Below are positions 1-64,000 of a DNA stretch of 64,000 nucleotides, one piece after another. The DNA lies in the IMG/VR virus record IMGVR_UViG_3300009873_000003, positions 1 to 64,000 of that record. One strand, 5' to 3'. Each line of letters starts with the position of its first letter. Position 1 is the first letter of the stretch. The translations under genes were made by a program, and so were the position numbers. The notes beneath the pieces were generated by a model. The model was not told the DNA's origin. It made no database searches and was given only the letters and a program-made list of their open reading frames with translations. The DNA comes from a virus (Duplodnaviria > Caudoviricetes).

Positions 1-20
1 AGCTAGATAAGTCTCTTTTT

Positions 21-77
21 CTAGTTAATCTATCTAGTTAATCTATCTAGTTAATCTATCTAGTTAATCTATCTAAT
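21..77. repeat. 13-bp tandem repeat (CTAGTTAATCTAT x4) in an AT-rich tract
   Basis: Units start at 21, 34, 47 and 60; followed by (AAT)n and a pyrimidine tract to ~180. Confidence 0.85.
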
Positions 78-392
78 AGGTTTGTTATATAATAATAATA
101 GCTAATAATAAATAATACTAGATAAGTTTCTTTTCTTCTTCTTTTCTTTTTGGTTCTTTTTCTTTTCTTCTTCTTTTCTAACCTACAACAAAGTCTGTGC
201 AGCGCCGCTGCACAATCTTTAAAAAATATTAATAATAAAGCAGGTTAACAGCCTTATGGTTGACTTCGCTTCACTACATCACCATTATCTGTTTGGCATC
301 AGCCATTATCTCTACTTGACTTTCTCTGTCTAATTCTCTAAGCTTTCACTAGTTTCGCTGTCATTGCTGAATGGAAAGAACTCATTTCAACA

Positions 393-1013
393 GTGAATCT
401 CGTTAAAGTGAAGACATTCTTAATAGGACTAGTACTCATGCTTTCGACACTGTTTAGTCAAATCTTACCAACAATTGACCCCAAACTTTTGCAAGCGATT
501 GCGTTAGTTGAATCTGATGGTGATGGTTGGGAGAATGGTAGACCGAAGATTAGGTTTGAAAATCATCTTTTTTTAGAAGCGTGTGAAGCAGCTAATAGTT
601 ACTTCTCTGTTGGAAGTCCAAGTTGGACTGAGCACAAGGTTTGGCTTGCTGGTGTGTGGACAGATGTCCACGAGTCGCAAGCCAACGAATACCAAGCCTT
701 AACTATAGCCAAAGAACTTTGCTTTGCTCAAGCCTATGAAAGTATCTCGATTGGTACATTTCAACTTCACACTGTAAACTATCGTCTGATTGGTTTTCGT
801 TCCGCTTTTCTGATGTATGCGTTTATGTCTGAATCTCCTGAGCGTGAACTAGAAGTCTTACAAGTTTTCATCAGAAAAAATCGAACACTTGAGCAAGCCA
901 TGCTAAACCACGATTTTCATGCGATTGCACAAGTCTGGAACAGCGGTAGTCCAACTTGGGAACAAGAATTTCGCTTAGCCTACGCCAACCTGACCTCTGG
1001 CGAAAAACCTTGA
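393..1013 (+). CDS. N-acetylmuramidase (DUF3380-like) lysin with hydrophobic N-terminus
   Basis: AIALVES..GRPKIRFENHLF, SISIGTFQL..NYRLIGF and F..IA..WN motifs. Confidence 0.75.
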   Translation: MNLVKVKTFLIGLVLMLSTLFSQILPTIDPKLLQAIALVESDGDGWENGRPKIRFENHLFLEACEAANSYFSVGSPSWTEHKVWLAGVWTDVHESQANEYQALTIAKELCFAQAYESISIGTFQLHTVNYRLIGFRSAFLMYAFMSESPERELEVLQVFIRKNRTLEQAMLNHDFHAIAQVWNSGSPTWEQEFRLAYANLTSGEKP

Positions 1014-1038
1014 CTTTCAGCCCTGTTTGTGTTAGAAT
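1010..1038 (+). promoter_or_regulatory. sigma70-type promoter
   Basis: TTGACT-17-TAGAAT with extended TG. Confidence 0.65.
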
Positions 1039-1106
1039 GGTTAGGAAAATGTGAAATTTAGTGTTTCACGAAGTCGTCAACAACCAAAAGCGTTTTGAGA
1101 AAGCTG

Positions 1107-1184
1107 ATGAGCCAAAGTAGACTTAATAAAGTCAATCTCATCAATAACCGTATCTTAGAATTAATGTCAGAGATTCATGAGTGA
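1107..1184 (+). CDS. putative 25-aa peptide MSQSRLNKVNLINNRILELMSEIHE
   Basis: ATG ORF between promoter 1010 and terminator 1204; purine-rich upstream sequence. Confidence 0.3.
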   Translation: MSQSRLNKVNLINNRILELMSEIHE

Positions 1185-1203
1185 ATCAGGTGACAGTCAA
1201 CAA

Positions 1204-1242
1204 AAAAAAGCCTTGAGAGAACAAATCTCTCAAGGCTTTTTT
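1204..1242. terminator. bidirectional intrinsic terminator
   Basis: AAAAAAGCCTTGAGAGA/TCTCTCAAGGCTTTTTT inverted repeat. Confidence 0.85.
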
Positions 1243-1246
1243 GATT

Positions 1247-1381
1247 CTAGCTTTCTTCAAACAGCACTTCTTCAATCGTTGCTAAAACTTGTCTAAGTTT
1301 GGCAACATTCCCTTCTACTTTTTCGTGCTCCAAAATTGCTAAAATCATTGCGTGAATTAGGTTTAATAAATCGTTAGTCAT
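1247..1381 (-). CDS. 44-aa hypothetical protein, probably leaderless
   Basis: MTNDLLNLIHAMILAILEHEK...; ATG lies 6 nt downstream of TTGCTG-17-TAGAAT. Confidence 0.5.
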   Translation of the reverse strand: MTNDLLNLIHAMILAILEHEKVEGNVAKLRQVLATIEEVLFEES

Positions 1382-1590
1382 GCACTGATTCTAACATGAC
1401 TTTAGACATTCAGCAAATTTGATTTTGAAGCTGACGTTTGCTACTAGAATGCCTCTCAACGCAACAGGAAGGGTAAGGTTGAACGTTCTAGCGAAAAATG
1501 AATAATTCCACGCACATTATTTTTCGTTCAACCTAGCCCTTCCTAGACGTTTTGGAGCGTTTCACGAAAGCAACAAAAAAAAGCGTCCGA

Positions 1591-1698
1591 TTAGGTTAAT
1601 CTTCCCCAGGGGAAATAGCGTGGTCCGACTTTCCTTTTTGCCCATAGCCCCTTGCGCAGTGTCGTTTGTACTTTCGAGTACACCAAAGTTCCTTGCAT
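1591..1698 (-). CDS. 35-aa basic hypothetical protein
   Basis: MQGTLVYSKVQTTLRKGLWAKRKVGPRYFPWGRLT directly after the 1703 ORF. Confidence 0.35.
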   Translation of the reverse strand: MQGTLVYSKVQTTLRKGLWAKRKVGPRYFPWGRLT

Positions 1699-1702
1699 TT
1701 CT

Positions 1703-1900
1703 TCATGGCTTTGGCTCCATCTCGACGATAAATCCAGCCATTTCGATGTTAGGCAGCGCTTCAAGCACATCTGCTAGCAAATCGTTTGGGGAAGAGGTCA
1801 GACCTTGTAGTCCTAGCCACGAAGTGTAGTCTAGCAGCAGTGTCGCTAGGGTTAGTTTGCGTTCTGAAGTTGTTTTCAGAAATTGATTAAAGCTCATCAT
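1703..1900 (-). CDS. hypothetical protein
   Basis: AAGGA RBS; downstream of promoter cassette at 1958. Confidence 0.6.
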   Translation of the reverse strand: MMSFNQFLKTTSERKLTLATLLLDYTSWLGLQGLTSSPNDLLADVLEALPNIEMAGFIVEMEPKP

Positions 1901-1957
1901 AATTTTTCCTTTTAAAAACGAATTGTGTTAGTTCAATTGTGTTAGTTCATCAGTCTT

Positions 1958-2070
1958 AACATAGCACCGATGAGTGTTGCTTACTTGACGCTTGGCCTAC
2001 GTTCTCTTGACGCTTGCCCAACGTTTGGTCTGGCGTTTAGCCTACGGTTTGAGCTTGCGGAACCTACGTT
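1958..2070 (-). promoter_or_regulatory. repeat-array promoter cassette P1
   Basis: CGTCAAGT-N19-TATGTT plus upstream CGTAGG boxes. Confidence 0.7.
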
Positions 2071-3686
2071 TTGTCAACAGTTTCGATAAATTCAAGCGTA
2101 GGGTAGGATTCTGGCAAGGTTGCGTCGATGATGAACAAATCTTCAAGGGTTCTCGTAATGCCGACGTAGAGCAAATTTCGTGCTTCTATTCGTTTGGCGA
2201 TTGGAATTTCTGTGTTGACAATATCGGCGTAGATAATGTCAACGTGCAACAAGAAAATGCGTTTCGCTTCTTTGCCTTTTGAGCGATGGTACGTGCAAAG
2301 TGTGATGCTTTTCTCGTCATCGGCATAGATAGTTTCAAGGAACTGGATGAAGTCGAGTTGACTTCGCTTGCTGAGGTAGAAGTTATAATAGAGCGTGAAC
2401 ACTTCTAGTTCGTAGGCGAGACGTCGGGCTTTGTGATGATTTGGGCCTTTCGTCTTTTCAATTTCCGCTACTTCAGCCTTGATGATTCGGTCAAGTTCTA
2501 CCACCTTATTCTCTGGTTTGTCGTGTAGCTTGAAAAGACAACTTTTGCAAATCTCAATATATTCTGAACCAAGCAAACGCACTGTCTTTCCAAGCGTTAG
2601 CAAGTCGATGCTAAACTTTTCGAGACTTAAAACGGACTTTGCCTTGTGACGATTGAAACGTCCCAGAACCCAGTCACCATTCCGTAACTCCTTCATCATG
2701 GCCTTGTTCAAACTGATGGACTGAAGCGAACCTGGTTTCTTCGACCACGAGACAATGTTCCGGTCAAGTCCTGACGTGCGCAAATAGGCTGTGATAGCTT
2801 CAGGTAGGCGGAAAGAGACGCTATAGCTGATGCTGACGGCATTGAAGTGTCTTGACAATTGCTTAAGCGCCGCTGGCGAAGTGTTATTCCAGATGTGAAT
2901 TGTCTGGTTGCTATCGCCAAGCAGAATCACTTGTTTAGCCTGTTGTGCAATCAACCCGTACATTGCCTGCATTAACGGGTTACTGTCCTGACTTTCATCA
3001 ATTGCCAAAATCTCTGGCTTGATGATGTGACGCTGTACTTCTGGTATGATGACAGGCAGATAGAGCATTCCAAGAAAGTCCACTTGACCACGCAAAAGGA
3101 AGTAATGATTGACGATTTTTGTCAACACATTAATACCATGTCCAACAAATTCCATTCCGAATTGCGCATCAAAAAGTCGGTGAATTTTTGTGCAATCTGT
3201 ATAGTGGATGGCATTTAGCGCAATTTTTTCAACAACTTGTTTGATTTCTTGTAAGGCAATGTTGAACGGTATGTTCTCACCTTGAATGTAGAGGAGTTTA
3301 GGAATCTCTCTAATCAGGCCGAACTCTTGTTTGAGATATTGAAAAATTGCTTGTTCTGTTAGCTCTTCATGCACATGGGAGCGCACGATTTGACCATTGG
3401 GCAGCTTTTTGGCCTGCTTCTTGATTTCTTTAAGTTTAAGAAAGGTGCTGCAAGCCTTTAACCCATGCGCATGAAGCGTTGAGACTGAGCCATATTGAAA
3501 TTGCGTGATTAGTTCGCTAGCAAGGGCGCTGCTGAACATTAACGCAAGAAACGTGTCCTTCTGTAGAATGTTATCAATCATTTTCAGAATTGTCGATTTC
3601 CCGCCACCTGGGACAGCGTCTACTGAAATCGTCTTCCCCTGCTTGACAGCATCTATAATTGGAACTTGCGCTGGAATTGGCTGCAT
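2064..3686 (-). CDS. superfamily 1 (UvrD/Rep-like) DNA helicase
   Basis: Motifs AVPGGGKST, IDESQD, LGDSNQTI, SFRLP, TYHRSKGKE, LYVGITR. Confidence 0.9.
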   Translation of the reverse strand: MQPIPAQVPIIDAVKQGKTISVDAVPGGGKSTILKMIDNILQKDTFLALMFSSALASELITQFQYGSVSTLHAHGLKACSTFLKLKEIKKQAKKLPNGQIVRSHVHEELTEQAIFQYLKQEFGLIREIPKLLYIQGENIPFNIALQEIKQVVEKIALNAIHYTDCTKIHRLFDAQFGMEFVGHGINVLTKIVNHYFLLRGQVDFLGMLYLPVIIPEVQRHIIKPEILAIDESQDSNPLMQAMYGLIAQQAKQVILLGDSNQTIHIWNNTSPAALKQLSRHFNAVSISYSVSFRLPEAITAYLRTSGLDRNIVSWSKKPGSLQSISLNKAMMKELRNGDWVLGRFNRHKAKSVLSLEKFSIDLLTLGKTVRLLGSEYIEICKSCLFKLHDKPENKVVELDRIIKAEVAEIEKTKGPNHHKARRLAYELEVFTLYYNFYLSKRSQLDFIQFLETIYADDEKSITLCTYHRSKGKEAKRIFLLHVDIIYADIVNTEIPIAKRIEARNLLYVGITRTLEDLFIIDATLPESYPTLEFIETVDKT

Positions 3687-3707
3687 TTTAATTCCTCCTA
3701 ACCGATG

Positions 3708-3938
3708 TTAGCGATAGATGTATTCTTTATTCAAGGTGTAGCGTACCTTTAACGCTTTTGTTGCTAACAGCAGTTCAAGTAAACAAGCGTCAATTGAGCC
3801 ACCGTTGTAAAAGTAGTAGGCGAAGCCTCTTTGACCAACTGACCGATTTAGGAATTTTGCGAAGCGCCACATCTTAAAATTAAAAACTTTTTCATATTCC
3901 GGTTGAATGTCACAAACAATTAACATGGTACGTGTCAT
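3708..3938 (-). CDS. short isochorismatase/nicotinamidase-like protein, possibly internally deleted
   Basis: N-terminal LIVCDIQPEY motif; only 76 aa from MTRTM. Confidence 0.35.
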   Translation of the reverse strand: MTRTMLIVCDIQPEYEKVFNFKMWRFAKFLNRSVGQRGFAYYFYNGGSIDACLLELLLATKALKVRYTLNKEYIYR

Positions 3939-3981
3939 CTTTTTTTCTTTCTTTCTTAATGACTTCGTCAATCTACACGCA

Positions 3982-4404
3982 CTAAAACTTATAGAAGTAG
4001 ATGGCATCTTCGTAAGCGACGTATAATCTGTCATCGCCGATGAACTTATTGGCCGCATGAGCCAGATATTTTGCACCCTTCCAGGCTGGTGTACCTGGTG
4101 TGACGTTGCGTAGGCGGCTGATGTAACGCTGGTCTAACCGATTAATATCTTGTTTCCCCTGGCGTTTCCATTCTAGCGAATACAGCTTAAGTAAGGCTTT
4201 CGTGACTTTCGCACTCACGTTATCAACGCTGGTGTGTGTTAACGGTAAGGTGAGAATTAGGTTAACACCGAATTGCTCTGCTTCGATTATCGCCAGGTCA
4301 TTTTCAATTCTCACGCTGGCGAGGGGAAACTTTCGCTTAAGGAGGTCCAACGGGTTCTTGGTTACATAGGGTCTGTTTTTGACGTGAACTAAATAGTATT
4401 TCAT
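3982..4404 (-). CDS. hypothetical protein
   Basis: ORF coupled to the upstream gene by an ATGA overlap. Confidence 0.65.
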   Translation of the reverse strand: MKYYLVHVKNRPYVTKNPLDLLKRKFPLASVRIENDLAIIEAEQFGVNLILTLPLTHTSVDNVSAKVTKALLKLYSLEWKRQGKQDINRLDQRYISRLRNVTPGTPAWKGAKYLAHAANKFIGDDRLYVAYEDAIYFYKF

Positions 4405-4781
4405 ATGCACCATTCCGCTTGTTCATAACCTGGGATTTGGCGGATAGCCTCATCTAAGATTGATTCGGAATATAGCCAACCTAAACTTGTTTGATGGTTT
4501 TCGTCTTCACACGATTGATACTGCCAAGATAGGACTAATTTGACGATTGCAATAGCAGAGCGGCTAACGTTGTCCCTTTCGTAATGATAAAAGTGCGGAC
4601 TATCAATCAATGGCGTCTCAAATTGGGGATACTGGCTAGCCACGGATTTAATGTTCTGTAGTTTTAGCGCTTCACCAACGGCCTGTATTTCTCGTGGTGT
4701 TGGTTTGGTTAGTGTGCAATTTGCTGCCCAAAACTTAACCAACGCACTAATGTGTTTATCTGACAATAACATTACACTCAT
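4401..4781 (-). CDS. phage hypothetical protein
   Basis: Coupled ORF; NIKSV..Y and YQSCE motifs. Confidence 0.7.
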   Translation of the reverse strand: MSVMLLSDKHISALVKFWAANCTLTKPTPREIQAVGEALKLQNIKSVASQYPQFETPLIDSPHFYHYERDNVSRSAIAIVKLVLSWQYQSCEDENHQTSLGWLYSESILDEAIRQIPGYEQAEWCI

Positions 4782-5083
4782 TTCACACCTGCTTCTTTCT
4801 GCGCAGTCACAATATTATGATAAAGGTCAATCAAGTCACAATAGTGGTTGAACACGTCGGAATAACCAGAGGCGTGGCCCTCACTCTGTGCTTTTTCTTG
4901 CAAGACAAGGCGTACAGAGTGAGGGATAGTGACGCCAAGCTCTTCATCTGCATCTCGCCAGAATTCTTGGTCAAGGCGTTTCTGCTCGGCGTAGTAGGCT
5001 TGTCTTGCTAAGCGTAGAGCGTTAAGAGCATTCTCACTGATTTGTTTTTCTCGCTGCTGGCGTTCTGCTTTGGTCAATGGCAA
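4778..5083 (-). CDS. hypothetical protein
   Basis: ORF downstream of promoter P2. Confidence 0.65.
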   Translation of the reverse strand: MPLTKAERQQREKQISENALNALRLARQAYYAEQKRLDQEFWRDADEELGVTIPHSVRLVLQEKAQSEGHASGYSDVFNHYCDLIDLYHNIVTAQKEAGVK

Positions 5084-5161
5084 GTTGTCAATTTTCGCAA
5101 GTTCTATACGTTCTAGTTCGCGCTGACTTGGTACTTTTTCCGTCCTTTGTGTGATAACACT

Positions 5162-5271
5162 AGTTTAACATGTTTCGGGGTGGATAACTTGACGATTGCC
5201 CTACGTTTAGTCTGGCGTTTAGCCCACGGTTGAGCTTGCGAAACCTACGTTTAGTCTGGCGCTAGCCCACG
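5162..5271 (-). promoter_or_regulatory. repeat-array promoter cassette P2
   Basis: CGTAGGGCAATCGTCAAGT-N19-TAAACT with TG. Confidence 0.75.
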
Positions 5272-5336
5272 AGTTGTTTGACACCAGTTGAGCGGGTTGT
5301 GAGCGGTCAACCGTTTGCGAAGTTGCTCAAGTTTTG

Positions 5337-5915
5337 TCATAGGTCATCATCACTTTCTGCACCCTTGTGCACTTTAGTTCGTAGATAGAGTTGACTTTGA
5401 TTTCGGTTTACAGTGTTGAGCGTGTGACCTTGCTTCACGGATTTAAACACCTGGGTTAAATGCACACGCTTGTCAAATCGTTCGTTGGTCGAAAATTTAC
5501 ATCGCTTGAACAGTAATAGAGTTTTCTGGTTGTCTAGTTCCTTGACGGTTTGTGCTTGCTTCACGCAGTCAATCAACGCTTCCAAAACGCTGGTTTCGGC
5601 AATTAAATTGACTTTCTCAGGGCGAAGCATGAACGCATATTTGTCTAGTAAAGTTGGGTGCCAACCACCGTCAGGTGTTTCACTTTCTTGACTACTTTCA
5701 ATAATTGCGTCAGGTACGATTTTGTCAAGCGTGATTGCCGCACTGACGACACCGTTTTCTTTGAAACGTTCTGTGACAATTGTGCGAAATTTACCGTTGA
5801 TTAATTGAAGACGAAACGACAATCCAGAAAATTTGGGCATTTGTTCGGCCCACAGCTTGGCGTAAGCTTCAATCTCTTCAATGGTTTTGTCAGAAAATAG
5901 TTTAATCGTTGTCAT
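5337..5915 (-). CDS. hypothetical protein
   Basis: ORF with AAGGGGG RBS before MTTIK. Confidence 0.65.
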   Translation of the reverse strand: MTTIKLFSDKTIEEIEAYAKLWAEQMPKFSGLSFRLQLINGKFRTIVTERFKENGVVSAAITLDKIVPDAIIESSQESETPDGGWHPTLLDKYAFMLRPEKVNLIAETSVLEALIDCVKQAQTVKELDNQKTLLLFKRCKFSTNERFDKRVHLTQVFKSVKQGHTLNTVNRNQSQLYLRTKVHKGAESDDDL

Positions 5916-5932
5916 TTTGCCCCCTTTGTGAT

Positions 5933-6247
5933 TCACAATCCGAACAGGTTGATTGTATATCGACCAGCCAGAACGTTACCAAATCGTTTTTCTCTGTTCG
6001 GGGAATTGTGACTTGCTGGCCTGAGAATGTCACCAGCTTTCCATTTGTCGTCGTCGGCAATCAGAATAAAGCAGTAGGTGCTCTTGTTTTCTCGTGTGAC
6101 TTTGATATATTTTTTTAGAACAACGTAGGTAAGTCGTCCAGGGTAACGGGTGGTTGACGCTGGAAAATACGCATTGTATTTTTCCATATATAGCTTGCAG
6201 TAAGTTTCCACTGCTGAATCAAGTTCTGGAGAGATAGCAGTCACCAT
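5933..6247 (-). CDS. conserved phage hypothetical protein
   Basis: KKYIKV..YCFI..GDILRPAS..P..RFGN motif typical of phage early proteins. Confidence 0.7.
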   Translation of the reverse strand: MVTAISPELDSAVETYCKLYMEKYNAYFPASTTRYPGRLTYVVLKKYIKVTRENKSTYCFILIADDDKWKAGDILRPASHNSPNREKRFGNVLAGRYTINLFGL

Positions 6248-6293
6248 TGTTTTCCCCTTTCGTTAGCTGTCTGGCAACAACCACACTTAGACT

Positions 6294-6401
6294 AGTTTAT
6301 CATACAACCGTAGGGCTTACTTGACGTTTGCCCTACGGCTTGAGCTTGCGAAACCTACGGCTTGAGCTTGCGAAACCTACGGCTTGAGCTTGCGAAACCT
6401 A
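6294..6401 (-). promoter_or_regulatory. repeat-array promoter cassette P3 with three 22-bp tandem repeats
   Basis: CGTCAAGT-N19-TAAACT; CCTACGGCTTGAGCTTGCGAAA at 6332, 6354 and 6376. Confidence 0.75.
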
Positions 6402-6677
6402 TGCGTCAAGTTCACCTTTCATAAATTGCGCAGCGTAGGTGAACGCTTTTTCTTCGTCTTTTGTCTGTAACATGTACGTACCCTCACCAACATGGTTGCG
6501 ACCTATGACAATCCAGTGATTAACACCGTAACTTGGTTTGCGGATTGACACGGAACCCTTACCGAACGTGTTATTGTAGTACGCATCACTGTGCTTACGA
6601 AGGAAAAATTCAACGTCGTTGCACATGACAAATTCAATTTTTTCGTCCATCACGGTTTGATAGTAACGTTTTAACAT
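6399..6677 (-). CDS. hypothetical protein
   Basis: GGGAGA RBS; stop codon lies inside the repeat. Confidence 0.7.
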   Translation of the reverse strand: MLKRYYQTVMDEKIEFVMCNDVEFFLRKHSDAYYNNTFGKGSVSIRKPSYGVNHWIVIGRNHVGEGTYMLQTKDEEKAFTYAAQFMKGELDA

Positions 6678-6729
6678 TTTTTCTCCCTTATTGCTGGTGT
6701 CAGACAGCTACATTGCTGGTGTCAGACAG

Positions 6730-7104
6730 CTACAGCACAATAGTGTAAATGTTTGATAGACATAGGACAATCGGCCATTCCGGATAGAGTTCCTTAATGC
6801 GTTTGGCTCTTAGCAGCAGCCGTGAACCCAGCATCGGTCCAAAAGAAGTTAACTTGTGGTTAACAATGAGCGTGTGTTCTTCGGCCCCTTTGTGAAATGC
6901 CTTGATAAGTTGGTTCATCTCACGTTCTAACACGTAGTCGAGCTGTTGATAGTTCCCCTTGCGCAATTGCTGTTTCGCAGTATAGTCACCGACTAGAAAC
7001 AGACGTTTGTGCTCACCGTGACGTTGTTCAATGACAAAGCGATAAGGAATGTAGAGGAGGTGCAGTGTGTTATTGTAGTTCCGAATTTTATTTTTTAGTC
7101 CCAT
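6730..7104 (-). CDS. hypothetical protein
   Basis: ORF coupled to the 7106 gene. Confidence 0.6.
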   Translation of the reverse strand: MGLKNKIRNYNNTLHLLYIPYRFVIEQRHGEHKRLFLVGDYTAKQQLRKGNYQQLDYVLEREMNQLIKAFHKGAEEHTLIVNHKLTSFGPMLGSRLLLRAKRIKELYPEWPIVLCLSNIYTIVL

Positions 7105-7105
7105 G

Positions 7106-7552
7106 TTACACCAGTGTCTTTCTAGTTTGTGTAAATTGCACGTCATCTACCGTGTAGACAATCGACCACAATCCGCATGATTCCATAATGTTTTTGATGA
7201 AAGTATGAACCGATGAGCGTTCTTTGTTATAAAATACCGGCATCGGGTCAGGAACGTGTGTAATGTTGCCTGTTACGGATTCACATTTCAGAATTTTGAC
7301 AACCCGCTCACCTGTGCAAGCCCTTACATATAACTGATTCCAAGCATGGCTAATCGCAGAGTCACACTCACGGCTTGAGCCTGTCGCAACGTTTTGAGCA
7401 CTAGTGCTAGGGTAACGAACGATGACTAACGATTGCATACCACTGAAGGCATGGTTATCAAACCGCCAAGGGTGGTCAATGTTCGCTAGAAACTCGTTAT
7501 AGCGGTTGATTGTGTTTTGCAAATCCTTTGGCGTAAATCGTGGTTTGCTCAT
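7106..7552 (-). CDS. hypothetical protein
   Basis: GAGGA RBS; downstream of P4. Confidence 0.7.
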   Translation of the reverse strand: MSKPRFTPKDLQNTINRYNEFLANIDHPWRFDNHAFSGMQSLVIVRYPSTSAQNVATGSSRECDSAISHAWNQLYVRACTGERVVKILKCESVTGNITHVPDPMPVFYNKERSSVHTFIKNIMESCGLWSIVYTVDDVQFTQTRKTLV

Positions 7553-7591
7553 TTTTTCCTCTTGTTTCCTCTTGTCAAGTGCGTTAGAACT

Positions 7592-7657
7592 ATTCTAACG
7601 CACTTTGCGCTGGTTAACTTGACGATTGCCCTACGTTTTGTCTGGCGTTAGCCTACG
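7592..7657 (-). promoter_or_regulatory. repeat-array promoter cassette P4
   Basis: CGTAGGGCAATCGTCAAGT-N19-TAGAAT. Confidence 0.75.
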
Positions 7658-7971
7658 ACTACTAAGCGATTGGCGTAATCCACTCTGGTGTCTTCAATCA
7701 TAGCTTGAGCTAACTTGTTAACCTTGACAAGCATACCAAGATAAACGGTGTCAAGCTCAAATTTGAATTTCAATAAGTCATGCTGTGCAAAAGGGGCAAA
7801 GCAGCCATTCATTGAGTCAAAATGCTCAAGATAGATTGTCCCACCGTCCCATCGTAGGCGCAGAACCCAGCCAGTATTTTTAATCGTAAAGTCGATTGCC
7901 GTGGTATCCGCATCACTTAGTTGTTTAAGCAACTTGATTGCACTCGTTTTGGTGTTTCTGTAGCTCATCAT
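7648..7971 (-). CDS. hypothetical protein
   Basis: Coupled ORF ending VG* inside the repeat. Confidence 0.65.
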   Translation of the reverse strand: MMSYRNTKTSAIKLLKQLSDADTTAIDFTIKNTGWVLRLRWDGGTIYLEHFDSMNGCFAPFAQHDLLKFKFELDTVYLGMLVKVNKLAQAMIEDTRVDYANRLVVVG

Positions 7972-8570
7972 CGTAATTCCCCTCTCACAGCATATACTTT
8001 TTCCAAACCTTCGACCATATTTTTGGCCTCATAGAGACCACAGCCAAGCATACCACGAAGCACTTTAACGGCACTTATACGCTTTCTCGCTGCAACAAAT
8101 TCGTAAACTTCTGCAAGCCTTGGGTCAATTGGGTGGTTCGGATGTTGGTAAATGAAAGCGTATGTTAACGTGTCAACAATGTATAGTTGATTTTTGTATG
8201 CCACCAACGTTTTCTGCATTTGATACAAGTTGTACAATCGAGCGATGTACTTGGCGCTTAATGGCTTGTTGTTCGGTAGCAGTTTCGCCAAACGTTTACG
8301 ATAGGTGATAGTCTTATCATGCTGCTTAGAATAGTGGACAGTTTTTTGCTGGTCTGCGTCCATCATAGCAAGTAGGTCTTTAATAGCAGTTGGGAAGGTG
8401 ACAGGAACTAAGCGATAGTAGATGAACCGACGTTCTTTGCCATCGTCCCAACGGTTGATTGCATTGACGGTCGTGTCAGGGTGTTTGGCCTTAAGATAGT
8501 CGGCGACTGGCCCTTCAACAACTTTCATGCTTGGCGTGCGACCTTCTTTGTTAACCAAGTAGTACATCAT
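7968..8570 (-). CDS. protein with C-terminal ribosomal L7/L12-like domain
   Basis: RISAVKVLRGMLGCGLYEAKNMVE resembles the L12 CTD KIxVIKxVRxxTGLGLKEAKxLVE. Confidence 0.65.
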   Translation of the reverse strand: MMYYLVNKEGRTPSMKVVEGPVADYLKAKHPDTTVNAINRWDDGKERRFIYYRLVPVTFPTAIKDLLAMMDADQQKTVHYSKQHDKTITYRKRLAKLLPNNKPLSAKYIARLYNLYQMQKTLVAYKNQLYIVDTLTYAFIYQHPNHPIDPRLAEVYEFVAARKRISAVKVLRGMLGCGLYEAKNMVEGLEKVYAVRGELR

Positions 8571-8611
8571 AGTTGTTTCCTTTTCTTTCTGTTCTGTTTT
8601 GCTGATGTCTT

Positions 8612-8676
8612 AGTTTATCACGTTATGCTTGGCGTTACTTGACGTTTACCCTACGTTTGTCTGGCGTTAGCCTACG
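8612..8676 (-). promoter_or_regulatory. repeat-array promoter cassette P5
   Basis: CGTAGGGTAAACGTCAAGT-N19-TAAACT with TG. Confidence 0.75.
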
Positions 8677-9257
8677 TTTTCCGCACGGTTTAGGTTGTGC
8701 AGATTAGCCAAGGCGTTTTCTGCACTGCTGGTCCGATAGGTAGAGAGAAAATCGTTAAAAGTGTCAATTGAATCTGCACGGTTTGATTTAACAAAATTAT
8801 ATTCTGCTGCTGTTAAACCTAAATCTGCACCATAGTCAAGCTCATGGCTGCTTAGAAACAGTAGCATCAGACGTGCAGGGAGTTGACAGATATGAACGTT
8901 TTGCAAGATTGCCTTACTAGCATCAGTAATGGCTACTTGTCCTGCGCCAGAATCTATCATGTGTTCATCACTATTGTCACGTTCAACCAAGTCATCGGCA
9001 ATTTCGTATTCTAGCACTACAATCGTTGCCGTATTGCGCTTGATAGCCGACAAATAGCCTGATTCTAACGCACGTTGCACAAGCACTTGCTGTCGATATT
9101 CCGCACTGTCAGTGCTGTCAAAGTCAGGAAAAAAGTCATCAACCCAAAAGTAAACATTGTCATAGTTGCTTTGCGACCAAATTCGTTCTGTATCTTGCCA
9201 ACCATTAGTTAGGATATCTAACGCTGAGCTCATGTCTGTTCCATGATACACACGCAT
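8667..9257 (-). CDS. possible ADP-ribosyltransferase-fold protein
   Basis: N-terminal YHGT..A..I...G and downstream VYF motif. Confidence 0.45.
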   Translation of the reverse strand: MRVYHGTDMSSALDILTNGWQDTERIWSQSNYDNVYFWVDDFFPDFDSTDSAEYRQQVLVQRALESGYLSAIKRNTATIVVLEYEIADDLVERDNSDEHMIDSGAGQVAITDASKAILQNVHICQLPARLMLLFLSSHELDYGADLGLTAAEYNFVKSNRADSIDTFNDFLSTYRTSSAENALANLHNLNRAENVG

Positions 9258-9277
9258 GATTACCTGCTTTCTGGTGT

Positions 9278-9979
9278 CTAACCAAGCTTAAGGGTTTTAA
9301 AACTTTCCACAACTTGAGTTACAGTCACTTCGTTTTCAGCGAACATTTCATGTAATTGCGGTAGAATGTTTCGATTATTTTTCCGCAATGCGTTCGCTTT
9401 TTCCCAGGTGGCGGCCTGTAATGCACTTGGTATGAAATTTTTTTCGATTGCAACAGTCTCGTATACTTGTTGTACAACTTCCAGACCGTTGTCCTTTAAC
9501 GCATATGTCCCTGGCAAGTCACCTAGTCCCAGGACAATGCTCATCGCAAGACTGTCAACCACTACAGGGTTAATCTGGTCAGGGTTAAGAATATTTTGGT
9601 AGAATGGCCCAGTCTTTACGCCGAACTTGAATGGTTGGTTGCGTAGGCAAGCGTAGACATTTGTCATCGCTGCTTTAGTGTGTACGCTAATTTCTTGCCC
9701 ATCTTTCCAAGCAACTAGTACACGGTACGCACGACGTTTGTTTAGTTCCCATTCCGTGAGCGGAGAAAGTAGAGCGGTCACTGCGCACACTGTTTCCAAA
9801 GAATAATCAAGTTCTTGCGCTACTGACTTTGCCCAAACGTTAGCATCATAGTACCATGACGACGGGGCAACATTTGAAGCAAATTCACGTAATGTTGCTA
9901 CAGCATTGTTAAAGTCTACGTCTGTTTTACGAACTGTTACCTTAATACTGTTGTTGCTTAGTTGACGAAAAATTTTCAT
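9278..9979 (-). CDS. phage protein of a family resembling HhH-GPD DNA glycosylases
   Basis: WY..A, ALLSP..W..N, KT..FY.NI, VVVD and LQAATW motifs. Confidence 0.5.
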   Translation of the reverse strand: MKIFRQLSNNSIKVTVRKTDVDFNNAVATLREFASNVAPSSWYYDANVWAKSVAQELDYSLETVCAVTALLSPLTEWELNKRRAYRVLVAWKDGQEISVHTKAAMTNVYACLRNQPFKFGVKTGPFYQNILNPDQINPVVVDSLAMSIVLGLGDLPGTYALKDNGLEVVQQVYETVAIEKNFIPSALQAATWEKANALRKNNRNILPQLHEMFAENEVTVTQVVESFKTLKLG

Positions 9980-10043
9980 TTTTTCCCCTCCCTTGACTGT
10001 TGCGTGAAAGATTGACAATCTGTTGTGAAGTTGATATGATACG

Positions 10044-10193
10044 TTACACTAGGTTAAGAAAACGTCGCCATTGATTGATTAACTTGATGCGTCGCACAAA
10101 ACGACGTCGGCGAATTGCTGAGTTATGTTTTGCCTTGCAACTCTCAAAGGCGGGCAGGTTTTCAAACCGTTCTAATTGCGTAGGCGTTAGCAT
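10044..10193 (-). CDS. 49-aa Arg-rich peptide
   Basis: AGGAG RBS; MLTPTQLERFENLPAFESCKAKHNSAIRRRRFVRRIKLINQWRRFLNLV. Confidence 0.55.
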   Translation of the reverse strand: MLTPTQLERFENLPAFESCKAKHNSAIRRRRFVRRIKLINQWRRFLNLV

Positions 10194-10423
10194 GATAGTT
10201 TCTCCTGTTTAGACTTCTGAAGAATTTAATCAAGGTTAATCGAAAATTTAATCAAGGTTAAATAGTAGGTTGCGACCTTTGGGGCGAAAAGTGGGTCAAA
10301 CGTACGCTATAACGTACGTTTTTTGCTGTTAAGTGGGACAAAGTTGTTGTTTTTTGCTGTTTTTTACCAACTTTGCCCTAAATTTTTACATTTGACTAAT
10401 TGTTATGTTTGTTCGCTAGTGCT

Positions 10424-10498
10424 AGTCTAACATATGGGCAAACGTTTAACTTGACGCTTGCCCTACGCTTGCCCTACGTTTTTGTGGTGTTAGCCTAC
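10424..10498 (-). promoter_or_regulatory. repeat-array promoter cassette P6
   Basis: CGTAGGGCAAGCGTCAAGT-N19-TAGACT with TG. Confidence 0.75.
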
Positions 10499-10693
10499 TT
10501 TTTCCCTTACTTGCATAGTAGCGTTAATAAATGGCTCAAGTAATGTCATAGAATAGACTGAAAAGAATGGCTTGCCCGACAAACTTATAGCAGCTCACTT
10601 TCTTTGATTTAATTAATGTCAAACCATTGCATAGCTGGTTGGCATCAGCAATAGCTGGTTGGCATCAGACAGCTATGCAAACGTTTGAATTAA

Positions 10694-11074
10694 TTAAACA
10701 ATGTTCTGTTTCCCCCAGTAATGTTGTTCAAACAGTTTAGCGAAGTTTTTAAGTGTCCTATCGATATTGAATTGCACACCGGCATGACGACGCATGTGTA
10801 GATTAGTCATGATAGTATACGCTAGCACGTTGCCGTTATCTTTAGTTTTGAAAACTAATGGCGTACAGTCGTTATTATCAATTTTAGGTGCGTAGATTTT
10901 AAGCGTAAAGATTGCGCCAGGAACTTCACTATAGCGCATAATGGCGCAATATAAGCAGTTTTCACCGTTTTTATCGCACATGACGAAAGCAGCAAAGTTG
11001 CACACAACAAACTCGTTAAAAAGTTTAGCACATGTAGTGCGTTTGCGGGTTTCGCCTACAAATTCATATAACAT
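10694..11074 (-). CDS. hypothetical protein
   Basis: Start moved to MLYEF because the P7 -10 box overlaps the listed start. Confidence 0.6.
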   Translation of the reverse strand: MLYEFVGETRKRTTCAKLFNEFVVCNFAAFVMCDKNGENCLYCAIMRYSEVPGAIFTLKIYAPKIDNNDCTPLVFKTKDNGNVLAYTIMTNLHMRRHAGVQFNIDRTLKNFAKLFEQHYWGKQNIV

Positions 11075-11118
11075 ATTATGCGCCTTTCTTTCTGAAGCTT
11101 CTGTTGACTGATAATCTA

Positions 11119-11194
11119 AGTCTAACACATGGGCAAACGTCTTACTTGACGTTTGCCCTACGTTTTTGTGGCGTTAGCCTACGTTTGCCCCACG
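11119..11194 (-). promoter_or_regulatory. repeat-array promoter cassette P7
   Basis: CGTAGGGCAAACGTCAAGT-N19-TAGACT with TG. Confidence 0.75.
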
Positions 11195-11197
11195 TTT

Positions 11198-11779
11198 CTA
11201 ATCACGCAATTGCAACATTGCGTTGACAAATTCATCGACGTTTAACGCAACGTAACAACAGAATTCCGGTTCGCCAGTGATATTCATGCTAGCTACTGCC
11301 TTGTCGTTGACGTAGAATGAAATCCGGTTACAGTAGACGTCAAACTTACAGTTATAGTAATCAGCATACCGACAGTGAACAACGACGTGACTAAAATGCT
11401 TTGCTTGTTCACGGATTCCGGCAACTAGCGCAGCAAATTCAGCATAGTCTTTCACACTGGTAGAATAGGTCAGCGTTTCTGGCGGTTTATAGAGAAAGTC
11501 AAACAGCGCAGGAAGGATAACGTCAACCAAACAAATTTGGTCATCTGACAGCCCTTGACAGATATTTAAGACAGGATAGGCTAGCAGTTCAGAAGTATCA
11601 ACACTGAACAATAGGCCAGACGTTGCGAATTTTTTATACGTACTAGTCACAGTGAACCAGTCATCGTGAGATTGTACTTTAACAGTGTAGTCGTCTAGAA
11701 TACTTGGCATAGTGGCAAGTTTTTCTTTGCCGTATCTAGTTCGGATAAAAGTTTGCTTAATTTCTTCGTGTAAGGACAT
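11198..11779 (-). CDS. hypothetical protein
   Basis: AAGGTG RBS before MSLHEE. Confidence 0.65.
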   Translation of the reverse strand: MSLHEEIKQTFIRTRYGKEKLATMPSILDDYTVKVQSHDDWFTVTSTYKKFATSGLLFSVDTSELLAYPVLNICQGLSDDQICLVDVILPALFDFLYKPPETLTYSTSVKDYAEFAALVAGIREQAKHFSHVVVHCRYADYYNCKFDVYCNRISFYVNDKAVASMNITGEPEFCCYVALNVDEFVNAMLQLRD

Positions 11780-11854
11780 TTTTTCACCTTTTGTTGATGA
11801 GATGTTGCACAAACGTTGCGCTAACTTTGGGCAAACTTTGTGCTAATTGTTGCG

Positions 11855-12085
11855 TTAGTCCTGTGTTGGTTGACAATAGCTGCTAAGAATATCGTCAACG
11901 CTAAGGGCATCGAGACTACCGAAAGCATAGTCTAAATTTTGCGCAGTGTATTGCGCAAGTGAATCGTTGGATATGCGATATTCACCATCGCATTCTTCCG
12001 CTTTAACCTTGCCTTGGCGTACCATGCTAAGCATTTTATCATACGATACACCTAACGCTTTTGCTGATTGTCTGACAGTTAACAT
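11855..12085 (-). CDS. excisionase/BldC-like (HTH_17, MerR-like) DNA-binding protein
   Basis: MLTVRQSAKALGVSYDKMLSMVRQGKVKA...GEYRI signature; GGGG RBS. Confidence 0.8.
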   Translation of the reverse strand: MLTVRQSAKALGVSYDKMLSMVRQGKVKAEECDGEYRISNDSLAQYTAQNLDYAFGSLDALSVDDILSSYCQPTQD

Positions 12086-12164
12086 AGTTTCCCCATTAGA
12101 ATTAGTACGGCAATAACCCAAAGAATGTAATGAGCAGTTGATAGATTTGATGGCGTAGTCATTG

Positions 12165-12377
12165 TTAAAAACTCGATTTCCAAAAGCTGAATTGCAAATC
12201 AGAAAGCTCATTATTAATGTTGAAAAGTTGTGCGGCTTGCTTCTGTTGTTCAGTAAGCATGAAACGCACATCACCGCTAACCGCTTGCAATTGTGCTGAC
12301 ATCAGTGCGTTTTGCATCAAGAGATAGGCAATAATACCGGCAACAAGCAACTGTTTGGCGAGATTAATCAATTTCAC
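12165..12377 (-). CDS. small membrane-anchored protein
   Basis: Hydrophobic N-terminus followed by Q-rich coil. Confidence 0.45.
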   Translation of the reverse strand: MKLINLAKQLLVAGIIAYLLMQNALMSAQLQAVSGDVRFMLTEQQKQAAQLFNINNELSDLQFSFWKSSF

Positions 12378-12822
12378 CTTTAACCTACTTTCTTAACAGT
12401 GGCGTAGCAGCGTTAGCTGCTTACATTGTCTAGATTGACATGATAGCTGTTTGGCATCAGCTATACGTTTAGTCTGGCGTTAGCCAAACAGCTATCATGG
12501 CAATCCAAACATTGCAAGTGCTTGGCAATCTTGCGTTAAGCATCGACGATTTGAATCGTTCGTGGGACAAGTCAACCACGCAATACTTAACGCAATTAAG
12601 TTGTTAAGGTACGACACCCAACACACTAGACCAGAAACCGCAATCTCTGTTTTATTGTCTAGTCAAGCTTGTGAACTTCTGTTTCTTTACTTTCGGTTTG
12701 GTGGGATACCTGTAATCCTAACAGGTTAGGTCAATCTTGTTTGAACTTTCGGTGGCGGTGGGTTGATACGTTTGCGTTACCTTTCTGCGGTTTGCCTTGC
12801 GTTTGTTTCTTTCGATAGCACT

Positions 12823-12898
12823 AGTTTACCACGGTTTGGCCCAAACGCATCCCTACGCAATCCCTACGCTATACCTACGTTGGTCTGATGTTAGCCTA
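12823..12898 (-). promoter_or_regulatory. lead promoter cassette P0 (variant)
   Basis: TGG-TAAACT; CCTACG boxes at 12852, 12863, 12874 and partial at 12895; lacks the TTGACG box. Confidence 0.65.
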
Positions 12899-13244
12899 TA
12901 CTCCTTTACTTAGTTGCGCTATGTATATATTTATAACGTCATAAACAGATGTTCTACTAAACTGGTAGGCATCGGCAATAGCTGTTAGACATCGGCGTTC
13001 GCTGTTAGACATCGGCAAGATAATAAAAGTGTAATAATTTTTAGAAAATTTTGGTGTTTGCAGTATTGAAAAATGACAACATCCTTTTTCTGACAGCGTT
13101 CATAGGGGCAGGTAGGTAGGTTGCGTGTTTGGTGATGTTATGAAAAGTCATTGACCCGATTCTAAAATCAATTCTATGTTCTAGAATTTTACCCTAACGT
13201 CATATAAACTATAGTCATCTTTACCAACACAATCGAGGTCTAAC

Positions 13245-13481
13245 ATGTCACGAAACGCTTTGCCACCGTCGCATTATGAATTAAAACTTCACAATAAATA
13301 TAATCAAACCTACGTCATCCTTCCCCAAGAAAGTTGGCGTGGCGTTAGGACAAACGTCGCAATTCATTGCGACAAGCACCAAACTAAACGCTTTGTTTGG
13401 TTGCAGAAAATCTTTAATGGCCGGAATTCAATTTGGCCTTGCCGTCAATGTTTCCTGGATTCATTGCGACCCCCCTACTGA
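13245..13481 (+). CDS. small Zn-binding protein (DUF723-like)
   Basis: V.I.CDKH ... CRQC; GAGG RBS. Confidence 0.5.
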   Translation: MSRNALPPSHYELKLHNKYNQTYVILPQESWRGVRTNVAIHCDKHQTKRFVWLQKIFNGRNSIWPCRQCFLDSLRPPY

Positions 13482-13506
13482 TGACCCCCCTACTGAAAAG
13501 GTTTGG

Positions 13507-13546
13507 CAAAACAGCAAGTTTCAAGCATGATAAACTTGCTGTTTTG
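13507..13546 (+). terminator. hairpin terminator
   Basis: CAAAACAGCAAGTTT/AAACTTGCTGTTTTG. Confidence 0.6.
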
Positions 13547-13888
13547 TGCTTTGCTATTGGATGCTGATGTTGGTTTGGTCGGACTTGCGCCAAGCTTCGT
13601 CACTGCGTGACAGACATTGGCGCAACGAAAGACAACGCTAACATTCATAGTCAGGAAGACTAGAATGTTAGCGTCTGAGAAGGCTAGGCCGAGAACGTTA
13701 GCGTGTTCATGTTCACACGAGGGACGACACTGTGAGAAAGCTTTTAGAACGTTTTTAGAGCGCTTTTCTCGGCTAAAATCGAGAAAGTTCTCGCTAAGCT
13801 GAGAATCTTAGCGAGAAACATCGCTTTCCAACACTTTCCAACAACCCTCGGCGTTCATCGGCGAACATCCGTCAAATTAATGGTATTG

Positions 13889-14152
13889 TCATTCACGTTT
13901 TAGCCCATGTTGTTGATAGAAGTTGTCGAGCATTCGGTCAAATTCGATTCTAGCAAGTTTATTGAGTTCTTGTTTAACGTAGGCTGGGTCAAGTTCAACT
14001 TCTTGCAATAGTTCGTCAAGTAGTTCATGCTTACGACTTAGTTCAGCATTTTGCTTCTTGGTAGCGTTTAATGTATTTGTAAATTGTTGGTACGCTAACA
14101 GCAAGTTCTGAAGCCAGGTTAGATTTATTAATTTGGTTAACGTCGTGCGCAT
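13889..14152 (-). CDS. hypothetical protein (start uncertain)
   Basis: Overlaps the end of the 14043 gene. Confidence 0.35.
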   Translation of the reverse strand: MRTTLTKLINLTWLQNLLLAYQQFTNTLNATKKQNAELSRKHELLDELLQEVELDPAYVKQELNKLARIEFDRMLDNFYQQHGLKRE

Positions 14153-14858
14153 ATCGTTTCTCCATTAGTGCTAGAAAAGTTGCATAGGATTCTGACTTGA
14201 TTGGTGTTGCGCTATTGCCGATGTCAGTGTTTCGGGTTGTTGGTTCAACTGGTTCAAGCGGTTTCGCTTCACTTTTGAAAGTCTTTTTAGTTTCTTCTGG
14301 CATCAAGAGTGACAGTGCTTCATCTGTTTTATAGCGAACGATTTCGACGAGTCTTTCTTTCAGATAGGTGTTGTCGATTTCGATGCTATCTAAGTCAGTT
14401 GAGAGTGCAATCTTTTCTGTGATTCGTTCACTAAAGCCTTCGTTGAAGAGTTTCAACTTACGTTTTTTCTCGCTTAAGTGAAACGTTGACATGGCATACG
14501 CTAGCCCAAATTCCATTAAAGTCGGGAAAATGAGGCCGAAGAACGCTGCTAAGTAGATGTTCAGGCCATGTGACAGATAGGCAAGACATTGCAACACACC
14601 AGACGTCAGAGCGAAAAGTAAGGTCACGGTGAGCATGGTGTTGAACGCTGTCTTGTCTGTTCTATCGACTTTGCTTAGCAACATACTGACAGAGACTAGC
14701 CCAAACCCAATGCCAGAGCCAAGAATAACACTAAAGTAGATGCCATGACCATGTGCTGACAGATAGGTCGTCACGTTAAACACTGACGCAATGGCAAAGC
14801 TAATCATCACGGTTTCAACTAGTCTTTCGTTCGTTAAATGTTTTTTAAGTTCTTTCAT
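14043..14858 (-). CDS. 4-TM membrane protein with coiled coil and C-terminal HTH (Spd/DUF2637-like architecture)
   Basis: Four hydrophobic segments; INKSNLASELAVSVPTIYKYIKR HTH. Confidence 0.65.
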   Translation of the reverse strand: MKELKKHLTNERLVETVMISFAIASVFNVTTYLSAHGHGIYFSVILGSGIGFGLVSVSMLLSKVDRTDKTAFNTMLTVTLLFALTSGVLQCLAYLSHGLNIYLAAFFGLIFPTLMEFGLAYAMSTFHLSEKKRKLKLFNEGFSERITEKIALSTDLDSIEIDNTYLKERLVEIVRYKTDEALSLLMPEETKKTFKSEAKPLEPVEPTTRNTDIGNSATPIKSESYATFLALMEKRYAHDVNQINKSNLASELAVSVPTIYKYIKRYQEAKC

Positions 14859-14915
14859 GAGCGCCTTAATTTTCTTGTTAAATTAAAAAAGTCTGCCAAG
14901 TTGCAGACCTTACAT

Positions 14916-14944
14916 ATTATAACAGTTAACGTTTAAAAAGTCAA
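14916..14944 (-). promoter_or_regulatory. sigma70-type promoter
   Basis: TTGACT-17-TATAAT with TG. Confidence 0.75.
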
Positions 14945-14984
14945 CGTTTCACGCAGTAGCCTTGGTTAATGTTTTGCCTTAACT

Positions 14985-15240
14985 ACTGTTGAATTTTCGC
15001 CTGTTAAATTTTAGCCTTTAGAGTTTAGCCTGTTAAATTTTAGCCTTTAAATTTTAGCCTTTAGAGTTTAGCCTTTAGAGTTTAGCCTTTAGAGTTTAGC
15101 CTTTAAACCATAAACCCCTTTAAAATTTAACCCCTTAAATTTAACCCCTTAAATTTAACTCTTTAAAATTTAACCCTTTAAAATTTAACCCTTTAAAATT
15201 TAACCCTTTAAAATTTAACCTTTTAAAATTTTAGTCTCTA
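14985..15240. repeat. AT-rich 14-15-bp tandem repeat tract in two subfamilies
   Basis: TTTAGCCTTTAGAG-type units, then TTTAACCCTTTAAAA-type units. Confidence 0.9.
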
Positions 15241-15254
15241 GAATTTTTCGCCAT

Positions 15255-15599
15255 TCACAGGCGAAAATTTCTTAACAGTGGTGACAGGATTAAGGTTAAA
15301 ATTATTGTCATGATTATTCTAGCGATGAGTAGTGAGTTAAAAAGTAGCGTTAAACCATAGAGGGCTGGCAGGCGAAGTGTTAAGAACATAATGACGGAGA
15401 GTGCGACCAAGGCATAGCGTTTAAAGCGATTGTGCAGGTTAAATGACGAGTAGTTAAATAGAATTAAGACGATGGCGACTGGCATATAGTTGAGCACAAT
15501 TCCTGCGATGCTATAGGACAGATTTGTGCCAAAATCAAGTAACCCAGCCAGCGTGACGACAAGACAAAGAGTTAAGGTTGCTGCGATGACGTGCTTCAT
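15255..15599 (-). CDS. multi-TM membrane protein
   Basis: About 4 hydrophobic helices from MKHVIAA. Confidence 0.65.
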   Translation of the reverse strand: MKHVIAATLTLCLVVTLAGLLDFGTNLSYSIAGIVLNYMPVAIVLILFNYSSFNLHNRFKRYALVALSVIMFLTLRLPALYGLTLLFNSLLIARIIMTIILTLILSPLLRNFRL

Positions 15600-15692
15600 T
15601 TTCTTCTCTTCTTTCTGATGTTGGAGTCCGAAGTCTTGCAGAAAAGACTTTCTAAAAAACATTATAGCGTTGTTTTCTAGAAAGTCAAATCG

Positions 15693-16427
15693 TTAGTCGA
15701 ACAATTTTGCGGATTTGGAGCGAGGCTTAGCGACTGGTTTGGGAGAAGGTCGTCTGCGTGTTTTTAATGTCACGGTTTGTTTAGCGACAACTTTGGGTGA
15801 AGGGTGAATCTTCTTGCTAATTGTTTTAACAACTTCACGTCGTCTTTTTTCGTGATTAACGTGACTGGTTGGCAATGAAGTTAGCTGACTTTGAAAGATA
15901 AAAATCATCACTCTTTCTGCAAACATGACTGGCTGGTAGCGCACTCCCCACGGCTTCATTGGGTCGTTGTTCTGATAGCTGAGCGTGCTATGACCGCCTC
16001 TGGTTGCTGGTTTGGACATCACGACAACGCCATTGAAGCCATGCGTGATGTGTTGTCTAAGGATTAGGTCGGCTTGAAAGTGTCTTGATTCAGGCACGAG
16101 CACAGCGACTTCGATGTATTCGTGACAATCATGTCCGACTTCATCAACGCCTTTTAGCGCATATTGAAGCATGGTTGGAATACCGTAGCTCCAGAATGCT
16201 GTGCTCAGAATTTGACCGCCAGAGATGCCTGATTGATAGATTCTGAAGGTGATGTTTTTAGGAAACACGAGTTTAAAGCGTTTTGCATGGCGTGATGCTC
16301 TAATTGAGACAACAATCAGATAGTAAAGGACAGCAGGGAATGAGAGAAACATTGCTGCTCCTGTCATTGCCTGCATGAATTGGTCTTTATTACTAAGCTT
16401 GCACTTGCAGTCGTCTTTAGTTGCCAC
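15693..16427 (-). CDS. membrane-anchored protein with basic C-terminal tail
   Basis: N-terminal TM, K/R/P-rich tail; coupled to the ATPase gene. Confidence 0.65.
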   Translation of the reverse strand: MATKDDCKCKLSNKDQFMQAMTGAAMFLSFPAVLYYLIVVSIRASRHAKRFKLVFPKNITFRIYQSGISGGQILSTAFWSYGIPTMLQYALKGVDEVGHDCHEYIEVAVLVPESRHFQADLILRQHITHGFNGVVVMSKPATRGGHSTLSYQNNDPMKPWGVRYQPVMFAERVMIFIFQSQLTSLPTSHVNHEKRRREVVKTISKKIHPSPKVVAKQTVTLKTRRRPSPKPVAKPRSKSAKLFD

Positions 16428-18141
16428 TATCTGTCTCTACGACTTTCTTCACGATGTCATTATAGAACTGGCCCCAACGACCGCCAAACACAGTTTTCGT
16501 GATAGCTCTGAGTGAAACACCGTCGTGATGCAGATTTCTAATGAGCGTCTTATCCCTTTCGGTCAAGTCCTCGTAACAAGCCGGTGCGGTTATCTGCTCT
16601 GTTTCGTTTTCTGTTTCTTCGTCAATCACATTGACAACTGCGCTTTCGACAACTGCTGGCTTTTTGGTCTCGTGTAGACGTTCAAACGGATTAGTGAAAT
16701 TCACTTCAGCGTCACTTTCTGCAATCAGCCGTCTAACCGATGGTTTCAATTTAGTTCTAACATCCAGGAGTGCTTTCGTATGCCACGCCTTAAACTTCGT
16801 GCTCTTGTTTGTAGAACTAGCGAATTCACCAGCGTTTTTAAGTTTAGGCAGATAGTGGAATCCAATCCCTTTCCCTGCGCCTGCTTCCAACTTGAAAGCG
16901 ACCCAATACTTGACCAAACTTTTGATGACAGGTTCCCAGCGTGTTGTCTCTTGGTCGATAAAGATAAGACTCATTCCAACGGCTCTACAATCACGCATCA
17001 TTGTGCTCAACGCCTTGATGATGTAGTCATAGTCTTTTCTATTATTCCCCTTGAGCGTGTCACACAGTGAGCCGAACTCTTCTAAAATCACAATAATTGG
17101 CACCATTTTGTGTGAATCGAGTTCATCATAGAAATCTTGAATGCTCTTGTCAGCAACGATTTGTTTGCGTTGGGCATAGATTTCGCCGAGTTGAAAAATC
17201 TGGTCCCTAAAGACGTTGCTATTTGTCATGTGTACTTCAAAGACGCTGCTAAAGGGTTGCCAGTCCATTAAGCCTTTAGCATCCAGCACAATCACGTGGT
17301 AGCCTGACTTACGTGCATAGTAGGCTGTCAGGAGTCCTGTTGAACTCGTCTTGCCGGTTTTCGTGCTGCCGACAATGCCAACATTCACCACATCTCTGAT
17401 GTTAATTTCACTCAGTTCGCCTGTCTCTTCGTCTTGTCCGACAATCCAACTATTCTTGTTTGACATTCTGATTGCTTCATCAAGGCTAAGCAATTTCACA
17501 GGCTCTTTTTCAACACTTTCAGGTTCAACAATTTCTTCAGGTTTAACGCTCAGCAACTTTTGCGTTCTGTCATAGGCACCAGCAAGAAACTTTCCTGTTG
17601 CAGCATTCGGAATGCCACTTTCACCTGAGACAGCAATCGCTGTGCGAGTGTTTTGAATTTTCTTGTTATAGTCTAATTGTCTATCAGGGCCGAAGGTTCC
17701 ATCAACAGGTGCTTGCAGCAACATGCCGTTCGGTCCTGCTCCAATTGCGCCTGAAGGCGTCTTATTAATATCTACCTTCCACTTCACACCGTTCACTGTC
17801 ATGTCTTGCAGAGCGAAGGAACCGTCAATCTGACGATGCCATGACTCACGTCTTTTGTCGTAGCGCAAGTAAAGGACTAAGCCAGTCGTGCTGACCACAA
17901 TGCCGCAGAAAATCAGTAAGCCGTAGGGAAAGGCGTTGGTGACGGCTTCCCGTCTGATTTGTTCTTCAGTCAACTTGTGTCGCATATCGAGTTGCTCTTT
18001 TTCAAGCAGAACTCGATTGATGTCATTCTTAATCGCTTCACGTTGCGCAATCTGTGGACCGACGTACGACATGTATTGCTGAATATAAAATGCACCTAAG
18101 ATGATTCCTGCGGCTGCGAGATATAAGACTAGCTTCTTCAT
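16417..18141 (-). CDS. FtsK/SpoIIIE (TraB-like) membrane DNA translocase ATPase
   Basis: 2 TMs, Walker A GSTKTGKT, VLDAK, Walker B IVILEEF, RAVGMSLIFIDQ, C-terminal HTH-like helices. Confidence 0.75.
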   Translation of the reverse strand: MKKLVLYLAAAGIILGAFYIQQYMSYVGPQIAQREAIKNDINRVLLEKEQLDMRHKLTEEQIRREAVTNAFPYGLLIFCGIVVSTTGLVLYLRYDKRRESWHRQIDGSFALQDMTVNGVKWKVDINKTPSGAIGAGPNGMLLQAPVDGTFGPDRQLDYNKKIQNTRTAIAVSGESGIPNAATGKFLAGAYDRTQKLLSVKPEEIVEPESVEKEPVKLLSLDEAIRMSNKNSWIVGQDEETGELSEINIRDVVNVGIVGSTKTGKTSSTGLLTAYYARKSGYHVIVLDAKGLMDWQPFSSVFEVHMTNSNVFRDQIFQLGEIYAQRKQIVADKSIQDFYDELDSHKMVPIIVILEEFGSLCDTLKGNNRKDYDYIIKALSTMMRDCRAVGMSLIFIDQETTRWEPVIKSLVKYWVAFKLEAGAGKGIGFHYLPKLKNAGEFASSTNKSTKFKAWHTKALLDVRTKLKPSVRRLIAESDAEVNFTNPFERLHETKKPAVVESAVVNVIDEETENETEQITAPACYEDLTERDKTLIRNLHHDGVSLRAITKTVFGGRWGQFYNDIVKKVVETDSGN

Positions 18142-18213
18142 GGTAAACCTACATTGAGTTGACGTGAGTCAAGGGCCGATGATATATTAATCGCTCTTGC
18201 GACCCGAAATCCT

Positions 18214-18504
18214 TTAGAAATTAAGGTTCAGCGCTGGATAGACTGAATAGATGATGACGCCAAGCAGAGCGAATTTGACCACTGGGTGTGAGTGCACAAG
18301 ATTAACAATGCCAAGTCCGACAATGGCAATGGTTAGCAGGTCTGGTGGCTGCATGGCGTCTAGACCAAGATTCAGCTTGCCGTTCTGATAGAAGATTAGC
18401 CAGACCATTGCAATCGCCAACCCAATCACAATGAGATTAGGTTGAGCGAAGCGTCTTAGCACTTTCGTTGCTTTAGTTGAGTGTTTCTTTGTTCGTCTTT
18501 TCAT
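18214..18504 (-). CDS. 3-TM membrane protein, probably leaderless
   Basis: Hydrophobic segments; ATG 8 nt after TTGACA-17-TATACT. Confidence 0.6.
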   Translation of the reverse strand: MKRRTKKHSTKATKVLRRFAQPNLIVIGLAIAMVWLIFYQNGKLNLGLDAMQPPDLLTIAIVGLGIVNLVHSHPVVKFALLGVIIYSVYPALNLNF

Positions 18505-18557
18505 TGACAGGCAGTATAACACATCGTAAACTACCTGTCAATTTTTTTAGAGAGACT

Positions 18558-20387
18558 CTAATTCCAGGGGATGATGGCATCGAGTTTTGTGTAGATTTCT
18601 GTCAGCTTATAGCCATCTGCTTGTGTGTGGGTTTCGAGATAGTAGAGGAAGGTTTCAAATTCTTTCTGCTTTGTCGTGATGATTTGCTTAAGATAATCGT
18701 CAGTTAGCAAGTTTAGAATATCGTCAGTGGTCAGTTTAGTGGTTGGAGACTTTGTTGTCCAGACGTCACGGATGATGCCACGGAGCAGTGTTTGGCGCTC
18801 TCTGGCGACTTTAGAGGTAGGACGCTTGTAGGCTTTCTTGTTGCTTTGACTTGGTTGTGAGTCATCGTCAGTTTCTTCCTCTGCTTCTGGTTGGAAAGTT
18901 ATCGGCTGCTCTAACACCCACAGCAGGGCGGCACGGCACTGTTTTGCTGTGTTGAAGATGTTGTCTGACGTCGTGTTCATGGCAATTCTGTCAACTTCAA
19001 TCAATTTTTCTTTCACACGAGTGATGAGCGTTGGGTTCAGTTCGAGTTCGATTTCAAATGGATTCTTGATGCCAACGTCAAGCATTTTAGCAATCATTTC
19101 GTTATTTGAGAAGAACAAAGTGAACACAGGGAGACCATTTTCTAGTCTGCCGTCATCGAGTTCCATTGCCACGAATTGAGACTGATTAATGAAGCCGTGG
19201 GCCACAGCGTTTTGACGAGCGCTTCTAACGGTGAGGGCTTGCGTTCTGGTTAGGATTTCGTCAGTTCTAGCGATGTTGATTCTTGTTTTCGCTTCTGATT
19301 CGTTGATTTCACCTGACGTTTCGCCGATTTGCATGACGAGATTAGAAGGCAGGAATTTCAGGTTCAATTCAGCTTCAATCTTGTTTGTGAACCAACTGAC
19401 CAGTTTGTAACGAGACTTCAGGTCAGAAATGAGGGTTGCGGTTTTCGTTGTGCCTGCGTTCGAGGTTGCCACAATGTCATCTTCATCAATGCCTGCTGCG
19501 ATGGCTAGTAGTTTGACTGTGACAGCAAGAAATTCTTGATAGGAGAAGCCAGCAGGAAGGCGTTTCAAGTCAAGGACACCGATTTTCGCTTGCGGGTCTC
19601 GCAGTCCTAGGAACACTCTAGCACCATTTGACTTTAGACCAGTGTTGGTCGAGTCAATCTTTGCATCTTTGAATGCTTGTTTGATAGCCTGCGATGTGAC
19701 ACTCGTTCCCCAAATCACTTGGTCTGAATCAACCTTCCCTAAGCCTTCTAGTCCATACTGAATTGATGACATCATTAACTGAGCGACGTTGAAGGCTCTA
19801 GAGACAAAACTTAAGCCAACAAAGCTTTTCTCGCTGATGGCGGTTGGAATTTGTGTTAGTCGAATGACTCTCGACCAGTGGATGCCAACATTGCCGGAAC
19901 CATTCACGCCGACATAGCGATAGGGAATTTCGTCATTATCGATTAGTTCGATGCACTGTGCTGGAATGTGTCGCAAGCCTGTCGGAACCTCACCAGCAGC
20001 GAAAGGACGTGAGACGCTATCATTACCTTCGATTAGCAAGAAGCCACCTTTGTCAAAGGTGACAACGTCGTTTAGAAAGCGTTCGGCCTGCGCATTCCAA
20101 GAGTTTTTCAAAATCGCATCATAGCTCTCTGCTAATTGCACGGCAGAGCTAATGTATTGATTTTTAGGAATCACTTTTAGCGGTAGTGTGAACAACTTCA
20201 TCACCATCGTTTGAATGATGCTTGAAAGCATGTCATTTTCAATCGACGCAATTCTGAGTCTCTGTTCCCTGACTTCAGACCACCACGGCGGTAAGAGGGA
20301 AGAGTTTGACGCCGAATACATTAGAAAGGAATCGACACCAGGGCCAAGGCGCAGTCCGTTGAGCACGTCTTTTTTAATAATTGTCAT
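18558..20387 (-). CDS. portal protein (probable)
   Basis: Directly follows the terminase; size and GLSFVSRA-type motif. Confidence 0.65.
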   Translation of the reverse strand: MTIIKKDVLNGLRLGPGVDSFLMYSASNSSLLPPWWSEVREQRLRIASIENDMLSSIIQTMVMKLFTLPLKVIPKNQYISSAVQLAESYDAILKNSWNAQAERFLNDVVTFDKGGFLLIEGNDSVSRPFAAGEVPTGLRHIPAQCIELIDNDEIPYRYVGVNGSGNVGIHWSRVIRLTQIPTAISEKSFVGLSFVSRAFNVAQLMMSSIQYGLEGLGKVDSDQVIWGTSVTSQAIKQAFKDAKIDSTNTGLKSNGARVFLGLRDPQAKIGVLDLKRLPAGFSYQEFLAVTVKLLAIAAGIDEDDIVATSNAGTTKTATLISDLKSRYKLVSWFTNKIEAELNLKFLPSNLVMQIGETSGEINESEAKTRINIARTDEILTRTQALTVRSARQNAVAHGFINQSQFVAMELDDGRLENGLPVFTLFFSNNEMIAKMLDVGIKNPFEIELELNPTLITRVKEKLIEVDRIAMNTTSDNIFNTAKQCRAALLWVLEQPITFQPEAEEETDDDSQPSQSNKKAYKRPTSKVARERQTLLRGIIRDVWTTKSPTTKLTTDDILNLLTDDYLKQIITTKQKEFETFLYYLETHTQADGYKLTEIYTKLDAIIPWN

Positions 20388-22069
20388 TAATCGTTCTCCG
20401 TTGATGTTGTTATGCCTGACGAGTTAGCTGTGTTGACAGCATAGGCTAGCATGAGGGCATCGGCTAGGTCAGGACTACGATTGATACGTTTCTTTGTGTC
20501 ATCCTTACTCTCTATCTGTCGTCTGGCATAGCGGTCATAGCGATAGAGCGGCGCAATCAGTTGTTTTGCTAATTCATTTCTAGTATGAGCGTCTATTCTG
20601 GCAAGGCTGATGTCGTGGCTATGAAAAAGTTGATGCGTCTCAAACCAAAGCTCAGTTCTAAGATTCGCATATTTTTCCTGATTATACGCCCTTTCCGCCA
20701 CGTTAATGTCATGTGCGCTATAGCCAGCATCGTGCAGAGTGTCATACACGCCTGCTCCAATCCCAACTGCATCAACTGCAATGTCAATGGCTTTGTGCGG
20801 CACTTCATAGATGTCACTATACTTGACCGCTAGTTGCACTACTCTTGCTGCCACTTCAACTGTTGACAGTCCGTTAACCTCGAATAATTCAAGAATCCGA
20901 TTCCCATGTCGCACGCAGAAGCTGGAAAAATCAGCACCAAATCTCGCCACATCAACACCGATGGTTAGCAAGTCTTCTGGTTTCTCTGGCACGATTGCTG
21001 TGACAGCAAGGTCGATGTCGTATTCTGAGAAAATGTTGTTCATGTTCGTATCAGGCCACCGACCAAGCAAACGAGCAGCAGCAATCGGACCTGGCCGAAA
21101 GTATTGCAACTCATCTGTCAGTAGACTCGACGGTAGGATGATGTCACGTCCTAGTTTGTAATCTTGTTCTGTAATTTGGTCGGACCATTGCAACAAAAGT
21201 TGCTCGAAACGTGCGAGATTGATTGCACCTGGATAGGGTAGGTCGGTGGTTGCTGATTTCCCTTCTGCCATTCGTTCCACGCCAACCCAAATGTTTGGGT
21301 GGTCGTAGGCTGACATGGTGATTGTTTTCCACCCTGCTCTTTTTTCTACACCTGCGACGTAGGAACTTGGGTCTGTCGGGTTATAGATGGCAAGAACTTT
21401 GACGACATCGCCAATCATGAGCGATTCAAGAGCTTCAAACATTTCGGGTTTAATGCCGACAGCTTCGTCGAGTAGGATGACGACATTCGGCCCATGTCTA
21501 CCTTGAATGCTGGTCGGGTCTGAGGTAACGATGCCTTCAAAATAGTGATTCTCTCCAGAAGCAAGTCTTGGCATTTTTGGCCCATCCCAATAACTTTCTA
21601 GGATGCCTGGTGCCATGTTACGAAATTGTCGAGCGTAGGCAAACATGACATTTTGCACAAGTTTTTGTGTTGGTGCTGACCCGATGCCGATGAGTGGATA
21701 GTAGGTGTCGAAAAAGTAGTTAATTAGGATGCCAAGCAGATAGCTTTTACCTGTGCTATGAGCACTGCGCACGCAAACGTAGTTGTAGTCTTGCAAGGCG
21801 TTTACAATTTCAAGTTGCTTCGCCCAAAGCGTTGTGTTAAAGAACGTTTGAGCGTATAGTTGAATGTTATTCGTATATGCGCTAAACGCTTGCGCTCGTA
21901 GTTCTTGTGCGTCTAATTGCTGTTCCAAGCGCTTTTGTGTTAATGGCATCGAACGCCTGTCACTTAGCGTTTTCAAGTCTTTTGCAAGCGCTGTGAAAGG
22001 TTTTCTGGCTTCATTCAGTGGGTTAGTAAGACGACCACGTTTACTGGCCTTCAATTCGTATCTACTCAA
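20387..22069 (-). CDS. terL: terminase large subunit
   Basis: Walker A SAHSTGKS, Walker B ILLDEA, nuclease GVDVARFGAD and SPDLADAL. Confidence 0.93.
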   Translation of the reverse strand: MSRYELKASKRGRLTNPLNEARKPFTALAKDLKTLSDRRSMPLTQKRLEQQLDAQELRAQAFSAYTNNIQLYAQTFFNTTLWAKQLEIVNALQDYNYVCVRSAHSTGKSYLLGILINYFFDTYYPLIGIGSAPTQKLVQNVMFAYARQFRNMAPGILESYWDGPKMPRLASGENHYFEGIVTSDPTSIQGRHGPNVVILLDEAVGIKPEMFEALESLMIGDVVKVLAIYNPTDPSSYVAGVEKRAGWKTITMSAYDHPNIWVGVERMAEGKSATTDLPYPGAINLARFEQLLLQWSDQITEQDYKLGRDIILPSSLLTDELQYFRPGPIAAARLLGRWPDTNMNNIFSEYDIDLAVTAIVPEKPEDLLTIGVDVARFGADFSSFCVRHGNRILELFEVNGLSTVEVAARVVQLAVKYSDIYEVPHKAIDIAVDAVGIGAGVYDTLHDAGYSAHDINVAERAYNQEKYANLRTELWFETHQLFHSHDISLARIDAHTRNELAKQLIAPLYRYDRYARRQIESKDDTKKRINRSPDLADALMLAYAVNTANSSGITTSTEND

Positions 22070-22742
22070 CTTTGTATCCCTCCTTTTGCGCTTGCAATAG
22101 CGATATGTGCTCTCTTAGATTTAGCGAACTTAAATCTTCGGCGTGAAGCTTTAGTAGACTATCAACGGCTAAGGCTCTTGCTTCGGCGTCAGCCGATAAT
22201 TCTAAGAATGTGGAGAGAGCGCTGATAAATTGTGGAATGCTGCGAGGGTCGATGTCATCCGGTTCGATTGAATCGATTCTATCTCTGAGCTTTTCAATTA
22301 GTGTTAGCGCTGAGTGTGTCGTTGATTTCAGCACTTTTGCCTGATTGTCTCGATAGAGCGAAATTGCCTCTAAGTGTTCAAGTTCAGAGCGTCGTTTATC
22401 TAACCATTCTTTATATTTTAGATAGAGTAGACGTCGCTTCGTCCAGTGAAAAGTGAAACTGTAGTGTTGCGCATTGCTTGTTTGTGGTAAGAATTTCACG
22501 TCCCATTTGTCAATAGGCAGCGCAACGAATTTTTTAAACGCCTCGTATGCTTCGTCAGATTCGCCTTCTAGCTGCATCCAGATTGCGTTCTCTTCAACCC
22601 ACTTCGGTGTGATTTGGTCGGCGTCAAGCATTTGTTGAAAGTGGGCGTCATATTCCAAATCAAGTAAACCATCTTCAATGTTTAGCTTTTCAATCACATC
22701 TAATTTTAATTCTGCTGGGTGCTTCATTTTGCCTCTTGTCAA
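22062..22742 (-). CDS. terminase small subunit (probable)
   Basis: Upstream of terL; W.QLEGES..AYEAF motif; helical. Confidence 0.6.
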   Translation of the reverse strand: MTRGKMKHPAELKLDVIEKLNIEDGLLDLEYDAHFQQMLDADQITPKWVEENAIWMQLEGESDEAYEAFKKFVALPIDKWDVKFLPQTSNAQHYSFTFHWTKRRLLYLKYKEWLDKRRSELEHLEAISLYRDNQAKVLKSTTHSALTLIEKLRDRIDSIEPDDIDPRSIPQFISALSTFLELSADAEARALAVDSLLKLHAEDLSSLNLREHISLLQAQKEGYKVE

Positions 22743-22799
22743 AAATTATTGTCATGACTTATAATAGATTTGTCAGTTTCAGATGTCAATATCAAATGA

Positions 22800-23156
22800 A
22801 TGAGGATAAAAATGACGTTGTATGAAATTTCTGAAGTAACAGAAAAGCTTGCACGGATTGTTGGTGGACAGTGTTTGCGCAGAGAGTTCCTACAAACCGT
22901 GCGTGGTATGTATTTAGTTGTCAACACAGTTGAAGACACAAGCGATTTCTTGTTATGGACAGTGGCGAATGCAGTCACACCTTTGCTAGTATCCCAAAAC
23001 ATTTTGCCATATAGTGTTGGTGACGTGTTGGTTGAAGAGACCGAGCTATTCACAGCGCTCAAGAAAAAATGTCTCGTTGTGCAAGACGGAACGCTAGTCA
23101 CAGTGAACAACGGCCTTGTGACTAACGTTGCTAAGCTGGAGGCACATGCGCTATAA
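22800..23156 (+). CDS. hypothetical protein
   Basis: First gene of the rightward operon. Confidence 0.6.
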   Translation: MRIKMTLYEISEVTEKLARIVGGQCLRREFLQTVRGMYLVVNTVEDTSDFLLWTVANAVTPLLVSQNILPYSVGDVLVEETELFTALKKKCLVVQDGTLVTVNNGLVTNVAKLEAHAL

Positions 23157-23646
23157 ACAGTACGAACTCGCACCGATTGACCTAATCACCGACCAGAGTT
23201 TCAATTTGCGTGAGATGTACCACATCGATATTAAGTGGTTGACACCAGTCCCACAAGGAGGGAAGGCGTACAGGCTTTGGGTGTTGCTTAAACCGCACGT
23301 CAACTATATGATTTATCTGATGGCTGTCATGTCTACAGAAGAGTTATATAAGATTAAGTTGACGATTGATGAAGGTTTGGTACCTAGCGCTTTTGCAGCG
23401 ATTGTTGACGAGTTCTACCAAACGAAGCAGAAAGGCGGCTTCGTGACCCAAGTCAATTTGACAAAGCTTGATATTTTCGACTATACTGACCATAAGAAAT
23501 TCGCAGTGCCTAAGACACCGAAACATTCTGCGAAACAGCTTCTACCAGTCGTACCAGCGATTCATCCTAAGATTCCTGTTGCAACAGCTAGAGAAATTCA
23601 AAAAGTTAATCACGTTGAGCAACTTAGAAAGCTAATCGGAATTTAA
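23146..23646 (+). CDS. hypothetical protein
   Basis: GGAGG RBS before MRYKQ. Confidence 0.65.
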   Translation: MRYKQYELAPIDLITDQSFNLREMYHIDIKWLTPVPQGGKAYRLWVLLKPHVNYMIYLMAVMSTEELYKIKLTIDEGLVPSAFAAIVDEFYQTKQKGGFVTQVNLTKLDIFDYTDHKKFAVPKTPKHSAKQLLPVVPAIHPKIPVATAREIQKVNHVEQLRKLIGI

Positions 23647-23647
23647 C

Positions 23648-24331
23648 ATGCGTAACATGACATCTGAAATTGACGGCAATAGTGCTAGATTCAATGGTTC
23701 AAAAGTCGTTTACTCTAACCTTCCACCATCGATTCTGTTCAAGTTAGCGGTCTTGAGTGAGGACAGCAAAGTAAAGATTCCTTATCGTGGTTTGAATATG
23801 TTGGCGCAACACTACACACTTGCTTGTGTCAAATATCCAGACGCTCCAACAGGTGATGGCTACACGTTTCCTAACTGGGCGAAAGGACAGTTGTTTGAAG
23901 CATTCGTGATTGACTCAATGTTTCGTCATCTGTTTGCCTTTCTGGATGGCGAAATTTTTGACTCCGACTTTGGTTCGCATCATATGGTTAGCGTGGCTTG
24001 GGGTGCTGCGGCCTTACATCACTTTTTTTCTAACTACGACTACTATCAGAAATTCGATGACAGAAGATGGGTTGGGTATGCGACTAGCCGCTACTATAAT
24101 GTTGCCGACAAACCGCTGACGACTGTTGTGTTGCACAATTTAGTCTATGTTCAAACTGGTCAACATATCGATAACTTGCTTGAAGCATTATTTCAACTTT
24201 TCTACGCTGCGTTGCTGTTAGCAGAGACGTCAGATGTTGAACTTAGCTACAAGGTTGATGTCAAACGTCTAGCTAAAATTAAGGAAAAGGTCGATGGTGC
24301 AGTCTATGGCGAAGTTAGAATCGCAGCCTAA
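23648..24331 (+). CDS. dATP/dGTP diphosphohydrolase-like (DUF5664) protein
   Basis: KY....NWAKG...DSMFRHL.AF.DGE..D.DFG.HH motif. Confidence 0.65.
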   Translation: MRNMTSEIDGNSARFNGSKVVYSNLPPSILFKLAVLSEDSKVKIPYRGLNMLAQHYTLACVKYPDAPTGDGYTFPNWAKGQLFEAFVIDSMFRHLFAFLDGEIFDSDFGSHHMVSVAWGAAALHHFFSNYDYYQKFDDRRWVGYATSRYYNVADKPLTTVVLHNLVYVQTGQHIDNLLEALFQLFYAALLLAETSDVELSYKVDVKRLAKIKEKVDGAVYGEVRIAA

Positions 24332-24707
24332 AGTTAAGTCGAAACGCCAACAGCGACAGGCTAGGGCGATTGATGAAATCAACCAAGCTGACATTGAGTT
24401 CATGCTTAACTTCTTCGGTCATCGTTGCGTCTATTGCAATGTACAGTTGACTCGCCAGGAAGGATTTGATAACACGCTGCATGTTGACCACTACCTTAGC
24501 CTGTCTGAACAAGATGAGAACGACGAAATGCAGATTCTACAAGGCTTGACCATTGCAAACGCGTTACCAAGTTGCAGGGAGTGTAATTTAAAGAAGAGTA
24601 ACACGAATCCTGAAGTTTGGATTCGGTCCTATTGTCCAAATGCTGATGAAGTATTTGATAGAATTGAAGCATATTTTAGTTTGAACCAGGAGAGCAGATT
24701 TTTATGA
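24294..24707 (+). CDS. HNH endonuclease
   Basis: CVYC...HVDH...N..PSCRECNLKK. Confidence 0.85.
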   Translation: MVQSMAKLESQPKVKSKRQQRQARAIDEINQADIEFMLNFFGHRCVYCNVQLTRQEGFDNTLHVDHYLSLSEQDENDEMQILQGLTIANALPSCRECNLKKSNTNPEVWIRSYCPNADEVFDRIEAYFSLNQESRFL

Positions 24708-25048
24708 TTTACAAAGTAAACGCAGAGTTGGTGGATGCCACCTATCAGAATGACACAATCACAAAGTTTCACATCACATTCACTGGCAGCGTTGTGTTAA
24801 CGCATAGCGAAGGCGTTATCGTCTTCACACCGAACGTTTGGAAAAATGTCGAGTTAAGTTTAATCGATGCCACTCCTGCTAACCCGAAGGTCAAGCTGAC
24901 GGTTGACGGCAGCAGTCGTTATGTGTTTGAAGAAGTCAAAGTTGTTGAATCGAGCATTCAAGGCATTGATGGTGAGGAAGGAGCGCCAGAAGCGATACAC
25001 CTCTTTAATCCGCTACATTACAAGACGTTTGCCATCACATCGCTATAG
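24704..25048 (+). CDS. hypothetical protein
   Basis: Coupled ORF. Confidence 0.65.
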   Translation: MIYKVNAELVDATYQNDTITKFHITFTGSVVLTHSEGVIVFTPNVWKNVELSLIDATPANPKVKLTVDGSSRYVFEEVKVVESSIQGIDGEEGAPEAIHLFNPLHYKTFAITSL

Positions 25049-25070
25049 ACCATAGTTACAAAGGAATAGA

Positions 25071-25120
25071 AGCAACAAACCCTAGAGATTAATTTCTCTA
25101 GGGTTTTTTGTTGCTTTTTT
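25071..25120. terminator. intrinsic terminator
   Basis: AAACCCTAGAGA/TCTCTAGGGTTT plus T tract. Confidence 0.8.
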
Positions 25121-25203
25121 CTAATCAGAATTCGTTTTTTGATTTAGGTTCAATATGTCGTTAAGCTGGACTTTATATAGCTGTTTTTCGTTAAAGGATA
25201 AAT

Positions 25204-25956
25204 ATGGAAGAATCTATTCCTGTGAAGATGGAAACATTATTGAAAGAGCGTGCAGAACAACGTGAGAATGAAACCGTTGACAAGGCACTCTCCTACGTTC
25301 CATTTAACGTCTTTTCCTTTGCTGAGTTTGAAATGGCAGATAAACTTGACGATGTGCGCAAGGCGTATCATAAAGCGTTCGGCGTATTTATGCAAATTGC
25401 TGACAACATCATGTACGAACGTCCTGAAAACCACGTCGAGTTAATGCTTCGTCTGCTTAAAGATTTCAGCAATCGATTGATTGAAATTAAATTGAGCGAA
25501 GGTCAGTTGCTTAAGTCTGGTTCTGTAGCGTTGTTTAAGGCTGCGAACGGTCAGCTTCAATGGATTGGCGTCCCAACTAACAAATTCAAAGATAGAGAGA
25601 GCGATATTCTTTCTGACGCTGCACACAAAAAGTTTGTGAAGATGCTGAAAGAAGGCAAGGCAGAGATGCCCGACCTCTATCCTTGGCATACAGGGAAGAT
25701 TGGCAAAGCGACGTGGGTTGATTATGACGAACGTGGTTTTCTAGTTGCCGGTGGTTACATTTTGAAAGAATGGGAAGAGTTTGCTATCAATTTAATCAAT
25801 AGCACAACTGAGCCAATGGGAATGTCGCATGGCATGTTGGTGAAGGACATCGTGAGAGACGCAGATGGCGTCATTGTTGAATACAAGAGCTTTGAATTCA
25901 GTTTCTTGCCAGAGAGTCAAGCTGCGAATCTATTGACAAGTTTTGTAACACTTTAA
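25204..25956 (+). CDS. prohead protease (HK97-type, probable)
   Basis: DRESDILS, L.PWH..K.G and GMSHG motifs; position before the capsid gene. Confidence 0.65.
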   Translation: MEESIPVKMETLLKERAEQRENETVDKALSYVPFNVFSFAEFEMADKLDDVRKAYHKAFGVFMQIADNIMYERPENHVELMLRLLKDFSNRLIEIKLSEGQLLKSGSVALFKAANGQLQWIGVPTNKFKDRESDILSDAAHKKFVKMLKEGKAEMPDLYPWHTGKIGKATWVDYDERGFLVAGGYILKEWEEFAINLINSTTEPMGMSHGMLVKDIVRDADGVIVEYKSFEFSFLPESQAANLLTSFVTL

Positions 25957-25967
25957 TTTAGGAGAAT

Positions 25968-26549
25968 ATGATGGAACTATTTTCAAATAGTCAGACAGAA
26001 TGGTTAGAGAAGGGCGGTAGCGCCGATGCCTTGAAGTTCATCGACACGGTTGTTGGAACGCTTCACACCAAAGCTGTGAAGGAAGGCATTGTTTATAAGC
26101 AGGTCGATGAGACTGTGCAGACGGAGGAAGTTGCTGAAAGTGAAACACCAACTGAAACCGTCGTTGCTGAAGCTGTTGACGAAGTCGTTGCCGAAACAAC
26201 CGAAACGGTGAAGTCAGTCAACTTCGCCGAAGTCTTGAGTGAACTCATGTTCGCCACGCTGAAACAGTATCACGAAACTTCAGTCGCACCACTGATTGCT
26301 GAACTGAAGTCGTTGCGTGAGACTAGCGAAAAGGTGCAGAAAGACGCTCAGCCAACCACCATTTTCGGTTGGGATATGTCTGGCCTGCTTCCTCCTGCCG
26401 CAATTGCCTCACGCATTCAGAAAGAGTTTGGTACAGCACCTGCGGCTGAAGTCAAAGGTGAAGAAGTCAAGGGACATGCGTTGACAAAGAAGGAAGTTTC
26501 ACCAGCGGTTGCTATGGATGGCAATTTGCTTGGCAATTTTTTGGCTTAA
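25968..26549 (+). CDS. scaffolding protein (probable)
   Basis: Acidic E/V/T-rich; lies between protease and capsid genes. Confidence 0.5.
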   Translation: MMELFSNSQTEWLEKGGSADALKFIDTVVGTLHTKAVKEGIVYKQVDETVQTEEVAESETPTETVVAEAVDEVVAETTETVKSVNFAEVLSELMFATLKQYHETSVAPLIAELKSLRETSEKVQKDAQPTTIFGWDMSGLLPPAAIASRIQKEFGTAPAAEVKGEEVKGHALTKKEVSPAVAMDGNLLGNFLA

Positions 26550-26587
26550 TTTAAACAACAATTCTAGGCAATTTTAGGAGATAAAAG

Positions 26588-28033
26588 ATGGGGTACGCAT
26601 TAGAAACTCTACAGAAATTTAACGAACAAGTCAAAGGCATCTTCACGACAGGCGCTGTGACTGTCCGCCCCGAAGAATTTGAAGTCTTGCGCAAGCACAA
26701 CGGTATCCCTGGTACGGCTGGTGACGCAGAACTGCTCTATGTTGAAGGTGGTCTTTTCTCTGACTGTATGCTCGAAAAACCAGTCATGAACGTCACCATT
26801 AATCCACAACGTTCGCTTGGTAATATGATTCCTGTCGTTCGGCGCAACACGCAGGTTAGCAAGTATGCCTTCCTGACTGACATCGCTGAACCCTCTGGCG
26901 CTCTGCCAGAATTCCCGTGTGACGACCCGCAACAGGTTGGCGACCTCTCTGCCTGCTTCCTTGAAACTAGAAAGGGGCGTGCGTCATTCTCGTCCAAGAC
27001 GCTTGAAATGGACCGCATCATTCAGCGCTATCACGAGGGCTTGACCACGGACCTTTACTTGGTTGGCAATGTGCGTGGTGTGAGTGCTGCCTTACAAAGT
27101 GACATGGAAGCGAATCTTTCGCTCATGGCCGAAGCTGCCGTGATGCGCCAGTTTCAGTTGGTTGCCAGAAAGCTGCAACAGAAGCTTTTGCGCCAGTTCT
27201 GGACAGGCGACCCAACCAACGCTGCGCTTAACACTGCTGGCGGTGGCGAACGGCAATTCTGGGGGTTGGAGCACTGGGTTGCGACTGACTATGACACTAA
27301 GACTTGGGTGAACGGGACAAATTGTGAGAGACTCAACAGCGACATTAAGGACTTTGAAGATACTTGCGTTGGCGCTGCAAACGCCACGACAGGTGTTGGC
27401 CTCTATGAATACATGCAGACGCTTGAAGAGACATTGACCACAAGAGCCAGCTTCTACGGTTATACGAGCGTCGAATGGGTTTGGGTAATGCGTCCAGAAA
27501 TGTGGGCTGCAATCACAAAGTACTTGCCGTGCGAAATGTTGAGCGGTAATTGTTCGACTCCGTTGGATGGCAATAGTGCGTTGACTGGTAATGTTTCGAT
27601 TGACGTTAGCGGCATGGGGATTGCGACTCTGCGTCAGCAACTGCAATCAAGCCAGCGCATTGACGTGAATGGTAGAACATATCGTGTCATCATTGACGAT
27701 GCCATGCCGGTCACAACGGTCGCTGGCCCTCCTGTTGCGCACAGTAGTGATATCTACTTCATGCCGCTGAGTGTCGAAGGCCAACCCGTGCTGTTCTGGG
27801 ATGTGGCCGACTATCGAACGCTTGACTTAGCGCTTCGCCCAGTCCCTGGTGGTCTTGGCGGGCTGCGTGGTTGGCACGATGGTGGCATGTTCTTGAGCGT
27901 TGTGACTAGCTTGAACTACTGTTTCAGCATCACTACTAAGGTCGAAGCTGGCATTGTTCAACTTGCGCCACATTTGGCAGGACGTATCGAGAACGTGCGG
28001 GCTTGCAGAATTCAGGCTGCGCCAGTTTGGTAA
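26588..28033 (+). CDS. major capsid protein (probable)
   Basis: Position, strong RBS, FWTGDP...QFWGL motif, followed by a terminator. Confidence 0.75.
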   Translation: MGYALETLQKFNEQVKGIFTTGAVTVRPEEFEVLRKHNGIPGTAGDAELLYVEGGLFSDCMLEKPVMNVTINPQRSLGNMIPVVRRNTQVSKYAFLTDIAEPSGALPEFPCDDPQQVGDLSACFLETRKGRASFSSKTLEMDRIIQRYHEGLTTDLYLVGNVRGVSAALQSDMEANLSLMAEAAVMRQFQLVARKLQQKLLRQFWTGDPTNAALNTAGGGERQFWGLEHWVATDYDTKTWVNGTNCERLNSDIKDFEDTCVGAANATTGVGLYEYMQTLEETLTTRASFYGYTSVEWVWVMRPEMWAAITKYLPCEMLSGNCSTPLDGNSALTGNVSIDVSGMGIATLRQQLQSSQRIDVNGRTYRVIIDDAMPVTTVAGPPVAHSSDIYFMPLSVEGQPVLFWDVADYRTLDLALRPVPGGLGGLRGWHDGGMFLSVVTSLNYCFSITTKVEAGIVQLAPHLAGRIENVRACRIQAAPVW

Positions 28034-28046
28034 GACGTTGAAGTCT

Positions 28047-28086
28047 AACAAAAACCTCTAGAGCTAAGTTCTAGAGGTTTTTTGTT
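28047..28086. terminator. intrinsic terminator
   Basis: AAAAACCTCTAGA/TCTAGAGGTTTTT. Confidence 0.85.
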
Positions 28087-28122
28087 GCACTGAATTGTCA
28101 AACTTTCACACATTTTTCCTAA

Positions 28123-28151
28123 TTGAACCGAAGTGTTACTTAGCATATAAT
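28123..28151 (+). promoter_or_regulatory. sigma70-type promoter
   Basis: TTGAAC-17-TATAAT. Confidence 0.6.
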
Positions 28152-28213
28152 TGATTTCGTCTAAGCATCTCGTTTTAGACATCAATTAGTAATTCAAATA
28201 GGATAAGTGAAAG

Positions 28214-28828
28214 ATGGCATGTGCAAAATGTGGTTCAAAGAAAGGTAGTGTAGTGGAAATGACGAAACAAGACAGTAACGATTTGCAAGCTAAATATAAC
28301 AGCGGTGACTGGGTTTTGGCTAAATATAATGGCCCCGAACAAACCCATAACATCGGCTCACCAAGTGGCGTTATTGCCAAGTTTGGTATGGGCATCTATG
28401 GTCGTGGTCGCAATGGCGGCATTTTCCTCGTGCATAAAGAGGACACGCTTGCTAAATACGGACGTTTCACTGCGATTAGCGGTGGTGCAGTTGCAGCGGC
28501 GGAAAAGATGCTTGGTTTGACGCCTCCTGTGATTCACACTGTTTCTGCTAAAGCTGTTGCTGCGGTTGAAGAAGTAGCGAACGTAAAGACAATCGCACCA
28601 GTTGAGACTAAAACTGACGATGCGGTTGAAGAAGTGATGGACATTGCTAGAGTTGTTGTTGCTGAAGGACGGGTGTTGAAGCGTTCTGAAGCTCTCCTAT
28701 TGTCTGACTTTACTGAGCAATATAATTTCACGCACCACCTGCAAGTTCAGGCAAAAATTCGGACTGGCGAATTGCTTTCTTACAGAAATGAAGAGGGCAA
28801 AATGATGGTTTACCATGTGGAGGACTAA
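28214..28828 (+). CDS. putative virion protein with MACAKC N-terminus
   Basis: ORF in the structural region. Confidence 0.6.
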   Translation: MACAKCGSKKGSVVEMTKQDSNDLQAKYNSGDWVLAKYNGPEQTHNIGSPSGVIAKFGMGIYGRGRNGGIFLVHKEDTLAKYGRFTAISGGAVAAAEKMLGLTPPVIHTVSAKAVAAVEEVANVKTIAPVETKTDDAVEEVMDIARVVVAEGRVLKRSEALLLSDFTEQYNFTHHLQVQAKIRTGELLSYRNEEGKMMVYHVED

Positions 28829-28831
28829 CTA

Positions 28832-29110
28832 ATGGCCTGCGGAGCGTGCGCTAAGAAAAGAGCGGCGGCAATGGCACAGATGACTCAACAAGTCCTGCCA
28901 TTAGCTACCAATCAAGAAAATCCTGATAATCCTGGTCCGAATCCTGACGTTGCTGTCAGAGGATTCACAAAGAAACGTTATATCGGGCCACGTCAACGAC
29001 TTCAGAGTGTTCAAGAATCTCTGTCTTACGGCTTGCGTAATCCAGGCGAAGTGCTTGTGATTCTGCAAATTGATGCCGAAGCGCATCCAGAATGGTGGGA
29101 AGATGTTTAA
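28832..29110 (+). CDS. putative virion protein with MACGAC N-terminus
   Basis: GGAGG RBS. Confidence 0.6.
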   Translation: MACGACAKKRAAAMAQMTQQVLPLATNQENPDNPGPNPDVAVRGFTKKRYIGPRQRLQSVQESLSYGLRNPGEVLVILQIDAEAHPEWWEDV

Positions 29111-29435
29111 TTTAATTCTACTCGCTATCGCAACATGGCGGCTGTCTTCTTTGATTAGAGACGAAGATGGCCCTTACGATATCTTCGACCGTTTTCGCAA
29201 CTATGCAGGAATTACGGAAGTGTGGGACATCGACGGTGAACGGGAATTGCTCAGCAACGGAACCTTGCTTGCCGACATCATCAAATGTTTTTGGTGTCTT
29301 AGTGTGTGGGTTGCCGGTGTGACGTGTCTATTAGCCGTTGTCTTAAGACTAATCACGTTACAAGAGTTTATCTTCTTCACTTTAGCAACGTCAGCAATCG
29401 CAATTTACATTGAAAAGAAAATTTTTGGAGGTTAA
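29103..29435 (+). CDS. DUF1360-like membrane protein
   Basis: LAIATWRLS.LI..EDGP..IF..FR...CFWCLSVWVA. Confidence 0.7.
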   Translation: MFNLILLAIATWRLSSLIRDEDGPYDIFDRFRNYAGITEVWDIDGERELLSNGTLLADIIKCFWCLSVWVAGVTCLLAVVLRLITLQEFIFFTLATSAIAIYIEKKIFGG

Positions 29436-30875
29436 ATGGCACTAACACTCACAGGGTTAGGGAGAGTGTTCCTGAATGCTAATGGTTTAGGTGGCAAGTT
29501 CTCCTATCATTCCTGCATGAAAATCGACGGTGTCGATAAGAGCTTAGGCGATGTGACAGCAATCTACTGTCCAGACCCTAAACGTTATGATGAATTCATC
29601 GAAGTGGCGACAATTAAAGGAGCAGACGGACGTGCGACTTCAACATTGACAGGCTATCTGCCAATCGACGCTTTAAGTCCGTTGGAACAAGTGTACAATC
29701 AGGGCTGTCAGTTCGATATTCAAGTCCATTATGGCACATGTTCACGTCCTGATGCGTTCAACGAATTCTCATCTGCGATTATTTTGAAAGACGTTAGACT
29801 TACGTCCTACGCTCTTTCAACACTGACAGCCAGAACACCAGACGAACGTGCAGTTGTCGATGAAACCGCAGCGATTAGCATCGGCGGCTTCTACCGTGTT
29901 CTACCTATCAAACAGAATAAGCTTCCTGTGACCTATCTGCCTGCCAACGCTTTCGCTTTCGGCGTTGGAAATGCTGGCGTGCGGTCATGTGGAGATAACT
30001 GTGATGCTAAGTCAACAGGGTGCGACACATGGATAGTTGGCGTTGTCAATGCGTCAGATTCGCTCTCTTTCGCTTTCACAACTGACGGTGGCGTGACTTG
30101 GACCTTCACGTCGGCCAAAACGACTGTCTTGCACAACTCTGTGACGCAAGCTGCTAACATGACAATCGCTGGCGGGTATTTGTATTTCTCGATGACGCAA
30201 GGCACAAGCACTTACTTCTATCGTGCATCTGTGTCAAGCATTCTGGCTGGAAATGCTGATTCTGCCCAAATTATGACGAACGTTTTGAACACGTATGTTT
30301 TCGAGATTAGCGCTTCAGACAACTATATCTGGTACGCAGGCAGCAAGAATGGCAATAGTTTCCTCCGTGCTTACAACACTGCGACTGGTGAGTTCACAGA
30401 TTTCACCAACGATTCAGAAGAGTTTAGAGCAGTCAATGCCTACTCTGACGATGTGGTTGTAGCTGCTGGTGAAAATGGCGTTGTCTACTATAGCAACACG
30501 TTTGGCGTGTTCTCTGAAACGGTTGCTAAACCAGCGACGAGCTACGTTACTGGACTGAAGGTTTTTTCGTCCACTCGCTGGCTTGCGGCAACAGCGGCTG
30601 GAACGTTCTTAACCACCGACGCTGGTACGACTTGGACTCAGGTTGCTTCTTCAACTAACTGGGGTAGACTGTCTTTCTACGACAATCTCACTGGCTATTT
30701 GAATTCAACGCTTGGCACAATGCGTACAGTTGATGGTGGAAATACTTGGCATACAATTAGCTCAGTTACAACCTATAACACGAACGACCTAGCAGTTTGT
30801 GAATATGACCCCAACACTTACTTTCTGGCTGGTGGCGACCCTGGTTCTGGCTTTGTATACAAAGGGAACCCCTAA
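29436..30875 (+). CDS. tail tube-like N-domain + BNR/beta-propeller protein (paralog 1)
   Basis: IYCPDP, GCxFD.Q.H.G.C..P; T.DGG.TW repeats. Confidence 0.55.
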   Translation: MALTLTGLGRVFLNANGLGGKFSYHSCMKIDGVDKSLGDVTAIYCPDPKRYDEFIEVATIKGADGRATSTLTGYLPIDALSPLEQVYNQGCQFDIQVHYGTCSRPDAFNEFSSAIILKDVRLTSYALSTLTARTPDERAVVDETAAISIGGFYRVLPIKQNKLPVTYLPANAFAFGVGNAGVRSCGDNCDAKSTGCDTWIVGVVNASDSLSFAFTTDGGVTWTFTSAKTTVLHNSVTQAANMTIAGGYLYFSMTQGTSTYFYRASVSSILAGNADSAQIMTNVLNTYVFEISASDNYIWYAGSKNGNSFLRAYNTATGEFTDFTNDSEEFRAVNAYSDDVVVAAGENGVVYYSNTFGVFSETVAKPATSYVTGLKVFSSTRWLAATAAGTFLTTDAGTTWTQVASSTNWGRLSFYDNLTGYLNSTLGTMRTVDGGNTWHTISSVTTYNTNDLAVCEYDPNTYFLAGGDPGSGFVYKGNP

Positions 30876-30885
30876 GGAGACATAA

Positions 30886-33800
30886 ATGGCTTGCTGCACA
30901 AATTGCACGTTAGTAAGAACCAAACATAAGAGCGGAGCAGCAGCACATTACGATGCTGGTGGAAATAGCTTTAACTTCACAACTCCGCCAACGAACCCAA
31001 TCAGCCCTCCAACCAGTCCTAAAAATGGCGACACGTTAATCGAATACTACGATAACGCTCTCGCCTTTTGGACATATAGTGGCGGGAACTGGGTACTTGA
31101 CTTCTATGCTTCGACACTGGACAAAGGCAACACGCACGCAGACCTTTCTAGCACAATTCTGAACTTTTCTGCGCTGCCTGCTGCCCCTGTCACTGCGCCA
31201 TCATCTCCTGTGACTGGCGATACGCTACATGAAAACTATGCTAATGCACAAGTCTTTTGGACGTACAATGGTATCACTTGGACAAGAGACTATGTCATCG
31301 CTAGCGGTGGAAATAAGTCAACGCACAGCAATCAGTCAGGCGCAACGCTTGACGAGACTACTCTGCCCGCTGCGCCACTAAGTCCGCCCGCCTCACCAAC
31401 AGCGAACGATACGCTCATTGAACATTATGGTAATGCAGATATCTTCTGGACATATAACGGTGCAACTTGGACCAGAAATTTCTACTCAACCAAATGCTGC
31501 ACCATTCTAAACGATGAAACTGGCAATAGCTTCGACCCTAACGCTATCACAACGCCGCTTAACCCCCCCACCGGCACGACTGGTAACACGTTAATCGAAC
31601 GTTATGATAACGCTGTTGTCTACTGGGAATATGATGGTACGAATTGGACCTATCAGTTTCACACTTTAGATGCTGTCAGCAATCGTCATAATCATCACAA
31701 CGAAACTGGCGCAAGCATTGATATTAACGCCTTGCCTGCAACGCCAGTCACTGCACCAACGACACCACTAGCCAATGACACGTTAGTCGAACACTTCGAC
31801 AATGGCAATGTTTATTGGACGTATAACGGAACGAACTGGGTGCGTGACTTTGTTGACTTAGAGTGCTGCACAGTGCTGAACGATGAAACCACATCAACAC
31901 TTAATCCAGCAGCTATTCCGACATCGCCACTTAACCCACCTGCTATTGCCACACCTGGCACACCGTTAATCGAACGCTACGATAATGGCACAGTGTTTTG
32001 GCAATATGATGGTACGAATTGGGTTTACCAGTTCCATAGTTTTGATGGCACGAGTAATAAACACACCCATTCTGACCAAGTGTCTGATGACATCATCTAC
32101 ACTGCTTTACCTGCAACTCCGCAAAGTCCACCAGTTTCGCCAATTGCTAATGACACATTAGTCGAACACTTCAGCAATGGTGACATTTATTGGACGTATA
32201 ATGGTACGGTTTGGGTGCAAGACTGGGTTGATTCTGACTGCTGCACACTGCTACGTGACGAAGGTGTGACCACCATCGACCCACTCAACCTACCAACAGC
32301 ACCACTTAATCCACCCGCAGCCTCTGCACCAGGCAATGTGTTAGTCGAGCGCTACAACAATGGCACAGTGTTTTGGGAATTCGATGGTACGAACTGGACA
32401 TACCAATTCCATACACTTGATAGCTCTGGCGGCAACCTGCACACACATAGTAATCAGATTGCGACGTTCATCAACTACACAGCGCTACCAACAACACCAA
32501 TTGTCTCACCAACTGCACCTTTAACTGGTGACACGCTGGTTGAACACTATGGCAATGGTGACATTTATTGGACTTATGATGGCGCAAACTGGGTGCAAGA
32601 CTGGGTTGACTCTGACTGTTGCACGTCAGTTACAGATGAGACAGGCACTAGCTTTGACCCACTCGCCTTACCTGGCACACCAGCTAACCCACCCGCTAAC
32701 CCTTCACCTGGCAATATTCTAATCGAACACTTTGACAATGGTGAAATTTACTGGGAATTCGATGGTACAACGTGGAATCCAGTTTTCACGAAGCCTGACC
32801 AGTTAGAAATCTATAGCACACACTATGATGCTTCAGGAAATTTAATCACTGTCGGAGCGCCACCTGCTGCACCACAATCGCCACCGACAGGTGTGAATGC
32901 TGGACACACGCTGCACGAACTCTACGACAATGGACAAATCTTCTGGACATATGATGGAACGAATTGGGTTCTTGACTATGTCATCATCAATAAAAATAGC
33001 ACCTACGAATATACAGCGACAGGCAACTACGACTGCGCTAACCCGCCAACTGTTCCTCAAACCTCGCCAGCAACAGTAATTGAAGGTGATAGGATTGTTG
33101 AGCATTACAACAATAGCACAAGACAATCGGCTGTAGTCATCACCTGGGAATATGATGGCGTGACGTGGAATATTGTGGCACGTGAAAACCACAACATGCA
33201 CTTTCAAGTCGAAGATAAGACTGAAGAAATTGTACCACTGAATGTTGCGAATGGCACTGGTTATCTCACACCACTCACGCCTGGTGCAACGACGGACTAT
33301 ATTAATGGCGACACGCTTTACGAACAGTATGGCAACGGACGCATTCTATGGACATATGAGACTTGCGCTTGGGTTAGGAAGACGATTGTTCTCGACTGCT
33401 GTTGCTTTGAAGCCTACGTCACACCAATCATCACCGTGACTGCGCAAGATATTTGTGTTGGCACAAATGTGACCTTCACAGATGACTCGATTCACCATTC
33501 TGACCTTGATACAGTTTGTGAATATCAAAGTACAGCGTGGGATTTTGGTGACGGCACGACAGGTACAGGACAAGTTATCAACCATTCCTTCTCCGACCCT
33601 GGACTTTATTTTGTCGAGATGACATCAACATGCACAAGTGGTGCTAGCGCAACCCAAACCATCGCCGTGAAAGTCAGCGAAATTGAAACAGACATCGTTG
33701 TACCAACGACCGGTATCGTTGCGGAACCTGTCACAATTCAGAGTGGTGCGAATGTTTCTGGTTGCGACCCGACCTACCTCTGGACGTTTGGCGATGGTTC

Positions 33801-35754
33801 AAGTTCAAGTCTACGCAATCCTGGCGCTCACACGTATGCAGCAGCAGGAACCTACACTGTTGCATTAACGGTCAGTTGCGCTAATGGGTGCACGGATTCA
33901 ATCTCTTACACAATCACTGTTTCAGAAGCTGACGCTGTGATTGCGGTCTTCTCCGTTTCAGATTCGAGCATTTGTCTCATCACAGGAGATACAGCAACGT
34001 TTGTCAATTCATCAAGCTCGACAATTTGCACAATCGACACTTGGTTGTGGGAGGTTAGTGTCAATGGCGGTGCGTTCACAACGCTTTCTACTGCTCTGAC
34101 ACCACCCGTCTACGCACCAACAGCAACTGGGACACATGTGGTCAGATTGACAGCAACGTGTTCGGCAACTGGTGAAACTGGAACAACAACGAGAACGTTG
34201 GTCGTCGAAGACCCAAATCCGGCTATCGGTTTGTCGTCTGCAACCATCACAACGAATCAGCCAGTGACTGTCACTGACACAACGACAGGTTGCACTGTTG
34301 CTTCGAGACTGTTTGAAGTTAGTGTGAATGGTGGTGCGTTCAGCAACATTAGCACAGAGCAGCTCTTCACCTACACGCCAACTGTTGATGGCACGCATGA
34401 TTTCAGACTGACTGTCACGTGCGCTAACGGCTGTTCGACAGTTGCGACTAGAACTTTAACTGCTTCATCCACAGCGTTCGTTGCTGCCGAATTCACCATC
34501 GTTGACAACACATTGAGTCTAAATCTTGGTAATTCGACAGCACTTAACGATGCGACAACGTCGAGCTGTGTGGTTGACGACTGGCTGTGGGAGGCGAGTG
34601 ATAATGGCGGTGCCTTTGTCACAATCGGCACGACACAAAACATTCCAGCCTTCACCCCAGCGACTTCAGGTACGCATACGATTCGCTTAACTTCGACCTG
34701 CACAGGTGCTGGCATTAGTGATAGCGTCACACACAACATCGTTGTCACAGCCTTGGTCGCTGCAATGACAGTTAGTAGCACAGCGGTGTCTGCTGGTGAT
34801 GTCGTCACCTTGACTGACACTTCGACATCCGTCAACTGCACGCCTTCAACTAGACAATGGGAGGTGAGCTTCAATGGTGGCGCTTACACGGCGGTTGGCA
34901 CAGCCTCGCCACAAACGCACACCGCAACCACTGCTGGCACATACGACTATCGCTTGACTGTCACCTGTGCTGATGGCGTCACGATTGACACAGTGACCGA
35001 AACTGTCACAGCTACTGCTGCTTGCGCTGGCACAGAGACCTGTTACACTGTTTGCGCTCCATCTGCAACCTTCGCTGACTGGACCGATTCGACAGCCTGG
35101 GATGCAAGCAATGAAGACTTTGCAAATAGTGTCGTTAGAAATCAGGTCATCAGAGACGGTCTGCGAGTTTCCGCCCTGACTGACATCGCTGGCACTGGTA
35201 TTAACGGCACAATCACAGGCGATGGTGCGATTAAGACAACTAACGCTGGCGTGAATGAATCAGGTGGTTCACTAGTCTTGCGCATCACTGACAATGGCAC
35301 AAACGATAGACGTGCAATCGTTATGACCTTTGCTCAACCTGTGGATGTCACTTTCCAACTCGATGCCATGCGGTTGGGCCAGACTGCACAAATTACAGGC
35401 GATGGCAACTTCCACTACATTCCGTACTCGGATGGCACGCCACAAATTACGTCAGTGGTTGGTGATAATAGCGCTAATCTAACCGTCTCTACACCGAATG
35501 GTGACAGTACGAACAGAAGCGGCTTTGTTTGCGGTACGGCACTTACTCAGTTCAGACTTGAGTTTAGTTCGACAGGTAATGTTGGTAGTGTGGTCAACCT
35601 GTATTTCACAATGAGTGTGAAAGCGGCTGGCTCTGGCGCTACATACAAGGTCTGCGATGTTGGCGGCACATTGACAATTGTCAATCTCAACGACCCCAAC
35701 GATACACCGACAGCTATCGGTCTTGACTGGGAAGAGTTGGCGGCATGTCCGTAA
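30886..35754 (+). CDS. giant Cys-rich virion adhesin: 13 ~60-aa repeats plus multiple PKD/Ig domains
   Basis: GDTLxEHYxNxxxxWxYDGxxW repeats; WDFGDG and WTFGDG PKD motifs. Confidence 0.75.
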   Translation: MACCTNCTLVRTKHKSGAAAHYDAGGNSFNFTTPPTNPISPPTSPKNGDTLIEYYDNALAFWTYSGGNWVLDFYASTLDKGNTHADLSSTILNFSALPAAPVTAPSSPVTGDTLHENYANAQVFWTYNGITWTRDYVIASGGNKSTHSNQSGATLDETTLPAAPLSPPASPTANDTLIEHYGNADIFWTYNGATWTRNFYSTKCCTILNDETGNSFDPNAITTPLNPPTGTTGNTLIERYDNAVVYWEYDGTNWTYQFHTLDAVSNRHNHHNETGASIDINALPATPVTAPTTPLANDTLVEHFDNGNVYWTYNGTNWVRDFVDLECCTVLNDETTSTLNPAAIPTSPLNPPAIATPGTPLIERYDNGTVFWQYDGTNWVYQFHSFDGTSNKHTHSDQVSDDIIYTALPATPQSPPVSPIANDTLVEHFSNGDIYWTYNGTVWVQDWVDSDCCTLLRDEGVTTIDPLNLPTAPLNPPAASAPGNVLVERYNNGTVFWEFDGTNWTYQFHTLDSSGGNLHTHSNQIATFINYTALPTTPIVSPTAPLTGDTLVEHYGNGDIYWTYDGANWVQDWVDSDCCTSVTDETGTSFDPLALPGTPANPPANPSPGNILIEHFDNGEIYWEFDGTTWNPVFTKPDQLEIYSTHYDASGNLITVGAPPAAPQSPPTGVNAGHTLHELYDNGQIFWTYDGTNWVLDYVIINKNSTYEYTATGNYDCANPPTVPQTSPATVIEGDRIVEHYNNSTRQSAVVITWEYDGVTWNIVARENHNMHFQVEDKTEEIVPLNVANGTGYLTPLTPGATTDYINGDTLYEQYGNGRILWTYETCAWVRKTIVLDCCCFEAYVTPIITVTAQDICVGTNVTFTDDSIHHSDLDTVCEYQSTAWDFGDGTTGTGQVINHSFSDPGLYFVEMTSTCTSGASATQTIAVKVSEIETDIVVPTTGIVAEPVTIQSGANVSGCDPTYLWTFGDGSSSSLRNPGAHTYAAAGTYTVALTVSCANGCTDSISYTITVSEADAVIAVFSVSDSSICLITGDTATFVNSSSSTICTIDTWLWEVSVNGGAFTTLSTALTPPVYAPTATGTHVVRLTATCSATGETGTTTRTLVVEDPNPAIGLSSATITTNQPVTVTDTTTGCTVASRLFEVSVNGGAFSNISTEQLFTYTPTVDGTHDFRLTVTCANGCSTVATRTLTASSTAFVAAEFTIVDNTLSLNLGNSTALNDATTSSCVVDDWLWEASDNGGAFVTIGTTQNIPAFTPATSGTHTIRLTSTCTGAGISDSVTHNIVVTALVAAMTVSSTAVSAGDVVTLTDTSTSVNCTPSTRQWEVSFNGGAYTAVGTASPQTHTATTAGTYDYRLTVTCADGVTIDTVTETVTATAACAGTETCYTVCAPSATFADWTDSTAWDASNEDFANSVVRNQVIRDGLRVSALTDIAGTGINGTITGDGAIKTTNAGVNESGGSLVLRITDNGTNDRRAIVMTFAQPVDVTFQLDAMRLGQTAQITGDGNFHYIPYSDGTPQITSVVGDNSANLTVSTPNGDSTNRSGFVCGTALTQFRLEFSSTGNVGSVVNLYFTMSVKAAGSGATYKVCDVGGTLTIVNLNDPNDTPTAIGLDWEELAACP

Positions 35755-35806
35755 GATAAAACACTAGGGGGAGGGATTGGCCTTCCCCCTTAACTTAGAG
35801 GTGAGA

Positions 35807-38317
35807 ATGGCAACCTATTATATTAGTCCAACAGGAGCAAACGGTAATTCAGGGGCGACGCCATCGTTACCTAAAGCTGTCTCCTATCTCAATAGCCTTG
35901 TCGCTGGCGATACAGCAATTCTGCTGAACGGCAACTACAATCAACGTATCTCTGTCTCAGGCAGAAATGGCACTGCGTCAAACCGCATCACAATTAAGGG
36001 TGAATCACAAGCAGGCGTTGTCATTAACGGTGGCTGGACAGGAGCGTCACCGCCTTGTTCCTCTTCTGGCGTTGTCTTAATCGGCGAATATGATGCCATG
36101 CTTGATGTTGTTAATTGTGACTATCTCGATATTGAAGACATCACAATTAATGGTTCGACTGGTGAAGCAATGGGCATGACGCTCTGCAATCACTGTAATG
36201 TTAGAAGAATTAAAACGAACATTTCATGGGGTGCTGGCTGTATCACGCAAGGCTCAAGCAGTGGTGGAACAACGACAAATGTCAACTTCTATGATTGCGT
36301 CTTCAATCGTCCAACAGAGGCTTGGAAATGGCATAATCAGACAGTTTGTGGGCAAGTAGTTGACTTTATTCAATCCTGCTTTGGCTTCTTCTGGAACGCC
36401 AGTAACTGTCGTGCCGAACGCTGCATCGTGCAGGACGGTGGTGCAGAAAGTTTAGTCGCTGGTAGAAGTTCGAGTAACATCACTTTTTATAAGTGTATCA
36501 GCTACAATGGGCTACACAATGCTGCCTATCTTGCGACAACCAGAAATAGCAAATTCCAATATTGTCTCTTCTACAACACTGCTGCTCTTGTCGCTGCTGA
36601 AGGTCGGCAGAATGGCTTAGTGTTTAGAGATGAGGCTGGTGCTTTGAATGGTGGCGCAACGACAAGCCAAGACAACTTAGTCGAGTATTGTATCTTTGTC
36701 AATATGGACAATGGCATTACATGGGGTGGAAATGCGACAATGGTGCGGCACACAGTCAGAAATTGCACCTTCGTTAACTGTGAACGCCCAATCATTCTTA
36801 GAGCGGCAGCTACAGTGCATGGCTACACCTACGCTCCAGCGACAGGTTGCGTATTTGAGAACAACATTCTCTATAATAGCGCAGTCGCAGGCACGAACAC
36901 GATTGGGCAGACGGCAGGTATCACCTGGCGGAACAATTTAGTCTTTGGCTCAACTTTCCCAACAGCGGCGCAAGGCACTAACTATCTCACTAGTAATCCA
37001 AACCTCGCCAACCCTAACGTTACTGTAACCGCCCCGCTTGACCCAAACAACTACAAAATTGCAAGTGCCTCAAGCCCTGCGATTGGCTCTGGTTATAATA
37101 ATGCGACTGCAACTGACTTTTTCTTAGGCACATTTAGTCCACCGATTGACAGAGGTGCGCATCACTACAACGCATCACCAGGCACACCAGTTGACCCCGA
37201 CCCTGACCCAGTTGACCCTGGCACTTTGCCACCATTAACTTGTGCTGGCAATTTGCTCACGAACAATAGCTTCTCTAGCGGCTTGACTGGTTGGACGGTT
37301 GAAACAGATGGCGTGAGTGAAATTCAAGCCAGCACATTAAGAGTGACAGGCACGTCCGCCTATGCTGGAACAAAACAAGTCTATCAGGCGAACATTTCAC
37401 TAACGGCTGGGCAGCAGTATCGAGCTGTGTTCACGGCTAGGTCTTCAACAACGCCTGTGTCAATCATCTTTCAATCAATGTTGCACACTGCTCCTTTCAC
37501 GAACACTGGGTTGAACTATAGTGCTTCGTTAACCGGCACATATGTCCAGTATTCGACAACCTTCGTTGCCACAGCGACTAACACAAACAATCGCATCAGA
37601 ATCACGTGGACTGACGGTGAATTTTGGCTTGACGACTTGTGCATTGAACCCATCATCGTGCCTACAATCGACGCTAGCTTCACATTGTCAGAAACAACGC
37701 TGAATGAGGGTGACACGCTCACATTGACTGACACTTCGACTTCAACCAGTTCATTCACAGCAATTTCGATTAACTGGGGTGATGGGAATACGACCACAGC
37801 GATGGAGAGCGACGACACCTACGACCATGCTTATCCTACCGCTGGCACTTACACTGTCTCAATGACTGTCACTAGTGCTGCTGGCACGGACACCTACACC
37901 CAAACTATCACAGTCGTTGGTGACATCGCTGCGAGCTTCACGAAAGATGAAACAAATGTCCTGACCGGAGAAGTGATTAACTTCAATAACACTTCGGCAT
38001 CAAGCTCAGCTATCACGAGTTATCTCTGGAGTTTTGGTGATGAGTCTTATTCAACCAGTCAGAACCCAAAACATAGTTACTTTGAAGCTGGTACATACGA
38101 AGTAACCTTGACTGTCACTAGCGCTGATGGCACAGTGACAAGCGAAGCGCAAACAGTTGTTGTGCAAAACTTTGTCCCTGGCCCTAATGCGCTCTACGAA
38201 GTGTTAATCTGCGACCCAAGCCAAATGAAGATGATTCACCTCGTGCCAAGTTCCAATCCTGGCTATGTTTTGAAACAAGTTGGTACAAGCTATCAGTGGG
38301 CGTTTGACGAAACCTAA
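35807..38317 (+). CDS. right-handed beta-helix (polysaccharide lyase-like) + CBM4/9-like + PKD protein
   Basis: YYISPTG..GDT..L..G.Y, NLLTNNSF..G..GW, WGDG and WSFGD motifs. Confidence 0.75.
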   Translation: MATYYISPTGANGNSGATPSLPKAVSYLNSLVAGDTAILLNGNYNQRISVSGRNGTASNRITIKGESQAGVVINGGWTGASPPCSSSGVVLIGEYDAMLDVVNCDYLDIEDITINGSTGEAMGMTLCNHCNVRRIKTNISWGAGCITQGSSSGGTTTNVNFYDCVFNRPTEAWKWHNQTVCGQVVDFIQSCFGFFWNASNCRAERCIVQDGGAESLVAGRSSSNITFYKCISYNGLHNAAYLATTRNSKFQYCLFYNTAALVAAEGRQNGLVFRDEAGALNGGATTSQDNLVEYCIFVNMDNGITWGGNATMVRHTVRNCTFVNCERPIILRAAATVHGYTYAPATGCVFENNILYNSAVAGTNTIGQTAGITWRNNLVFGSTFPTAAQGTNYLTSNPNLANPNVTVTAPLDPNNYKIASASSPAIGSGYNNATATDFFLGTFSPPIDRGAHHYNASPGTPVDPDPDPVDPGTLPPLTCAGNLLTNNSFSSGLTGWTVETDGVSEIQASTLRVTGTSAYAGTKQVYQANISLTAGQQYRAVFTARSSTTPVSIIFQSMLHTAPFTNTGLNYSASLTGTYVQYSTTFVATATNTNNRIRITWTDGEFWLDDLCIEPIIVPTIDASFTLSETTLNEGDTLTLTDTSTSTSSFTAISINWGDGNTTTAMESDDTYDHAYPTAGTYTVSMTVTSAAGTDTYTQTITVVGDIAASFTKDETNVLTGEVINFNNTSASSSAITSYLWSFGDESYSTSQNPKHSYFEAGTYEVTLTVTSADGTVTSEAQTVVVQNFVPGPNALYEVLICDPSQMKMIHLVPSSNPGYVLKQVGTSYQWAFDET

Positions 38318-38394
38318 CCAAATTATGCACTTTGCGATTTGTTTCGCAAAGTGCTAATTTAATAGCTAGCAGAAGTTTAATTTAGGAGATAATA

Positions 38395-39894
38395 ATGGCT
38401 CAACAATCAGTAGCACGGAACGACCTATCTCGTGCGTTTATTTTCAAAAATGGCATTGATGTTTGTGTGCCAACCTATCAGTATTTCCCCTGCCTTGGTG
38501 TGGATGCTCTGACGCAAGACTTCGGTGACATCACTCGTGTCGAATGTCCTGACCCCTACAACTACGGTCAGTTTATCGAGGTTGCTCAAGTTCCTGGCGA
38601 AGTGGGACGTATGACCACAACCTTGACCACAAGACTTAGCAGAACCGAACTTTCACTCTTCCGTAACTTCGCAGTGAAGGGCTGCGGTTTCGACTTGCAC
38701 TTGCACTTTGGTCTGTGTCAGAAACCCAACGACTTCAACGCTTTCGACAAAATGATGATTTTTGAAGACGTATTCGTCACATCCTACGGCACAGACGCCT
38801 TGACTGCTTTGCAATCTGCTGACCGTGAAACTATCATGGAAACGATTGACATTTCGATTGGCAACTATTATGAGATTGTTCCTTTGACTTTCTCGCAGCG
38901 TGACATTCCGCTTGTTGCTGGCCTGCTTCCTATCATCGATTCTGTCTATGCTGACAACTCTAGCTGTGGCGTAGATTGCGATAGTCCGAGCGATGGCTGC
39001 ACCGATTTGTTTGCAATCACTTCAGACGGTGTGCTGCTTTGGTCTAGAGACAATGGCAAGACGCATACGCTTGGCGCTCAAGACTGGGATACGACGGCTG
39101 GAACGAACATTGGCATCGGCTTTTTGAACAACTTCGTGTTCACCTACGTTAATGACGCTAACCTGAGTGTCGTGTTCGCAACGAAGGCGGACGCCTTAGC
39201 AGACATTGCCCCGACTGTTGTCTCTAACTTCGCCGGCAATCCTGACGCCTATGTTTATCGTGACCTTGGGATTGGGGCTGGCGTTGCGGTCGTGGTCGGC
39301 AACGATGGCTTCATCGCTTTGACTGACAACCCGACTCGTGGTTTTGACGAAGTCTATTCTGGCGTCTATTCAACTGAAAATCTGACTAAGATTCAATTCA
39401 GACCGAACAGTGACACAGCGTTGATTGTCGGTGAGAATGGCGCTGTTGTCAGTTTGATTGGCGGTGAGTTTGAAGGCATCTTGACTACTGGCAGTGTGAT
39501 TGCTGCACTTACCCTGACTGCTGCTCTGCCTGCAACTGACAAGAAATTCTTAGTTGGCGACACGCAAGGTAACATCTACTGTTCAACCACTCCTGAAGTT
39601 CCGTCAAGCTGGGCAATGATTCGGACGCCGATGTCAAACACAGGCGTTGCTGTCACTGACCTTGCCTATGTGACTAGCCACATCCTTGTCGCTTCGTTCG
39701 CTAATGGCGAAATTCTGATTAGCTATGATGGCGGTGGAACATGGAATCGTCATTTAACTGTCGCTGCGAAGTCTAATCACATCACAACTGCTGTGGCGAA
39801 TGACATTTTGGTCTGCTCCTACAATCCGAACCAAATCAATTTCTATGGTCAGAATGGCGCTGCTGGCTATATTCTGAACGGGTTTGCTAACTAA
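38395..39894 (+). CDS. tail tube-like N-domain + BNR/beta-propeller protein (paralog 2)
   Basis: GDIT.VECPDP, GCGFDLHLHFGLC.KP; SYDGGGTW; strong RBS and terminator. Confidence 0.55.
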   Translation: MAQQSVARNDLSRAFIFKNGIDVCVPTYQYFPCLGVDALTQDFGDITRVECPDPYNYGQFIEVAQVPGEVGRMTTTLTTRLSRTELSLFRNFAVKGCGFDLHLHFGLCQKPNDFNAFDKMMIFEDVFVTSYGTDALTALQSADRETIMETIDISIGNYYEIVPLTFSQRDIPLVAGLLPIIDSVYADNSSCGVDCDSPSDGCTDLFAITSDGVLLWSRDNGKTHTLGAQDWDTTAGTNIGIGFLNNFVFTYVNDANLSVVFATKADALADIAPTVVSNFAGNPDAYVYRDLGIGAGVAVVVGNDGFIALTDNPTRGFDEVYSGVYSTENLTKIQFRPNSDTALIVGENGAVVSLIGGEFEGILTTGSVIAALTLTAALPATDKKFLVGDTQGNIYCSTTPEVPSSWAMIRTPMSNTGVAVTDLAYVTSHILVASFANGEILISYDGGGTWNRHLTVAAKSNHITTAVANDILVCSYNPNQINFYGQNGAAGYILNGFAN

Positions 39895-39912
39895 AACCAA
39901 AACGCTCTAAAC

Positions 39913-39952
39913 ACAAGAGAGACTAGCTAATATTAGCCAGTCTCTCTTGTTT
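39913..39952 (+). terminator. hairpin terminator
   Basis: ACAAGAGAGACT/AGTCTCTCTTGT. Confidence 0.7.
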
Positions 39953-40034
39953 CATAGTCGCATATTTGACTCTAATCAGCCAAAATCAGATAATAAGTCA
40001 ATATGACTCATTTTGATGTTTAAGGGAATTAACC

Positions 40035-43000
40035 ATGCCTTTACTATGCCCTGATTGCAATAGCGACTGTGGACACATGATTAAGCCAGAGAGCTTAACG
40101 CCTGTCGCTATTCTATGCGATATGTCCACGCCTAAGAAAGATTACGAGCTATTGAACATTCTCTGTAATCCTGACAACGACCTTCCTGTTATTTCGGCTG
40201 TCGGCTTTAATCCTGCTGATGGCACGTTTGAGCTAAAATACTACAATCAGGACGGTACAGACTACACTGGCAATACTCCTGTATTGTGCACGAAAGACTT
40301 CTCCTACACGACACCATTAGTCTTCTGCCATAATGGTACAGATGTCACTAGAACTGATGTTTTCCAGAACGATTCTAACACGCCTCTTTTTAGCATTTGG
40401 CAGGATAAACTTGGTGCTGTTGTTGCTGCTCCACTTGCCGCTGACATTGTTGCTGGTTGGTGCACAGATGTTGACTACGAAACTTACGTTTTATGTGACG
40501 CTGGCAATAGTGCGAAACAATTTGTGCGTGTTGTCAAGTTCGACACAAACATTGTGCCAACCACTGTCGCTGACTACGAGCTAGACGGTCAGACAGTCTA
40601 CACCGCCGTTGGTCCTATCACAATGTGCAATCCAAAGGTTGTCGAAGATATTTGCATTTTTGAGATTGCGACCGATAACTTTGTAGAAGCAGCGCTGATT
40701 GACTATTCACAAAATCCACCGAAACTTTATGAGTTTGGAACGAATGTTGAAAGAATTCTACAACCTACAGAAAGACTTGGTCGATGTAATGCCATCGAAA
40801 TCTGTACAGAGACTGACGACCCTGAACTAAATGGCGAGTGTGGTCCTGGCGAAAATGTCAGTCTAACTCTTGTTGCTTCGCCAGACGCCGAAGTCTTGCA
40901 AGACACTTCGGCAGATACGTTGTGCGGTGGCTCTTGGTCGCACGCTCCAGAGACACCGAGCGCTCCATTTCCTATTAAAGAACCACTAACAGGAAACACG
41001 TTCAATGACGCTAACTGGGTTCTTAACGGCAGTGCGATGTTAACGGCAAACGGCATCATCGACGCCCCTGGCTCTGGTTGGTTACGTTTAACAAGTAATG
41101 CAAATGCTCAATTTGGCACAGCCATTCTCAACACAGCATTTCCGTCCACAGAAAGTGTCAACTTCGAGTTTGACTATGCTGTGTACGGCGGTTCAGGAGC
41201 AGATGGTATTTCAATTTTTTATCTTGACGGTGCGTTTCCGGTCACTGGCTCCGGCGCTAATGGTGGCGCTTTTGGGTATTCTTGGAACAACGCTTCCGGA
41301 CAAAATGGCATTCCGCATGGCATTGTTGGTATTGCTCTAGACGAATTTGGCACATTCGCTACAAACAACACTGTCGGTGTGGGTGGAAATAATGCAGGCG
41401 GCAACCGAGTTACAGTAAGAGGTGCTGGCAATGCTGGTACGCCAGGGAGTAACACTTACCCATTTATTTCTTCAGACGCAATGCCCCCTGGAAAGAGTTT
41501 GCTAAACCATCCACGTTCAGCGCCATTAAAGGTTCGTGGTTCCATTCTAAATGAAGGCGGTCAGTTACTTCTTTCTGTCCAAATTGACTTTCAAGATGGC
41601 GACGGGTTCGTCGCAGTTGTCAACCGAAGAAATATTACTGCCGGTATCGGTGGTGTCCTACCGCCAACGCTAAAAATCGGTTTTGGCGGCACGACAGGCG
41701 GTTTTAATAACTTCCACGAAATTAAAAACCTGACTGTCTCGACAGCGAGCAAACAATACTGGCGCTCATTCCCAATCACACACGACACTGTCCCTGCTTG
41801 CGCTACGGAAGTGAAGGTATGTGTTGATGTCGATATTACTATCACTGACGATACTCAATCTACCAGAGGTGGTGATAGTGAAGCTGAACACTGGCTCCGG
41901 ATTGTTGACATTGTCACGAACGAAACGCTTGACAATAAAATACTAGCTTCCGGTCCCATTAAAATCGATAAGAAATATACATTATCGGTTTGTACCGAAC
42001 CTATCGCCATCAACCGTATCCCTAATCTACGAGTCTATGTTGGCACGGAAAGTTACGATATTAATGGTTCATATGGTTCTCTTTGGGAAAATTTTAATGT
42101 CAAAGTTTTTGCAATAGGCTGCCCAAAAAAGCAACATATCACAACGCCGATTTCAGCGCCATGCCCACTCGAAGTCATTATTGTTGGTGGTTCTGTTGAT
42201 AGCACTGGCGGCGGCAATAGTACGACAGTCTATACCGCACCAGCAATCGATACTTCTCTCGTTTGTGCAGACGGTGCTCCAGCGTTGCGTTATGAAAGAC
42301 GAGATGCAGACGGTACATATACACTACAGTTCTATGGGCTTGACGGCAATCTGGTAACACCAACGACTTGGACTCCAGGCTCGTGCGATGCGATTCAACC
42401 CGACAGTGAGCTAGAAATTCTGTGCGACGACAATCGCTCATTCCTAAGACGTTATATTTCTGGTGAAACTGGCATTACAGTTGTCAACACCGATTTCGAT
42501 GGAACGACACTCTACACACCAGTTGGCACAGTTAGAAACTGCATTAGAAGTGGCATAGCAAACATTCTAGCCGATTGTTCAAATGTCTCCACACCTGTCG
42601 TTTCAATGGGACCGAACCTATTAGAAAACGGGGATTTCCAGAAATCGTCAGGGCTGGGTGCAACGTCTAACCCTGGCGCTGGTTGGACGACTGCCTACAC
42701 ACCTGCGAACAACATCTATGCGTCTGGCGTTCAAACCTATGCTTTCTTCAACACAAATGCCAGCGTTGTGACAAATGCTGCCGCTGCTGGCGTGTTGGCT
42801 CTGACTGGGCGTTCGATGGCTGTGAATGTTGGCCCAAATCTCGCAACGCCGATTATTTCTTGGGCGAACATCTATTTAGAGAATGGCTATCAGTATGCAC
42901 TCGAAGCCGATGTTGCCATGCTAGGCGGACCTTTCGGCGTGGATATTCGCATCAATGGTGCAGTAGTCGTAGCTATGACCGCACCACCAACACTTAACAC

Positions 43001-43766
43001 ATGGCGCAAGACACAAACCGTCTTCACCTATGCTGGCGCTACTGGATATGCGACTATTGCTTTGCATTCCAATACCGCCGCCGCTGGTGGGAACGACCAT
43101 TGTTTCGACAACTTCACGTTAAAACGTGTCACAGCAGCAAGAGTGGAAACAACGACACCTGTAGCCTACGATTCAACTGTGCGTGCTGTCATTGACCAGG
43201 TGCTCGAAATCGCTGGCTGTAACGATGCTAGACGTGACGAACTGCTTGCACAAATTCTGAACAAAGCGTCAGGTAGCGGCTATGTGACACCAGTCTGCGC
43301 TAACGGTGTGACCCTGTTACGCATTCTGACCGAGCGAAATACCATCGAATTCTTAGGCACAGATGGCGCTGCGGTCGCTGCTCCTGCGAACTACACCATT
43401 GGTCAATGTGCCGCCGCAGCAAACACAAATGTCACTGTTGAAACTTATCGTCTCGCTGGGAATGCGGTTGGTGTCTCGACAGCCTCAACAGCACCAGCCA
43501 GTAACCCGACAGTTGGCAACACAGTGACAATCACGCCACCTTTCAGAGCTTTGTCTTGGCAATGGCTGAGACAAACACCACACGACCCTGGCGATGGTTC
43601 GGTTGCAGCATTAACTGTGAATGGATTCATTTATCATGCAGGCAATGGTCCTATTTATCAAACAACTGGACAGTCGATTCAGTCGAGTTCAGGGCAGACG
43701 ATTAACACGACCTACACGTTAACCGCATCTGGTCTGGCATTTGTGGAAGTGACGGTGATACGCTAA
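40035..43766 (+). CDS. Cys-rich virion protein with L-type lectin and CBM-like domains
   Basis: WLRLTS..Q.G, GADGISIF, GIALDEFG, GFGGTTGG..NFHEI. Confidence 0.7.
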   Translation: MPLLCPDCNSDCGHMIKPESLTPVAILCDMSTPKKDYELLNILCNPDNDLPVISAVGFNPADGTFELKYYNQDGTDYTGNTPVLCTKDFSYTTPLVFCHNGTDVTRTDVFQNDSNTPLFSIWQDKLGAVVAAPLAADIVAGWCTDVDYETYVLCDAGNSAKQFVRVVKFDTNIVPTTVADYELDGQTVYTAVGPITMCNPKVVEDICIFEIATDNFVEAALIDYSQNPPKLYEFGTNVERILQPTERLGRCNAIEICTETDDPELNGECGPGENVSLTLVASPDAEVLQDTSADTLCGGSWSHAPETPSAPFPIKEPLTGNTFNDANWVLNGSAMLTANGIIDAPGSGWLRLTSNANAQFGTAILNTAFPSTESVNFEFDYAVYGGSGADGISIFYLDGAFPVTGSGANGGAFGYSWNNASGQNGIPHGIVGIALDEFGTFATNNTVGVGGNNAGGNRVTVRGAGNAGTPGSNTYPFISSDAMPPGKSLLNHPRSAPLKVRGSILNEGGQLLLSVQIDFQDGDGFVAVVNRRNITAGIGGVLPPTLKIGFGGTTGGFNNFHEIKNLTVSTASKQYWRSFPITHDTVPACATEVKVCVDVDITITDDTQSTRGGDSEAEHWLRIVDIVTNETLDNKILASGPIKIDKKYTLSVCTEPIAINRIPNLRVYVGTESYDINGSYGSLWENFNVKVFAIGCPKKQHITTPISAPCPLEVIIVGGSVDSTGGGNSTTVYTAPAIDTSLVCADGAPALRYERRDADGTYTLQFYGLDGNLVTPTTWTPGSCDAIQPDSELEILCDDNRSFLRRYISGETGITVVNTDFDGTTLYTPVGTVRNCIRSGIANILADCSNVSTPVVSMGPNLLENGDFQKSSGLGATSNPGAGWTTAYTPANNIYASGVQTYAFFNTNASVVTNAAAAGVLALTGRSMAVNVGPNLATPIISWANIYLENGYQYALEADVAMLGGPFGVDIRINGAVVVAMTAPPTLNTWRKTQTVFTYAGATGYATIALHSNTAAAGGNDHCFDNFTLKRVTAARVETTTPVAYDSTVRAVIDQVLEIAGCNDARRDELLAQILNKASGSGYVTPVCANGVTLLRILTERNTIEFLGTDGAAVAAPANYTIGQCAAAANTNVTVETYRLAGNAVGVSTASTAPASNPTVGNTVTITPPFRALSWQWLRQTPHDPGDGSVAALTVNGFIYHAGNGPIYQTTGQSIQSSSGQTINTTYTLTASGLAFVEVTVIR

Positions 43767-44872
43767 TGAACACAAGTGTTACCTACTCTAGTGCTCAGAG
43801 TGAAGCAATCGATAAGACCATCTACACTCGCTTTGCTGATGTTCGGCGTAGTGACAATGGTCTTGTGACTTTCAAGCTTGGCGCAACAGGGACACCGTTC
43901 ACAGCATACGCTTCTAATCAATATGGTGGTGGCTGGATTCTACTGGCGCAATTCGTTCATCGAGGCGGTACGAATCCAGCCATCACCACAATCAATGCAC
44001 ATAACAATCTTCCTGTACTTTCGACAGCACCACTAGGCACAGATGAATCAACAATTCCAACGCAATGGGGAACGATTTCTGCTACGTTTCTCAATCTCTT
44101 CCCAGACGCAACAACAGATTTAGAGCTATGGTTCTATGGACAGACGAACGCACATGCACGAGTGATTAGCTTCATCACAGACGCAATCATCGACAGATGG
44201 CGGACAAACACTGGAACAATGCTTGATGTCAGAGACAGGTACATCCTCCTACCAGAGCATACTGCCTTCTTACCAAGAGCAACCGACAGTTCTTACCAAC
44301 AACAGAATGTCACTAACTTTCCATTTTATAATGCTGGCGACTACCATTGGGGAATTCGTGGTTTAAACACTCGCTGGGAGGTTGACGATTTTACCAATAA
44401 CGACAGTCGGCATACGATACATCGAGTTTGGTGTCGTTATAAACCTGGCGTCACGCAACCGTTGGTCGTCAATGGTGATTTCCTACAGGGAAATGTTGGC
44501 TGGATACTAGCAGGGAATGTTGTTGTCACTGGTGGACAGGCTGTGTTTAGCGGCGGCGATACGCCAATCACAGGAGTTCTTTCGCAAGTTTGTGCTACAG
44601 AAGCTGGCTGCGAATATAACTTAAGATATAACGTCGGATTCGTCGGTGCTGGCCCAGGAATGCCGAGATTGCTTGTCGAAATTAGAGACGACGCAACGAA
44701 CGCACTCATCGTGCCTGCACAGCTTTCTGTTGGTCAACCAGCAGCAACATACAATGTTCGTTTCACGGCAAGAGGGCAGACGAGGTTGGTTTTCATCGAC
44801 AACACGACGAACACAACGAATAAAGATTGCACGTTAGATAACGTGTCATTAAGTAGATATATTCAAGGATAG
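43766..44872 (+). CDS. fibrinogen-like/lectin + DUF642-like carbohydrate-binding protein
   Basis: GGGWILLAQ; LVVNGDF...GW; LDNVSL. Confidence 0.5.
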   Translation: MNTSVTYSSAQSEAIDKTIYTRFADVRRSDNGLVTFKLGATGTPFTAYASNQYGGGWILLAQFVHRGGTNPAITTINAHNNLPVLSTAPLGTDESTIPTQWGTISATFLNLFPDATTDLELWFYGQTNAHARVISFITDAIIDRWRTNTGTMLDVRDRYILLPEHTAFLPRATDSSYQQQNVTNFPFYNAGDYHWGIRGLNTRWEVDDFTNNDSRHTIHRVWCRYKPGVTQPLVVNGDFLQGNVGWILAGNVVVTGGQAVFSGGDTPITGVLSQVCATEAGCEYNLRYNVGFVGAGPGMPRLLVEIRDDATNALIVPAQLSVGQPAATYNVRFTARGQTRLVFIDNTTNTTNKDCTLDNVSLSRYIQG

Positions 44873-44876
44873 AGAG

Positions 44877-45191
44877 ATGGCAAGCAATTCAGGACAAGGC
44901 GGCAATAGTCCGTTAAATGCGGTTGAACAGGCACATATTTTTAATGCTGTTGGTGTGAACTGGACACCAGCTAATGCGCCGGTTGGAACAAGGGTGACGT
45001 CGGTGTCAATGTCTGTGTTAGTGACAGATGCGGCTAACTCTGTGACTGATAGCGATGGAACAGTGACCACGAACATGCCTGCTGGCTTTTCGCAAACTTG
45101 GCAAGCAGCGAATGGGGCGACACTCAATCCACCGCAAATCATCAATCCTGGTCCAGCAGGGCGGATTTTAATCACATTCACAGTGAGATAA
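44877..45191 (+). CDS. hypothetical virion protein
   Basis: In the structural operon. Confidence 0.6.
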   Translation: MASNSGQGGNSPLNAVEQAHIFNAVGVNWTPANAPVGTRVTSVSMSVLVTDAANSVTDSDGTVTTNMPAGFSQTWQAANGATLNPPQIINPGPAGRILITFTVR

Positions 45192-45197
45192 AAAACT

Positions 45198-46805
45198 ATG
45201 GCAACGAATAGCAGTTTTGTGACAGCAGGTTCAGGTAACGAAGATTTTTTCAGAAGTGGCACAGCAGCGTTACCAGCTAAAGCAGATGGCACGAATGATG
45301 TGACTGAGAACATTACACGTGCTGGTGACACAGGTTTTGGTCTTGCTGACCCAACGCAAGTCGCTGCAAAGGTCGATGTCAATGGTGCAGAAGTCCTACG
45401 CCCTGTTGCCATCGCTAACCGCACGGCGAATGGTGCCATTGGCACAGCAGTGACAACCGTGGATGTCAGCAGCAATCTTTTACTAACGCAAACCACAGCA
45501 AACATTTCCGCAACACTGCCTAATCCTACGAACACACAAGCAGGTAGGCTGTTGTACATCGAAAATGGAAATGCCTCGACCGTTGCAATTGCCGTTAACG
45601 GCGTCAATCTCAACCCTGGCACTGGCACACAGTTCATCTGGTCAGGAACGGCATGGATTGGGCTTGGTGGGAATGTAGAAGATTTCTGGCGGAGTGGTAC
45701 TGGGGCAACTCTACCTGACGGCACAAATGATACTACAGATAGTATCACGCATAACGGTAATGTTGGTTTTGGTCTGACGAATCCGGCAACCTTAGCAGCA
45801 AGAGTCGATGTGAGTGGTTCAGCCGTCCTGCGTGCGTTAGCTCTAACAAACTTTGCTGCTAACGCTGCGATTGGCACTGCTGCGGCCACGGTTGATGCTG
45901 CCTCACACATCGTGATTCCACAGACAACAGCGAACATTAGTCTCACCTTACCTAACCCGACAAACACACAGTCAGGCAGAATCTTAGGCGTTCTAAACAC
46001 TGGCTCAACACCTGTGACAGTTGGTGGTCTCGTTATTCCTAATGGCGTTGGCGCACAGTTTGTTTGGAGTGGGACAGCGTGGATTCCTGAGTCAAGTGGT
46101 TCAGCACCGGACTTCTGGCGAAGTGGCACAGGCGCAACCTTGCCTGACGGTGTGACCGACCCAAGTGATGCCATCGCTCACTCTGGGAATCTGATGCTTG
46201 GTCTCCTGACGCCTAACACATCTGCTGGACGTTTTGATTTGACTGGTTCAACAGTTCTGCGTCCTGTTGCGTTAGGAAACTTCGCTGCGAATGCAGCAAT
46301 TGGAACAGCAGCAGCGACGGTTGATGTCGCTTCAACCATCACAATTAATCAAACCACAGCGAACATTGCAGTCACACTTCCTGGTCCAACGAACACACAG
46401 GTTGGCAGAATTGTGACAATCGCTAACATTGGCACAGTGCAATTGAAAGTTGGCGTTGTCTACTTGACCCCAGGTCGCTCTGCTTCATTCATTTGGACAG
46501 GGGCTGCGTGGTCGTTCATCGGCAATGAAGCAAGTTTCATTAATGTTGCTGCGTCAAGAGCAGCGTTAGCAACGGACCATTTGAAGACGATTCTTGCTGG
46601 TGCTGCCGCTATCACAATCACAGTGAACATAAATACTTTCCAATATGGTTTGTTTAGAGTTAGACAATCAACAAACGCAGGCATAATCACAATCGCTGCT
46701 GGCGCAGGTATGACGCTCGTTGCTCCATTTAGCGCTGCAACCCTTGGTTTAGCTGGCGCTGACACAATTGTCGAAGTTATAGGAACCACAGTGTACGTGT
46801 CATGA
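45198..46805 (+). CDS. tail fiber-like protein with three ~135-aa repeats
   Basis: Repeated DF(F/W)RSGT..LP.DG and TLPxPTNTQxGR. Confidence 0.65.
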   Translation: MATNSSFVTAGSGNEDFFRSGTAALPAKADGTNDVTENITRAGDTGFGLADPTQVAAKVDVNGAEVLRPVAIANRTANGAIGTAVTTVDVSSNLLLTQTTANISATLPNPTNTQAGRLLYIENGNASTVAIAVNGVNLNPGTGTQFIWSGTAWIGLGGNVEDFWRSGTGATLPDGTNDTTDSITHNGNVGFGLTNPATLAARVDVSGSAVLRALALTNFAANAAIGTAAATVDAASHIVIPQTTANISLTLPNPTNTQSGRILGVLNTGSTPVTVGGLVIPNGVGAQFVWSGTAWIPESSGSAPDFWRSGTGATLPDGVTDPSDAIAHSGNLMLGLLTPNTSAGRFDLTGSTVLRPVALGNFAANAAIGTAAATVDVASTITINQTTANIAVTLPGPTNTQVGRIVTIANIGTVQLKVGVVYLTPGRSASFIWTGAAWSFIGNEASFINVAASRAALATDHLKTILAGAAAITITVNINTFQYGLFRVRQSTNAGIITIAAGAGMTLVAPFSAATLGLAGADTIVEVIGTTVYVS

Positions 46806-47557
46806 TTTACGCAACCTTAGAAGACGTTTTACATCTATATAATGGCGGCGTGCGTTGGGAGACAGCCGTAATTCGCAATCCTGGCGCAACAGTTTTCACA
46901 ATTCCAGCGAATGTCGTTGCTGTTCGTGTCTTTGCTGTAGGTGCTGGCGGTGGCGGTGGCGGTACGAAACAAGGCAGGAATGGGCCATCGTCAGGTTCTG
47001 GTGGTGGCGCTGGTGGATTTAGTGCGTCAACCTTCCTAGTCACACCTGGCACGAACATTAACATGACAGTTGGCAATAATGGCGGCGGTGGAACTAGTGG
47101 TAATGCGAGCGCTGGTGGTGCAACGACTGTCACTTACGCCCCTGCTGGTATTAATCTTGTTGCTAATGGTGGAGCTGGCGGTATAGAGGTTGGTGGTAAC
47201 GCACCTGGTGCTGCTGGTGGAACTGCGTCAGGCGGTATGGTGAATGTGACAGGTGGCAGAGGTGGAGCTGGAAATAATAATTCGGCTAGAGGCGGTGGCG
47301 GTGGCGGCACAATGGGGAATAATGGTGCTGGCTTTAATGCTGGTTGCTTGAGTAATAACTTTGAACTCTACTTTGCACTTGGTTTAGCTGGCGCAGCAAC
47401 GAACTATTGTGGTGGCACAGGTGGTCAAGGTGGCGATGGTGGCGTTGGTGGACGTGGCTGCGGTGGTGGCGGTGCAGGAAAGCAGAGAACCAACACAAAT
47501 CGTGGCGGCAATGGTGGCGATGGCTACGTGGTGATTATGATGGCTAGGAGAAGATGA
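46802..47557 (+). CDS. glycine-rich tail-associated protein
   Basis: FTIPANV..VRVFAVGAGGGG...GGDGYVVI. Confidence 0.7.
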   Translation: MIYATLEDVLHLYNGGVRWETAVIRNPGATVFTIPANVVAVRVFAVGAGGGGGGTKQGRNGPSSGSGGGAGGFSASTFLVTPGTNINMTVGNNGGGGTSGNASAGGATTVTYAPAGINLVANGGAGGIEVGGNAPGAAGGTASGGMVNVTGGRGGAGNNNSARGGGGGGTMGNNGAGFNAGCLSNNFELYFALGLAGAATNYCGGTGGQGGDGGVGGRGCGGGGAGKQRTNTNRGGNGGDGYVVIMMARRR

Positions 47558-47589
47558 GGCAAAGATGTTGAGCACCTGGAGGGGCGAAG

Positions 47590-48318
47590 ATGTTGAGCAC
47601 CTATGTTGAGTTGACGCTTTTAGTTGTAGCTGTTATGACAATCACAGTTGCACTTTCATATGTAGTGAAATTCGCCTTGATGCGAGTCCTACGAAACACA
47701 TATCGAAGTTTCTTTTCTAACGCTGCGCAACTGTTTATCATTGTCATTGGGATTGTCACTGCACTGCGCTTAGCTAATATTGATTCGACAATTCTGCTAG
47801 CTGTCCTTGCAATAGTCACAGCAGGCATCAGTCTTGCCCTAGACCAAAGTGTGAAAGACGTCATCGGCGGTGTCAAGATAATTCTTTTCAAATATTACAA
47901 AGTCGGCGAATATGTTTCGTTCGATGATATTAAAGGCTTGGTCTTAGACATCAACCTTTTCTCAACTTCACTCAATGTCCAACCAAAAGGTTTAGTGGTT
48001 GTTGCTAACTCTAAAATCGTTGACGGCATCATCACCAACCATTCAAGACTCGATTCTGTTCGCTTCTTTCTGCAAATCCCTGTCACTGGCAAGCACAATC
48101 GAAACTATGCGCTATCACGAATCAAAGAAATTATCGATAAACATCCTGGAACATTGACAGGCGAGTCAAGAGTATTCCATCTATGGATTGATGGTGCGGA
48201 AACCTATCGTGTTCAATTAGAAATCATTGAATACGACAAACGTGAAGAAGTCGCAACAGACATTAGCGTGCGTCTAACGGAACTCTTAGAGGAATTAAAA
48301 GTCATTAATGCCAGCTAA
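47590..48318 (+). CDS. mscS: small-conductance mechanosensitive channel (MscS family)
   Basis: 3 TMs, GISLALDQSVKD.IGG..I, YKVGEYV, G.V.DI....T, VVANS.I...ITN.S. Confidence 0.8.
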   Translation: MLSTYVELTLLVVAVMTITVALSYVVKFALMRVLRNTYRSFFSNAAQLFIIVIGIVTALRLANIDSTILLAVLAIVTAGISLALDQSVKDVIGGVKIILFKYYKVGEYVSFDDIKGLVLDINLFSTSLNVQPKGLVVVANSKIVDGIITNHSRLDSVRFFLQIPVTGKHNRNYALSRIKEIIDKHPGTLTGESRVFHLWIDGAETYRVQLEIIEYDKREEVATDISVRLTELLEELKVINAS

Positions 48319-49270
48319 GAAAATAATGCTGTCCGTGCTGATTTTAATATATTTCATCCTAGGAGGGTTCGGTGTCACGAATCCTCTTTCTTCTAATCGT
48401 CTGCTTGACGACCACCTAAATGTCAATGTGTCTGAAATCTTTTCTAACACTAACGCTAATTCTAACGCTAACGCTAGCTTGCTTGCTTCAGATTTCACTG
48501 AGAATGACACTAGCTTTGGTGTGAATGACGGCATTCACCTTAATGACCTGATGGTTGTTTTCCTCGCTCCTAATCCTTTAGTCTGGAAACTGAACACCAT
48601 TGTACAAGATAAGGTTCCAAACCCGATTTCGACTGAAATAGTACCAATTTTAGAGCCAAAATCAACCGAAACGCCATTCGCAACACCGATTTCGACAATT
48701 GAGCCAGAAGTCACGGAGGTCAATGTTCCGACAACTGTTTCGACACCTAGCCCGAATCCATCACCTATTAGAAGCGAAACGAGAATTGAAGCTTCAACAG
48801 CAACACTGGAAGCAACGCAGACGCAAACATTAGTTCCAACTTTCGAGCCTTCTGCAACATCATCACCAGCATCGACAAGCACACCAACGCCTGAACCAGC
48901 ATCAACATTGACATCGACGTTTGAGCCAACGCTGACAACGACACCAACAACAGCACCAACGCTTGAATCAACATTGACTCCAACGTTTTCGCCAACTGCT
49001 GAGCCTTCTGTGACATCAACGCCAACGTTCGAGGCAACATTCACAGCAACGCCTGAACCCACATCAACATCGACTCTGACGCTTGAACCAACATTGACAG
49101 CAAGTGCTACAGCAAGTGCTACAGCAAGTGCTACAGCAAGTGCTACAGCAACATTCACAGCAACGCTTGCAATTGCACCGACCTACACGCCGAGGCCAAC
49201 ATTGACGCCACGTCCTACATATACATTATTACCGACCTACACACCGAGGCCGACCTATGGCTACAATTAA
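48308..49270 (+). CDS. secreted/membrane T/P-rich mucin-like protein
   Basis: Signal-like N-terminus; TPEP, ATAS and PTYTPR repeats. Confidence 0.7.
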
Positions 49271-51056
49271 GCACTTGGCACTATTGGTCTTGTTATTTAT
49301 CTCATCTACACTTGTGGTAGCGGCCCAAACACCCTACCCAACAGCAACACCCTACCCAACAGCAACTTATTATCCGACACAAGAACCATACCCGACAGCA
49401 ACTTATTATCCGACGCCTTACCCAACATATCCATTAGCCACAGCAACTGGGACGAGCACACCGACTATAGAACCAACAGCAACACCAACGTGGGTGCTGG
49501 TTCCAACACTAACACCAACACTAACACCAACACTAACACCAACACTAACGCCAACACTAACACTAACACTAACACTAACACCAACACTAACACCAACACT
49601 AACGCCAACACTAACACTAACACTAACGCCAACACTAACGCCAACATTGACACCAACATTGACACCAACATTGACACCAACATTGACTCCAACGCTGACT
49701 CCAACACTTTGCGCTATAACGAGTTCCCATCCTGGTACGCATTTTAGTCGTTGGTGGAGTGGTCCTGGCGTGGTATCAGGAGTCGGTGGTGGCGACCCAG
49801 GACCAAATCTCAACAATGTTTTTAACACAGTTGACGACTACGGGATGCCTTATCGCTTATCTGCTGCACCCAACCTCGTGCGTTGGTTAACTGGCGCTGG
49901 TTTTGGCACAACTTCCAGTGGTTTAGCGACAATTAGTGAGGCGTGGATTATAGTTCCTGTCGGTGTGACGAGTCTATCAATCAGACAAGTTAATCACGGC
50001 ACTGTGACGCTAGGTTTCTACGCAGGACCATCTCTGGAAACTGCAACAAGACTATCCTGGAATGCCTACAACGGAACATTGACGATAAATGACTTAAGCA
50101 GTTATCCAGAGCTTTGCGGTCAAAAGATTGTATATGTCCGTGGGTACACCGCCGATGGGTATAATGTCACAGGTCAGTGGTTTCATTGGGACTTGGGGAA
50201 TGGGTTTGTCGTTGTTCCTAACTCAAACCTTCATGGCACCAACCCCATTGATGATTCCTATCCATCGTTATCACCAACCTTAACGCCAACACCGACAGCA
50301 ACAGCGACAAGCACACCAACGTGGGTGCTTGTTCCGACCCCAACGTTGACTCCAACAGAAACCCCAACGTTGACGCCAACATTGACACCAACATTGACAC
50401 CAACGTTGACTCCAACGTTGACTCCAACGTTGACTCCAACGTTGACTCCAACGTTGATTCCAACGTTGACTCCAACGTTGACTCCAACGTTGATTCCAAC
50501 AGAGACGCCAACGTTGATTCCAACAGAGACGCCAACGTTGACGCCAACGTTGACACCAACGTTGACACCAACAGAGACTCCGACGTTGACTCCGACGTTG
50601 ACTCCAACGTTGACACCAACGTTGATTCCAACAGAGACGCCAACGCTAACACCAACGCCTGTGACTATGCTCTACAATATTGGAACAAACTATGGCAGTC
50701 ACTGGAGCAAGAGCGGTAATGTTGGAATTTCAGCGACCGAGGCTGTCTACTCTAGTGGCAATTCTGTTGTTAACGGTGTTGTTTGGCAAGACATCTGGAC
50801 AGGCGTAGGGAAGGCGTACACACTTAAGTTTACTTTAACATCGATTGGATGTCTTAGCAGTTCTGGTATCGCAAGAGTAAAAGTGACTGTCGAGAATCTG
50901 ACTACCGGACAGATAGTTACAACAGTTGATAAGACGACTGTCACGACAAATAATACATTGACTTTCACAGGCGTTGGCTCGATTAGAATTCAATTCAGCG
51001 ACATTACACTCAATACAAACAATTGTGATTTAGTTTTATCAAACGTGCAATTTTAG
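49257..51056 (+). CDS. secreted protein with two TPTL stalks and globular domains
   Basis: Signal peptide; PYPTAT and (TPTL)n repeats. Confidence 0.75.
49503..49707. repeat. 12-bp/6-bp coding minisatellite (TPTL/TL)
   Basis: CCAACACTAACA-type units. Confidence 0.9.
50336..50660. repeat. 12-bp coding minisatellite (TPTL/IPTE)
   Basis: CCAACGTTGACT-type units. Confidence 0.9.
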
Positions 51057-51157
51057 TCTGTTATATTTCTACAACTTGAACAGCAGTCAGTATCGAATGT
51101 ATAATTGAGACGTCATCAATGCTGTCTACTTTGTTCCTGACGTAAGAAGGCAAAAAT

Positions 51158-51871
51158 ATGAGTGTAACGGTGCGTGACAAAATGGTTGAATTGAGTGATT
51201 TACTAAAACAAGATGAGAGCAAAGTCTTGAAGAAAATCTTTGAGTCAATGTTCGACTTGGTTTTCATTGTTGATAAAGAATTTAATATTCTGCAAGCCTC
51301 ACCTTCGATTAGAGTTTTAGGCTACACACCTAGCGAAGTCGAGCTTAAAAGCATCTTCATCTTGGCTAATGACAATGCTGTCATGAATAAGGTGTTCGAT
51401 AATCCAAGCAATGGGCATAAATTTGTTGAAATTGTGCCGTTGATGAACAAGAACAAAGAAATCGTTCACTACGAGTTCTTCTGCACGCTGATGAAAATTG
51501 ATGAAGAAGATTTCTTCATCGTCATTGCGTCAGATGTCAGTGCGAAACTGTTAGCAGAAAGTGAACTTAAAAAGCATTCTGAAAATATTGAAGCAGAACT
51601 AAAACAAGAGCGACAGTTTCGGCTAGACCAAGATAAAACAACGCTTCAGAAAACCATCACCAAGTGGCTGATTTTTCTGATTGGTTTTCTAATAATGATT
51701 CCATACGTTGGTGGAGCAATCTTCAATCTACCATCAGAATGGACAAATTCGACTTTCAATGTTCTGTTAATGGTTGTTGGTTCGTTGGCCGTCGCTGTCT
51801 CTAGTATTTTTAACACGAAGCAAGCAGAGACGAACAGTAACAGTAATAACACAGTTGAGATTAAGAAGTAG
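51158..51871 (+). CDS. PAS domain + coiled coil + 2 C-terminal TM protein
   Basis: IFESMFDLVFIVDKE..I..ASPS..VLGYTPSEV...DVS. Confidence 0.7.
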   Translation: MSVTVRDKMVELSDLLKQDESKVLKKIFESMFDLVFIVDKEFNILQASPSIRVLGYTPSEVELKSIFILANDNAVMNKVFDNPSNGHKFVEIVPLMNKNKEIVHYEFFCTLMKIDEEDFFIVIASDVSAKLLAESELKKHSENIEAELKQERQFRLDQDKTTLQKTITKWLIFLIGFLIMIPYVGGAIFNLPSEWTNSTFNVLLMVVGSLAVAVSSIFNTKQAETNSNSNNTVEIKK

Positions 51872-51879
51872 GAGTTATC

Positions 51880-52125
51880 ATGCAAGAGTTTCAGAATCTA
51901 GATTTAAAAATTGATAAGGACAAGGTTAGTGTCAAGAATCCTTTAGCGAGCAAGACAATCATCGCTAACGCACTAGTTCTAGTCTTGACTTTCATCTCTG
52001 TCGTCAGTCCAGAAGCACTAAACATTGACCCCAAAGTCTTACTCATCGCTAGTGCTTTCATCAACATTGCGCTAAGATTTGTGACTAGCGAAAGAATTGC
52101 CTTTGGTGTTGAAGATGAAAACTAA
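51880..52125 (+). CDS. holin-like 2-TM protein
   Basis: SKTIIAN...INIALRFVT motif. Confidence 0.6.
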   Translation: MQEFQNLDLKIDKDKVSVKNPLASKTIIANALVLVLTFISVVSPEALNIDPKVLLIASAFINIALRFVTSERIAFGVEDEN

Positions 52126-52477
52126 GCTCTATCACTATAAAGCTAAAGTTAACAGAGTGATTGATGGTGACACGATTGACGTTGAAATCGATGTTGGTTT
52201 CAACTTCTGGTTGCATAATGTCAAGGTAAGATTCGCTAGAATAAATGCTCCAGAAACTAAAGGTCAGAGTAAAGAGTTTGGTTTAGTCACTAAAACCTAT
52301 GTCACTAGCCTAATTGAACATGAGACTGTGATTCTACATGTCCTAAAAACTGATGATAAATATGGCAGAATTTTAGCCGATGTCTACTATCACAACGTCG
52401 AGACCGACACTTGGATTAATCTAAATCAAGAACTTGTTGAAAAGAATCTTGCCATTCCATTCATGACAGAGATATAG
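52115..52477 (+). CDS. thermonuclease (SNase family)
   Basis: RVIDGDTIDV, RFARINAPE, DKYGRILA. Confidence 0.9.
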   Translation: MKTKLYHYKAKVNRVIDGDTIDVEIDVGFNFWLHNVKVRFARINAPETKGQSKEFGLVTKTYVTSLIEHETVILHVLKTDDKYGRILADVYYHNVETDTWINLNQELVEKNLAIPFMTEI

Positions 52478-52481
52478 AAAG

Positions 52482-53201
52482 ATGAACTACTATCGAACGC
52501 TAACTGAACTAAATATTAGAGACAAGCCAAATGGTCAATGGCTAGGTACAATGCGACCTGAAACCATCGCCTACGCTCTAGCAGAACCTATCCAACTTAG
52601 TGAAACTTGGTGGGTTAATGTGTTCGCCTATGACACTCATGGCATTTGGATTAATGGGTTTAGTGCAATAAGTCAAGCTGATACTGTGTTCATGGAGGCA
52701 TTTGTACCACATGTTAAGCTAGGCAATCCTTATCGTGGTGAAACGCATGTAACACAACTGTTTGGCGAAAACCCAGCGATGTATCAATCTACATTCCCTG
52801 GTCTTGGCCTAATGTTTCATAATGGCATCGATTTCTCTGGTTTACAGAATACGCAAATCTATAGCGTTGCACCAGGCGTTGTTGAAGTAGGTTTTGACGC
52901 TAGAGGCTATGGTCACTTCGTTAAAATCACTGGCGCAACACTAACAATCGTCTATGCTCATATGCGAGACCTACAAGTGAATTCCAATCAGTATATTGAA
53001 CCTGGTACATTGATAGGCTTTGAGAGTAATTCAGGTGGTGAACATTATGGCATGGGAAAACACTTGCATATTGAAGTTAGAAACAAAAACCTTTATAATT
53101 ACGATAACGGAGCACTAGGGAGAATAGATTTACTGCCTTATCTTGATTGGAGCAACATCACTTTCCCTAACTACTGCTCTATTCTAAACACGTTCAAATG
53201 A
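52482..53201 (+). CDS. M23 peptidase with SH3-like N-terminus
   Basis: HNGIDF, GYG..V, YAH and HLHIE motifs. Confidence 0.85.
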   Translation: MNYYRTLTELNIRDKPNGQWLGTMRPETIAYALAEPIQLSETWWVNVFAYDTHGIWINGFSAISQADTVFMEAFVPHVKLGNPYRGETHVTQLFGENPAMYQSTFPGLGLMFHNGIDFSGLQNTQIYSVAPGVVEVGFDARGYGHFVKITGATLTIVYAHMRDLQVNSNQYIEPGTLIGFESNSGGEHYGMGKHLHIEVRNKNLYNYDNGALGRIDLLPYLDWSNITFPNYCSILNTFK

Positions 53202-53216
53202 CAGAGGCTAATTGAC

Positions 53217-53891
53217 ATGAAAGTTAAAGATTGGGATTTGATTGAAACAGCTATTGAACTTCATTTAGCAAAGAAAGATTCAACAGCGTTAGTCCTACTA
53301 AAAGAAGCGTTAGACTTTTCTGATGAAGTTGGTTGCGCTAAAAATTGCTGTTCTAATCAAGCAGAAACAGAAGCGAAAAACAACGTTGAGAGCGAAGCGA
53401 AAAACAACGTTGAGAGCGAAGCGAAAAACAACGTTGAGAGCGAAGCGAAAAACTATGGCTTGAATAACTATTCTGACGCTGACGACCCACGAGACGCTCA
53501 AACAGCTAGAAGTCACATTGCTGACAAATCAGTTCATCTGATTGTGCACACTAAACCAGAAAGAAAATATAAACTTCACTCTGTTCGTTCTGTTGGTGAT
53601 GCTGATGGTAATGGCGGACGGCATGTTGCTAAAGTCAGAGTTCCTTCAAGTTTTAGTGGTCAAGTTGTTCTAGCTACTGGTTACAATGGCAATCCAGATA
53701 AATTTGATGACCAAATTCCACACTCTGTTGGTCAAGAGGTTGTCATTGACGGTAAATTCAAACTACCAGCATTAGGTCCGCTCGCTATCTTTCTAAAAGA
53801 GAACGGAAAAATTGTTTCTGATGTTGTCGGTAACATCGGCTTACCAGATGGATTGCACTTCTCGTTTAATCTTGATTTTTCTGAACGCTAA
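53217..53891 (+). CDS. hypothetical protein with EAKNNVES x3 repeat
   Basis: 24-bp tandem repeat at ~53370-53453. Confidence 0.65.
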   Translation: MKVKDWDLIETAIELHLAKKDSTALVLLKEALDFSDEVGCAKNCCSNQAETEAKNNVESEAKNNVESEAKNNVESEAKNYGLNNYSDADDPRDAQTARSHIADKSVHLIVHTKPERKYKLHSVRSVGDADGNGGRHVAKVRVPSSFSGQVVLATGYNGNPDKFDDQIPHSVGQEVVIDGKFKLPALGPLAIFLKENGKIVSDVVGNIGLPDGLHFSFNLDFSER

Positions 53892-53908
53892 CAATTTGTC
53901 TGCTAACT

Positions 53909-53959
53909 AAAAAAAAAGACTTGAAAGCTAGATTAGATAGCTCTCAAGTCTTTCTTTTT
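53909..53959. terminator. bidirectional terminator
   Basis: AAAGACTTGAAAGCTA/TAGCTCTCAAGTCTTT with A and T tracts. Confidence 0.8.
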
Positions 53960-54052
53960 AGGCTTATTCTCAAACGCCCGCTCGCTCTTTTTAAAAAAGA
54001 GTGAAAACCGTTATTACCTCTATCGCTTGAGGCTCTCGACAAAGTCTCAATC

Positions 54053-54081
54053 ATTCTAACATACTGATTTGCGTTTGTCAA
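54053..54081 (-). promoter_or_regulatory. sigma70 promoter (leftward)
   Basis: TTGACA-17-TAGAAT with TG. Confidence 0.75.
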
Positions 54082-54144
54082 GCTTTCTCGCAGAACCCAC
54101 TAACTCGTGTGAAAGCTTTTTTAAAATGAGTTCTGCGAAAACAC

Positions 54145-54173
54145 TTGACAAGAGTTAAAAGTCGTGATATAAT
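54145..54173 (+). promoter_or_regulatory. consensus sigma70 promoter
   Basis: TTGACA-17-TATAAT with TG. Confidence 0.9.
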
Positions 54174-54179
54174 ATCAGC

Positions 54180-54290
54180 ATCTTCAAACGTTAGAGCACG
54201 TTCGACTTCAGCTTGCCTGTTTGAAGACTACGTCAAAAAGTCCAAACACAAAAAACGACTTAGAGAAATCAATCTCTAAGTCGTTTTTTT
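54180..54290 (+). ncRNA. putative structured small RNA, copy 1
   Basis: Consensus promoter, no ORF, TCTTCAAAC/GTTTGAAGA stem, terminator 54250-54290; homolog at 61784. Confidence 0.7.
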
Positions 54291-54307
54291 GCGTTCTTTC
54301 GCTGCTT

Positions 54308-54634
54308 CTAGAGAAAAACAGACAGCAAGAATTTTAGAACAACTTTCGTTTCAAACATAGATAGCACTATCTCAACGTGGTTGATGTTAAGGTAGAAGTC
54401 GTTGTCTGTTCTTTCTAGTTCGATTGTGACTCGATTAATTTCGATGGTTCGCTTGTCAGACGATTCGTTAGATTCAATCAAAGTGAAGAAGACAGTTCTT
54501 AGCAATTCTAAATCTGCTGATGCGAACAGATAGAAGCGAAAACGCACAGTTTCAGAACAGATGTCAATGTTCAACTTATCAGGTTCTGATGTTAACAGTA
54601 AAAAGTCATCTTGTTTAGTGATTTCTAATTCCAA
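54308..54634 (-). CDS. hypothetical protein
   Basis: GGAGG RBS. Confidence 0.6.
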   Translation of the reverse strand: MELEITKQDDFLLLTSEPDKLNIDICSETVRFRFYLFASADLELLRTVFFTLIESNESSDKRTIEINRVTIELERTDNDFYLNINHVEIVLSMFETKVVLKFLLSVFL

Positions 54635-54794
54635 AGTTCAGCCTCCAAAGTACATAGACAGGAATAACGACAGTGAGCAGATAGAAGACAATGATTTGTG
54701 TTGCGCTAACTTGCTTGACGTTGTCTCCAATGATTTCCAACACTTTGTCAACATAGACGAAAATCACAACAACCTTGATTAGCAACTCTAGCAT
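54615..54794 (-). CDS. 59-aa 2-TM protein
   Basis: MLELLIKVVVIFVY... fills the operon gap. Confidence 0.5.
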   Translation of the reverse strand: MLELLIKVVVIFVYVDKVLEIIGDNVKQVSATQIIVFYLLTVVIPVYVLWRLNFGIRNH

Positions 54795-55102
54795 AACTCT
54801 GTCCAGAATTTATAGAACAAAAGACTTGCTTCATTGTCGAGCACAATTGACATATCATTCACGCTGACACGATAAGTATAAGCGTCAGCGAGCGAAATGT
54901 CAAACGCTTGTCCATTGACGATGAAGCTTTCATGTTCTAGCACGCTGTCTAACGCTTGTCTAAAACTACTCACAGTCTCTGGAATGTTGGCTAAGGCAAA
55001 GTTTTGTTCTGTCGTTGCTGTCTGAAACAGAACATAGAAACATTGCGTTCCAACTTGAATTGTCAACGCTTCACACTCAGTGCAGAATTTAAACGTTATC
55101 AA
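54788..55102 (-). CDS. hypothetical protein
   Basis: Probable TTG start overlapping the end of the 55089 gene. Confidence 0.5.
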   Translation of the reverse strand: MITFKFCTECEALTIQVGTQCFYVLFQTATTEQNFALANIPETVSSFRQALDSVLEHESFIVNGQAFDISLADAYTYRVSVNDMSIVLDNEASLLFYKFWTELC

Positions 55103-56648
55103 ACAGCACACCGTCCCAGTCTTCACAAGCCCAAACAATCGAATTGCCTTGCACATCTGCTTCAACAACGCCTGTCGCATCAAAATAGCCAGCGAAATTG
55201 ACAATTTCTGGTTTGTCGTAGCAAGCTGAAATGTTCGTCACAACATTGCCTGATTCGCTCGACTCCATCACAGAAATGAAACTCTTGCCACCGTCTGCGC
55301 TCATCCAAAGCATGTTTATGCCGTGAAAGTTAGTTGCAGCATAAACGATGTCACCATCAACATTCTCTAGTGCTGTCACTGTGCCTAAAATGTTAGCAGA
55401 GCGTTGTACATTCCCTTGACAAACATAGTAGAGGTCATCTTCAACAGCCGCCAGAAACGAGCAGCAAGAGATAGCTTCAACGTGATGCACAATCCCTGCG
55501 CCATTGTTTAGATAGTAAGTTTGCGCAAGCTTTGTGTCGAGGTCTAGTTGTAAAACTCTACCATTGTTTGCAGAGATGAACGCTGTCGAGCAGTCGTCAC
55601 AAATGCTAACATCAGTGTACGAAATGCCTGTCAATGGCAACGTTCTGTTGCGCAAGACTTCATAAGTCTTTGTCGCAGTGTTGTAGAGCACAATGTTCGT
55701 GTCACCAACTAATACAACAATTTGTTCGCAACCGTCAGCAGAAATGAGCCTCTCTCCTGTCGGCAATACTGTTGACGGAATTGTGACTAAACTCGCACCA
55801 AGCGTTGAGCGAATTGTTGAGCCGAAGTTCCCATTCAGATTGACATAGTTAAAGCTCGTCCCATTTCCACCCTGCATGACGTTGCGATTAACAGGTGTAG
55901 CGCAGTCAATTTCATCACAGAAGGCTAAGCTGAACACCCGCCAAACATTCCCATCTGTGCGATAGAGAATTCTTGGCTTGACGCATTCAGCAGCACAACC
56001 ACAGTCTGTGTTACATTTAGCTAATTGAACTAAAAATGTTCCTGATGTGTTTGGACATAGACAGCAACTTGTGTCGCACGTCGTGAAACTGTCAATGATA
56101 GGACCATCAGCAAGGATAGTAGCGACACTTAGCGTAGGTTTGGGTGCAGTGAAGGCGTACATGGTCTCAAAGTTGAAATCAACCGTTTCTGTCACAACAC
56201 CTTGTTCTGATTCTTGCTTAGCAAAGATGTTAGTCAGACTATAGTTCGTCACTTCAATATTTTGCAGCACAATGATGCGTTCAAACTGCGCAAAAACACT
56301 TGGGTCGGTGCAACGCCCAATGTGAATCTGAGCGTCGAACAGACAGCCTTGCTGGTAGAGTTCCTCTAACACACTATTGCCTAAGCTATAGTTTGTCGAG
56401 AATGAACCTGAACCACTTTCTTCTTTCGTTTTGATTTCAGTCACAATGTCGAAACTGTCGTAGCTCGTTGGCGAAGGACAATAGATTTTCTGTCGCTCCG
56501 CCTTACTCTTACTCAAGTCACCTACACTAATGCAAGAATGATAGGTGTAGTCTGAACAGCAGCAGTTCGATTGTGCACGCTTGAGAAAAAGTCTCGTCTG
56601 ATTGTTAATCACAACGTCGGAATTCTTTCTTCTTTTTAATCTTGCCAT
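55089..56648 (-). CDS. tail tube-like N-domain + propeller protein (paralog 3, Cys-rich)
   Basis: YHSC, IYCPSP..YD.F, GCLFDAQIHIGRC.DP; SADGGKSF. Confidence 0.55.
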   Translation of the reverse strand: MARLKRRKNSDVVINNQTRLFLKRAQSNCCCSDYTYHSCISVGDLSKSKAERQKIYCPSPTSYDSFDIVTEIKTKEESGSGSFSTNYSLGNSVLEELYQQGCLFDAQIHIGRCTDPSVFAQFERIIVLQNIEVTNYSLTNIFAKQESEQGVVTETVDFNFETMYAFTAPKPTLSVATILADGPIIDSFTTCDTSCCLCPNTSGTFLVQLAKCNTDCGCAAECVKPRILYRTDGNVWRVFSLAFCDEIDCATPVNRNVMQGGNGTSFNYVNLNGNFGSTIRSTLGASLVTIPSTVLPTGERLISADGCEQIVVLVGDTNIVLYNTATKTYEVLRNRTLPLTGISYTDVSICDDCSTAFISANNGRVLQLDLDTKLAQTYYLNNGAGIVHHVEAISCCSFLAAVEDDLYYVCQGNVQRSANILGTVTALENVDGDIVYAATNFHGINMLWMSADGGKSFISVMESSESGNVVTNISACYDKPEIVNFAGYFDATGVVEADVQGNSIVWACEDWDGVLFDNV

Positions 56649-57401
56649 TTACTTATATTCCCATAGATAATCGGGAGTAGTTGCCGTCCCACCGAACCAA
56701 AAACCTGTGCCGCAATTCCAAGGACCGTTAGCAGCAACCCACGTCAATGCTTCAGCATCTGTCGGATTATTGCTGTCTGCGAACGCTGTGCTAGGAATCG
56801 CTTGATAGGTTAGACACTCATCTGTGGCTAACACACAGAAAGTTTGCTGGAAAGAGTTCGTATTTCCGTTACTATCCGTCACTGTCAACGTCACTGTATA
56901 AGAACCAGCTTGTGAGACTGTGAACGTTGGGTTAGGTGATGTCGTGCTTGAGAACGTCAACGTTCCAGGTCCGGAAGCAGTCCAAGCGTGTGTTAGTGTC
57001 ACACCGTCTTGCGTTGATGTTGACGAGTTGCCATTCAACGAACCGCCCAAAGGTGTTGTCGTGTAGGAAAAGAGGGCAACAGGCAATGGCGTGCCAACAG
57101 CGACACTAAAGTCAATGCCAGCCGCTGTGACAGCGATTATCACACTACCATCTGTCGATGTGAGATTGACAACTTCGTTGCAGCAAATGTCCTGCGAACC
57201 AGAAACTGAACTAAATCTTAAACAACAGCTTCCTTGCGTTGTCCAGTTGGCACTATTGCAAGGGTCCGCTCCTGTCAAAACCCAAATTGAGCCATCCGCA
57301 CCAACAAACGTCGAACCAGGCTGAGCAGAGCTTAGACAAGTGACGGCACAATTAGGAATGTTGAAAACGTCTGAGCTAAAATTACTCTGACAGCACGCCA
57401 T
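56649..57401 (-). CDS. Cys-rich PKD-domain virion protein
   Basis: MACCQ start; AGSYTVTLTVTD. Confidence 0.65.
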   Translation of the reverse strand: MACCQSNFSSDVFNIPNCAVTCLSSAQPGSTFVGADGSIWVLTGADPCNSANWTTQGSCCLRFSSVSGSQDICCNEVVNLTSTDGSVIIAVTAAGIDFSVAVGTPLPVALFSYTTTPLGGSLNGNSSTSTQDGVTLTHAWTASGPGTLTFSSTTSPNPTFTVSQAGSYTVTLTVTDSNGNTNSFQQTFCVLATDECLTYQAIPSTAFADSNNPTDAEALTWVAANGPWNCGTGFWFGGTATTPDYLWEYK

Positions 57402-57723
57402 CGTCATCACCTCCTAACATTTGTTCAGAATAGATGTAGAACTCTGCGACGTCTAAGCGTTCGTCTTTCTCGCTTTCTGCTTCAACCTCGCTAACTAGAT
57501 TTTCATATTCAATATCGTCAAGCACATCTTCAGGCCCAAGTAGGAACTTCTGAAACTCACCATAAGTGTCATTCGTGACAGGTTCAAGGAACCCAGCGTT
57601 CACTGTCTGCTCTTGGCCTGGGACTAACGCAACTCGACTAAACTTATTCGCTTCTCCCCATCCTAAAACTGGAAGATAGGAGATTCGCTTCTCTGCTCTA
57701 TCTAAAAACTTTGCAATTATCAT
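57382..57723 (-). CDS. acidic hypothetical protein
   Basis: Coupled ORF. Confidence 0.6.
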   Translation of the reverse strand: MIIAKFLDRAEKRISYLPVLGWGEANKFSRVALVPGQEQTVNAGFLEPVTNDTYGEFQKFLLGPEDVLDDIEYENLVSEVEAESEKDERLDVAEFYIYSEQMLGGDDDGVLSE

Positions 57724-57725
57724 CT

Positions 57726-58166
57726 TCACTCCAAACAATTCGCTGAAATAAACACATAGAAATAGTTGTTATTATGTTCGTAGTAGCCGACACCAACCTC
57801 ATCCTGATTGTTAAAAAAACCGATGCCGAGTAGATGGTCGTGGTGCGCTGCACTATTTCTTAAACGTTCGTAGGCATCTGTGACTGTCTGCGAACCAACT
57901 GCAATCGATTCAATCTGATTGCCATTGTCCGCAAACCCTGTCTTACATCCAAAATCAGCAGCCAGTTTATTTGAACAATAACCGTTAATACAATGCGCCA
58001 CAATGCCCGTCTCAGCCATTAACTTAGCTTTGTAGTTTGCAGCGTTGACTAAACGTTCGTCTAAACGCATCACTGGCCGCTGTTGCTCAATATCAGCAGA
58101 CCAGACCTCGTAGCCCTGCTGCTGAACCGATAGTAACATCAAAATGAGCGGTAGCATTAGTTTCAT
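57726..58166 (-). CDS. secreted CAP (SCP) domain protein
   Basis: L..AA..KA..MA.....H, E.IA, S..H...LL, VGVGY. Confidence 0.75.
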   Translation of the reverse strand: MKLMLPLILMLLSVQQQGYEVWSADIEQQRPVMRLDERLVNAANYKAKLMAETGIVAHCINGYCSNKLAADFGCKTGFADNGNQIESIAVGSQTVTDAYERLRNSAAHHDHLLGIGFFNNQDEVGVGYYEHNNNYFYVFISANCLE

Positions 58167-58202
58167 TATAACGGTTTTCCTTACTTAATCAAGTTCTAGT
58201 TC

Positions 58203-58254
58203 GTCAAGCTTTCATGCGTGAAAGCTTGACAAATTATACCGCATGTGCTATGCT
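58203..58254 (+). promoter_or_regulatory. palindrome overlapping a sigma70 promoter
   Basis: GTCAAGCTTTCA-TGCG-TGAAAGCTTGAC; TTGACA-17-TATGCT. Confidence 0.7.
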
Positions 58255-58305
58255 TTCAGCAATAAAAACATCAAGAAAAGCTTGTTAAAAAGAAAGTGTT
58301 AAACA

Positions 58306-58968
58306 ATGTACGTAGAATTCACAAATTTTCTAAATGAGCGTGACTTGAACCTAGAACTGCTGTTTAGCTACGGCTCGCAGGTCTATAATCTAGATAATGC
58401 GTCGAGTGACTATGACTTGATGGCTGTCGTGTCGCAGCAACCAGACACCTACCTTGGACTGCACGATGCGAATCGGTCTTGGGGTCACTTCACGCACGAC
58501 AACGTCACTGTGCAATTTCTTGATTTGAAACGCTTCTATCAGCTTGCCGAAAGTAGCAATTTCACGCTCTATGTTGGACTGCGGAATTTGACCTTCACTG
58601 CACCCTTGCAGCTACCGAACCCTCGCACGTTTAGCTTGCGCAAGCTTGCACATCATTGTCTTGGTCTTGTCGATAACAAAAGTCAACGTCAGTATATGAA
58701 GGCATACAGCGCATTGTTCGTCATGTTTCTAGTGCAGAACGGGCATCATCCAGCAAGTCTTGACTATCGCTATCTACTAGACAATGTTCGCTCTGTTCCT
58801 GACAATGTGAAACGGCTGCTCGAACTTAAAAAGACAGGCGAGGCAAAACTCTCTGACGTTGCCGTAAACGCACCGTACACGCACGATGAAGTTAACTTTC
58901 TATCTGACGAAAAACACTCTTATAATGATTTCTGGCTTGATTGGCTGAAGGAGCGCTATGTCTTCTAG
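58306..58968 (+). CDS. Pol-beta superfamily nucleotidyltransferase
   Basis: YGSQVY.L....SDYD motif. Confidence 0.8.
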   Translation: MYVEFTNFLNERDLNLELLFSYGSQVYNLDNASSDYDLMAVVSQQPDTYLGLHDANRSWGHFTHDNVTVQFLDLKRFYQLAESSNFTLYVGLRNLTFTAPLQLPNPRTFSLRKLAHHCLGLVDNKSQRQYMKAYSALFVMFLVQNGHHPASLDYRYLLDNVRSVPDNVKRLLELKKTGEAKLSDVAVNAPYTHDEVNFLSDEKHSYNDFWLDWLKERYVF

Positions 58969-60403
58969 TAACGTTTGGTCGAACTACGACTACCTTGAAC
59001 AAAACATCGAAGTGCGTATGATTCTTGACTCGCTTCGTGAATCGAACGGCACAAGAGTTTCAACAATGCTCTGGCGTGTGCCAAGATTTCTGTTACCGCA
59101 ACTGAACACTTACAGAACATTTTCAAGAAATGTTTCAAGCTGTTTGACTGGCGACAACGAACTCTACTTCGACAAACCAGTTGCTATTGCTAAAGGTAAA
59201 CGCTTTCTCAACAAAGTGTCTTTAGACACGCTCTATCGAAAATGGACCTACGGCAATTCGATAGGCAGAACTCAGAAACATGTCGTCCGTGCACTGTGTT
59301 TGCGTTGTTACGATTTCGACAAAAATGAATTTAAACACACCCATATTCGTGACATTCGTTATGAAGGCTTGAAAGAGGTCTACAAAGTAACATTCTCTAA
59401 CAAATTCACGCTAACCCTAACAAGCGACCATCGTCTACTAACCACAGAAGGTTGGAAGACGCTGCAAGACTACGGTTTACATGTTAAAGCTGACGGTCAG
59501 TGCGAATGGAACGAAGGACCGAAAATTGCTGCCAACGAAAAGCTAACGAAACCAAGTGGCCCTCATCCACGCTGGGTGAGAATTAGAAATATAGAATATG
59601 TTGGTGTTGAAAAAGTCTACGATGTTGAAGTTGAGGACGAAAACGAATCGTTTGTCTGCAATGGCATCGTTGTTCACAACAGTCGTGCTAAACGTTTTTC
59701 TAAAACTGTTTCAGAAGTCCTCGACAATCCATATGTGCCGTACATCTGGCAAGCTGACCATGCTGGAATGCAGACGGAAGAAAGATTAGAAGCTTGGAAA
59801 ACACCGATTGCGAACTTTCTGTGGAATGCTTCAATTCAAACTCAAACCTTTTGGGCTGGCTGTCTCTCAAGATTAGGCGTCTCGAAACAATACACAAATC
59901 GTCTAATTGAACCTTACATGTATGTTGACTATCTCGTGACAGCGAACGATTTTGACAATTTCTTGACGCAACGTGACAGCTTTCACGCTCAATTAGAAAT
60001 CCAAGTGCTTGCCCGTCGCCTACGTCTAGCACTAGAATGCAGCGAACCAACAGTGCTAAAAACGAATGAATGGCACCTGCCGTTTGTGACTAATTCTGAA
60101 AAAGAGAACATGTTTGATGCAATCAGACTAAGTGTTGCACGCTGCGCTCGAACCAGTTATCTTGCACCTAACATTGAAACAGACAAACAAGCTGACTTCA
60201 AGCTGTTCGCACGTTTAGCTAAAGACTATCACCTATCACCTTTTGAACATCAAGTCGTGATGTCAGGAACTTGGGGCGGGAATTTGCAAGGCGTGACACA
60301 ACTTCGCAAAGTTCTCGAAACTCACCTTACCTTCACTGATGGCGTGTTCAATTTGAAAGAGTTTGAAAATTTGTTAATGAATCGTCTTTCTCTGTTCGAC
60401 TAA
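58958..60403 (+). CDS. thyX: flavin-dependent thymidylate synthase with intein
   Basis: PRFLL.QLNTYRTFSRNVSS|SRA, NRLIEPY, AQLEI, ARCARTSY, HLSPFEH. Confidence 0.85.
   Translation: MSSSNVWSNYDYLEQNIEVRMILDSLRESNGTRVSTMLWRVPRFLLPQLNTYRTFSRNVSSCLTGDNELYFDKPVAIAKGKRFLNKVSLDTLYRKWTYGNSIGRTQKHVVRALCLRCYDFDKNEFKHTHIRDIRYEGLKEVYKVTFSNKFTLTLTSDHRLLTTEGWKTLQDYGLHVKADGQCEWNEGPKIAANEKLTKPSGPHPRWVRIRNIEYVGVEKVYDVEVEDENESFVCNGIVVHNSRAKRFSKTVSEVLDNPYVPYIWQADHAGMQTEERLEAWKTPIANFLWNASIQTQTFWAGCLSRLGVSKQYTNRLIEPYMYVDYLVTANDFDNFLTQRDSFHAQLEIQVLARRLRLALECSEPTVLKTNEWHLPFVTNSEKENMFDAIRLSVARCARTSYLAPNIETDKQADFKLFARLAKDYHLSPFEHQVVMSGTWGGNLQGVTQLRKVLETHLTFTDGVFNLKEFENLLMNRLSLFD
59141..59680 (+). mobile_element. mini-intein (180 aa)
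   Basis: Starts CLTGD, block B TSDH, ends VYDVEV...GIVVHN followed by Ser. Confidence 0.9.
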
Positions 60404-60490
60404 CATTCGTGCTAAACTTGCTGCTGCTCTCTCTGCTCTCAACAATCATTGTCTATGTCTGCCTTGTTGCTGCTAGCAGAGCAGACGAAA

Positions 60491-60523
60491 AATCCCGCCG
60501 TAAGTTTAGAAAACGGCGGGATT
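60491..60523. terminator. hairpin between convergent genes
   Basis: AATCCCGCCGT/ACGGCGGGATT. Confidence 0.65.
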
Positions 60524-60554
60524 ATGGCTGACGCCAGACAGCTATGGCTGAAGC

Positions 60555-61673
60555 CTACTTCAAGAACTCTTCGCTAACCCAACCTGTGTAGTGAGTGTTA
60601 GGGACACTAACGTTCGCCCAACCGTTCGTCCTCGAATGAACCTGAACAGTTTGGCCTTCGACTAAAACAGTCAGAATCTTCCCCTTGACCATCGTTTCCC
60701 TTAAATTTAAACCAGCTTCAGCAGCCACTGTCATGAACTTGCCAGTGCTTGGAAAGGTTGGTTCAATTTTAATTGGCGGTTTTGCGGAATAGTTATGCCG
60801 ATAATCCCACTGAAGCGATTGCTTGAAATCTTCTAAACTTCTGTCATCAATATGCCATTTCGCATCGCTAGCATTAAATCTGAATAAGATGCCAGCAAGA
60901 ATTTTCTGCTGCTCTTTCTGGTTCCATTCATTCAGTTTGTGATAAAACGTCTGCACCCAACGTCCAGAGTGATTTTCGCTCCAGGGGCCATCACCGTTAG
61001 CCTCAGTGACTAGAACTTCGAGATGTTTAAGCTCAGCAGGAATTGCGTGCATCTGTTCATAGAGGTTTTGAAAGCTAAATTCTCGATGTTCATAGGGCGG
61101 GTTCATCTTCTGACTAACATCAAACTTTTCTAACTCATAACCTTTTGTGTAAGCGTGAAATGAAAAGAAATCAATCTTTTCAAAACCAATCGCTTTTGCT
61201 AGCTTAGGAATCAAATCAACCCAGTCACCTTCAAACGTCGGATTCCAGGGCGCTGGCGGAGCGAATGTTACCTTAGCATTAGGATTCGCACGCTTAATCG
61301 CTGCATAAACTTTAGCGTAACAACTAACATAATCAGACAACGAAGGCTTGATGCCGTCGGGCCATTCCCACTCAAGCGAAAGCTCGTTGCCGATTTGATA
61401 GTAATTGATGTTGGTCGAATTTCTGACAAACTGTTCAACCCTGCTTGCAAACTCGTCATACTTGTCTGGTCTTGGTATCGTGCCTGTTCTCCCATACCCC
61501 CAGTTCAATCTGACAATAGGCGTCAAGTGAGGAACGTCCCACTTTATTCCATCATAGTTACCAGAAATTTCCGTTAACAGTAAGACCCAAGCCTCTCGAC
61601 CAGCGTCACGGACAATGTTCGACCAGCGTTCGTCGAACTCATGAATTCCGTAAATGTTTTTTGACATCTTCAC
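60555..61673 (-). CDS. clan GH-A-like glycoside hydrolase with C-terminal SH3b domain
   Basis: QIGNE acid/base, SFHAY, VTEAN nucleophile; GLNLRE...GWVSEEFL. Confidence 0.75.
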   Translation of the reverse strand: MKMSKNIYGIHEFDERWSNIVRDAGREAWVLLLTEISGNYDGIKWDVPHLTPIVRLNWGYGRTGTIPRPDKYDEFASRVEQFVRNSTNINYYQIGNELSLEWEWPDGIKPSLSDYVSCYAKVYAAIKRANPNAKVTFAPPAPWNPTFEGDWVDLIPKLAKAIGFEKIDFFSFHAYTKGYELEKFDVSQKMNPPYEHREFSFQNLYEQMHAIPAELKHLEVLVTEANGDGPWSENHSGRWVQTFYHKLNEWNQKEQQKILAGILFRFNASDAKWHIDDRSLEDFKQSLQWDYRHNYSAKPPIKIEPTFPSTGKFMTVAAEAGLNLRETMVKGKILTVLVEGQTVQVHSRTNGWANVSVPNTHYTGWVSEEFLK

Positions 61674-61748
61674 TCCTTTTTAAATTAGCGTCTTGAACCT
61701 TAGCATAGCATTCTAACAAGCAGTTTTCAATTTCGCTCAAATTCGTGC

Positions 61749-61777
61749 TTGACAAAGTGTTGAAGATGGGATAGGGT
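61749..61777 (+). promoter_or_regulatory. sigma70-type promoter, divergent from leftward TTGAAA-17-TATGCT
   Basis: TTGACA-17-TAGGGT. Confidence 0.6.
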
Positions 61778-61783
61778 TAAGTC

Positions 61784-61895
61784 ACTCTCAAACGTCAGTA
61801 GTAAGTTCGACTTCACCTTAACTGTTTGAAGAGCGATTTAAAAAAGTCACACAAGTTTTGTCTGATTCTTGTTAAAAATCAGACATTTTTCTTTT
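61784..61895 (+). ncRNA. putative structured small RNA, copy 2
   Basis: Shares CAAACG, GTTCGACTTCA, CTGTTTGAAGA and AAAAAGTC with copy 1; followed by TGTCTGATT/AATCAGACA terminator. Confidence 0.65.
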
Positions 61896-61938
61896 TAAAA
61901 CTGTCCTTCAATCGTTCTAAAATTAAGGTTCACGCACC

Positions 61939-62256
61939 ATGCCTCAATTCTATGTCGCTTTTCTAAAAACTGAAGAAAAAATGTTAGAAGCAGGTATTGT
62001 GACGAAATTTGAAGCTATCACAGTGACACCTGTCATCAAGTTCGCAGACGTTCCTGCAAGCGAATCGTTCCCTATTGTCGCTGTTCGAGCACCTGCTGGT
62101 GTGCGCTTTCTTCTTTCGAGTCACACGCATGTCGTCAACGAGCTTGGCACAATTGCTGATACTGTTAGCGCAGAACATCTGCAACAAATGCTTCGCTTCT
62201 TTGAAAGTTGGGCTGCTTCCTCACCAGCAACAAGAGAGTTAAAACTAGTACGTTAA
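61939..62256 (+). CDS. hypothetical protein
   Basis: AAGGT RBS. Confidence 0.6.
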   Translation: MPQFYVAFLKTEEKMLEAGIVTKFEAITVTPVIKFADVPASESFPIVAVRAPAGVRFLLSSHTHVVNELGTIADTVSAEHLQQMLRFFESWAASSPATRELKLVR

Positions 62257-62266
62257 AGGAGCCATC

Positions 62267-62923
62267 TTGATTCGATTAATCTTAACTATCATTCTCTCAC
62301 TCATCCTTTTTTTTTCAGCTTTCTATATTCTAAAAGCTGAAACAATTGCCCCAGTCCCTCCTGTTTTAATCGCTGACGATGGTGACATCTTAACGCTTCA
62401 CTATCGCCTCCCCTATGCTCGCAGAATTGCTGTCACTTACTCCTACGCTGATGGTGCAATCATGAATCGCACTTTTCTCGAACCTGTTCAGCATCGTGGT
62501 GTGACTGCAAATTTGACGATTTTTAACGCAGCGAGTCTACGAAATGTTCAAATCGTCGTGACTTTGCAAGACAACAGCATTCACACTTTCGAGCCGAGAG
62601 TTGTTGGAGAGAATGCACTCTTCATTCCATTAGTCGATGCCAATGGTGGTCCGAACAACGCTTTCACACTACCGCACGATGGCACATTGACTTTCTTAGC
62701 TGATGGTCAGATGCGAGTGCAAGTGAGGCTTGGTGCATACGATGTGATTCATGTTAGTGTTAAGTCAACGGCTGGCACAGTGTTCGAGCTATTTTCTGGA
62801 AACGATGTTGATTCAACCTTCCCATACGATGGAGAATATGTGCAAGCGTTCGGCTACGTTGTTAATGTCAATAATTTAGCATATGAAACAATCAAATTCG
62901 AGGAAATCCATGTTGAAGAATAG
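62267..62923 (+). CDS. secreted beta-rich protein
   Basis: Signal peptide; AAGGAG RBS. Confidence 0.65.
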   Translation: MIRLILTIILSLILFFSAFYILKAETIAPVPPVLIADDGDILTLHYRLPYARRIAVTYSYADGAIMNRTFLEPVQHRGVTANLTIFNAASLRNVQIVVTLQDNSIHTFEPRVVGENALFIPLVDANGGPNNAFTLPHDGTLTFLADGQMRVQVRLGAYDVIHVSVKSTAGTVFELFSGNDVDSTFPYDGEYVQAFGYVVNVNNLAYETIKFEEIHVEE

Positions 62924-63290
62924 CATAGTCATTCTTTTTTTTGTCCTGAGTCTGTTCCCTCATCAACTGCACGCAGCGGTTGAATCGTCATTTCCAACGC
63001 CTGTCATTCGCTACAGTGGCAACGAGCTTTTTCTAAACTATGAAGTCACTGGCGCTGAATATGTTGAAGTTAGTTATCGCTATCGGGATGCGACGGAACG
63101 AACAATAGTGCGCTTCAATGGCGAAGATGGAATTGTTGATATTAGCACAGTTTTCGCTAACGCTGATGAAATTCGTTTGAATTCATTTTTAGTCGTGATT
63201 GTGGTCAGCACCAGCGAAACCTATCATGAGATTCCAACTCTGTCTTACGCTGAACATTTCTACATTACGGTGGTGCTAAATGAAAGTTGA
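62883..63290 (+). CDS. secreted protein, possibly paralogous to the preceding gene's N-domain
   Basis: Signal peptide; L.L.Y...A..V.V.Y.Y.D pattern shared with the 62267 protein. Confidence 0.6.
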   Translation: MKQSNSRKSMLKNSIVILFFVLSLFPHQLHAAVESSFPTPVIRYSGNELFLNYEVTGAEYVEVSYRYRDATERTIVRFNGEDGIVDISTVFANADEIRLNSFLVVIVVSTSETYHEIPTLSYAEHFYITVVLNES

Positions 63291-63596
63291 CGAAGTGTTT
63301 TCGCTTAAAGAAAAGGGCTTGATTATATTCGTTCACGGCTCAGACGCAGACTAGAAGCGGTAGAAGTTTCCAAATTCCGATTCACAAGTATGTCTCTAAG
63401 GTGACAATCACAGTTGACGAGAAAATTTTCGAGGCGCAAGTTAACGAAGGCACGACAATCGTCTATGTCAATCTCTAGAAAGATGCGACAAATGTCTTAG
63501 TTAGCGTCAGTCAAACGACCGATTTCATTCAACGTCAATCATGCTAAAATTGATTCAGCAGTTCGTGAATCAATCTTAACAAATAAGGAACTTAGC

Positions 63597-63683
63597 ATGA
63601 TTGACGTCAGTTGGAACAGTTTTAACCCGCAAGTCGAACTTCCTGAAGTCTTTGACCCTGAGCTAGACGATGGCACTACCTAA
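63597..63683 (+). CDS. 28-aa acidic peptide
   Basis: AAGGA RBS; MIDVSWNSFNPQVELPEVFDPELDDGTT. Confidence 0.45.
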   Translation: MIDVSWNSFNPQVELPEVFDPELDDGTT

Positions 63684-63747
63684 TGCTGACACAGCGCTCG
63701 AAGCAGAGTGCGAACTAGAACAAGAAATTGAAAATCTATTTGGTTAG
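63670..63747 (+). CDS. 25-aa acidic peptide
   Basis: MALPNADTALEAECELEQEIENLFG; overlaps the previous ORF and ends at a terminator. Confidence 0.4.
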   Translation: MALPNADTALEAECELEQEIENLFG

Positions 63748-63787
63748 AAAACGACCCTAAGAGAAAAAACTCTTAGGGTCGTTTTTT
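63748..63787. terminator. intrinsic terminator
   Basis: AAAACGACCCTAAGAG/CTCTTAGGGTCGTTTT. Confidence 0.85.
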
Positions 63788-64000
63788 GTTGTTGAATCTA
63801 AGCCATTTTCATGTTATGCTTAGTCGATGTCACAAACCTACTGCTCGTTATCTGGTCATAAGTTAGCTCTTAAAAGTGTTGCAAATATTGCTATCTTTAG
63901 TGAAATAGCGAAGGCGAAACTCGTTGTACCTAAGCCGCCAACGTTCATTGATGAAGAAGGTCGCGAACTCGAACACCCATTCCACCCGCTTTATCATGAC

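Follow-up and report, generated by a model that had tools for sequence, protein, structure and literature searches.

Promoter-Like Cassettes in the Early Region

The DNA analysed here is a window of 64,000 nucleotides from the 114,335-bp genome of an uncultured phage, referred to below as W. A sequence-only reading of this window had described seven minus-strand cassettes of the form CGTAGGGCAAnCGTCAAGT-N19-TAnnnT, and all seven were recovered in place. The 19-mer cores start at 2001, 5205, 6337, 7635, 8655, 10467 and 11162, the TAnnnT hexamers have their low coordinates at 1958, 5162, 6294, 7592, 8612, 10424 and 11119, and the spacing of 19 nt between core and hexamer is exact in 7/7. Searching for the core with up to three mismatches gave 8 matches against 0.02 expected from shuffled sequences. 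No further cassettes were found elsewhere in the 114,335-bp genome, the motif being limited to the early region, where the following features lie:

13245..13481, plus strand: zinc-ribbon gene (CxxH...CxxC), 78 aa, divergent from the lead promoter
12958..13013, unstranded: three 20-bp repeats of GCCGATGTCTAACAGC type on the upstream side of the lead region; from a second repeat family, which is phage-specific
12823..12898, minus strand: lead promoter variant; three CGTAGG boxes, CGTTTGGGCCAAACC, TGgTAAACT; without CGTCAAGT
11855..12085, minus strand: HTH_17 (Xis/BldC-fold) gene, 76 aa in the best reading; third ORF of the lead operon
11119..11194, minus strand: cassette 1; CGTGGGGCAAA / CGTAGGCTAA / CGCCACAAAAA / CGTAGGGCAAA, CGTCAAGT, N19, TGtTAGACT; upstream of the gene at 10694-11128
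10424..10500, minus strand: cassette 2; two CGTAGGGCAAG boxes, CGTCAAGT, N19, TGtTAGACT
8612..8676, minus strand: cassette 3; CGTAGGCTAACGCCAGACAAA unit, CGTAGGGTAAA, CGTCAAGT, N19, TGaTAAACT; upstream of 7968-8570
7592..7657, minus strand: cassette 4; CGTAGGCTAACGCCAGACAAAA, CGTAGGGCAAT, CGTCAAGT, N19, TAGAAT; upstream of 7106-7552
6294..6403, minus strand: cassette 5; three to four 22-bp units CGTAGGTTTCGCAAGCTCAAGC, CGTAGGGCAAA, CGTCAAGT, N19, TGaTAAACT; upstream of 5933-6247
5162..5271, minus strand: cassette 6; four upstream units, CGTAGGGCAAT, CGTCAAGT, N19, TGtTAAACT
1958..2068, minus strand: cassette 7; duplicated composite (CGTTGGGCAAGCGTCAAGA + CGTAGGCCAAGCGTCAAGT), N19, TGcTATGTT

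The other elements of the proposed architecture were confirmed as well. An extended −10 with TG at −15/−14 is present in 6/7 cassettes and in the lead promoter, the exception being the cassette with its core at 7635, which has G at −14 without the full TG. A canonical −35 is missing, as the best match to TTGACA at 16–18 bp spacing is 2/6 in all seven, and the 11/22-bp phased upstream units are real (CGTAGGCTAACGCCAGACAAAA and CGTAGGTTTCGCAAGCTCAAGC). A ribosome-binding site and start codon lie 3′ of each cassette, in most cases less than about 100 nt away; the leader behind the 10467 core is longer (~230 nt) and precedes a 49-aa ORF and a DUF7178 gene. The −10 of cassette 4 is bracketed by a 12-bp inverted repeat. 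Cassette 6 heads an operon whose last gene encodes a UvrD-type helicase (2064-3686), and cassette 7 starts at the stop codon of this gene, the TAG being part of a CGTAGG box. Fixed spacing, lack of a −35, extended −10 and 11-bp phased direct repeats are promoter-like features, and the seven cassettes appear to be early-gene promoters of an unusual and undescribed class.

In the lead promoter, the three CGTAGG boxes lie at 12879, 12868 and 12857, which confirms the reported interval of 11 bp, and TGgTAAACT follows at 12828-12823 in a register unlike that of the seven cassettes. The same variant is present in the related phage C, while relatives A and B have two boxes followed by a canonical TTGACA-17-TATACT. 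Further copies of the GCCGATGTCTAACAGC-type repeats lie at 285, 6690/6712, 10631/10651 and 12443. The HTH_17 gene, which had been proposed to be driven by the lead promoter, belongs to the lead operon and lies ~740 nt downstream of the promoter, past a long leader and two small ORFs.

The description of the 76-aa HTH_17 product as Xis/BldC-like was borne out by an AF2 model (pLDDT ~90 for residues 1–50) and structure search, which revealed a winged-helix fold of Xis/BldC/MerR type. The closest structural matches are Pukovnik Xis (rmsd 1.2 Å) and BldC (1.3 Å), with weak Foldseek E-values of 0.01–0.1, and the Pfam HTH_17 match (24.8–26.8 bits) is about at the cut-off. The suggested formation of filaments by this protein gained no support from the analysis. 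A domain search of the phage genome detected no sigma factor, OmpR-type protein (Trans_reg_C), MotA (MotA_activ), AsiA, Ogr or T7-type RNA polymerase.

The Same Module in Related Phages

Five related metagenomic phage lineages (A–E), compared over 10–31 kb of sequence each, contain the module in 3 to 16 copies. Its layout comprises CGTAG boxes at −61 and −50, CGTCAAGT at −39 to −32, the 19-nt spacer and the extended −10. Forty unique cassettes from W and relatives A, B and C were aligned and scored at positions that had not been used in their selection. The first four bases of the −50 box, C, G, T and A, are each found in 37–40 of the 40, and the fifth is G (30 cassettes) or T (10); the set also shares CGTAG at −61. 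TG occupies −15/−14 in 37/40 and A occupies −9 in 39/40, while the best TTGACA-like −35 at 16–18 bp reaches no more than 2/6 in any of the 40. Relative D contributes 12 further copies and relative E three. In an unbiased test of the spacing, the −10-like hexamer was exactly 19 nt away in 50 of the 54 CGTCAAG[T/C/A] sites having one.

The relatives have an extended −10 near consensus, TGnTATAAT or TGnTAGAAT. Inverted repeats of 8–15 bp, bracketing the −10, occur in 10/40 cassettes compared with 1.3% in mismatched controls. In one case, a homologous cassette of a close relative precedes a different gene.

In relative B, the HTH_17 gene is the first gene past the lead promoter, and its product shares only 33% identity with that of W whereas the DNA motif is nearly invariant. 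The expected co-occurrence of motif and gene was not observed: A, C, D and E all have the arrays and no HTH_17 orthologue was found in their 10–31 kb by profile HMM; in A and C the sequence searched starts at the divergent zinc-ribbon gene and runs past the helicase. The zinc-ribbon gene is divergent from the lead promoter in 5/5 lineages covering this junction, with 44–71% identity. Its family is tiny and so far confined to these metagenomic phage relatives.

Identical Architecture at a Small-RNA Gene of the Probable Hosts

When prokaryote genomes were scanned with the phage-derived pattern, at least 120 contigs matched against ~17 expected by chance. Among the 80 matches listed, all but one belong to Chloroflexota, mostly of Anaerolineae-type lineages, and each contig has a single hit, usually one per genome. 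At least 113 Chloroflexota genomes have the architecture unchanged 5′ of a conserved gene for a small RNA, and the notion of a phage-specific promoter class is not supported. At 113 host loci, the −61 box, which was not selected for, reads CGTAGGG in 97–109 and TG is present in 85–91; phages and hosts agree in the positions at which the boxes begin (−61, −50 and −39). The identical motif with its fixed spacing is conserved in six phage lineages and at the promoter of a host small RNA. The hosts of these phages are likely Anaerolineae (Chloroflexota), as judged from the shared module.

The host RNA is ~65 nt long, CU-rich and conserved, and starts 7–14 nt past the hexamer. Covariation at 9/10 pairs was observed in its 10-bp hairpin, and it contains a CUCCUCCUU tract resembling the 3′ end of 16S rRNA. 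An Rfam search with this RNA matched no family. Its neighbours are housekeeping genes (ogt-, era- and tyrA-like), and no regulator gene linked to the locus was found.

In one host family the strict pattern was present in 20/41 genomes with no control hits. The simpler CGTCAAGT-N19-TAnnnT, counted in five large host genomes, was no commoner than a reversed-pattern control, and the known small-RNA locus was among the matches in each. One complete host chromosome has three paralogues of the small RNA; in two of these the box pair lies 22 bp farther upstream with CGTCAAGC-N19-(−10) unchanged. A shift of 22 bp with the proximal part fixed means that the helical phase is kept.

What Reads the Cassettes?

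Since the phage module is identical to the host small-RNA promoter, a host-encoded component would be expected to read the cassettes, and probably not the phage HTH protein. We infer that the cassettes act as promoters, that they are activated rather than repressed, and what kind of factor is involved. Our preferred reading, to which we give a probability of roughly 0.55, is that host RNA polymerase together with a dedicated host activator uses the cassettes as early-gene promoters derived from the host small-RNA module. The polymerase would bind through the sigma-A-type extended −10 (TGnTAnnnT), and the −35 would be replaced by a composite upstream element made up of the near-invariant CGTCAAGT (−39 to −32) and, farther upstream, CGTAGG-type boxes that recur every 11 bp, that is, once per helical turn. 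The most likely reader would be an activator whose binding sites, the phased boxes, all lie on the same side of the helix. The promoter-proximal site sits at the usual position of sigma region 4 and therefore suggests contact with RNA polymerase in the manner of a class II activator, as PhoB makes at pho boxes. The element would have originated as the promoter of the Anaerolineae CU-rich small-RNA gene family rather than as a phage invention, and the phage family would have multiplied this single-purpose host module (seven copies in W, 3 to 16 in the available sequence of the relatives), thereby placing its early region under a host circuit.

Two qualifications apply to the activator. The near-consensus extended −10 of the relatives could fire factor-free, in which case the boxes would modulate transcription and not enable it, and, as far as the DNA letters go, the box positions would suit a repressor just as well. 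Only tentatively do we extend the reading to its functional form, in which a dedicated host circuit, with one to three CU-rich, anti-Shine-Dalgarno-like small RNAs as its sole detectable targets, has been taken over as an early switch by an entire family of large Anaerolineae phages. If true, infection would be coupled to the signal that induces the small RNA, e.g., slow growth or translational silencing, and the 7 to 16 sites per phage genome copy would titrate the factor off the host small RNA.

The main rival to a host activator is a host alternative (group 2/3-like) sigma factor for which CGTCAAGT would serve as the −35-type element, with 19 bp between it and a sigma-70-like extended −10; the CGTAGG boxes would then be a separate upstream site for activation or architecture. 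The strictly fixed bipartite spacing (N19 at 50/54 sites), the constancy of CGTCAAG[T/C]-N19-(−10) in the host paralogues despite the 22-bp shift of the boxes, and the placement of CGTCAAGT exactly where sigma region 4 binds are all in keeping with this idea. We nevertheless consider it unlikely: the −10 and TG resemble housekeeping-sigma elements, a spacer of 19 bp is borderline for the sigma-70 family, a detectable regulon of one to three small-RNA genes per genome is unusual for a sigma factor, and no candidate sigma has emerged so far.

A phage protein other than HTH_17 might be the activator, with the host small-RNA promoter serving as an infection tripwire that responds solely when this phage family infects. 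The 78-aa zinc-ribbon protein is a possible phage-side regulator: its gene is kept beside the lead promoter, and its language-model features resemble the DUF723 and DUF4379 zinc-ribbon modules. Its AF2 model is poor (pLDDT 62), however, and no member of the family turned up among 81 genomes sampled from the class that includes a motif-bearing host. The host promoter and small RNA are widespread in the sampled host family, and a usually single-copy locus beside housekeeping genes fits a self-contained host circuit. These observations render a phage-encoded activator quite improbable.

Still harder to sustain is the view that the cassettes are factor-free extended −10 promoters whose upstream repeats serve recombination and gene shuffling, as in PeSL cassettes, or titration of a host protein. 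The near-consensus TGnTATAAT of the relatives, the genes that adjoin or terminate within arrays, and the exchange of the gene behind a homologous cassette would agree with it. Against this, the exact 19-nt register and the 11-bp phasing are kept in >50 promoters from phages and >110 from hosts, which argues for physical coupling with RNA polymerase, and recombination alone would not keep this element in front of a host gene present in one copy. The earlier model, in which the cassettes are turned on by cooperative binding of the HTH_17 protein to the phased repeats, is scarcely tenable: its fold does match those of Pukovnik Xis, BldC, RdfS and RacA, all binders of repeated sites, but with no orthologue in the sequence of four array-bearing relatives, a distribution that the sequence-only reading had itself named as grounds for abandoning the model, and only weak generic matches (best E 0.01) in five motif-bearing host genomes, it is close to refuted within the 10–31 kb covered per relative, and the gene is better regarded as accessory, its role as reader of the cassettes being not supported.

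Significance

Anaerolineae are abundant in sludge and sediments and almost without genetics, and a promoter architecture that appears undescribed, with its regulon, could here be defined in them from sequence. The three phased boxes offer a concrete DNA bait for the regulator. The shared motif provides a probable host assignment for otherwise unplaceable metagenomic phages of 110–130 kb, and a conserved small RNA with a CUCCUCCUU tract was uncovered outside the Rfam families.

Comparison with Known Systems

Direct-repeat arrays about one helical turn apart are bound by BldC, Xis and TorI, and the phage HTH_17 protein has their fold; unlike in those systems, its gene fails to co-occur with the arrays in the relatives' 10–31 kb and in the five host genomes. 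PeSL cassettes of T4-like phages are similar in that most small early ORFs are preceded by a near-identical early-promoter cassette and the gene content behind the cassettes is mosaic, and a stem-loop-forming inverted repeat is found in a quarter of the present cassettes. In a PeSL, however, the stem-loop comes after a canonical sigma-70 promoter, whereas the cassettes lack a −35, have their inverted repeat on both sides of the −10, and share the module with a host gene.

The T4 middle promoters likewise form a dedicated class, in which a sigma-70-type −10 is kept and the −35 gives way to another upstream element at a fixed distance. In T4 this element, the MotA box, has its centre at −30 and lies ~12 nt from the −10, compared with −39 to −32 and a 19-nt spacer here, and W has no MotA or AsiA domains. 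Unlike the MotA box, the element is also present in uninfected host genomes, and its reader is therefore probably host-encoded.

In pho-box promoters (E. coli pstS and phoA; OmpR/PhoB class II), 11-bp direct repeats replace the −35 while the −10 is kept, the repeats can extend upstream in phase, and the activator contacts sigma region 4. In the cassettes, too, direct repeats recur every 10–11 bp, and the promoter-proximal one covers the −35 position. They differ in box sequence (CGTAGGGTAAn / CGTCAAGT, unrelated to the pho box) and in the proximal element, which ends 19 bp from the −10 instead of ~10 bp; the phage genome has no Trans_reg_C protein, and the cassettes are candidate members of the pho class.

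The use of host regulatory sites by phages is of a known kind, while the promoter architecture described here appears to be new. Sites for host factors stand before phage genes in cyanophages (NtcA and PhoB boxes) and in temperate phages (LexA boxes), and the cassettes would similarly tie phage expression to a host circuit. They differ from these cases in that a whole early region, with 7 to 16 promoters, is placed on a complete promoter module, which the host uses for just one to three small-RNA genes. An early programme built by multiplying a host small-RNA promoter would be a more extreme co-option than the NtcA, PhoB or LexA boxes.

Putative promoter cassettes of the early region

The record of the phage is linear in IMG/VR, 114,335 bp long and estimated to be 92% complete, and its first 64 kb form the window. 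The features of the early region considered first are the following.

1958-11194, minus strand: seven intergenic cassettes, each with the core CGTAGGGCAAnCGTCAAGT, exactly 19 nt and a TAnnnT hexamer
2064-3686: helicase gene
11855-12085, minus strand: gene of the 76-aa HTH_17 protein
12823-12898, minus strand: lead promoter, a variant of the cassette

A search for the cassette core with up to three mismatches gave 8 matches against 0.02 expected, and no further copies were found across the whole genome, relaxed criteria included. TG at −15/−14 is present in 6/7 cassettes and in the lead promoter, while the best match to a TTGACA-like −35 at 16–18 bp does not exceed 2/6 in any of the seven. A ribosome-binding site and a start codon come after every cassette. 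Beyond the upstream edge of the core, the arrays stay in an 11/22-bp register with units CGTAGGCTAACGCCAGACAAAA or CGTAGGTTTCGCAAGCTCAAGC, which can be interpreted as a two-box composite repeated in tandem, CGTAGGnnAAn then CG(T/C)CA(A/G)(G/A). Assuming a start 7 nt past the hexamer, CGTCAAGT occupies −39 to −32 and the CGTAGG boxes begin at −50, −61 and −72. The sequence-only reading had described the cassettes correctly in all details checked, namely positions, exact 19-nt spacing, lack of a −35 and phased repeats.

The array boxes also hold stop codons of upstream genes (2064-2068, 6399-6403, 7648-7651, 8667-8670). The helicase gene and the gene at 6399-6677 terminate at the TAG of a CGTAGG/CATAGG box, and two further upstream genes at the TAA of GGCTAACG. 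In a close relative (locus L009), a different gene lies behind the homologous cassette, an arrangement consistent with cassette-mediated shuffling.

Conservation in related phages

Megablast against the INPHARED phages revealed no near relatives of the region. In IMG/VR, a scan with the exact cassette motif found no relatives, and related-locus searches with the HTH protein, the helicase and the zinc-ribbon alignment returned nothing. Relatives were obtained by searching 5.8 billion proteins and then taking the contigs that encode the matches. Helicase homologues were found with 66–68% identity on metagenome contigs of 109–131 kb and with 45% and lower on others. Five lineages were distinguished, and 10–31 kb of sequence was examined per relative.

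Lineage A: ENA scaffold, 131 kb
Lineage B: two JGI contigs
Lineage C: Logan contig, 117 kb
Lineage D: Logan contig, 34 kb
Lineage E: Logan contig, 10 kb, reached via a homologue of the zinc-ribbon protein

The module is present in all five on the early-gene strand; copy numbers range from 3 in E, where the contig is short, up to 16 in C. Positional conservation was scored on 40 unique cassettes (this phage, A, B and C) at positions outside the selection pattern. The box at −50 is CGTAG, with C, G, T and A each in 37–40 of the 40 and the fifth base G in 30 and T in 10; the box at −61 is CGTAG in ~33. TG at −15/−14 is found in 37/40 and A at −9 in 39/40. Common to these cassettes are also TTAAAC after CGTCAAGT and a weak tATC near +1. 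For an unbiased count of the spacing, all CGTCAAG[T/C/A] sites of the six phages were taken from the early strand. A −10-like hexamer lies near 54 of these sites, and the distance to it is exactly 19 nt in 50, 20 nt in one and 18 nt in two. Since the spacer length is fixed while its sequence is unconserved, the 19-nt register is kept by selection, which implies physical coupling of the CGTCAAGT reader to RNA polymerase at the −10.

A perfect inverted repeat of 8–15 bp surrounds the −10 hexamer in 10/40 cassettes, compared with 1.3% in mismatched controls. Its sequence is not conserved; the 5′ arm lies within the spacer and the 3′ arm at about +2 to +20. It is common in lineage C (L015/L018), occurs also in B (L013) and once in the window, at 7592-7630. 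A read-through RNA hairpin and a DNA cruciform are both possibilities.

A small RNA of the likely hosts behind the same module

The pattern CGTAG-N3-AA-N-CGTCAAGT-N19-TAnnnT was scanned against one genome per prokaryote species (596 Gb). With its 18 specified bases, ~17 chance matches are expected; at least 120 contigs matched. Among the 80 matches listed, all but one belong to Chloroflexota MAGs, with one match per contig, and most are labelled Anaerolineae-type (Anaerolineaceae, Villigracilis, Longilinea, Leptolinea, Pelolinea and others). Across 113 distinct host loci, the −61 box, which was outside the selection, is CGTAGGG in 97–109 and TG stands at −15/−14 in 85–91. The host promoter matches the phage architecture base for base. 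The strict core pattern is no commoner than a reversed-pattern control in five large host genomes, the known small RNA locus being matched in each. In one host family it is present in 20/41 genomes, with no matches for the reversed control; across Chloroflexota it is present in 9/301 genomes and so marks a subgroup.

Downstream of the host module lies a conserved RNA of ~65 nt (L023-L142, e.g., L084:2448-2590:+; L158, L159). Its sequence includes AAGGGCGAYUUC and a pyrimidine tract, UCUUCU(U)CUCCUCCUU, that does not vary; a 10-bp hairpin with loop UCGGCGU shows covariation at 9/10 pairs. The RNA matches no Rfam family. The tract resembles the 3′ end of 16S rRNA (anti-Shine-Dalgarno sequence). 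There are one to three copies per genome. The neighbours are housekeeping genes in partly conserved synteny (ogt-like methyltransferase, era, prephenate dehydrogenase, GIY-YIG protein), the methyltransferase being divergent from the RNA in 44/113 loci; era is near in about a quarter. The contigs that carry the locus reach 4.4 Mb in some cases. The small RNA is a chromosomal host gene and not phage contamination.

One complete host chromosome contains three paralogues of the RNA. In two of them the CGTAGG pair is found at −83/−72, 22 bp further upstream, with CGTCAAGC-N19-(−10) unchanged. As the boxes shift while the proximal part is constant, the promoter-proximal element is the fixed core, and the CGTAGG boxes are an upstream site that may shift by whole helical turns. 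In host genome G004 (L160:2596-2660), a canonical TTGACT-17-TATATT promoter has three CGTAGG boxes immediately in front of it. An ECF sigma gene lies on the upstream side of this site and a peptide-binding ABC transporter protein is encoded on its downstream side; the site may be an extra member of the host regulon.

Recognition of the module

The module is present in phage-free genomes; recognition by a component that the host encodes is the simplest reading. The housekeeping-like −10 with TG, together with the ordinary TTGACA-type character of the other promoters of the phage, favours a sigma-A holoenzyme with a dedicated host activator. The holoenzyme would be held by the extended −10 and the activator would sit on the phased boxes, its proximal site taking the place of the −35. 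This is class II geometry, as for PhoB at pho boxes. We infer that the module activates rather than represses. No regulator gene was found beside the small RNA by clustering the neighbours of the 113 loci. Anaerolineae would, on indirect grounds, be the hosts of phages of this type.

In the chief competing explanation, an alternative sigma of the host would read CGTCAAGT as its −35.

If a phage factor is involved, the best candidate is the zinc-ribbon protein.

13245-13481, plus strand: zinc-ribbon gene, monocistronic, 78 aa, CxxH...CxxC, divergent from the lead region

The gene is divergent in every lineage with the junction sampled, with 63–71% identity in A–C and 44% in E. The family is tiny (15 representatives in 1.8 billion proteins) and resembles DUF723/DUF4379 zinc-ribbon modules; the AF2 model is poor (pLDDT 62). 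A sample of 81 genomes from the class to which one motif-bearing host genome belongs yielded no member of the family, which therefore does not explain the host promoter unless that promoter senses infection. The gene has its own terminator hairpin (13508-13550), and no other small gene of the region is conserved as well. In relative A, a degenerate second copy lies within the leader on the opposite strand.

The HTH_17 protein had been proposed in the sequence-only reading as a candidate filament-forming regulator of the cassettes. Its gene, for which 12085 is the best reading of the start, shows translational coupling to a 27-aa ORF; ~740 nt separate it from the lead promoter upstream. The structure model is confident over residues 1–50 and superposes on Pukovnik Xis, BldC, RdfS and RacA with weak Foldseek E-values, so that for the predicted fold the label "Xis/BldC-like" is fair. 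Homologues were found only in two close relatives (short contigs) and in lineage B at 33% identity. Lineages A, C, D and E keep the arrays, and a profile HMM detects no orthologue in the 10–31 kb examined per relative, which in A and C spans the interval between the divergent zinc-ribbon gene and sequence past the helicase. Within that scope, the relatives show what the sequence-only reading had itself named as refuting its model, arrays kept in the absence of the gene, and the protein is not supported as the cassette regulator. Between lineages with only 45% helicase identity the DNA motif hardly varies, whereas the protein is patchy and fast-evolving. Five motif-bearing host genomes gave only generic HTH_17 matches; the best of these, an SPFH+HTH_17 membrane-type protein (E about 0.01–0.07), was also judged generic.

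A promoter for a phage sigma or single-subunit RNA polymerase was dropped, as no gene for either is detectable. The phage has no detectable sigma region 2/4, OmpR-type, T7-RNAP, Ogr/Delta, MotA or AsiA domain. Two further readings were dropped: a divergent promoter via the inverted TTGAC inside ACTTGACG has no usable −10 at 16–18 bp, and the boxes are not A/T-rich as a UP element would be.

Lead region and other repeats

The lead promoter and two promoters of lineage C have three boxes, then CGnnTnnGCCAAACC and TGnTAnACT, while the lead of A and B has two boxes at −72/−61 and then a canonical TTGACA-17-TATACT promoter. The boxes thus decorate entry promoters too, with another register in this phage and in C. 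The leader from the lead promoter to the first ORF (12380-12820, minus strand, ~440 nt) has nucleotide-conserved blocks in A and C (AAGCTTGACTAGACA..., TAACAACTTAATTGCG...) and a hairpin around a CGTAGG-type unit (12440-12500). This stretch may act as a structured leader or encode a small RNA. Further repeats and one further gene are listed below.

285-307, 6690-6733, 10631-10673, 12443-12465, 12958-13013: second repeat family, 20–22 bp, GCCGATGTCTAACAGC / GCTGATGCCAAMCAGC type, phage-specific
14043-14858, minus strand: gene of a 271-aa protein; about four hydrophobic helices are predicted at the N terminus, and an HTH lies at the C terminus (weak Pfam matches at residues 237–269)

The second family forms a cluster upstream of the lead region with a few intergenic sites, and relatives carry other repeats at the corresponding place, e.g., CCAATAGCCAGA three times in B. 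A lineage-specific regulator, for instance the HTH_17 protein, may use these repeats as operators, and our guess is that this protein acts on phage-specific sites of that kind. The 271-aa gene has a near-consensus TTGACT-17-TATAAT promoter and adjoins at least 12 tandem repeats of 14–15 bp (14974-15240). At the extreme left end of the record (20-84), the 13-bp unit TCTAGTTAATCTA is repeated four to five times in tandem.

Comparison with known systems

We found no relevant paper on the cassette motif or on Anaerolineae small RNA promoters. Judged by sequence, three points are new: the motif and its regulon, not described before in Anaerolineae; the wholesale copying of one host small RNA promoter over a phage early region; and the persistence of this arrangement throughout a deep clade of phages. 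Phages with sites for host regulators are known: cyanophages carry NtcA and PhoB boxes, and temperate phages carry LexA boxes. In its proposed mode of working, the cassette module is closest to the pho-box and other class II promoters, and it resembles T4 middle promoters in being a dedicated class without a −35. It differs in sequence, in the geometry of the 19-nt spacer and in being, as it appears, read by the host.

Follow-up and report, generated by a model that had tools for sequence, protein, structure and literature searches.

The 64,000-nt stretch of phage DNA analysed here (the window) encodes a membrane-anchored motor of the FtsK clade which, to judge by its sequence, has intact catalytic motifs, and which belongs to an undescribed family. 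Together with a partner protein encoded immediately downstream, it forms a pair that is, by the phylogeny of the ATPase, ancestral in a group of phages of 108-130 kb and passed on vertically among them. The same pair is found in small integrated elements of Caldilineales, a filamentous order of Chloroflexota. We tentatively consider the module around the motor to be a candidate TraB-style, T4SS-independent, FtsK-type system of dsDNA translocation, a reading which we prefer but hold with limited confidence. If true, double-stranded phage DNA would be moved across membranes without virions.

All the described parts of the module are present on the minus strand between positions 13889 and 18541 (Table 1). 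The genes for TerS, TerL and a putative portal (18558..22742) are located directly upstream in the same orientation, and this synteny is kept in the compared loci L005 and L006. The initial annotation had placed the module beside portal and terminase; TerS and TerL are indeed recognised by PHROGs, whereas the 609-aa portal candidate, assigned by position and size, has no match in Pfam, PHROGs or PDB. The module also borders an ORF-poor, repeat-rich stretch of about 1.5 kb (12380-13889).

Table 1. Features of the module and of the neighbouring packaging genes (positions in the window).
Feature	Position	Strand	Basis or remark
TerS	22062-22742	-	phrog_6299, 4e-7
TerL	20387-22069	-	phrog_2, 6e-32
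609-aa putative portal	18558-20387	-	position and size only
Small 2-TM membrane protein	18214..18522	-	hydropathy; opens the unit driven by promoter 18541-18513
574-aa membrane-anchored FtsK/TcpA-clade P-loop ATPase	16417..18141	-	profile, Foldseek, hhalign, model
244-aa 1-TM partner protein	15693..16427	-	conserved immediately downstream of the ATPase
Small 4-TM membrane protein	15255..15662	-	hydropathy; own promoter 15688-15661
Direct-repeat array, 27 YTAAA cores	14995..15240	-	TRF, shuffles; candidate protein-loading or operator site
Sigma70-like promoter with hairpin/T-run	14888..14944	-	layout also in L005 and L006
271-aa protein, 3-4 TM, helical linker, C-terminal HTH	14043..14858	-	hydropathy, weak HTH matches
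87-aa helical ORF, doubtful	13889..14152	-	overlaps the end of the 271-aa gene

The promoter of the first unit is strong and sigma70-like (TTGACA-17-TATACT with an extended TG). Since it overlaps the annotated start of the 102-aa ORF coding for the 2-TM protein, translation probably begins at Met7 (~18504). Homologues of this protein occupy the same place in L005 and L006 (51-54% identity). The promoter of the 4-TM gene, also strong and sigma70-like, likewise overlaps the annotated start of its 135-aa ORF, and the alignment with the L005 homologue begins at residue 22; the start is therefore probably Met22 (15599), giving 114 aa, a size that matches the homologue. A third promoter, 14944-14916 (TTGACT-17-TATAAT), is followed by a hairpin and T-run at 14911-14888. 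Transcription from this promoter is predicted to start within the 5' arm of the hairpin, so that the hairpin could terminate transcripts arriving from upstream while those from the promoter itself read on. The 87-aa ORF shares 110 nt with the 271-aa gene, and no homologue of it was detected among the compared loci, so its reality is uncertain.

The FtsK-family ATPase with N-terminal TM helices and a C-terminal HTH-like domain, as proposed initially, was borne out in each of these parts. It has two hydrophobic helices (residues 4-22 and about 66-94), motor motifs (Walker A GSTKTGKT, Walker B ILEEFG) and, in the AlphaFold2 model m699e690eaf42, a three-helix C-terminal bundle at residues 528-572 (pLDDT 76-90). 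The predicted order is TM1, extracytoplasmic helix, TM2, conserved juxtamembrane region, motor domain, disordered linker and three-helix HTH. Among 23 relatives, no variation is seen at G258, G263, K264, E355, R386 and Q397. In PHROGs the ATPase matches the FtsK/SpoIIIE-like family phrog_1358 (2e-10), and its nearest solved structure is TcpA of plasmid pCW3, ahead of EssC, FtsK and HerA. The family profile scores TcpA at 4e-14, FtsK at 8e-6 and HerA at 1e-4 (hmmsearch against PDB), Foldseek gives 7e-12 for TcpA, and hhalign aligns TcpA over 356 columns including TM2 (98.2%, E 5e-14). Tra of pIJ101 is more distant (93%, E 2.6e-7, 185 columns). The ATPase stays below every curated family threshold; the NCBIfam model plasmid_TraB is not matched by it and is reached by three of the 23 relatives, with E 8e-4 or worse. 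HerA-type or packaging ATPase identity was rejected, as profile, structure and hhalign comparisons all place the protein in the FtsK clade.

The ATPase and partner genes share 11 nt, at the stop of the former and the start of the latter, and are translationally coupled; their order is kept both in phages and in the Caldilineales elements. The partner consists of an N-terminal TM helix, a cytoplasmic alpha/beta domain of ferredoxin-like fold and a tail that is rich in Lys and Arg and ends in SAKLFD. Nothing in PDB specifically matches the partner model (mb46a3e32c70e). With the 2-TM and 4-TM proteins it makes up the three further membrane proteins noticed before. The fourth, the 271-aa protein, was also recovered with its TM helices and HTH, the latter as weak HTH_29/HTH_11 matches (E about 0.005) below the Pfam cut-offs, and has homologues in L003-L006 (30-45% identity). 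A kinship of the membrane proteins with Spd proteins is not supported by sequence, no homology being detectable; for the 271-aa protein against pIJ101 SpdB, the hhalign probability is 0.3%. Language-model comparison gave leads to SpdB_N/DUF2637-type clusters, with scores below 0.9.

The phage genome (114 kb) is represented by a linear record, 92% complete and without terminal repeats. No integrase and no ParAB were found in it, and the phage is apparently virulent. VirB4 (AAA_10), relaxase and Rep_trans are all absent from the 114 kb as well, which makes a T4SS-based route unlikely. In the tree, the phage ATPases group together (support 100/99) and split into two subclades that agree with the relatedness of TerL and portal; the module is therefore an old core feature of this phage group. 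In clade B it is located apart from the packaging genes and transcribed divergently, and these phages carry a second FtsK-like paralogue. In L007 and L013 the module lies among nucleotide-metabolism or early genes.

Outside phages, the ATPase family was found in nine of 151 Caldilineales genomes and in none of 400 other Chloroflexota sampled. The Caldilineales carriers are tRNA-integrated elements of about 10 kb with the layout int-xis-ATPase-partner-primase, which resembles that of AICEs. Perfect tRNA-Lys repeats of 62 bp, at a distance of 10,142 bp, flank one of them (L011), which encodes an integrase, the ATPase and a primase-helicase besides a few small ORFs. The order is tRNA - int - xis - ATPase - partner - primase in L012 and L010/L031, int - int - xis - ATPase - partner - AAA_25 helicase - primase in L002 and tRNA-Gly - int - ATPase in L029. 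ATPase and partner are the sole recurring genes outside integration and replication, and no other candidate transfer gene is present in the elements. Five carrier genomes, which are MAGs and may be incomplete, have no convincing VirB4; the one marginal AAA_10 match (29.2 bits against a cut-off of 27.5) covers model positions 17-60 only, the P-loop region.

The intergenic direct-repeat tract reported initially is real. According to TRF, a 14-15-bp unit is repeated 15.4 times at 15006-15231 (score 196), and the array can be written as about 15 units of GGTTAAATTTTAAAG or GGCTAAACTCTAAAG. It holds 27 co-oriented YTAAA cores 7-8 bp apart, against 2.2 on average and at most 7 in shuffled sequence, and is the densest YTAAA site of the whole 114-kb genome, in which the longer units are found nowhere else. 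TTTTAAAA repeats occupy the corresponding position in L005 and L006, which share the TTAAA core, promoter and hairpin layout, while clade B phages such as L003 lack the array. The known clt sites consist of direct repeats of 5-9 bp, arrayed beside or within tra (PMC3583192). As the phage array is clade-specific and immediately precedes the promoter of the 4-TM/HTH gene on its upstream side, it may just as well serve as an operator.

In the translocation that we propose, an ATPase hexamer would sit at the cytoplasmic membrane or septum, and an HTH, either its own or that of the 4-TM protein, would dock phage DNA via the array. The motor would then pump double-stranded DNA across the membrane, like Streptomyces TraB with clt, through a passage formed or stabilised by the small membrane proteins. 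The likeliest use would be to pass replicating genomes on, before lysis, to neighbouring cells in a filament or aggregate. Such cell-to-cell spread would be plausible; the filamentous habit is that of the order Caldilineales, whose integrated elements carry relatives of the motor. The nearest characterised relatives of the ATPase, conjugative DNA-transfer ATPases, speak for translocation. Against it, EssC-type relatives export proteins, not DNA, the benefit of conjugation-like transfer is less obvious for a virulent phage than for a temperate phage, and the analogous 'DNA translocation operon' of 0305phi8-36 is dispensable in the laboratory (PMC3357382).

The core status of the module in apparently virulent phages would also suit a motor for DNA entry. 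In such a two-step genome delivery, host RNAP would transcribe the module from its strong sigma70-type promoters once this part of the genome had entered first, and the membrane ATPase would assemble on the incoming duplex and pull in the remaining ~100 kb, with the array as a loading or pause site. The consensus-like promoters at 18541, 15688 and 14944 fit this scheme, the ORF-poor stretch beside the module could be a genome terminus or origin, and NCBIfam gives weak matches to the archaeal DNA-import ATPases CedD and CedB. We nevertheless consider entry unlikely, as it leaves unexplained the same ATPase and partner in 10-kb integrated int-rep elements devoid of virion genes; physical genome ends are not given by the linear, incomplete record. 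To our knowledge, no phage has an FtsK-type entry motor.

A unique tandem array directly beside a membrane-anchored HTH protein, with its layout kept in L005 and L006, may instead point to tethering or segregation, since plasmid centromere-like sites are tandem direct repeats. The 4-TM/HTH protein would bind the array and so anchor the genome to the membrane; replicated DNA would be resolved or positioned by the motor, which might for example remove it from closing septa or direct it to sites of packaging near the terminase/portal products. Synteny with TerS-TerL-portal in clade A agrees with this, but the location of the module in clade B and in L007 and L013 does not, nor does the lack of ParA and ParB. 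A two-TM anchor with an extracytoplasmic helix is moreover typical of trans-envelope machines (TcpA, EssC). We regard tethering as quite unlikely.

Competition or host takeover is very unlikely: superinfection exclusion by expelling or blocking incoming DNA, interference with host FtsK in division or chromosome handling, or anti-defence. PHROGs does class the FtsK/SpoIIIE-like family as 'moron, auxiliary metabolic gene and host takeover', the ATPase family occurs on several kinds of mobile element, and PADLOC gives weak matches (mad8 at best 1e-12, plus HerA). These matches reflect generic P-loop similarity, however, no defence-system partner genes are present, and morons for exclusion or defence are not usually inherited vertically, in conserved synteny, throughout a deep phage group. 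A predicted sequence-specific HTH together with an array in cis on the phage genome suggests handling of the phage's own DNA.

A TcpA-type coupling protein handing DNA to a host-encoded T4SS, which would make the phage mobilisable, or an EssC-like protein exporter is most improbable: TcpA is the best solved match with EccC/EssC next, and streptococcal integrative mobilisable elements (IMEs) are described as having TcpA-type coupling proteins (PMC5357655), but the phage lacks relaxase, Rep_trans and VirB4, the five carrier MAGs have no convincing VirB4, and the C-terminal HTH, predicted to bind DNA, speaks against protein export.

Returning to translocation, the module is similar in organisation to the TraB/Tra (KilA)-clt-Spd systems of Streptomyces conjugative plasmids and AICEs (pSVH1, pIJ101, pSAM2), which combine a membrane-anchored FtsK-like motor and C-terminal HTH (PMC4447253, PMC3583192, PMC2440964), do without T4SS or relaxase, and have small translationally coupled membrane proteins and a short direct-repeat array nearby. 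The phage 4-TM/HTH protein resembles SpdB2 in architecture, and relatives of the phage ATPase reside in tRNA-integrated int-xis-rep-tra elements. The proposed TraB likeness stands for the TM-motor-HTH order, the absence of VirB4 and relaxase and the AICE-like relatives; it fails in that TcpA is closer and the plasmid_TraB model is not reached. Homology to pIJ101 Tra is confined to the motor domain, that of the 4-TM/HTH protein to SpdB is lacking, and the repeats differ from clt in their AT-rich YTAAA core, 7-8-bp spacing and abutting promoter. The carrier here is a tailed phage of 114 kb, apparently virulent and outside the Actinobacteria.

TcpA of Clostridium perfringens acts with the pCW3 T4SS. 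This plasmid has two adjacent FtsK/SpoIIIE-domain genes, which we take to be tcpA and tcpB, and clade B phages likewise have their second paralogue. TcpA (PDB 6o1w-6o1z) has, like the phage ATPase, two TM helices at the N-terminus ahead of an FtsK-like ATPase domain; the phage protein has in addition the conserved juxtamembrane region and C-terminal HTH. Relaxase TcpM, TcpD, a TcpE-family protein and further conjugal-transfer proteins, annotated on pCW3, are not detectable in the phage.

Conjugation-type genes are already known in phages. Transfer of the Streptomyces plasmid-phage pZL12 is reported to need a tra gene (Zhong 2010, as cited in PMC3583192), actinophages carry homologues of SpdB2 (PMC4447253), a 'DNA translocation operon' is present in Bacillus phages 0305phi8-36 and SPO1 (PMC3357382), and Cluster J mycobacteriophages have an FtsK-like gene (PMC3706429). 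Like the phage studied here, these form virions and carry a conjugation- or FtsK-type translocase gene of unknown or accessory role. They differ from it in that pZL12 is an actinomycete plasmid-prophage whose tra gene is bona fide, that the operon of 0305phi8-36 encodes an AAA_10 ATPase devoid of TM helices together with a relaxase, and that the Cluster J protein has no membrane anchor. The motor described here is of an undescribed family and membrane-anchored, is a core gene of virulent-looking phages and is shared with integrative elements of Chloroflexota.

Gene calls, hydropathy and a repeat search found in the window every element that the initial annotation had listed for the minus-strand module at 13889-18541. 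Reading the minus strand from 22742 to 13889, TerS, TerL and a conserved 609-aa protein precede the module, which comprises a membrane-anchored ATPase, a 244-aa partner encoded directly downstream of it, small membrane proteins, a repeat array and a 271-aa protein.

Features of the packaging block and of the adjoining module
Feature	Coordinates	Strand	Evidence or remarks
TerS	within 22742-13889	minus	phrog_6299, 4e-7
TerL	within 22742-13889	minus	phrog_2, 6e-32; Terminase_6C
2-TM protein	18214-18522	minus	hydropathy
ATPase	16417-18141	minus	574 aa, membrane-anchored P-loop protein
1-TM partner	15693-16427	minus	start overlaps ATPase stop
4-TM protein	15255-15662	minus	hydropathy
271-aa protein	14043-14858	minus	3-4 TM, helical linker, weak C-terminal HTH
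Promoters	18541, 15688, 14944	minus	strong, sigma70-like

The ATPase has two clear TM helices (hydrophobic residues 4-22 and about 66-94) with a long helix between them. In the AlphaFold2 model, the strongly conserved juxtamembrane region after TM2 is poorly modelled; the P-loop domain is modelled confidently (pLDDT about 90) and is followed by a disordered linker and a three-helix bundle (residues 528-572, pLDDT 76-90) in which no wing is seen. The C-terminus did not match the Pfam HTH and FtsK_gamma models. The same putative C-terminal HTH domain occurs on an HNH endonuclease of the related phage contig L006 (46% identity, 48 aa), a recurrence that fits a putative portable DNA-binding module. 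Walker A, Walker B, an arginine and a 'DQ' motif are invariant in 23 relatives of the ATPase (G258, G263, K264, E355, R386, Q397), and the QRP of TcpA, the coupling protein of pCW3, aligns with the 'DQ' motif.

As a single sequence, the ATPase gave weak matches to phrog_1358 ('FtsK/SpoIIIE-like', 2e-10) and DUF87 (PF01935; 19.2 bits, cut-off 23.2) and no match to PF01580 (FtsK_SpoIIIE). PF01580 is matched at E <=0.01 by 15 of the 23 relatives (best 4e-8), and kinship to this family and to HerA DUF87 is at superfamily level only. A profile of the 23 relatives compared with PDB, and the AlphaFold2 model searched with Foldseek, both placed TcpA first (E 4e-14 and 7e-12, respectively; TM-score normalised by target length 0.59). 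The other matches were FtsK (8e-6 and 1e-8), HerA (1e-4 and 1e-7) and EccC/EssC (profile E 0.023 for EccC, PDB 5fv0; Foldseek E 8e-11 to 7e-10). A HerA-type or packaging ATPase is ruled out by these comparisons. In hhalign, with the TcpA and Tra sequences taken from plasmid records, the profile aligned with TcpA from TM2 to the end of the motor (98.2%, E 5e-14, 356 columns) and with pIJ101 Tra over a 185-column motor core (93%, E 2.6e-7). NCBIfam and PADLOC returned only sub-threshold generic matches (EssC, CedD, TraD, plasmid_TraB, HerA, mad8). The TraB likeness proposed initially holds for the intact FtsK-type motor but not for membership in the plasmid_TraB family model (NF041214), which the window ATPase does not match and which 3 of the 23 relatives match only at E 8e-4 or worse, far below the cut-off. 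Taken together, the weak single-sequence matches, the TcpA-led profile and structure matches and the sub-threshold curated ones make the ATPase an FtsK-clade motor whose family is undescribed. When profiles were searched exhaustively, 214 cluster representatives were found at E <=1e-30 and 534 at <=1e-10; tblastn with the ATPase against phage and plasmid collections found nothing.

In the partner, a TM helix is followed by a ferredoxin-like domain and then a basic tail. A structure search with its model returned only generic and uninformative ferredoxin-like matches (CutA1, S6, PII), and an Atlas search gave no usable match. Homology to Spd proteins, to which the membrane proteins had been likened initially, was not borne out for the 271-aa protein: hhalign of its family to pIJ101 SpdB gave a probability of 0.3%, i.e., no homology. 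A language-model search with this protein produced sub-0.9 leads only; they point to clusters from viruses, Chloroflexota and actinomycetes, part of them with SpdB_N or DUF2637. Its resemblance to the SpdB2 type is one of architecture (four TM helices plus predicted DNA binding).

TRF reported 15.4 copies of a 14-15-bp unit at 15006-15231, reading GGTTAAATTTTAAAG and GGCTAAACTCTAAAG on the gene strand. The array resolves to 27 YTAAA cores within 246 bp, all in a single orientation and spaced by 7-8 bp (same bases shuffled: mean 2.2, maximum 7), a density approached by no other 250-bp window of the phage genome. The longer units are found nowhere else in the genome; this confinement to the array rules out a KOPS-like dispersed guide motif. 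The array stops just short of the promoter of the 271-aa gene (TTGACT-17-TATAAT), and it could equally be an operator of that promoter as a docking site for the motor. In the closest phages, the 127-130-kb contigs L005 and L006, the corresponding position has TTTTAAAA repeats together with a hairpin and the same promoter; in the more distant L003 the array is absent there. The three strong promoters of the window split the module into three transcription units and imply that two of the small ORFs have later start codons. At 14888-14944, a consensus promoter is directly followed by a terminator-like hairpin and a T-run, with the predicted transcription start within the 5' arm of the hairpin; this hairpin could terminate upstream transcripts and be read through by those starting at the promoter there. 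L005 and L006 conserve this arrangement.

Just downstream of the module lies an ORF-poor stretch of about 1.5 kb (12380-13889). Several short and unrelated direct repeats occur there (20 bp x 2.8 at 12962-13018, 15 bp x 2 at 13468-13496 and 13 bp x 3 at 13662-13814), as does an inverted repeat with perfect 15-bp arms at 13507-13546. The stretch may serve as an origin of replication or a regulatory hub, or it may mark a genome terminus. Gene-poor gaps also follow the 4-TM/HTH genes of L005 and L006. An Rfam scan of 12000-19000 gave nothing credible.

The window covers the first 64 kb of its parent record, which is 114,335 bp long, classed as linear and estimated to be 92% complete (IMG/VR). Of the two packaging neighbours assigned to the module initially, the terminase is confirmed by the PHROG matches of TerS and TerL, whereas the 609-aa protein is a putative portal by position alone, having no match in Pfam or PHROGs and none in PDB, against which a profile of five sequences was searched as well as the single sequence. 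The lineage is very divergent, as nine of the ten large candidate virion proteins (25204-46805, up to 1622 aa) match no PHROG and the tenth weakly matches a PHROG family of unknown function. A PDB sequence search with the putative capsid protein (26588-28033) was empty. No VirB4-type AAA_10, relaxase or Rep_trans (PF12846, PF03432, PF02486) was found in the 114-kb genome at its estimated 92% completeness, and a T4SS-based route is unlikely for this phage. A search of the same genome for a tyrosine integrase, a second FtsK, ParA or ParB was likewise negative. The phage looks virulent, and a phage-plasmid lifestyle is unsupported, since ParA, ParB and integrase are all absent. Host assignment was attempted through relatives of the MscS-like and SH3-domain proteins, which were metagenomic only, and through relatives of the putative portal in 151 Caldilineales genomes, where there were none. 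At 58958-60403, an intein splicing domain (Intein_splicing 9e-9) splits a ThyX-like gene (Thy1 1.6e-5).

L005 and L006, which together with the window form one group of phages (clade A), share its gene order: TerS, TerL, portal, small TM protein, ATPase, partner, small TM protein and 4-TM/HTH protein. In L006 (11804-13162 and 15389-16009), HTH_17 and CapR-like genes are inserted between the ATPase and the partner, a duplicated fragment of the partner N-terminus is kept and an HNH endonuclease gene is located nearby. In the 108-kb phages of the second group (clade B: L003, L004, L008), the module diverges from the packaging genes; it also encodes an HTH_17 protein and, as a second FtsK-like protein, a canonical FtsK_SpoIIIE one (in L003, 13347-14762, 471 aa, PF01580 1e-20). 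The clade A and clade B ATPases group together in a single clade (support 100/99), divided into two subclades which parallel TerL and portal similarity; in this phage group the module is therefore an old one, passed on vertically. Further members of the family are found in L007, a fragment of a phage that also has RNR and MazG genes, and in the temperate siphophage L013.

Among cellular genomes, the ATPase family was found in Caldilineales (9 of 151 genomes of the order); in a sample of 401 genomes from across the phylum Chloroflexota it occurs only in the centre genome G001, itself a Caldilinea. In the Caldilineales carriers it belongs to small elements adjoining tRNA genes. The L011 element lies between perfect 62-bp repeats of tRNA-Lys that are 10,142 bp apart; besides the ATPase it encodes two integrases, a primase-helicase and a few small ORFs. 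Within the 3' part of the ATPase gene, at 7535-7608 of L011, are three direct repeats of 21 bp with a CGATACAC core; several Streptomyces clt sites, the repeats bound by TraB, occupy the same place relative to tra. The order is tRNA-int-xis-ATPase-partner-primase in L012 and L010/L031, int-int-xis-ATPase-partner-AAA_25 helicase-primase in L002 and tRNA-Gly-int-ATPase in L029. These elements have AICE-type features, i.e., small size, integration at tRNA genes and only one FtsK-like gene alongside int, xis and a replication gene. VirB4 families searched for in five carrier genomes gave nothing beyond one marginal AAA_10 match over the P-loop region. The elements have no candidate transfer function other than the ATPase and partner pair.

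Overall, the module is best interpreted as a TraB-style, T4SS-independent dsDNA translocation system, in which a hexameric membrane motor would work with a translationally coupled partner, accessory membrane proteins and a cis repeat site. A DNA-transfer function is favoured for the family because its nearest characterised relatives are conjugative, because the Caldilineales elements are AICE-like and because literature precedents exist. We infer that this phage may use its module for cell-to-cell spread, as the initial annotation had suggested; direct pumping of dsDNA into neighbours within a filament would constitute a second, capsid-free infection route. The full scenario, with a virulent non-actinobacterial phage pumping replicating dsDNA into neighbouring filament cells through a single YTAAA-docked membrane motor and the same family driving TraB-style, T4SS-independent conjugation of small integrative elements in filamentous Chloroflexota, is a tentative one that we regard as rather unlikely in its entirety.

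A serious alternative is a motor completing genome entry. The strong host-type promoters of the module and the neighbouring 1.5-kb repeat-rich non-coding stretch speak for it, but it fails to explain why integrative elements carry the same family. A membrane tether or segregation device and an exclusion or takeover function are also serious alternatives. If entry or membrane tethering proved to be the role, FtsK-type motors would be serving the phage life cycle in a new way. If the module moves phage DNA between cells, phage spread in filamentous or aggregated bacteria would no longer depend on virions and receptors alone; for biofilms and the filaments of activated sludge, this would alter the understanding of host range, burst size and resistance. 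Independently of the phage, the Caldilineales elements would extend single-protein dsDNA conjugation, characterised so far in actinomycetes, to a further multicellular phylum; at about 10 kb they are small, tractable test objects.

Conjugation-type genes in phages are already known. The tra gene of the Streptomyces plasmid-phage pZL12 is required for its transfer, as cited in PMC3583192, and SpdB2 homologues on actinophages were proposed to aid the spread of phage DNA (PMC4447253). A dispensable 'DNA translocation operon' is present in phages 0305phi8-36 and SPO1 (PMC3357382), and Cluster J mycobacteriophages carry an FtsK-like gene without an anchor, of unknown role (PMC3706429). What is new is the particular ATPase and partner family, its place as a core module of a virulent-looking group of large phages and its sharing with AICE-like Caldilineales elements. 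The latter have the layout of actinomycete AICEs (PMC2440964, PMC3218068). The two FtsK-like genes of clade B phages resemble the two adjacent FtsK/SpoIIIE-domain genes of pCW3. Like TcpA, the phage ATPase combines two N-terminal TM helices with a TcpA-like ATPase fold; however, a TcpA-type coupling protein works with a T4SS (VirB4-type ATPase, VirB6/VirB8-like proteins) and a relaxase on its own element, and neither a VirB4-type ATPase nor a relaxase was detected in the phage genome. With TraB/Tra it shares a motor in which Walker A, Walker B and the arginine and glutamine motifs are intact.

What the first reader, a model, noticed from the sequence alone, without database searches (positions are those of the whole stretch)
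54145..61895. Two paralogous, independently transcribed pseudoknot-like small RNAs
Seen: 54180-54290 and 61784-61895 each follow a TTGACA promoter and end in their own, different terminator. Both have an outer stem (TCAAAC/GTTTGA), an inner stem that differs in sequence but still pairs (GCA.G/C.TGC versus TAAG/CTTA), an invariant GTTCGACTTCA loop, and a 3' AAAAAGTC able to pair with loop GACTT. Copy 1 has no downstream same-strand gene, so it is not just a leader. Inference: an RNA family I do not recognise, probably abundant. It could be a protein decoy, such as a T-loop/tRNA mimic or a type III antitoxin-like pseudoknot acting against host defence.
Basis: partly seen in the sequence, partly recalled or inferred. 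Interest (0 to 1): 0.8.

Follow-up and report, generated by a model that had tools for sequence, protein, structure and literature searches.

The report
Multi-copy pseudoknot RNA cassette in phage
A 114-kb uncultured phage carries six copies (two in this window) of a small cassette made of a strong promoter, a roughly 65-base pseudoknotted RNA and a terminator. The RNA fold is backed by compensatory mutations in related phages, it matches no known RNA family, and its function is still unknown.

Summary
The window is part of a 114,335-bp virus record that carries six copies of the cassette, not two:
- Subtype A, two copies: they stand alone at gene junctions and end in very strong two-way terminators.
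- Subtype B, four copies: they sit directly in front of early operons (DNA polymerase III, ribonucleotide reductase, a helicase fragment, unknown genes).

Each cassette has a sigma-70-type promoter, an RNA that begins with its outer stem, and an intrinsic terminator.

Ten more units turned up in three related metagenomic phages, some in tandem. Across 14 units, 13 of 20 base pairs show changes on both sides.

Rfam 15 and ARAGORN find nothing. The tRNA-mimic and type III antitoxin readings fail their tests.

Function is open. My best guess (0.45) is an abundant early RNA that works in trans by binding a protein or small ligand, with its terminator also throttling the operon behind it. The main rival (0.28) is a cis-acting antitermination or attenuation site. 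Expression could not be tested.

First-stage readers of an overlapping window of this same genome had already noted five of the six copies.

The parts
54145..54173 (+). Promoter of copy A1: TTGACA, 17 nt, TGaTATAAT
   Evidence: 12/12 match with extended TG; sequence read.
54180..54242 (+). Pseudoknot RNA core of A1. P1 pairs 54181-54190 with 54218-54227. P2 pairs 54196-54200 with 54212-54216. The loop is 54201-54211. The pseudoknot pairs 54204-54208 (GACUU) with 54238-54242 (AAGUC).
   Evidence: CM hit of 81.9 bits; fold; covariation; coordinates.
54250..54289 (.). Strong two-way intrinsic terminator of A1 (17-pair stem, A-run before it and T-run after it). It also ends the convergent minus-strand genes.
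   Evidence: hairpin energy -22.3 kcal/mol.
61749..61777 (+). Promoter of copy B1: TTGACA, 17 nt, TAGGGT. The -10 is degenerate and there is no TG.
   Evidence: Read and aligned with the other five promoters. It falls below the threshold of the scan.
61784..61848 (+). Pseudoknot RNA core of B1. P1 pairs 61785-61794 with 61823-61833 (one bulged A). P2 pairs 61801-61805 with 61817-61821. The loop is 61806-61816. The pseudoknot pairs 61809-61813 with 61844-61848.
   Evidence: CM hit of 88.5 bits.
61860..61896 (+). Weaker terminator of B1 (GUCUGAUU/AAUCAGAC, about -8.7 kcal/mol, then a U-run), 49 nt before the 105-aa gene at 61939.
   Evidence: ORF list.
61939..63290 (+). First genes of the operon behind B1 (105, 218 and 135 aa; no family match). 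The operon runs on to 65094 outside the window.

Best explanation
The element is a dispersed cassette that encodes a new family of small pseudoknotted phage RNAs.

Shown or read from sequence:
- Host-type (sigma-70-like) promoters of near-consensus quality start transcription at or within a few bases of the outer stem P1 (9-11 bp).
- An asymmetric internal loop leads to a 4-5 bp inner stem P2, closed by an invariant G:C pair.
- The 11-12 nt loop opens with an invariant UU.
- Loop bases 4-8 pair with a 3' tail segment that is always preceded by four or more A. This forms an intramolecular pseudoknot.
- An intrinsic terminator follows within 2-12 nt.

Inferred:
- The roughly 105-110 nt terminated RNA is the product. 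It is made early and in quantity from six genes.
- It acts in trans as a shape-specific binder of a protein or small ligand. Recognition would go through the conserved junction nucleotides (A18, G19, U24, U25, G27, C42 and the A-run, columns), while the helix sequences are free to drift.
- In the four B copies, and in one syntenic relative, the same cassette supplies the operon's promoter, so its terminator passively throttles the genes behind it.
- The cassette as a whole moves or recombines within and between these phages.
For: - Six copies share promoter, core and terminator.
- Ten further units occur in relatives: seven standard units in ENA ERZ28653834 scaffold_335 and one in Logan SRR18899878_38296, plus two short-loop variants read by eye in JGI Ga0558116_00688.
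- Covariation on 14 units: 87.8% of cells are paired, against 40-50% when partners are slid. Thirteen of 20 pairs change on both sides, and 0 of 500 shuffles reach the observed values.
- The pseudoknot columns were not part of the covariance model, yet 87% of their cells pair.
- Six different loop/tail versions exist, each complementary at a fixed offset.
- G-U pairs (6 at columns 11/44, 5 at columns 3/53) fit only the transcribed strand.
- In tandem units each loop matches its own tail and not its neighbour's. The pairing is therefore within one molecule.
- Trans action is favoured by three stand-alone units. A1, A2 and R26 have no same-strand gene behind them, have -22 to -24 kcal/mol two-way terminators, and A2 and R26 sit at the same syntenic slot.
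- It is also favoured by tandem arrays and by the unrelated genes that follow different units.
- One relative has a plain promoter with neither unit nor terminator in front of the same PHP/polymerase operon. The terminator therefore travels with the RNA, not with the operon.
- The same intergenic slots in relatives hold other small promoter-RNA-terminator units.
Against:
- No binding partner is known.
- In B4 and in relative R18 the terminator ends 23-28 nt before the PHP/DNA polymerase start, with no room for another promoter. R18's terminator is strong at -18.4 kcal/mol. An essential operon therefore depends on read-through, which fits regulated antitermination at least as well as passive leakage.
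- The family was found in only four phage genomes, so the evolutionary sample is small and partly non-independent.
- The alignment for P1 and P2 was fitted to the model and leans towards the structure.
Confidence: 0.45

Rival explanations
1. The unit is a cis-acting control site for transcription elongation. The nascent pseudoknot would make RNA polymerase resistant to the terminator that follows. It could do so alone, like HK022 put, or after binding a phage early protein, like lambda N at nut. Delayed-early operons (polymerase, helicase, ribonucleotide reductase) would then switch on after an immediate-early phase.
For: - The order promoter, structured RNA, terminator, operon is seen in B1-B4 and R18, with no second promoter before PHP/polymerase.
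- R18's terminator is strong.
- The RNA starts at +1 of several early promoters, as put and nut sites lie just behind PL and PR (my knowledge of those systems).
- First-stage note e1-5767063 reached the same inference.
Against: - Stand-alone units A1, A2 and R26 face into convergent or antisense genes.
- Tandem units occur.
- A relative drives the same operon from a plain promoter with no unit and no terminator.
- No sequence in the tail can form a competing antiterminator with the terminator stem. I checked this by eye on B, A, R18, R23f and R26.
- There is no sequence or structural likeness to put or boxA/boxB.
Confidence: 0.28
2. The unit is a riboswitch-like aptamer that senses a small molecule and sets termination.
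For: - Compact pseudoknot with an A-rich strand and about a dozen invariant unpaired or junction bases.
- A terminator follows directly.
- Some downstream genes deal with nucleotides: NT5C, class II ribonucleotide reductase, polymerase.
Against: - There is no overlap between aptamer and terminator that could give mutually exclusive folds.
- Downstream genes are heterogeneous or absent.
- No Rfam riboswitch matches even at E up to 10.
Confidence: 0.07
3. The unit is a self-cleaving ribozyme or an RNase processing module. It would cut polycistronic or tandem transcripts into unit-length RNAs and define the mRNA 5' end.
For: - Tandem units abut with only 2-4 nt between one unit's tail and the next unit's P1.
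- Small size, pseudoknot and conserved core bases.
- By my recollection, known small ribozymes are common in phage DNA.
Against: - No match to any ribozyme family in Rfam 15.
- Most units are single and already bounded by a transcription start and a terminator.
Confidence: 0.08
4. The cassette is mainly a mobile promoter-terminator repeat of the PeSL type. Its job would be genome shuffling and transcriptional insulation, and the RNA fold would have no function of its own.
For: - Copy number and position differ between close relatives.
- A TnpB-like gene lies between units in two relatives where this genome has a single unit.
- Within this genome the whole cassette, promoter and terminator included, is conserved.
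Against: - Selection acts on the RNA fold itself: there are compensatory changes in three helices, including a long-range pseudoknot that serves neither a promoter nor a terminator.
- PeSLs place the stem-loop upstream of the promoter and contain no transcribed structured domain (PMC4122927).
Confidence: 0.1

Closest known systems
PeSL (promoter-early stem-loop) cassettes of T4-like phages (PMC2839356, PMC4122927)
   Same: Both are short dispersed repeats that carry a near-consensus sigma-70 early promoter and a terminator-like hairpin. Both lie between genes of the early or variable regions and are associated with gene gain and loss between close relatives.
   Different: In a PeSL the stem-loop lies upstream of the promoter and nothing structured is transcribed between them. 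Here the order is promoter, 65-nt covarying pseudoknot RNA, terminator, so the cassette is a transcription unit in itself.
HK022 put RNAs / lambda nut sites (processive antitermination)
   Same: Both are structured RNA of about 65-70 nt encoded immediately behind early promoters. Both occur in several copies per genome, with terminators and delayed-early genes downstream.
   Different: put consists of two stem-loops without a pseudoknot, and nut is boxA plus a 15-nt boxB hairpin. I see no sequence likeness. Stand-alone and tandem units have no parallel in those systems. This comparison rests on my knowledge of them, not on a tool.
Type III antitoxin RNAs (ToxI, CptI, TenpI) and the phage pseudo-ToxI mimic
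   Same: Both are small pseudoknotted RNAs, sometimes tandem, lying between a constitutive promoter and a terminator, and a phage-encoded version is known as an anti-defence mimic.
   Different: Antitoxin units are 36-45 nt, are near-identical direct repeats and precede a ToxN-type endoribonuclease gene. Units here are about 65 nt with an extra outer helix, tandem neighbours differ in sequence, and no common downstream gene or ToxN match was found.
H-type pseudoknot aptamers with an A-rich third strand (for example preQ1-I, SAM-II)
   Same: Both have a hairpin loop of about 11 nt that pairs with a 3' tail preceded by an A-run, a small size and a following terminator.
   Different: Here an additional 9-11 bp helix (P1) is formed by the 5' end and the strand that links P2 to the tail. 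No expression-platform overlap exists, and there is no Rfam hit at E up to 10.
phi29 pRNA
   Same: Both are phage small RNAs made from a strong early promoter, with a loop complementarity that covaries between related phages.
   Different: In pRNA the covarying pairing is between molecules and builds a ring on the packaging motor, and there is one gene per genome. Here each unit's loop matches its own tail and there are up to eight units per genome.

Membership tests
Any Rfam 15 family | Score at or above the family's gathering threshold | tested here: not met
   There were 0 hits in the whole window at gathering thresholds. At E up to 10 on both loci only sub-threshold chance hits appeared, mostly on the terminators.
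tRNA-like / T-loop mimic | T-arm geometry (5-bp stem, 7-nt UUCRANN loop with conserved C56 and A58) or a cloverleaf | tested here: not met
   ARAGORN finds no tRNA or tmRNA in the window. The loop is 11-12 nt. The third loop base is C, A or U, and the fifth belongs to the covarying pseudoknot helix (A, U or C).
Type III toxin-antitoxin antitoxin RNA | Near-identical tandem direct repeats of 36-45 nt | tested here: not met
   Units are about 65 nt. The six copies here are dispersed singles, and tandem units in L023 differ in all three helices.
Type III toxin-antitoxin antitoxin RNA | ToxN/AbiQ-type endoribonuclease gene directly behind the terminator | tested here: not met
   The downstream genes are PHP/DNA polymerase III, NT5C/ribonucleotide reductase, a UvrD fragment and unknowns. 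PF13958 gave no match in the genome, but that search's control genomes were also silent.
HK022 put-type antiterminator RNA | Cis-acting suppression of downstream terminators without protein factors | not testable with these tools
   This needs in vitro transcription. The placement (promoter, RNA, terminator, operon) is compatible for B1-B4 and R18 but not for the stand-alone units.
HK022 put-type antiterminator RNA | Two adjacent stem-loops with conserved bulges | tested here: not met
   The fold here is nested P1/P2 plus a pseudoknot. The put architecture is quoted from memory.
PeSL promoter-terminator cassette | Stem-loop just upstream of a sigma-70-like early promoter, followed by a Shine-Dalgarno sequence and a start codon | tested here: not met
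   The order here is promoter, RNA, terminator. The PeSL layout comes from PMC4122927.
PeSL promoter-terminator cassette | Repeats flank genes that are gained or lost between close relatives | tested here: met
   A TnpB-like gene is bounded by units in L023 and L024, where this genome has one unit. Units are present or absent at syntenic sites.
Transcriptional riboswitch | The aptamer's 3' part overlaps an antiterminator or terminator so that the two folds exclude each other | tested here: not met
   The pseudoknot 3' strand ends 2-12 nt before the terminator stem. No consistent competing helix was found by eye in five unit types.
Transcriptional riboswitch | Consistent functional class of regulated genes | tested here: not met
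   The genes behind units are unrelated to each other, and three units have none.
TnpB omega/reRNA | Encoded at the 3' end of a tnpB gene | tested here: not met
   This genome has six units and no TnpB-like gene. Units flank the gene on both sides in relatives.

The most novel reading that the evidence does not exclude
The RNA is an anti-defence sponge. It would be a high-copy, immediately expressed aptamer that soaks up a host immune component, either a signalling nucleotide or a defence protein, by shape recognition. Gene multiplication and tandem arrays would supply the stoichiometric dose. This would be an RNA counterpart of protein sponges such as Tad1 and Acb2, beyond the known RNA mimics (pseudo-ToxI, RNA anti-CRISPRs). 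Nothing found here excludes it and nothing tests it.
Probability: 0.1. Interest if true: 0.9.

Novelty: new variant of a known kind. Interest (0 to 1): 0.62.

Why it matters
Structured RNAs of phages are poorly charted. This one has unusually clean comparative support for a three-helix pseudoknot fold from very few genomes. It occurs in up to eight copies per genome and sits on the strongest host-type promoters, in front of the replication genes. If it acts in trans, it is a candidate for a new class of early phage effector RNA. If it acts in cis, it would be a new antitermination or attenuation device controlling delayed-early genes in a clade of large uncultured phages. Either way it gives a compact, mutable, testable RNA. 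It is also an example of a regulatory cassette whose spread reshapes phage genomes.

Tried and rejected
- Rfam at gathering and permissive thresholds: nothing.
- ARAGORN: nothing in the window.
- GenBank phages, blastn on 8 kb: no match.
- IMG/VR pattern scans: none for the strict pattern. The looser pattern gave one hit, a coding-region coincidence. A family-wide pattern in IMG/VR and in species genomes gave 15 hits, none confirmed by the model.
- Terminase search in IMG/VR: no relatives.
- DNA polymerase III alignment in IMG/VR and JGI metagenomes: this returned only 22-31% relatives, in the metagenomes mostly cellular DnaE. No unit was found in the IMG/VR loci. The 80 metagenome loci were never scanned with the model, so that scan was wasted.
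- Relatives at about 50% polymerase identity (L020-L022) and several closer fragments (L019, L025, L143-L145): no unit.
- Walking 10 kb further along scaffold_335: no extra unit.
- Small-ORF reading: rejected. There is no ATG, and the only TTG frame is not kept between subtypes.
- DNA-level palindrome or operator reading: rejected, because the paired sequences differ between units and include G-U pairs.
- Intermolecular ring pairing: rejected for tandem units, since each loop matches its own tail.
- Whole-record searches of the relatives and a 'relatives' search were not possible.


Full report
WHAT IS THERE

The two stretches named in the finding read as described. Copy 1 has a perfect extended promoter: TTGACA at 54145, a 17-nt spacer and TGaTATAAT ending at 54173, a 12/12 match. 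A 17-pair terminator lies at 54250-54289. Copy 2 has TTGACA at 61749, a 17-nt spacer and a degenerate TAGGGT. Its weaker hairpin, GTCTGATT/AATCAGAC at 61860-61884, is followed by a T-run. The two copies align from the -35 box to the tail, and the core is nearly identical.

The window is the first 64 kb of a 114,335-bp IMG/VR virus record that CheckV rates 92% complete. A degenerate pattern and then a covariance model find exactly six copies. They lie at 54180(+), 61784(+), 65228(-), 91284(-), 94276(-) and 99457(-). They score 82-92 bits, and the next-best hit scores 13.9 bits.

The six copies fall into two subtypes:
- **A (two copies):** both end in AAAAACGACTTAGAGA...TCTCTAAGTCGTTTTTTT.
- **B (four copies):** all end in GTCTGATT...AATCAGAC followed by a T-run.

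Conservation starts just upstream of the -35 box, at GCGAGAAAGC-TTGACA-A. At least one other gene-less unit shares that promoter signature, so the signature belongs to a promoter class rather than to this RNA. The predicted start lies 7 nt after the -10 box, which is the first base of the outer stem.

CONTEXT

The genome is a phage: it has a large terminase, a helicase, long structural genes and an SH3 lysin.

The four B copies each head a same-strand gene run:
- B4 is followed after 23 nt by a PHP protein, DNA polymerase III alpha, DnaB and primase.
- B3 is followed by a UvrD-like fragment.
- B2 is followed by an NT5C nucleotidase and a class II ribonucleotide reductase.
- B1 (in the window) is followed after 49 nt by five genes without family matches.

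The two A copies stand alone. A1 lies between the end of the long plus-strand block (53891) and the end of a convergent minus-strand block. The first gene of that block (54308-54634) is homologous to a minus-strand gene of a relative. A2 lies between two plus-strand genes and points the other way.

RELATIVES

GenBank phages and IMG/VR hold nothing close. Protein searches with DNA polymerase III alpha and with the intein-bearing ThyX found a small clade of metagenomic phages at 57-67% identity, and a wider one at about 50%. I fetched DNA around those genes.

The model finds units in these places:
- **ENA ERZ28653834 scaffold_335:** one unit directly upstream of PHP/polymerase, syntenic with B4, with its own TTGACA-17-TAGACT promoter and a 10-12 bp terminator. 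Six more lie around a TnpB-like gene: two in tandem before it, then two tandem pairs after it.
- **Logan SRR18899878_38296:** one stand-alone unit at the slot syntenic with A2.
- **JGI contig Ga0558116_00688:** two short-loop variants read by eye on either side of its TnpB-like gene. They share P1, P2 (GUAAG/CUUAN), a loop that starts UUGG and a tail ACCCAA. The model does not score them.

No unit was found in the relatives at about 50% identity, nor in several closer fragments. One close relative drives the PHP/polymerase operon from a plain promoter with neither unit nor terminator.

STRUCTURE

RNAfold predicts the outer stem and the terminator in five of the six copies; in A2 the minimum-energy fold does not form the outer stem. 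The B copies are not unusually stable as a whole (z about -1.5), so the case rests on comparison.

I counted pairs on a 14-unit alignment:
- 87.8% of cells form standard pairs, against 40-50% when the partners are slid by 1-3 columns.
- 13 of 20 pairs show changes on both sides.
- None of 500 shuffles reaches the observed values.

Helix by helix:
- **P1:** 8 of 10 pairs change on both sides.
- **P2:** 3 of 5 pairs do so. Its closing G:C pair is invariant, and its outermost pair is often a mismatch.
- **Pseudoknot:** the model does not encode it, so these columns carry no fitting bias. They are 87% paired even though four rows are out of register by one column.

Read directly, the loop/tail pair is:
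- GACUU/AAGUC in all six copies here and in one relative unit
- GACUU/AGGUC, with a U-G pair, in one unit
- GUCAU/AUGAC in two units
- GUCUU/AAGAC
- GCACUU/AAGUGC
- GUCGUU/AACGAC
- GUUUCAUUU/AAAUGAAAC

The complement always lies at the same offset and directly after an A-run.

In tandem units each loop matches its own tail and not its neighbour's, so the pairing is intramolecular. G-U pairs are frequent (6 at columns 11/44, 5 at columns 3/53), which fixes the strand and argues for RNA rather than a DNA palindrome.

The invariant unpaired or junction bases are the A-G before P2, the UU that opens the loop, the G that starts the pseudoknot, the C after P2 and the A-run.

I infer a rod in which the tail runs back along P1 and P2, with the A-run lying in the P2 groove. 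This geometry is my inference and is not computed.

WHAT IT IS NOT

- **A known RNA family:** Rfam 15 gives nothing, even at E up to 10.
- **A tRNA or T-loop mimic:** ARAGORN gives nothing, and the would-be T-loop positions vary or covary.
- **A type III antitoxin array:** unit size, non-identical neighbours and heterogeneous downstream genes all speak against it. No ToxN match was found, though that search's controls were silent.
- **A TnpB guide RNA:** this genome has six units and no TnpB-like gene.
- **A PeSL:** a PeSL places the hairpin upstream of the promoter and has no transcribed structured domain (PMC4122927).
- **A coding sequence:** there is no ATG, and the one TTG frame is broken between subtypes.

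HOW IT MOST LIKELY WORKS

Two readings compete.

**For a trans-acting RNA gene:**
- Three units have no gene to regulate. They carry the strongest terminators, at -22 to -24 kcal/mol and two-way.
- Tandem arrays exist.
- The genes behind different units are unrelated.
- The terminator is present only where the unit is present.
- The same intergenic slots in relatives are occupied by other small promoter-RNA-terminator units.
- Free drift of helix sequences around fixed junction bases suggests recognition of shape by a protein or ligand rather than base pairing with a target.

**For a cis-acting site:**
- B4 and R18 leave no room for another promoter before an essential polymerase operon. Expression therefore needs read-through of a terminator that is weak in the B copies (about -9 kcal/mol) but strong in R18 (-18.4 kcal/mol).
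- I found no competing antiterminator helix. A cis mechanism would therefore have to act on the polymerase itself (put-like or N/nut-like) rather than by refolding.

I put the trans-acting binder, with passive attenuation as a side effect, at 0.45. Regulated antitermination gets 0.28, a ribozyme or processing module 0.08, a riboswitch 0.07 and a purely structural mobile cassette 0.10.

The cassette's patchy distribution suggests recombination between repeated cassettes, much as proposed for PeSLs. So does the TnpB-like gene bounded by units in two relatives, where this genome has a single unit.

LIMITS

- The host is unknown.
- The family is known from only four phage genomes.
- Whole records of the relatives could not be searched.
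- Fremin et al. 2023 (PMC10690425) list over 10,000 unnamed candidate structured RNAs from IMG/VR. I could not check whether this motif is among them.
- First-stage readers of an overlapping window of the same genome had already noted five of the six copies and the placement before dnaE. I re-derived both points independently.

Noticed in passing
window 53913-54081, minus strand: A second gene-less unit diverges from A1. It has TTGACA-17-TAGAAT with TG, an RNA of about 125 nt and a two-way terminator (53913-53950) that also ends the long plus-strand operon. Its core, CGGTTTTCACTCTTTTTTAAAAAGAGC, recurs at the syntenic site of relative L024 (5230-5330, minus strand).
   Followed up: partly
L023:19915-20160 and L024:17600-17800, minus strand: At the slot where this genome has A2, two relatives carry different short promoter-RNA-terminator units. 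These share a single-stranded AAUCUCCUAA motif that looks like an anti-Shine-Dalgarno sequence.
   Followed up: no
window 58958-60403 (+): The ThyX thymidylate synthase is interrupted by an intein (PF14890). Relatives carry larger versions with an HNH domain. The ribonucleotide reductase of relative L127 (1177-4152) also carries an intein with LAGLIDADG.
   Followed up: no
window 58306-58968 (+): An RlaP-family nucleotidyltransferase (RNA-repair pathway, PF10127, E 5e-12) sits directly upstream of ThyX and is conserved in all close relatives. Together with the many small RNA units and three tRNA genes, this suggests an RNA-centred early programme.
   Followed up: partly
L023:14832-16385 and L024:12949-14391: A TnpB-like gene (Cas12f1-like TNB domain) lies between pseudoknot units in two relatives and is absent from this genome. 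This looks like a gene gain or loss bounded by cassettes.
   Followed up: partly
L016:4300-7654 (genome 87800-91154, minus strand): DNA polymerase III alpha is split into a separate PHP protein (314 aa) and a polymerase body (806 aa) in this phage and its closest relatives. It is a single fused protein of about 1120 aa in the relatives at about 50% identity.
   Followed up: no
L016:10830-11751 (genome 94330-95251, minus strand): Three tRNA genes (Thr-TGT, Arg-TCT, Ser-TGA) lie just upstream of cassette B3.
   Followed up: no
L143:1-74: A relative's contig breaks 74 nt upstream of its polymerase gene, right after a terminator hairpin. An assembler might stop there at a repeated cassette.
   Followed up: no
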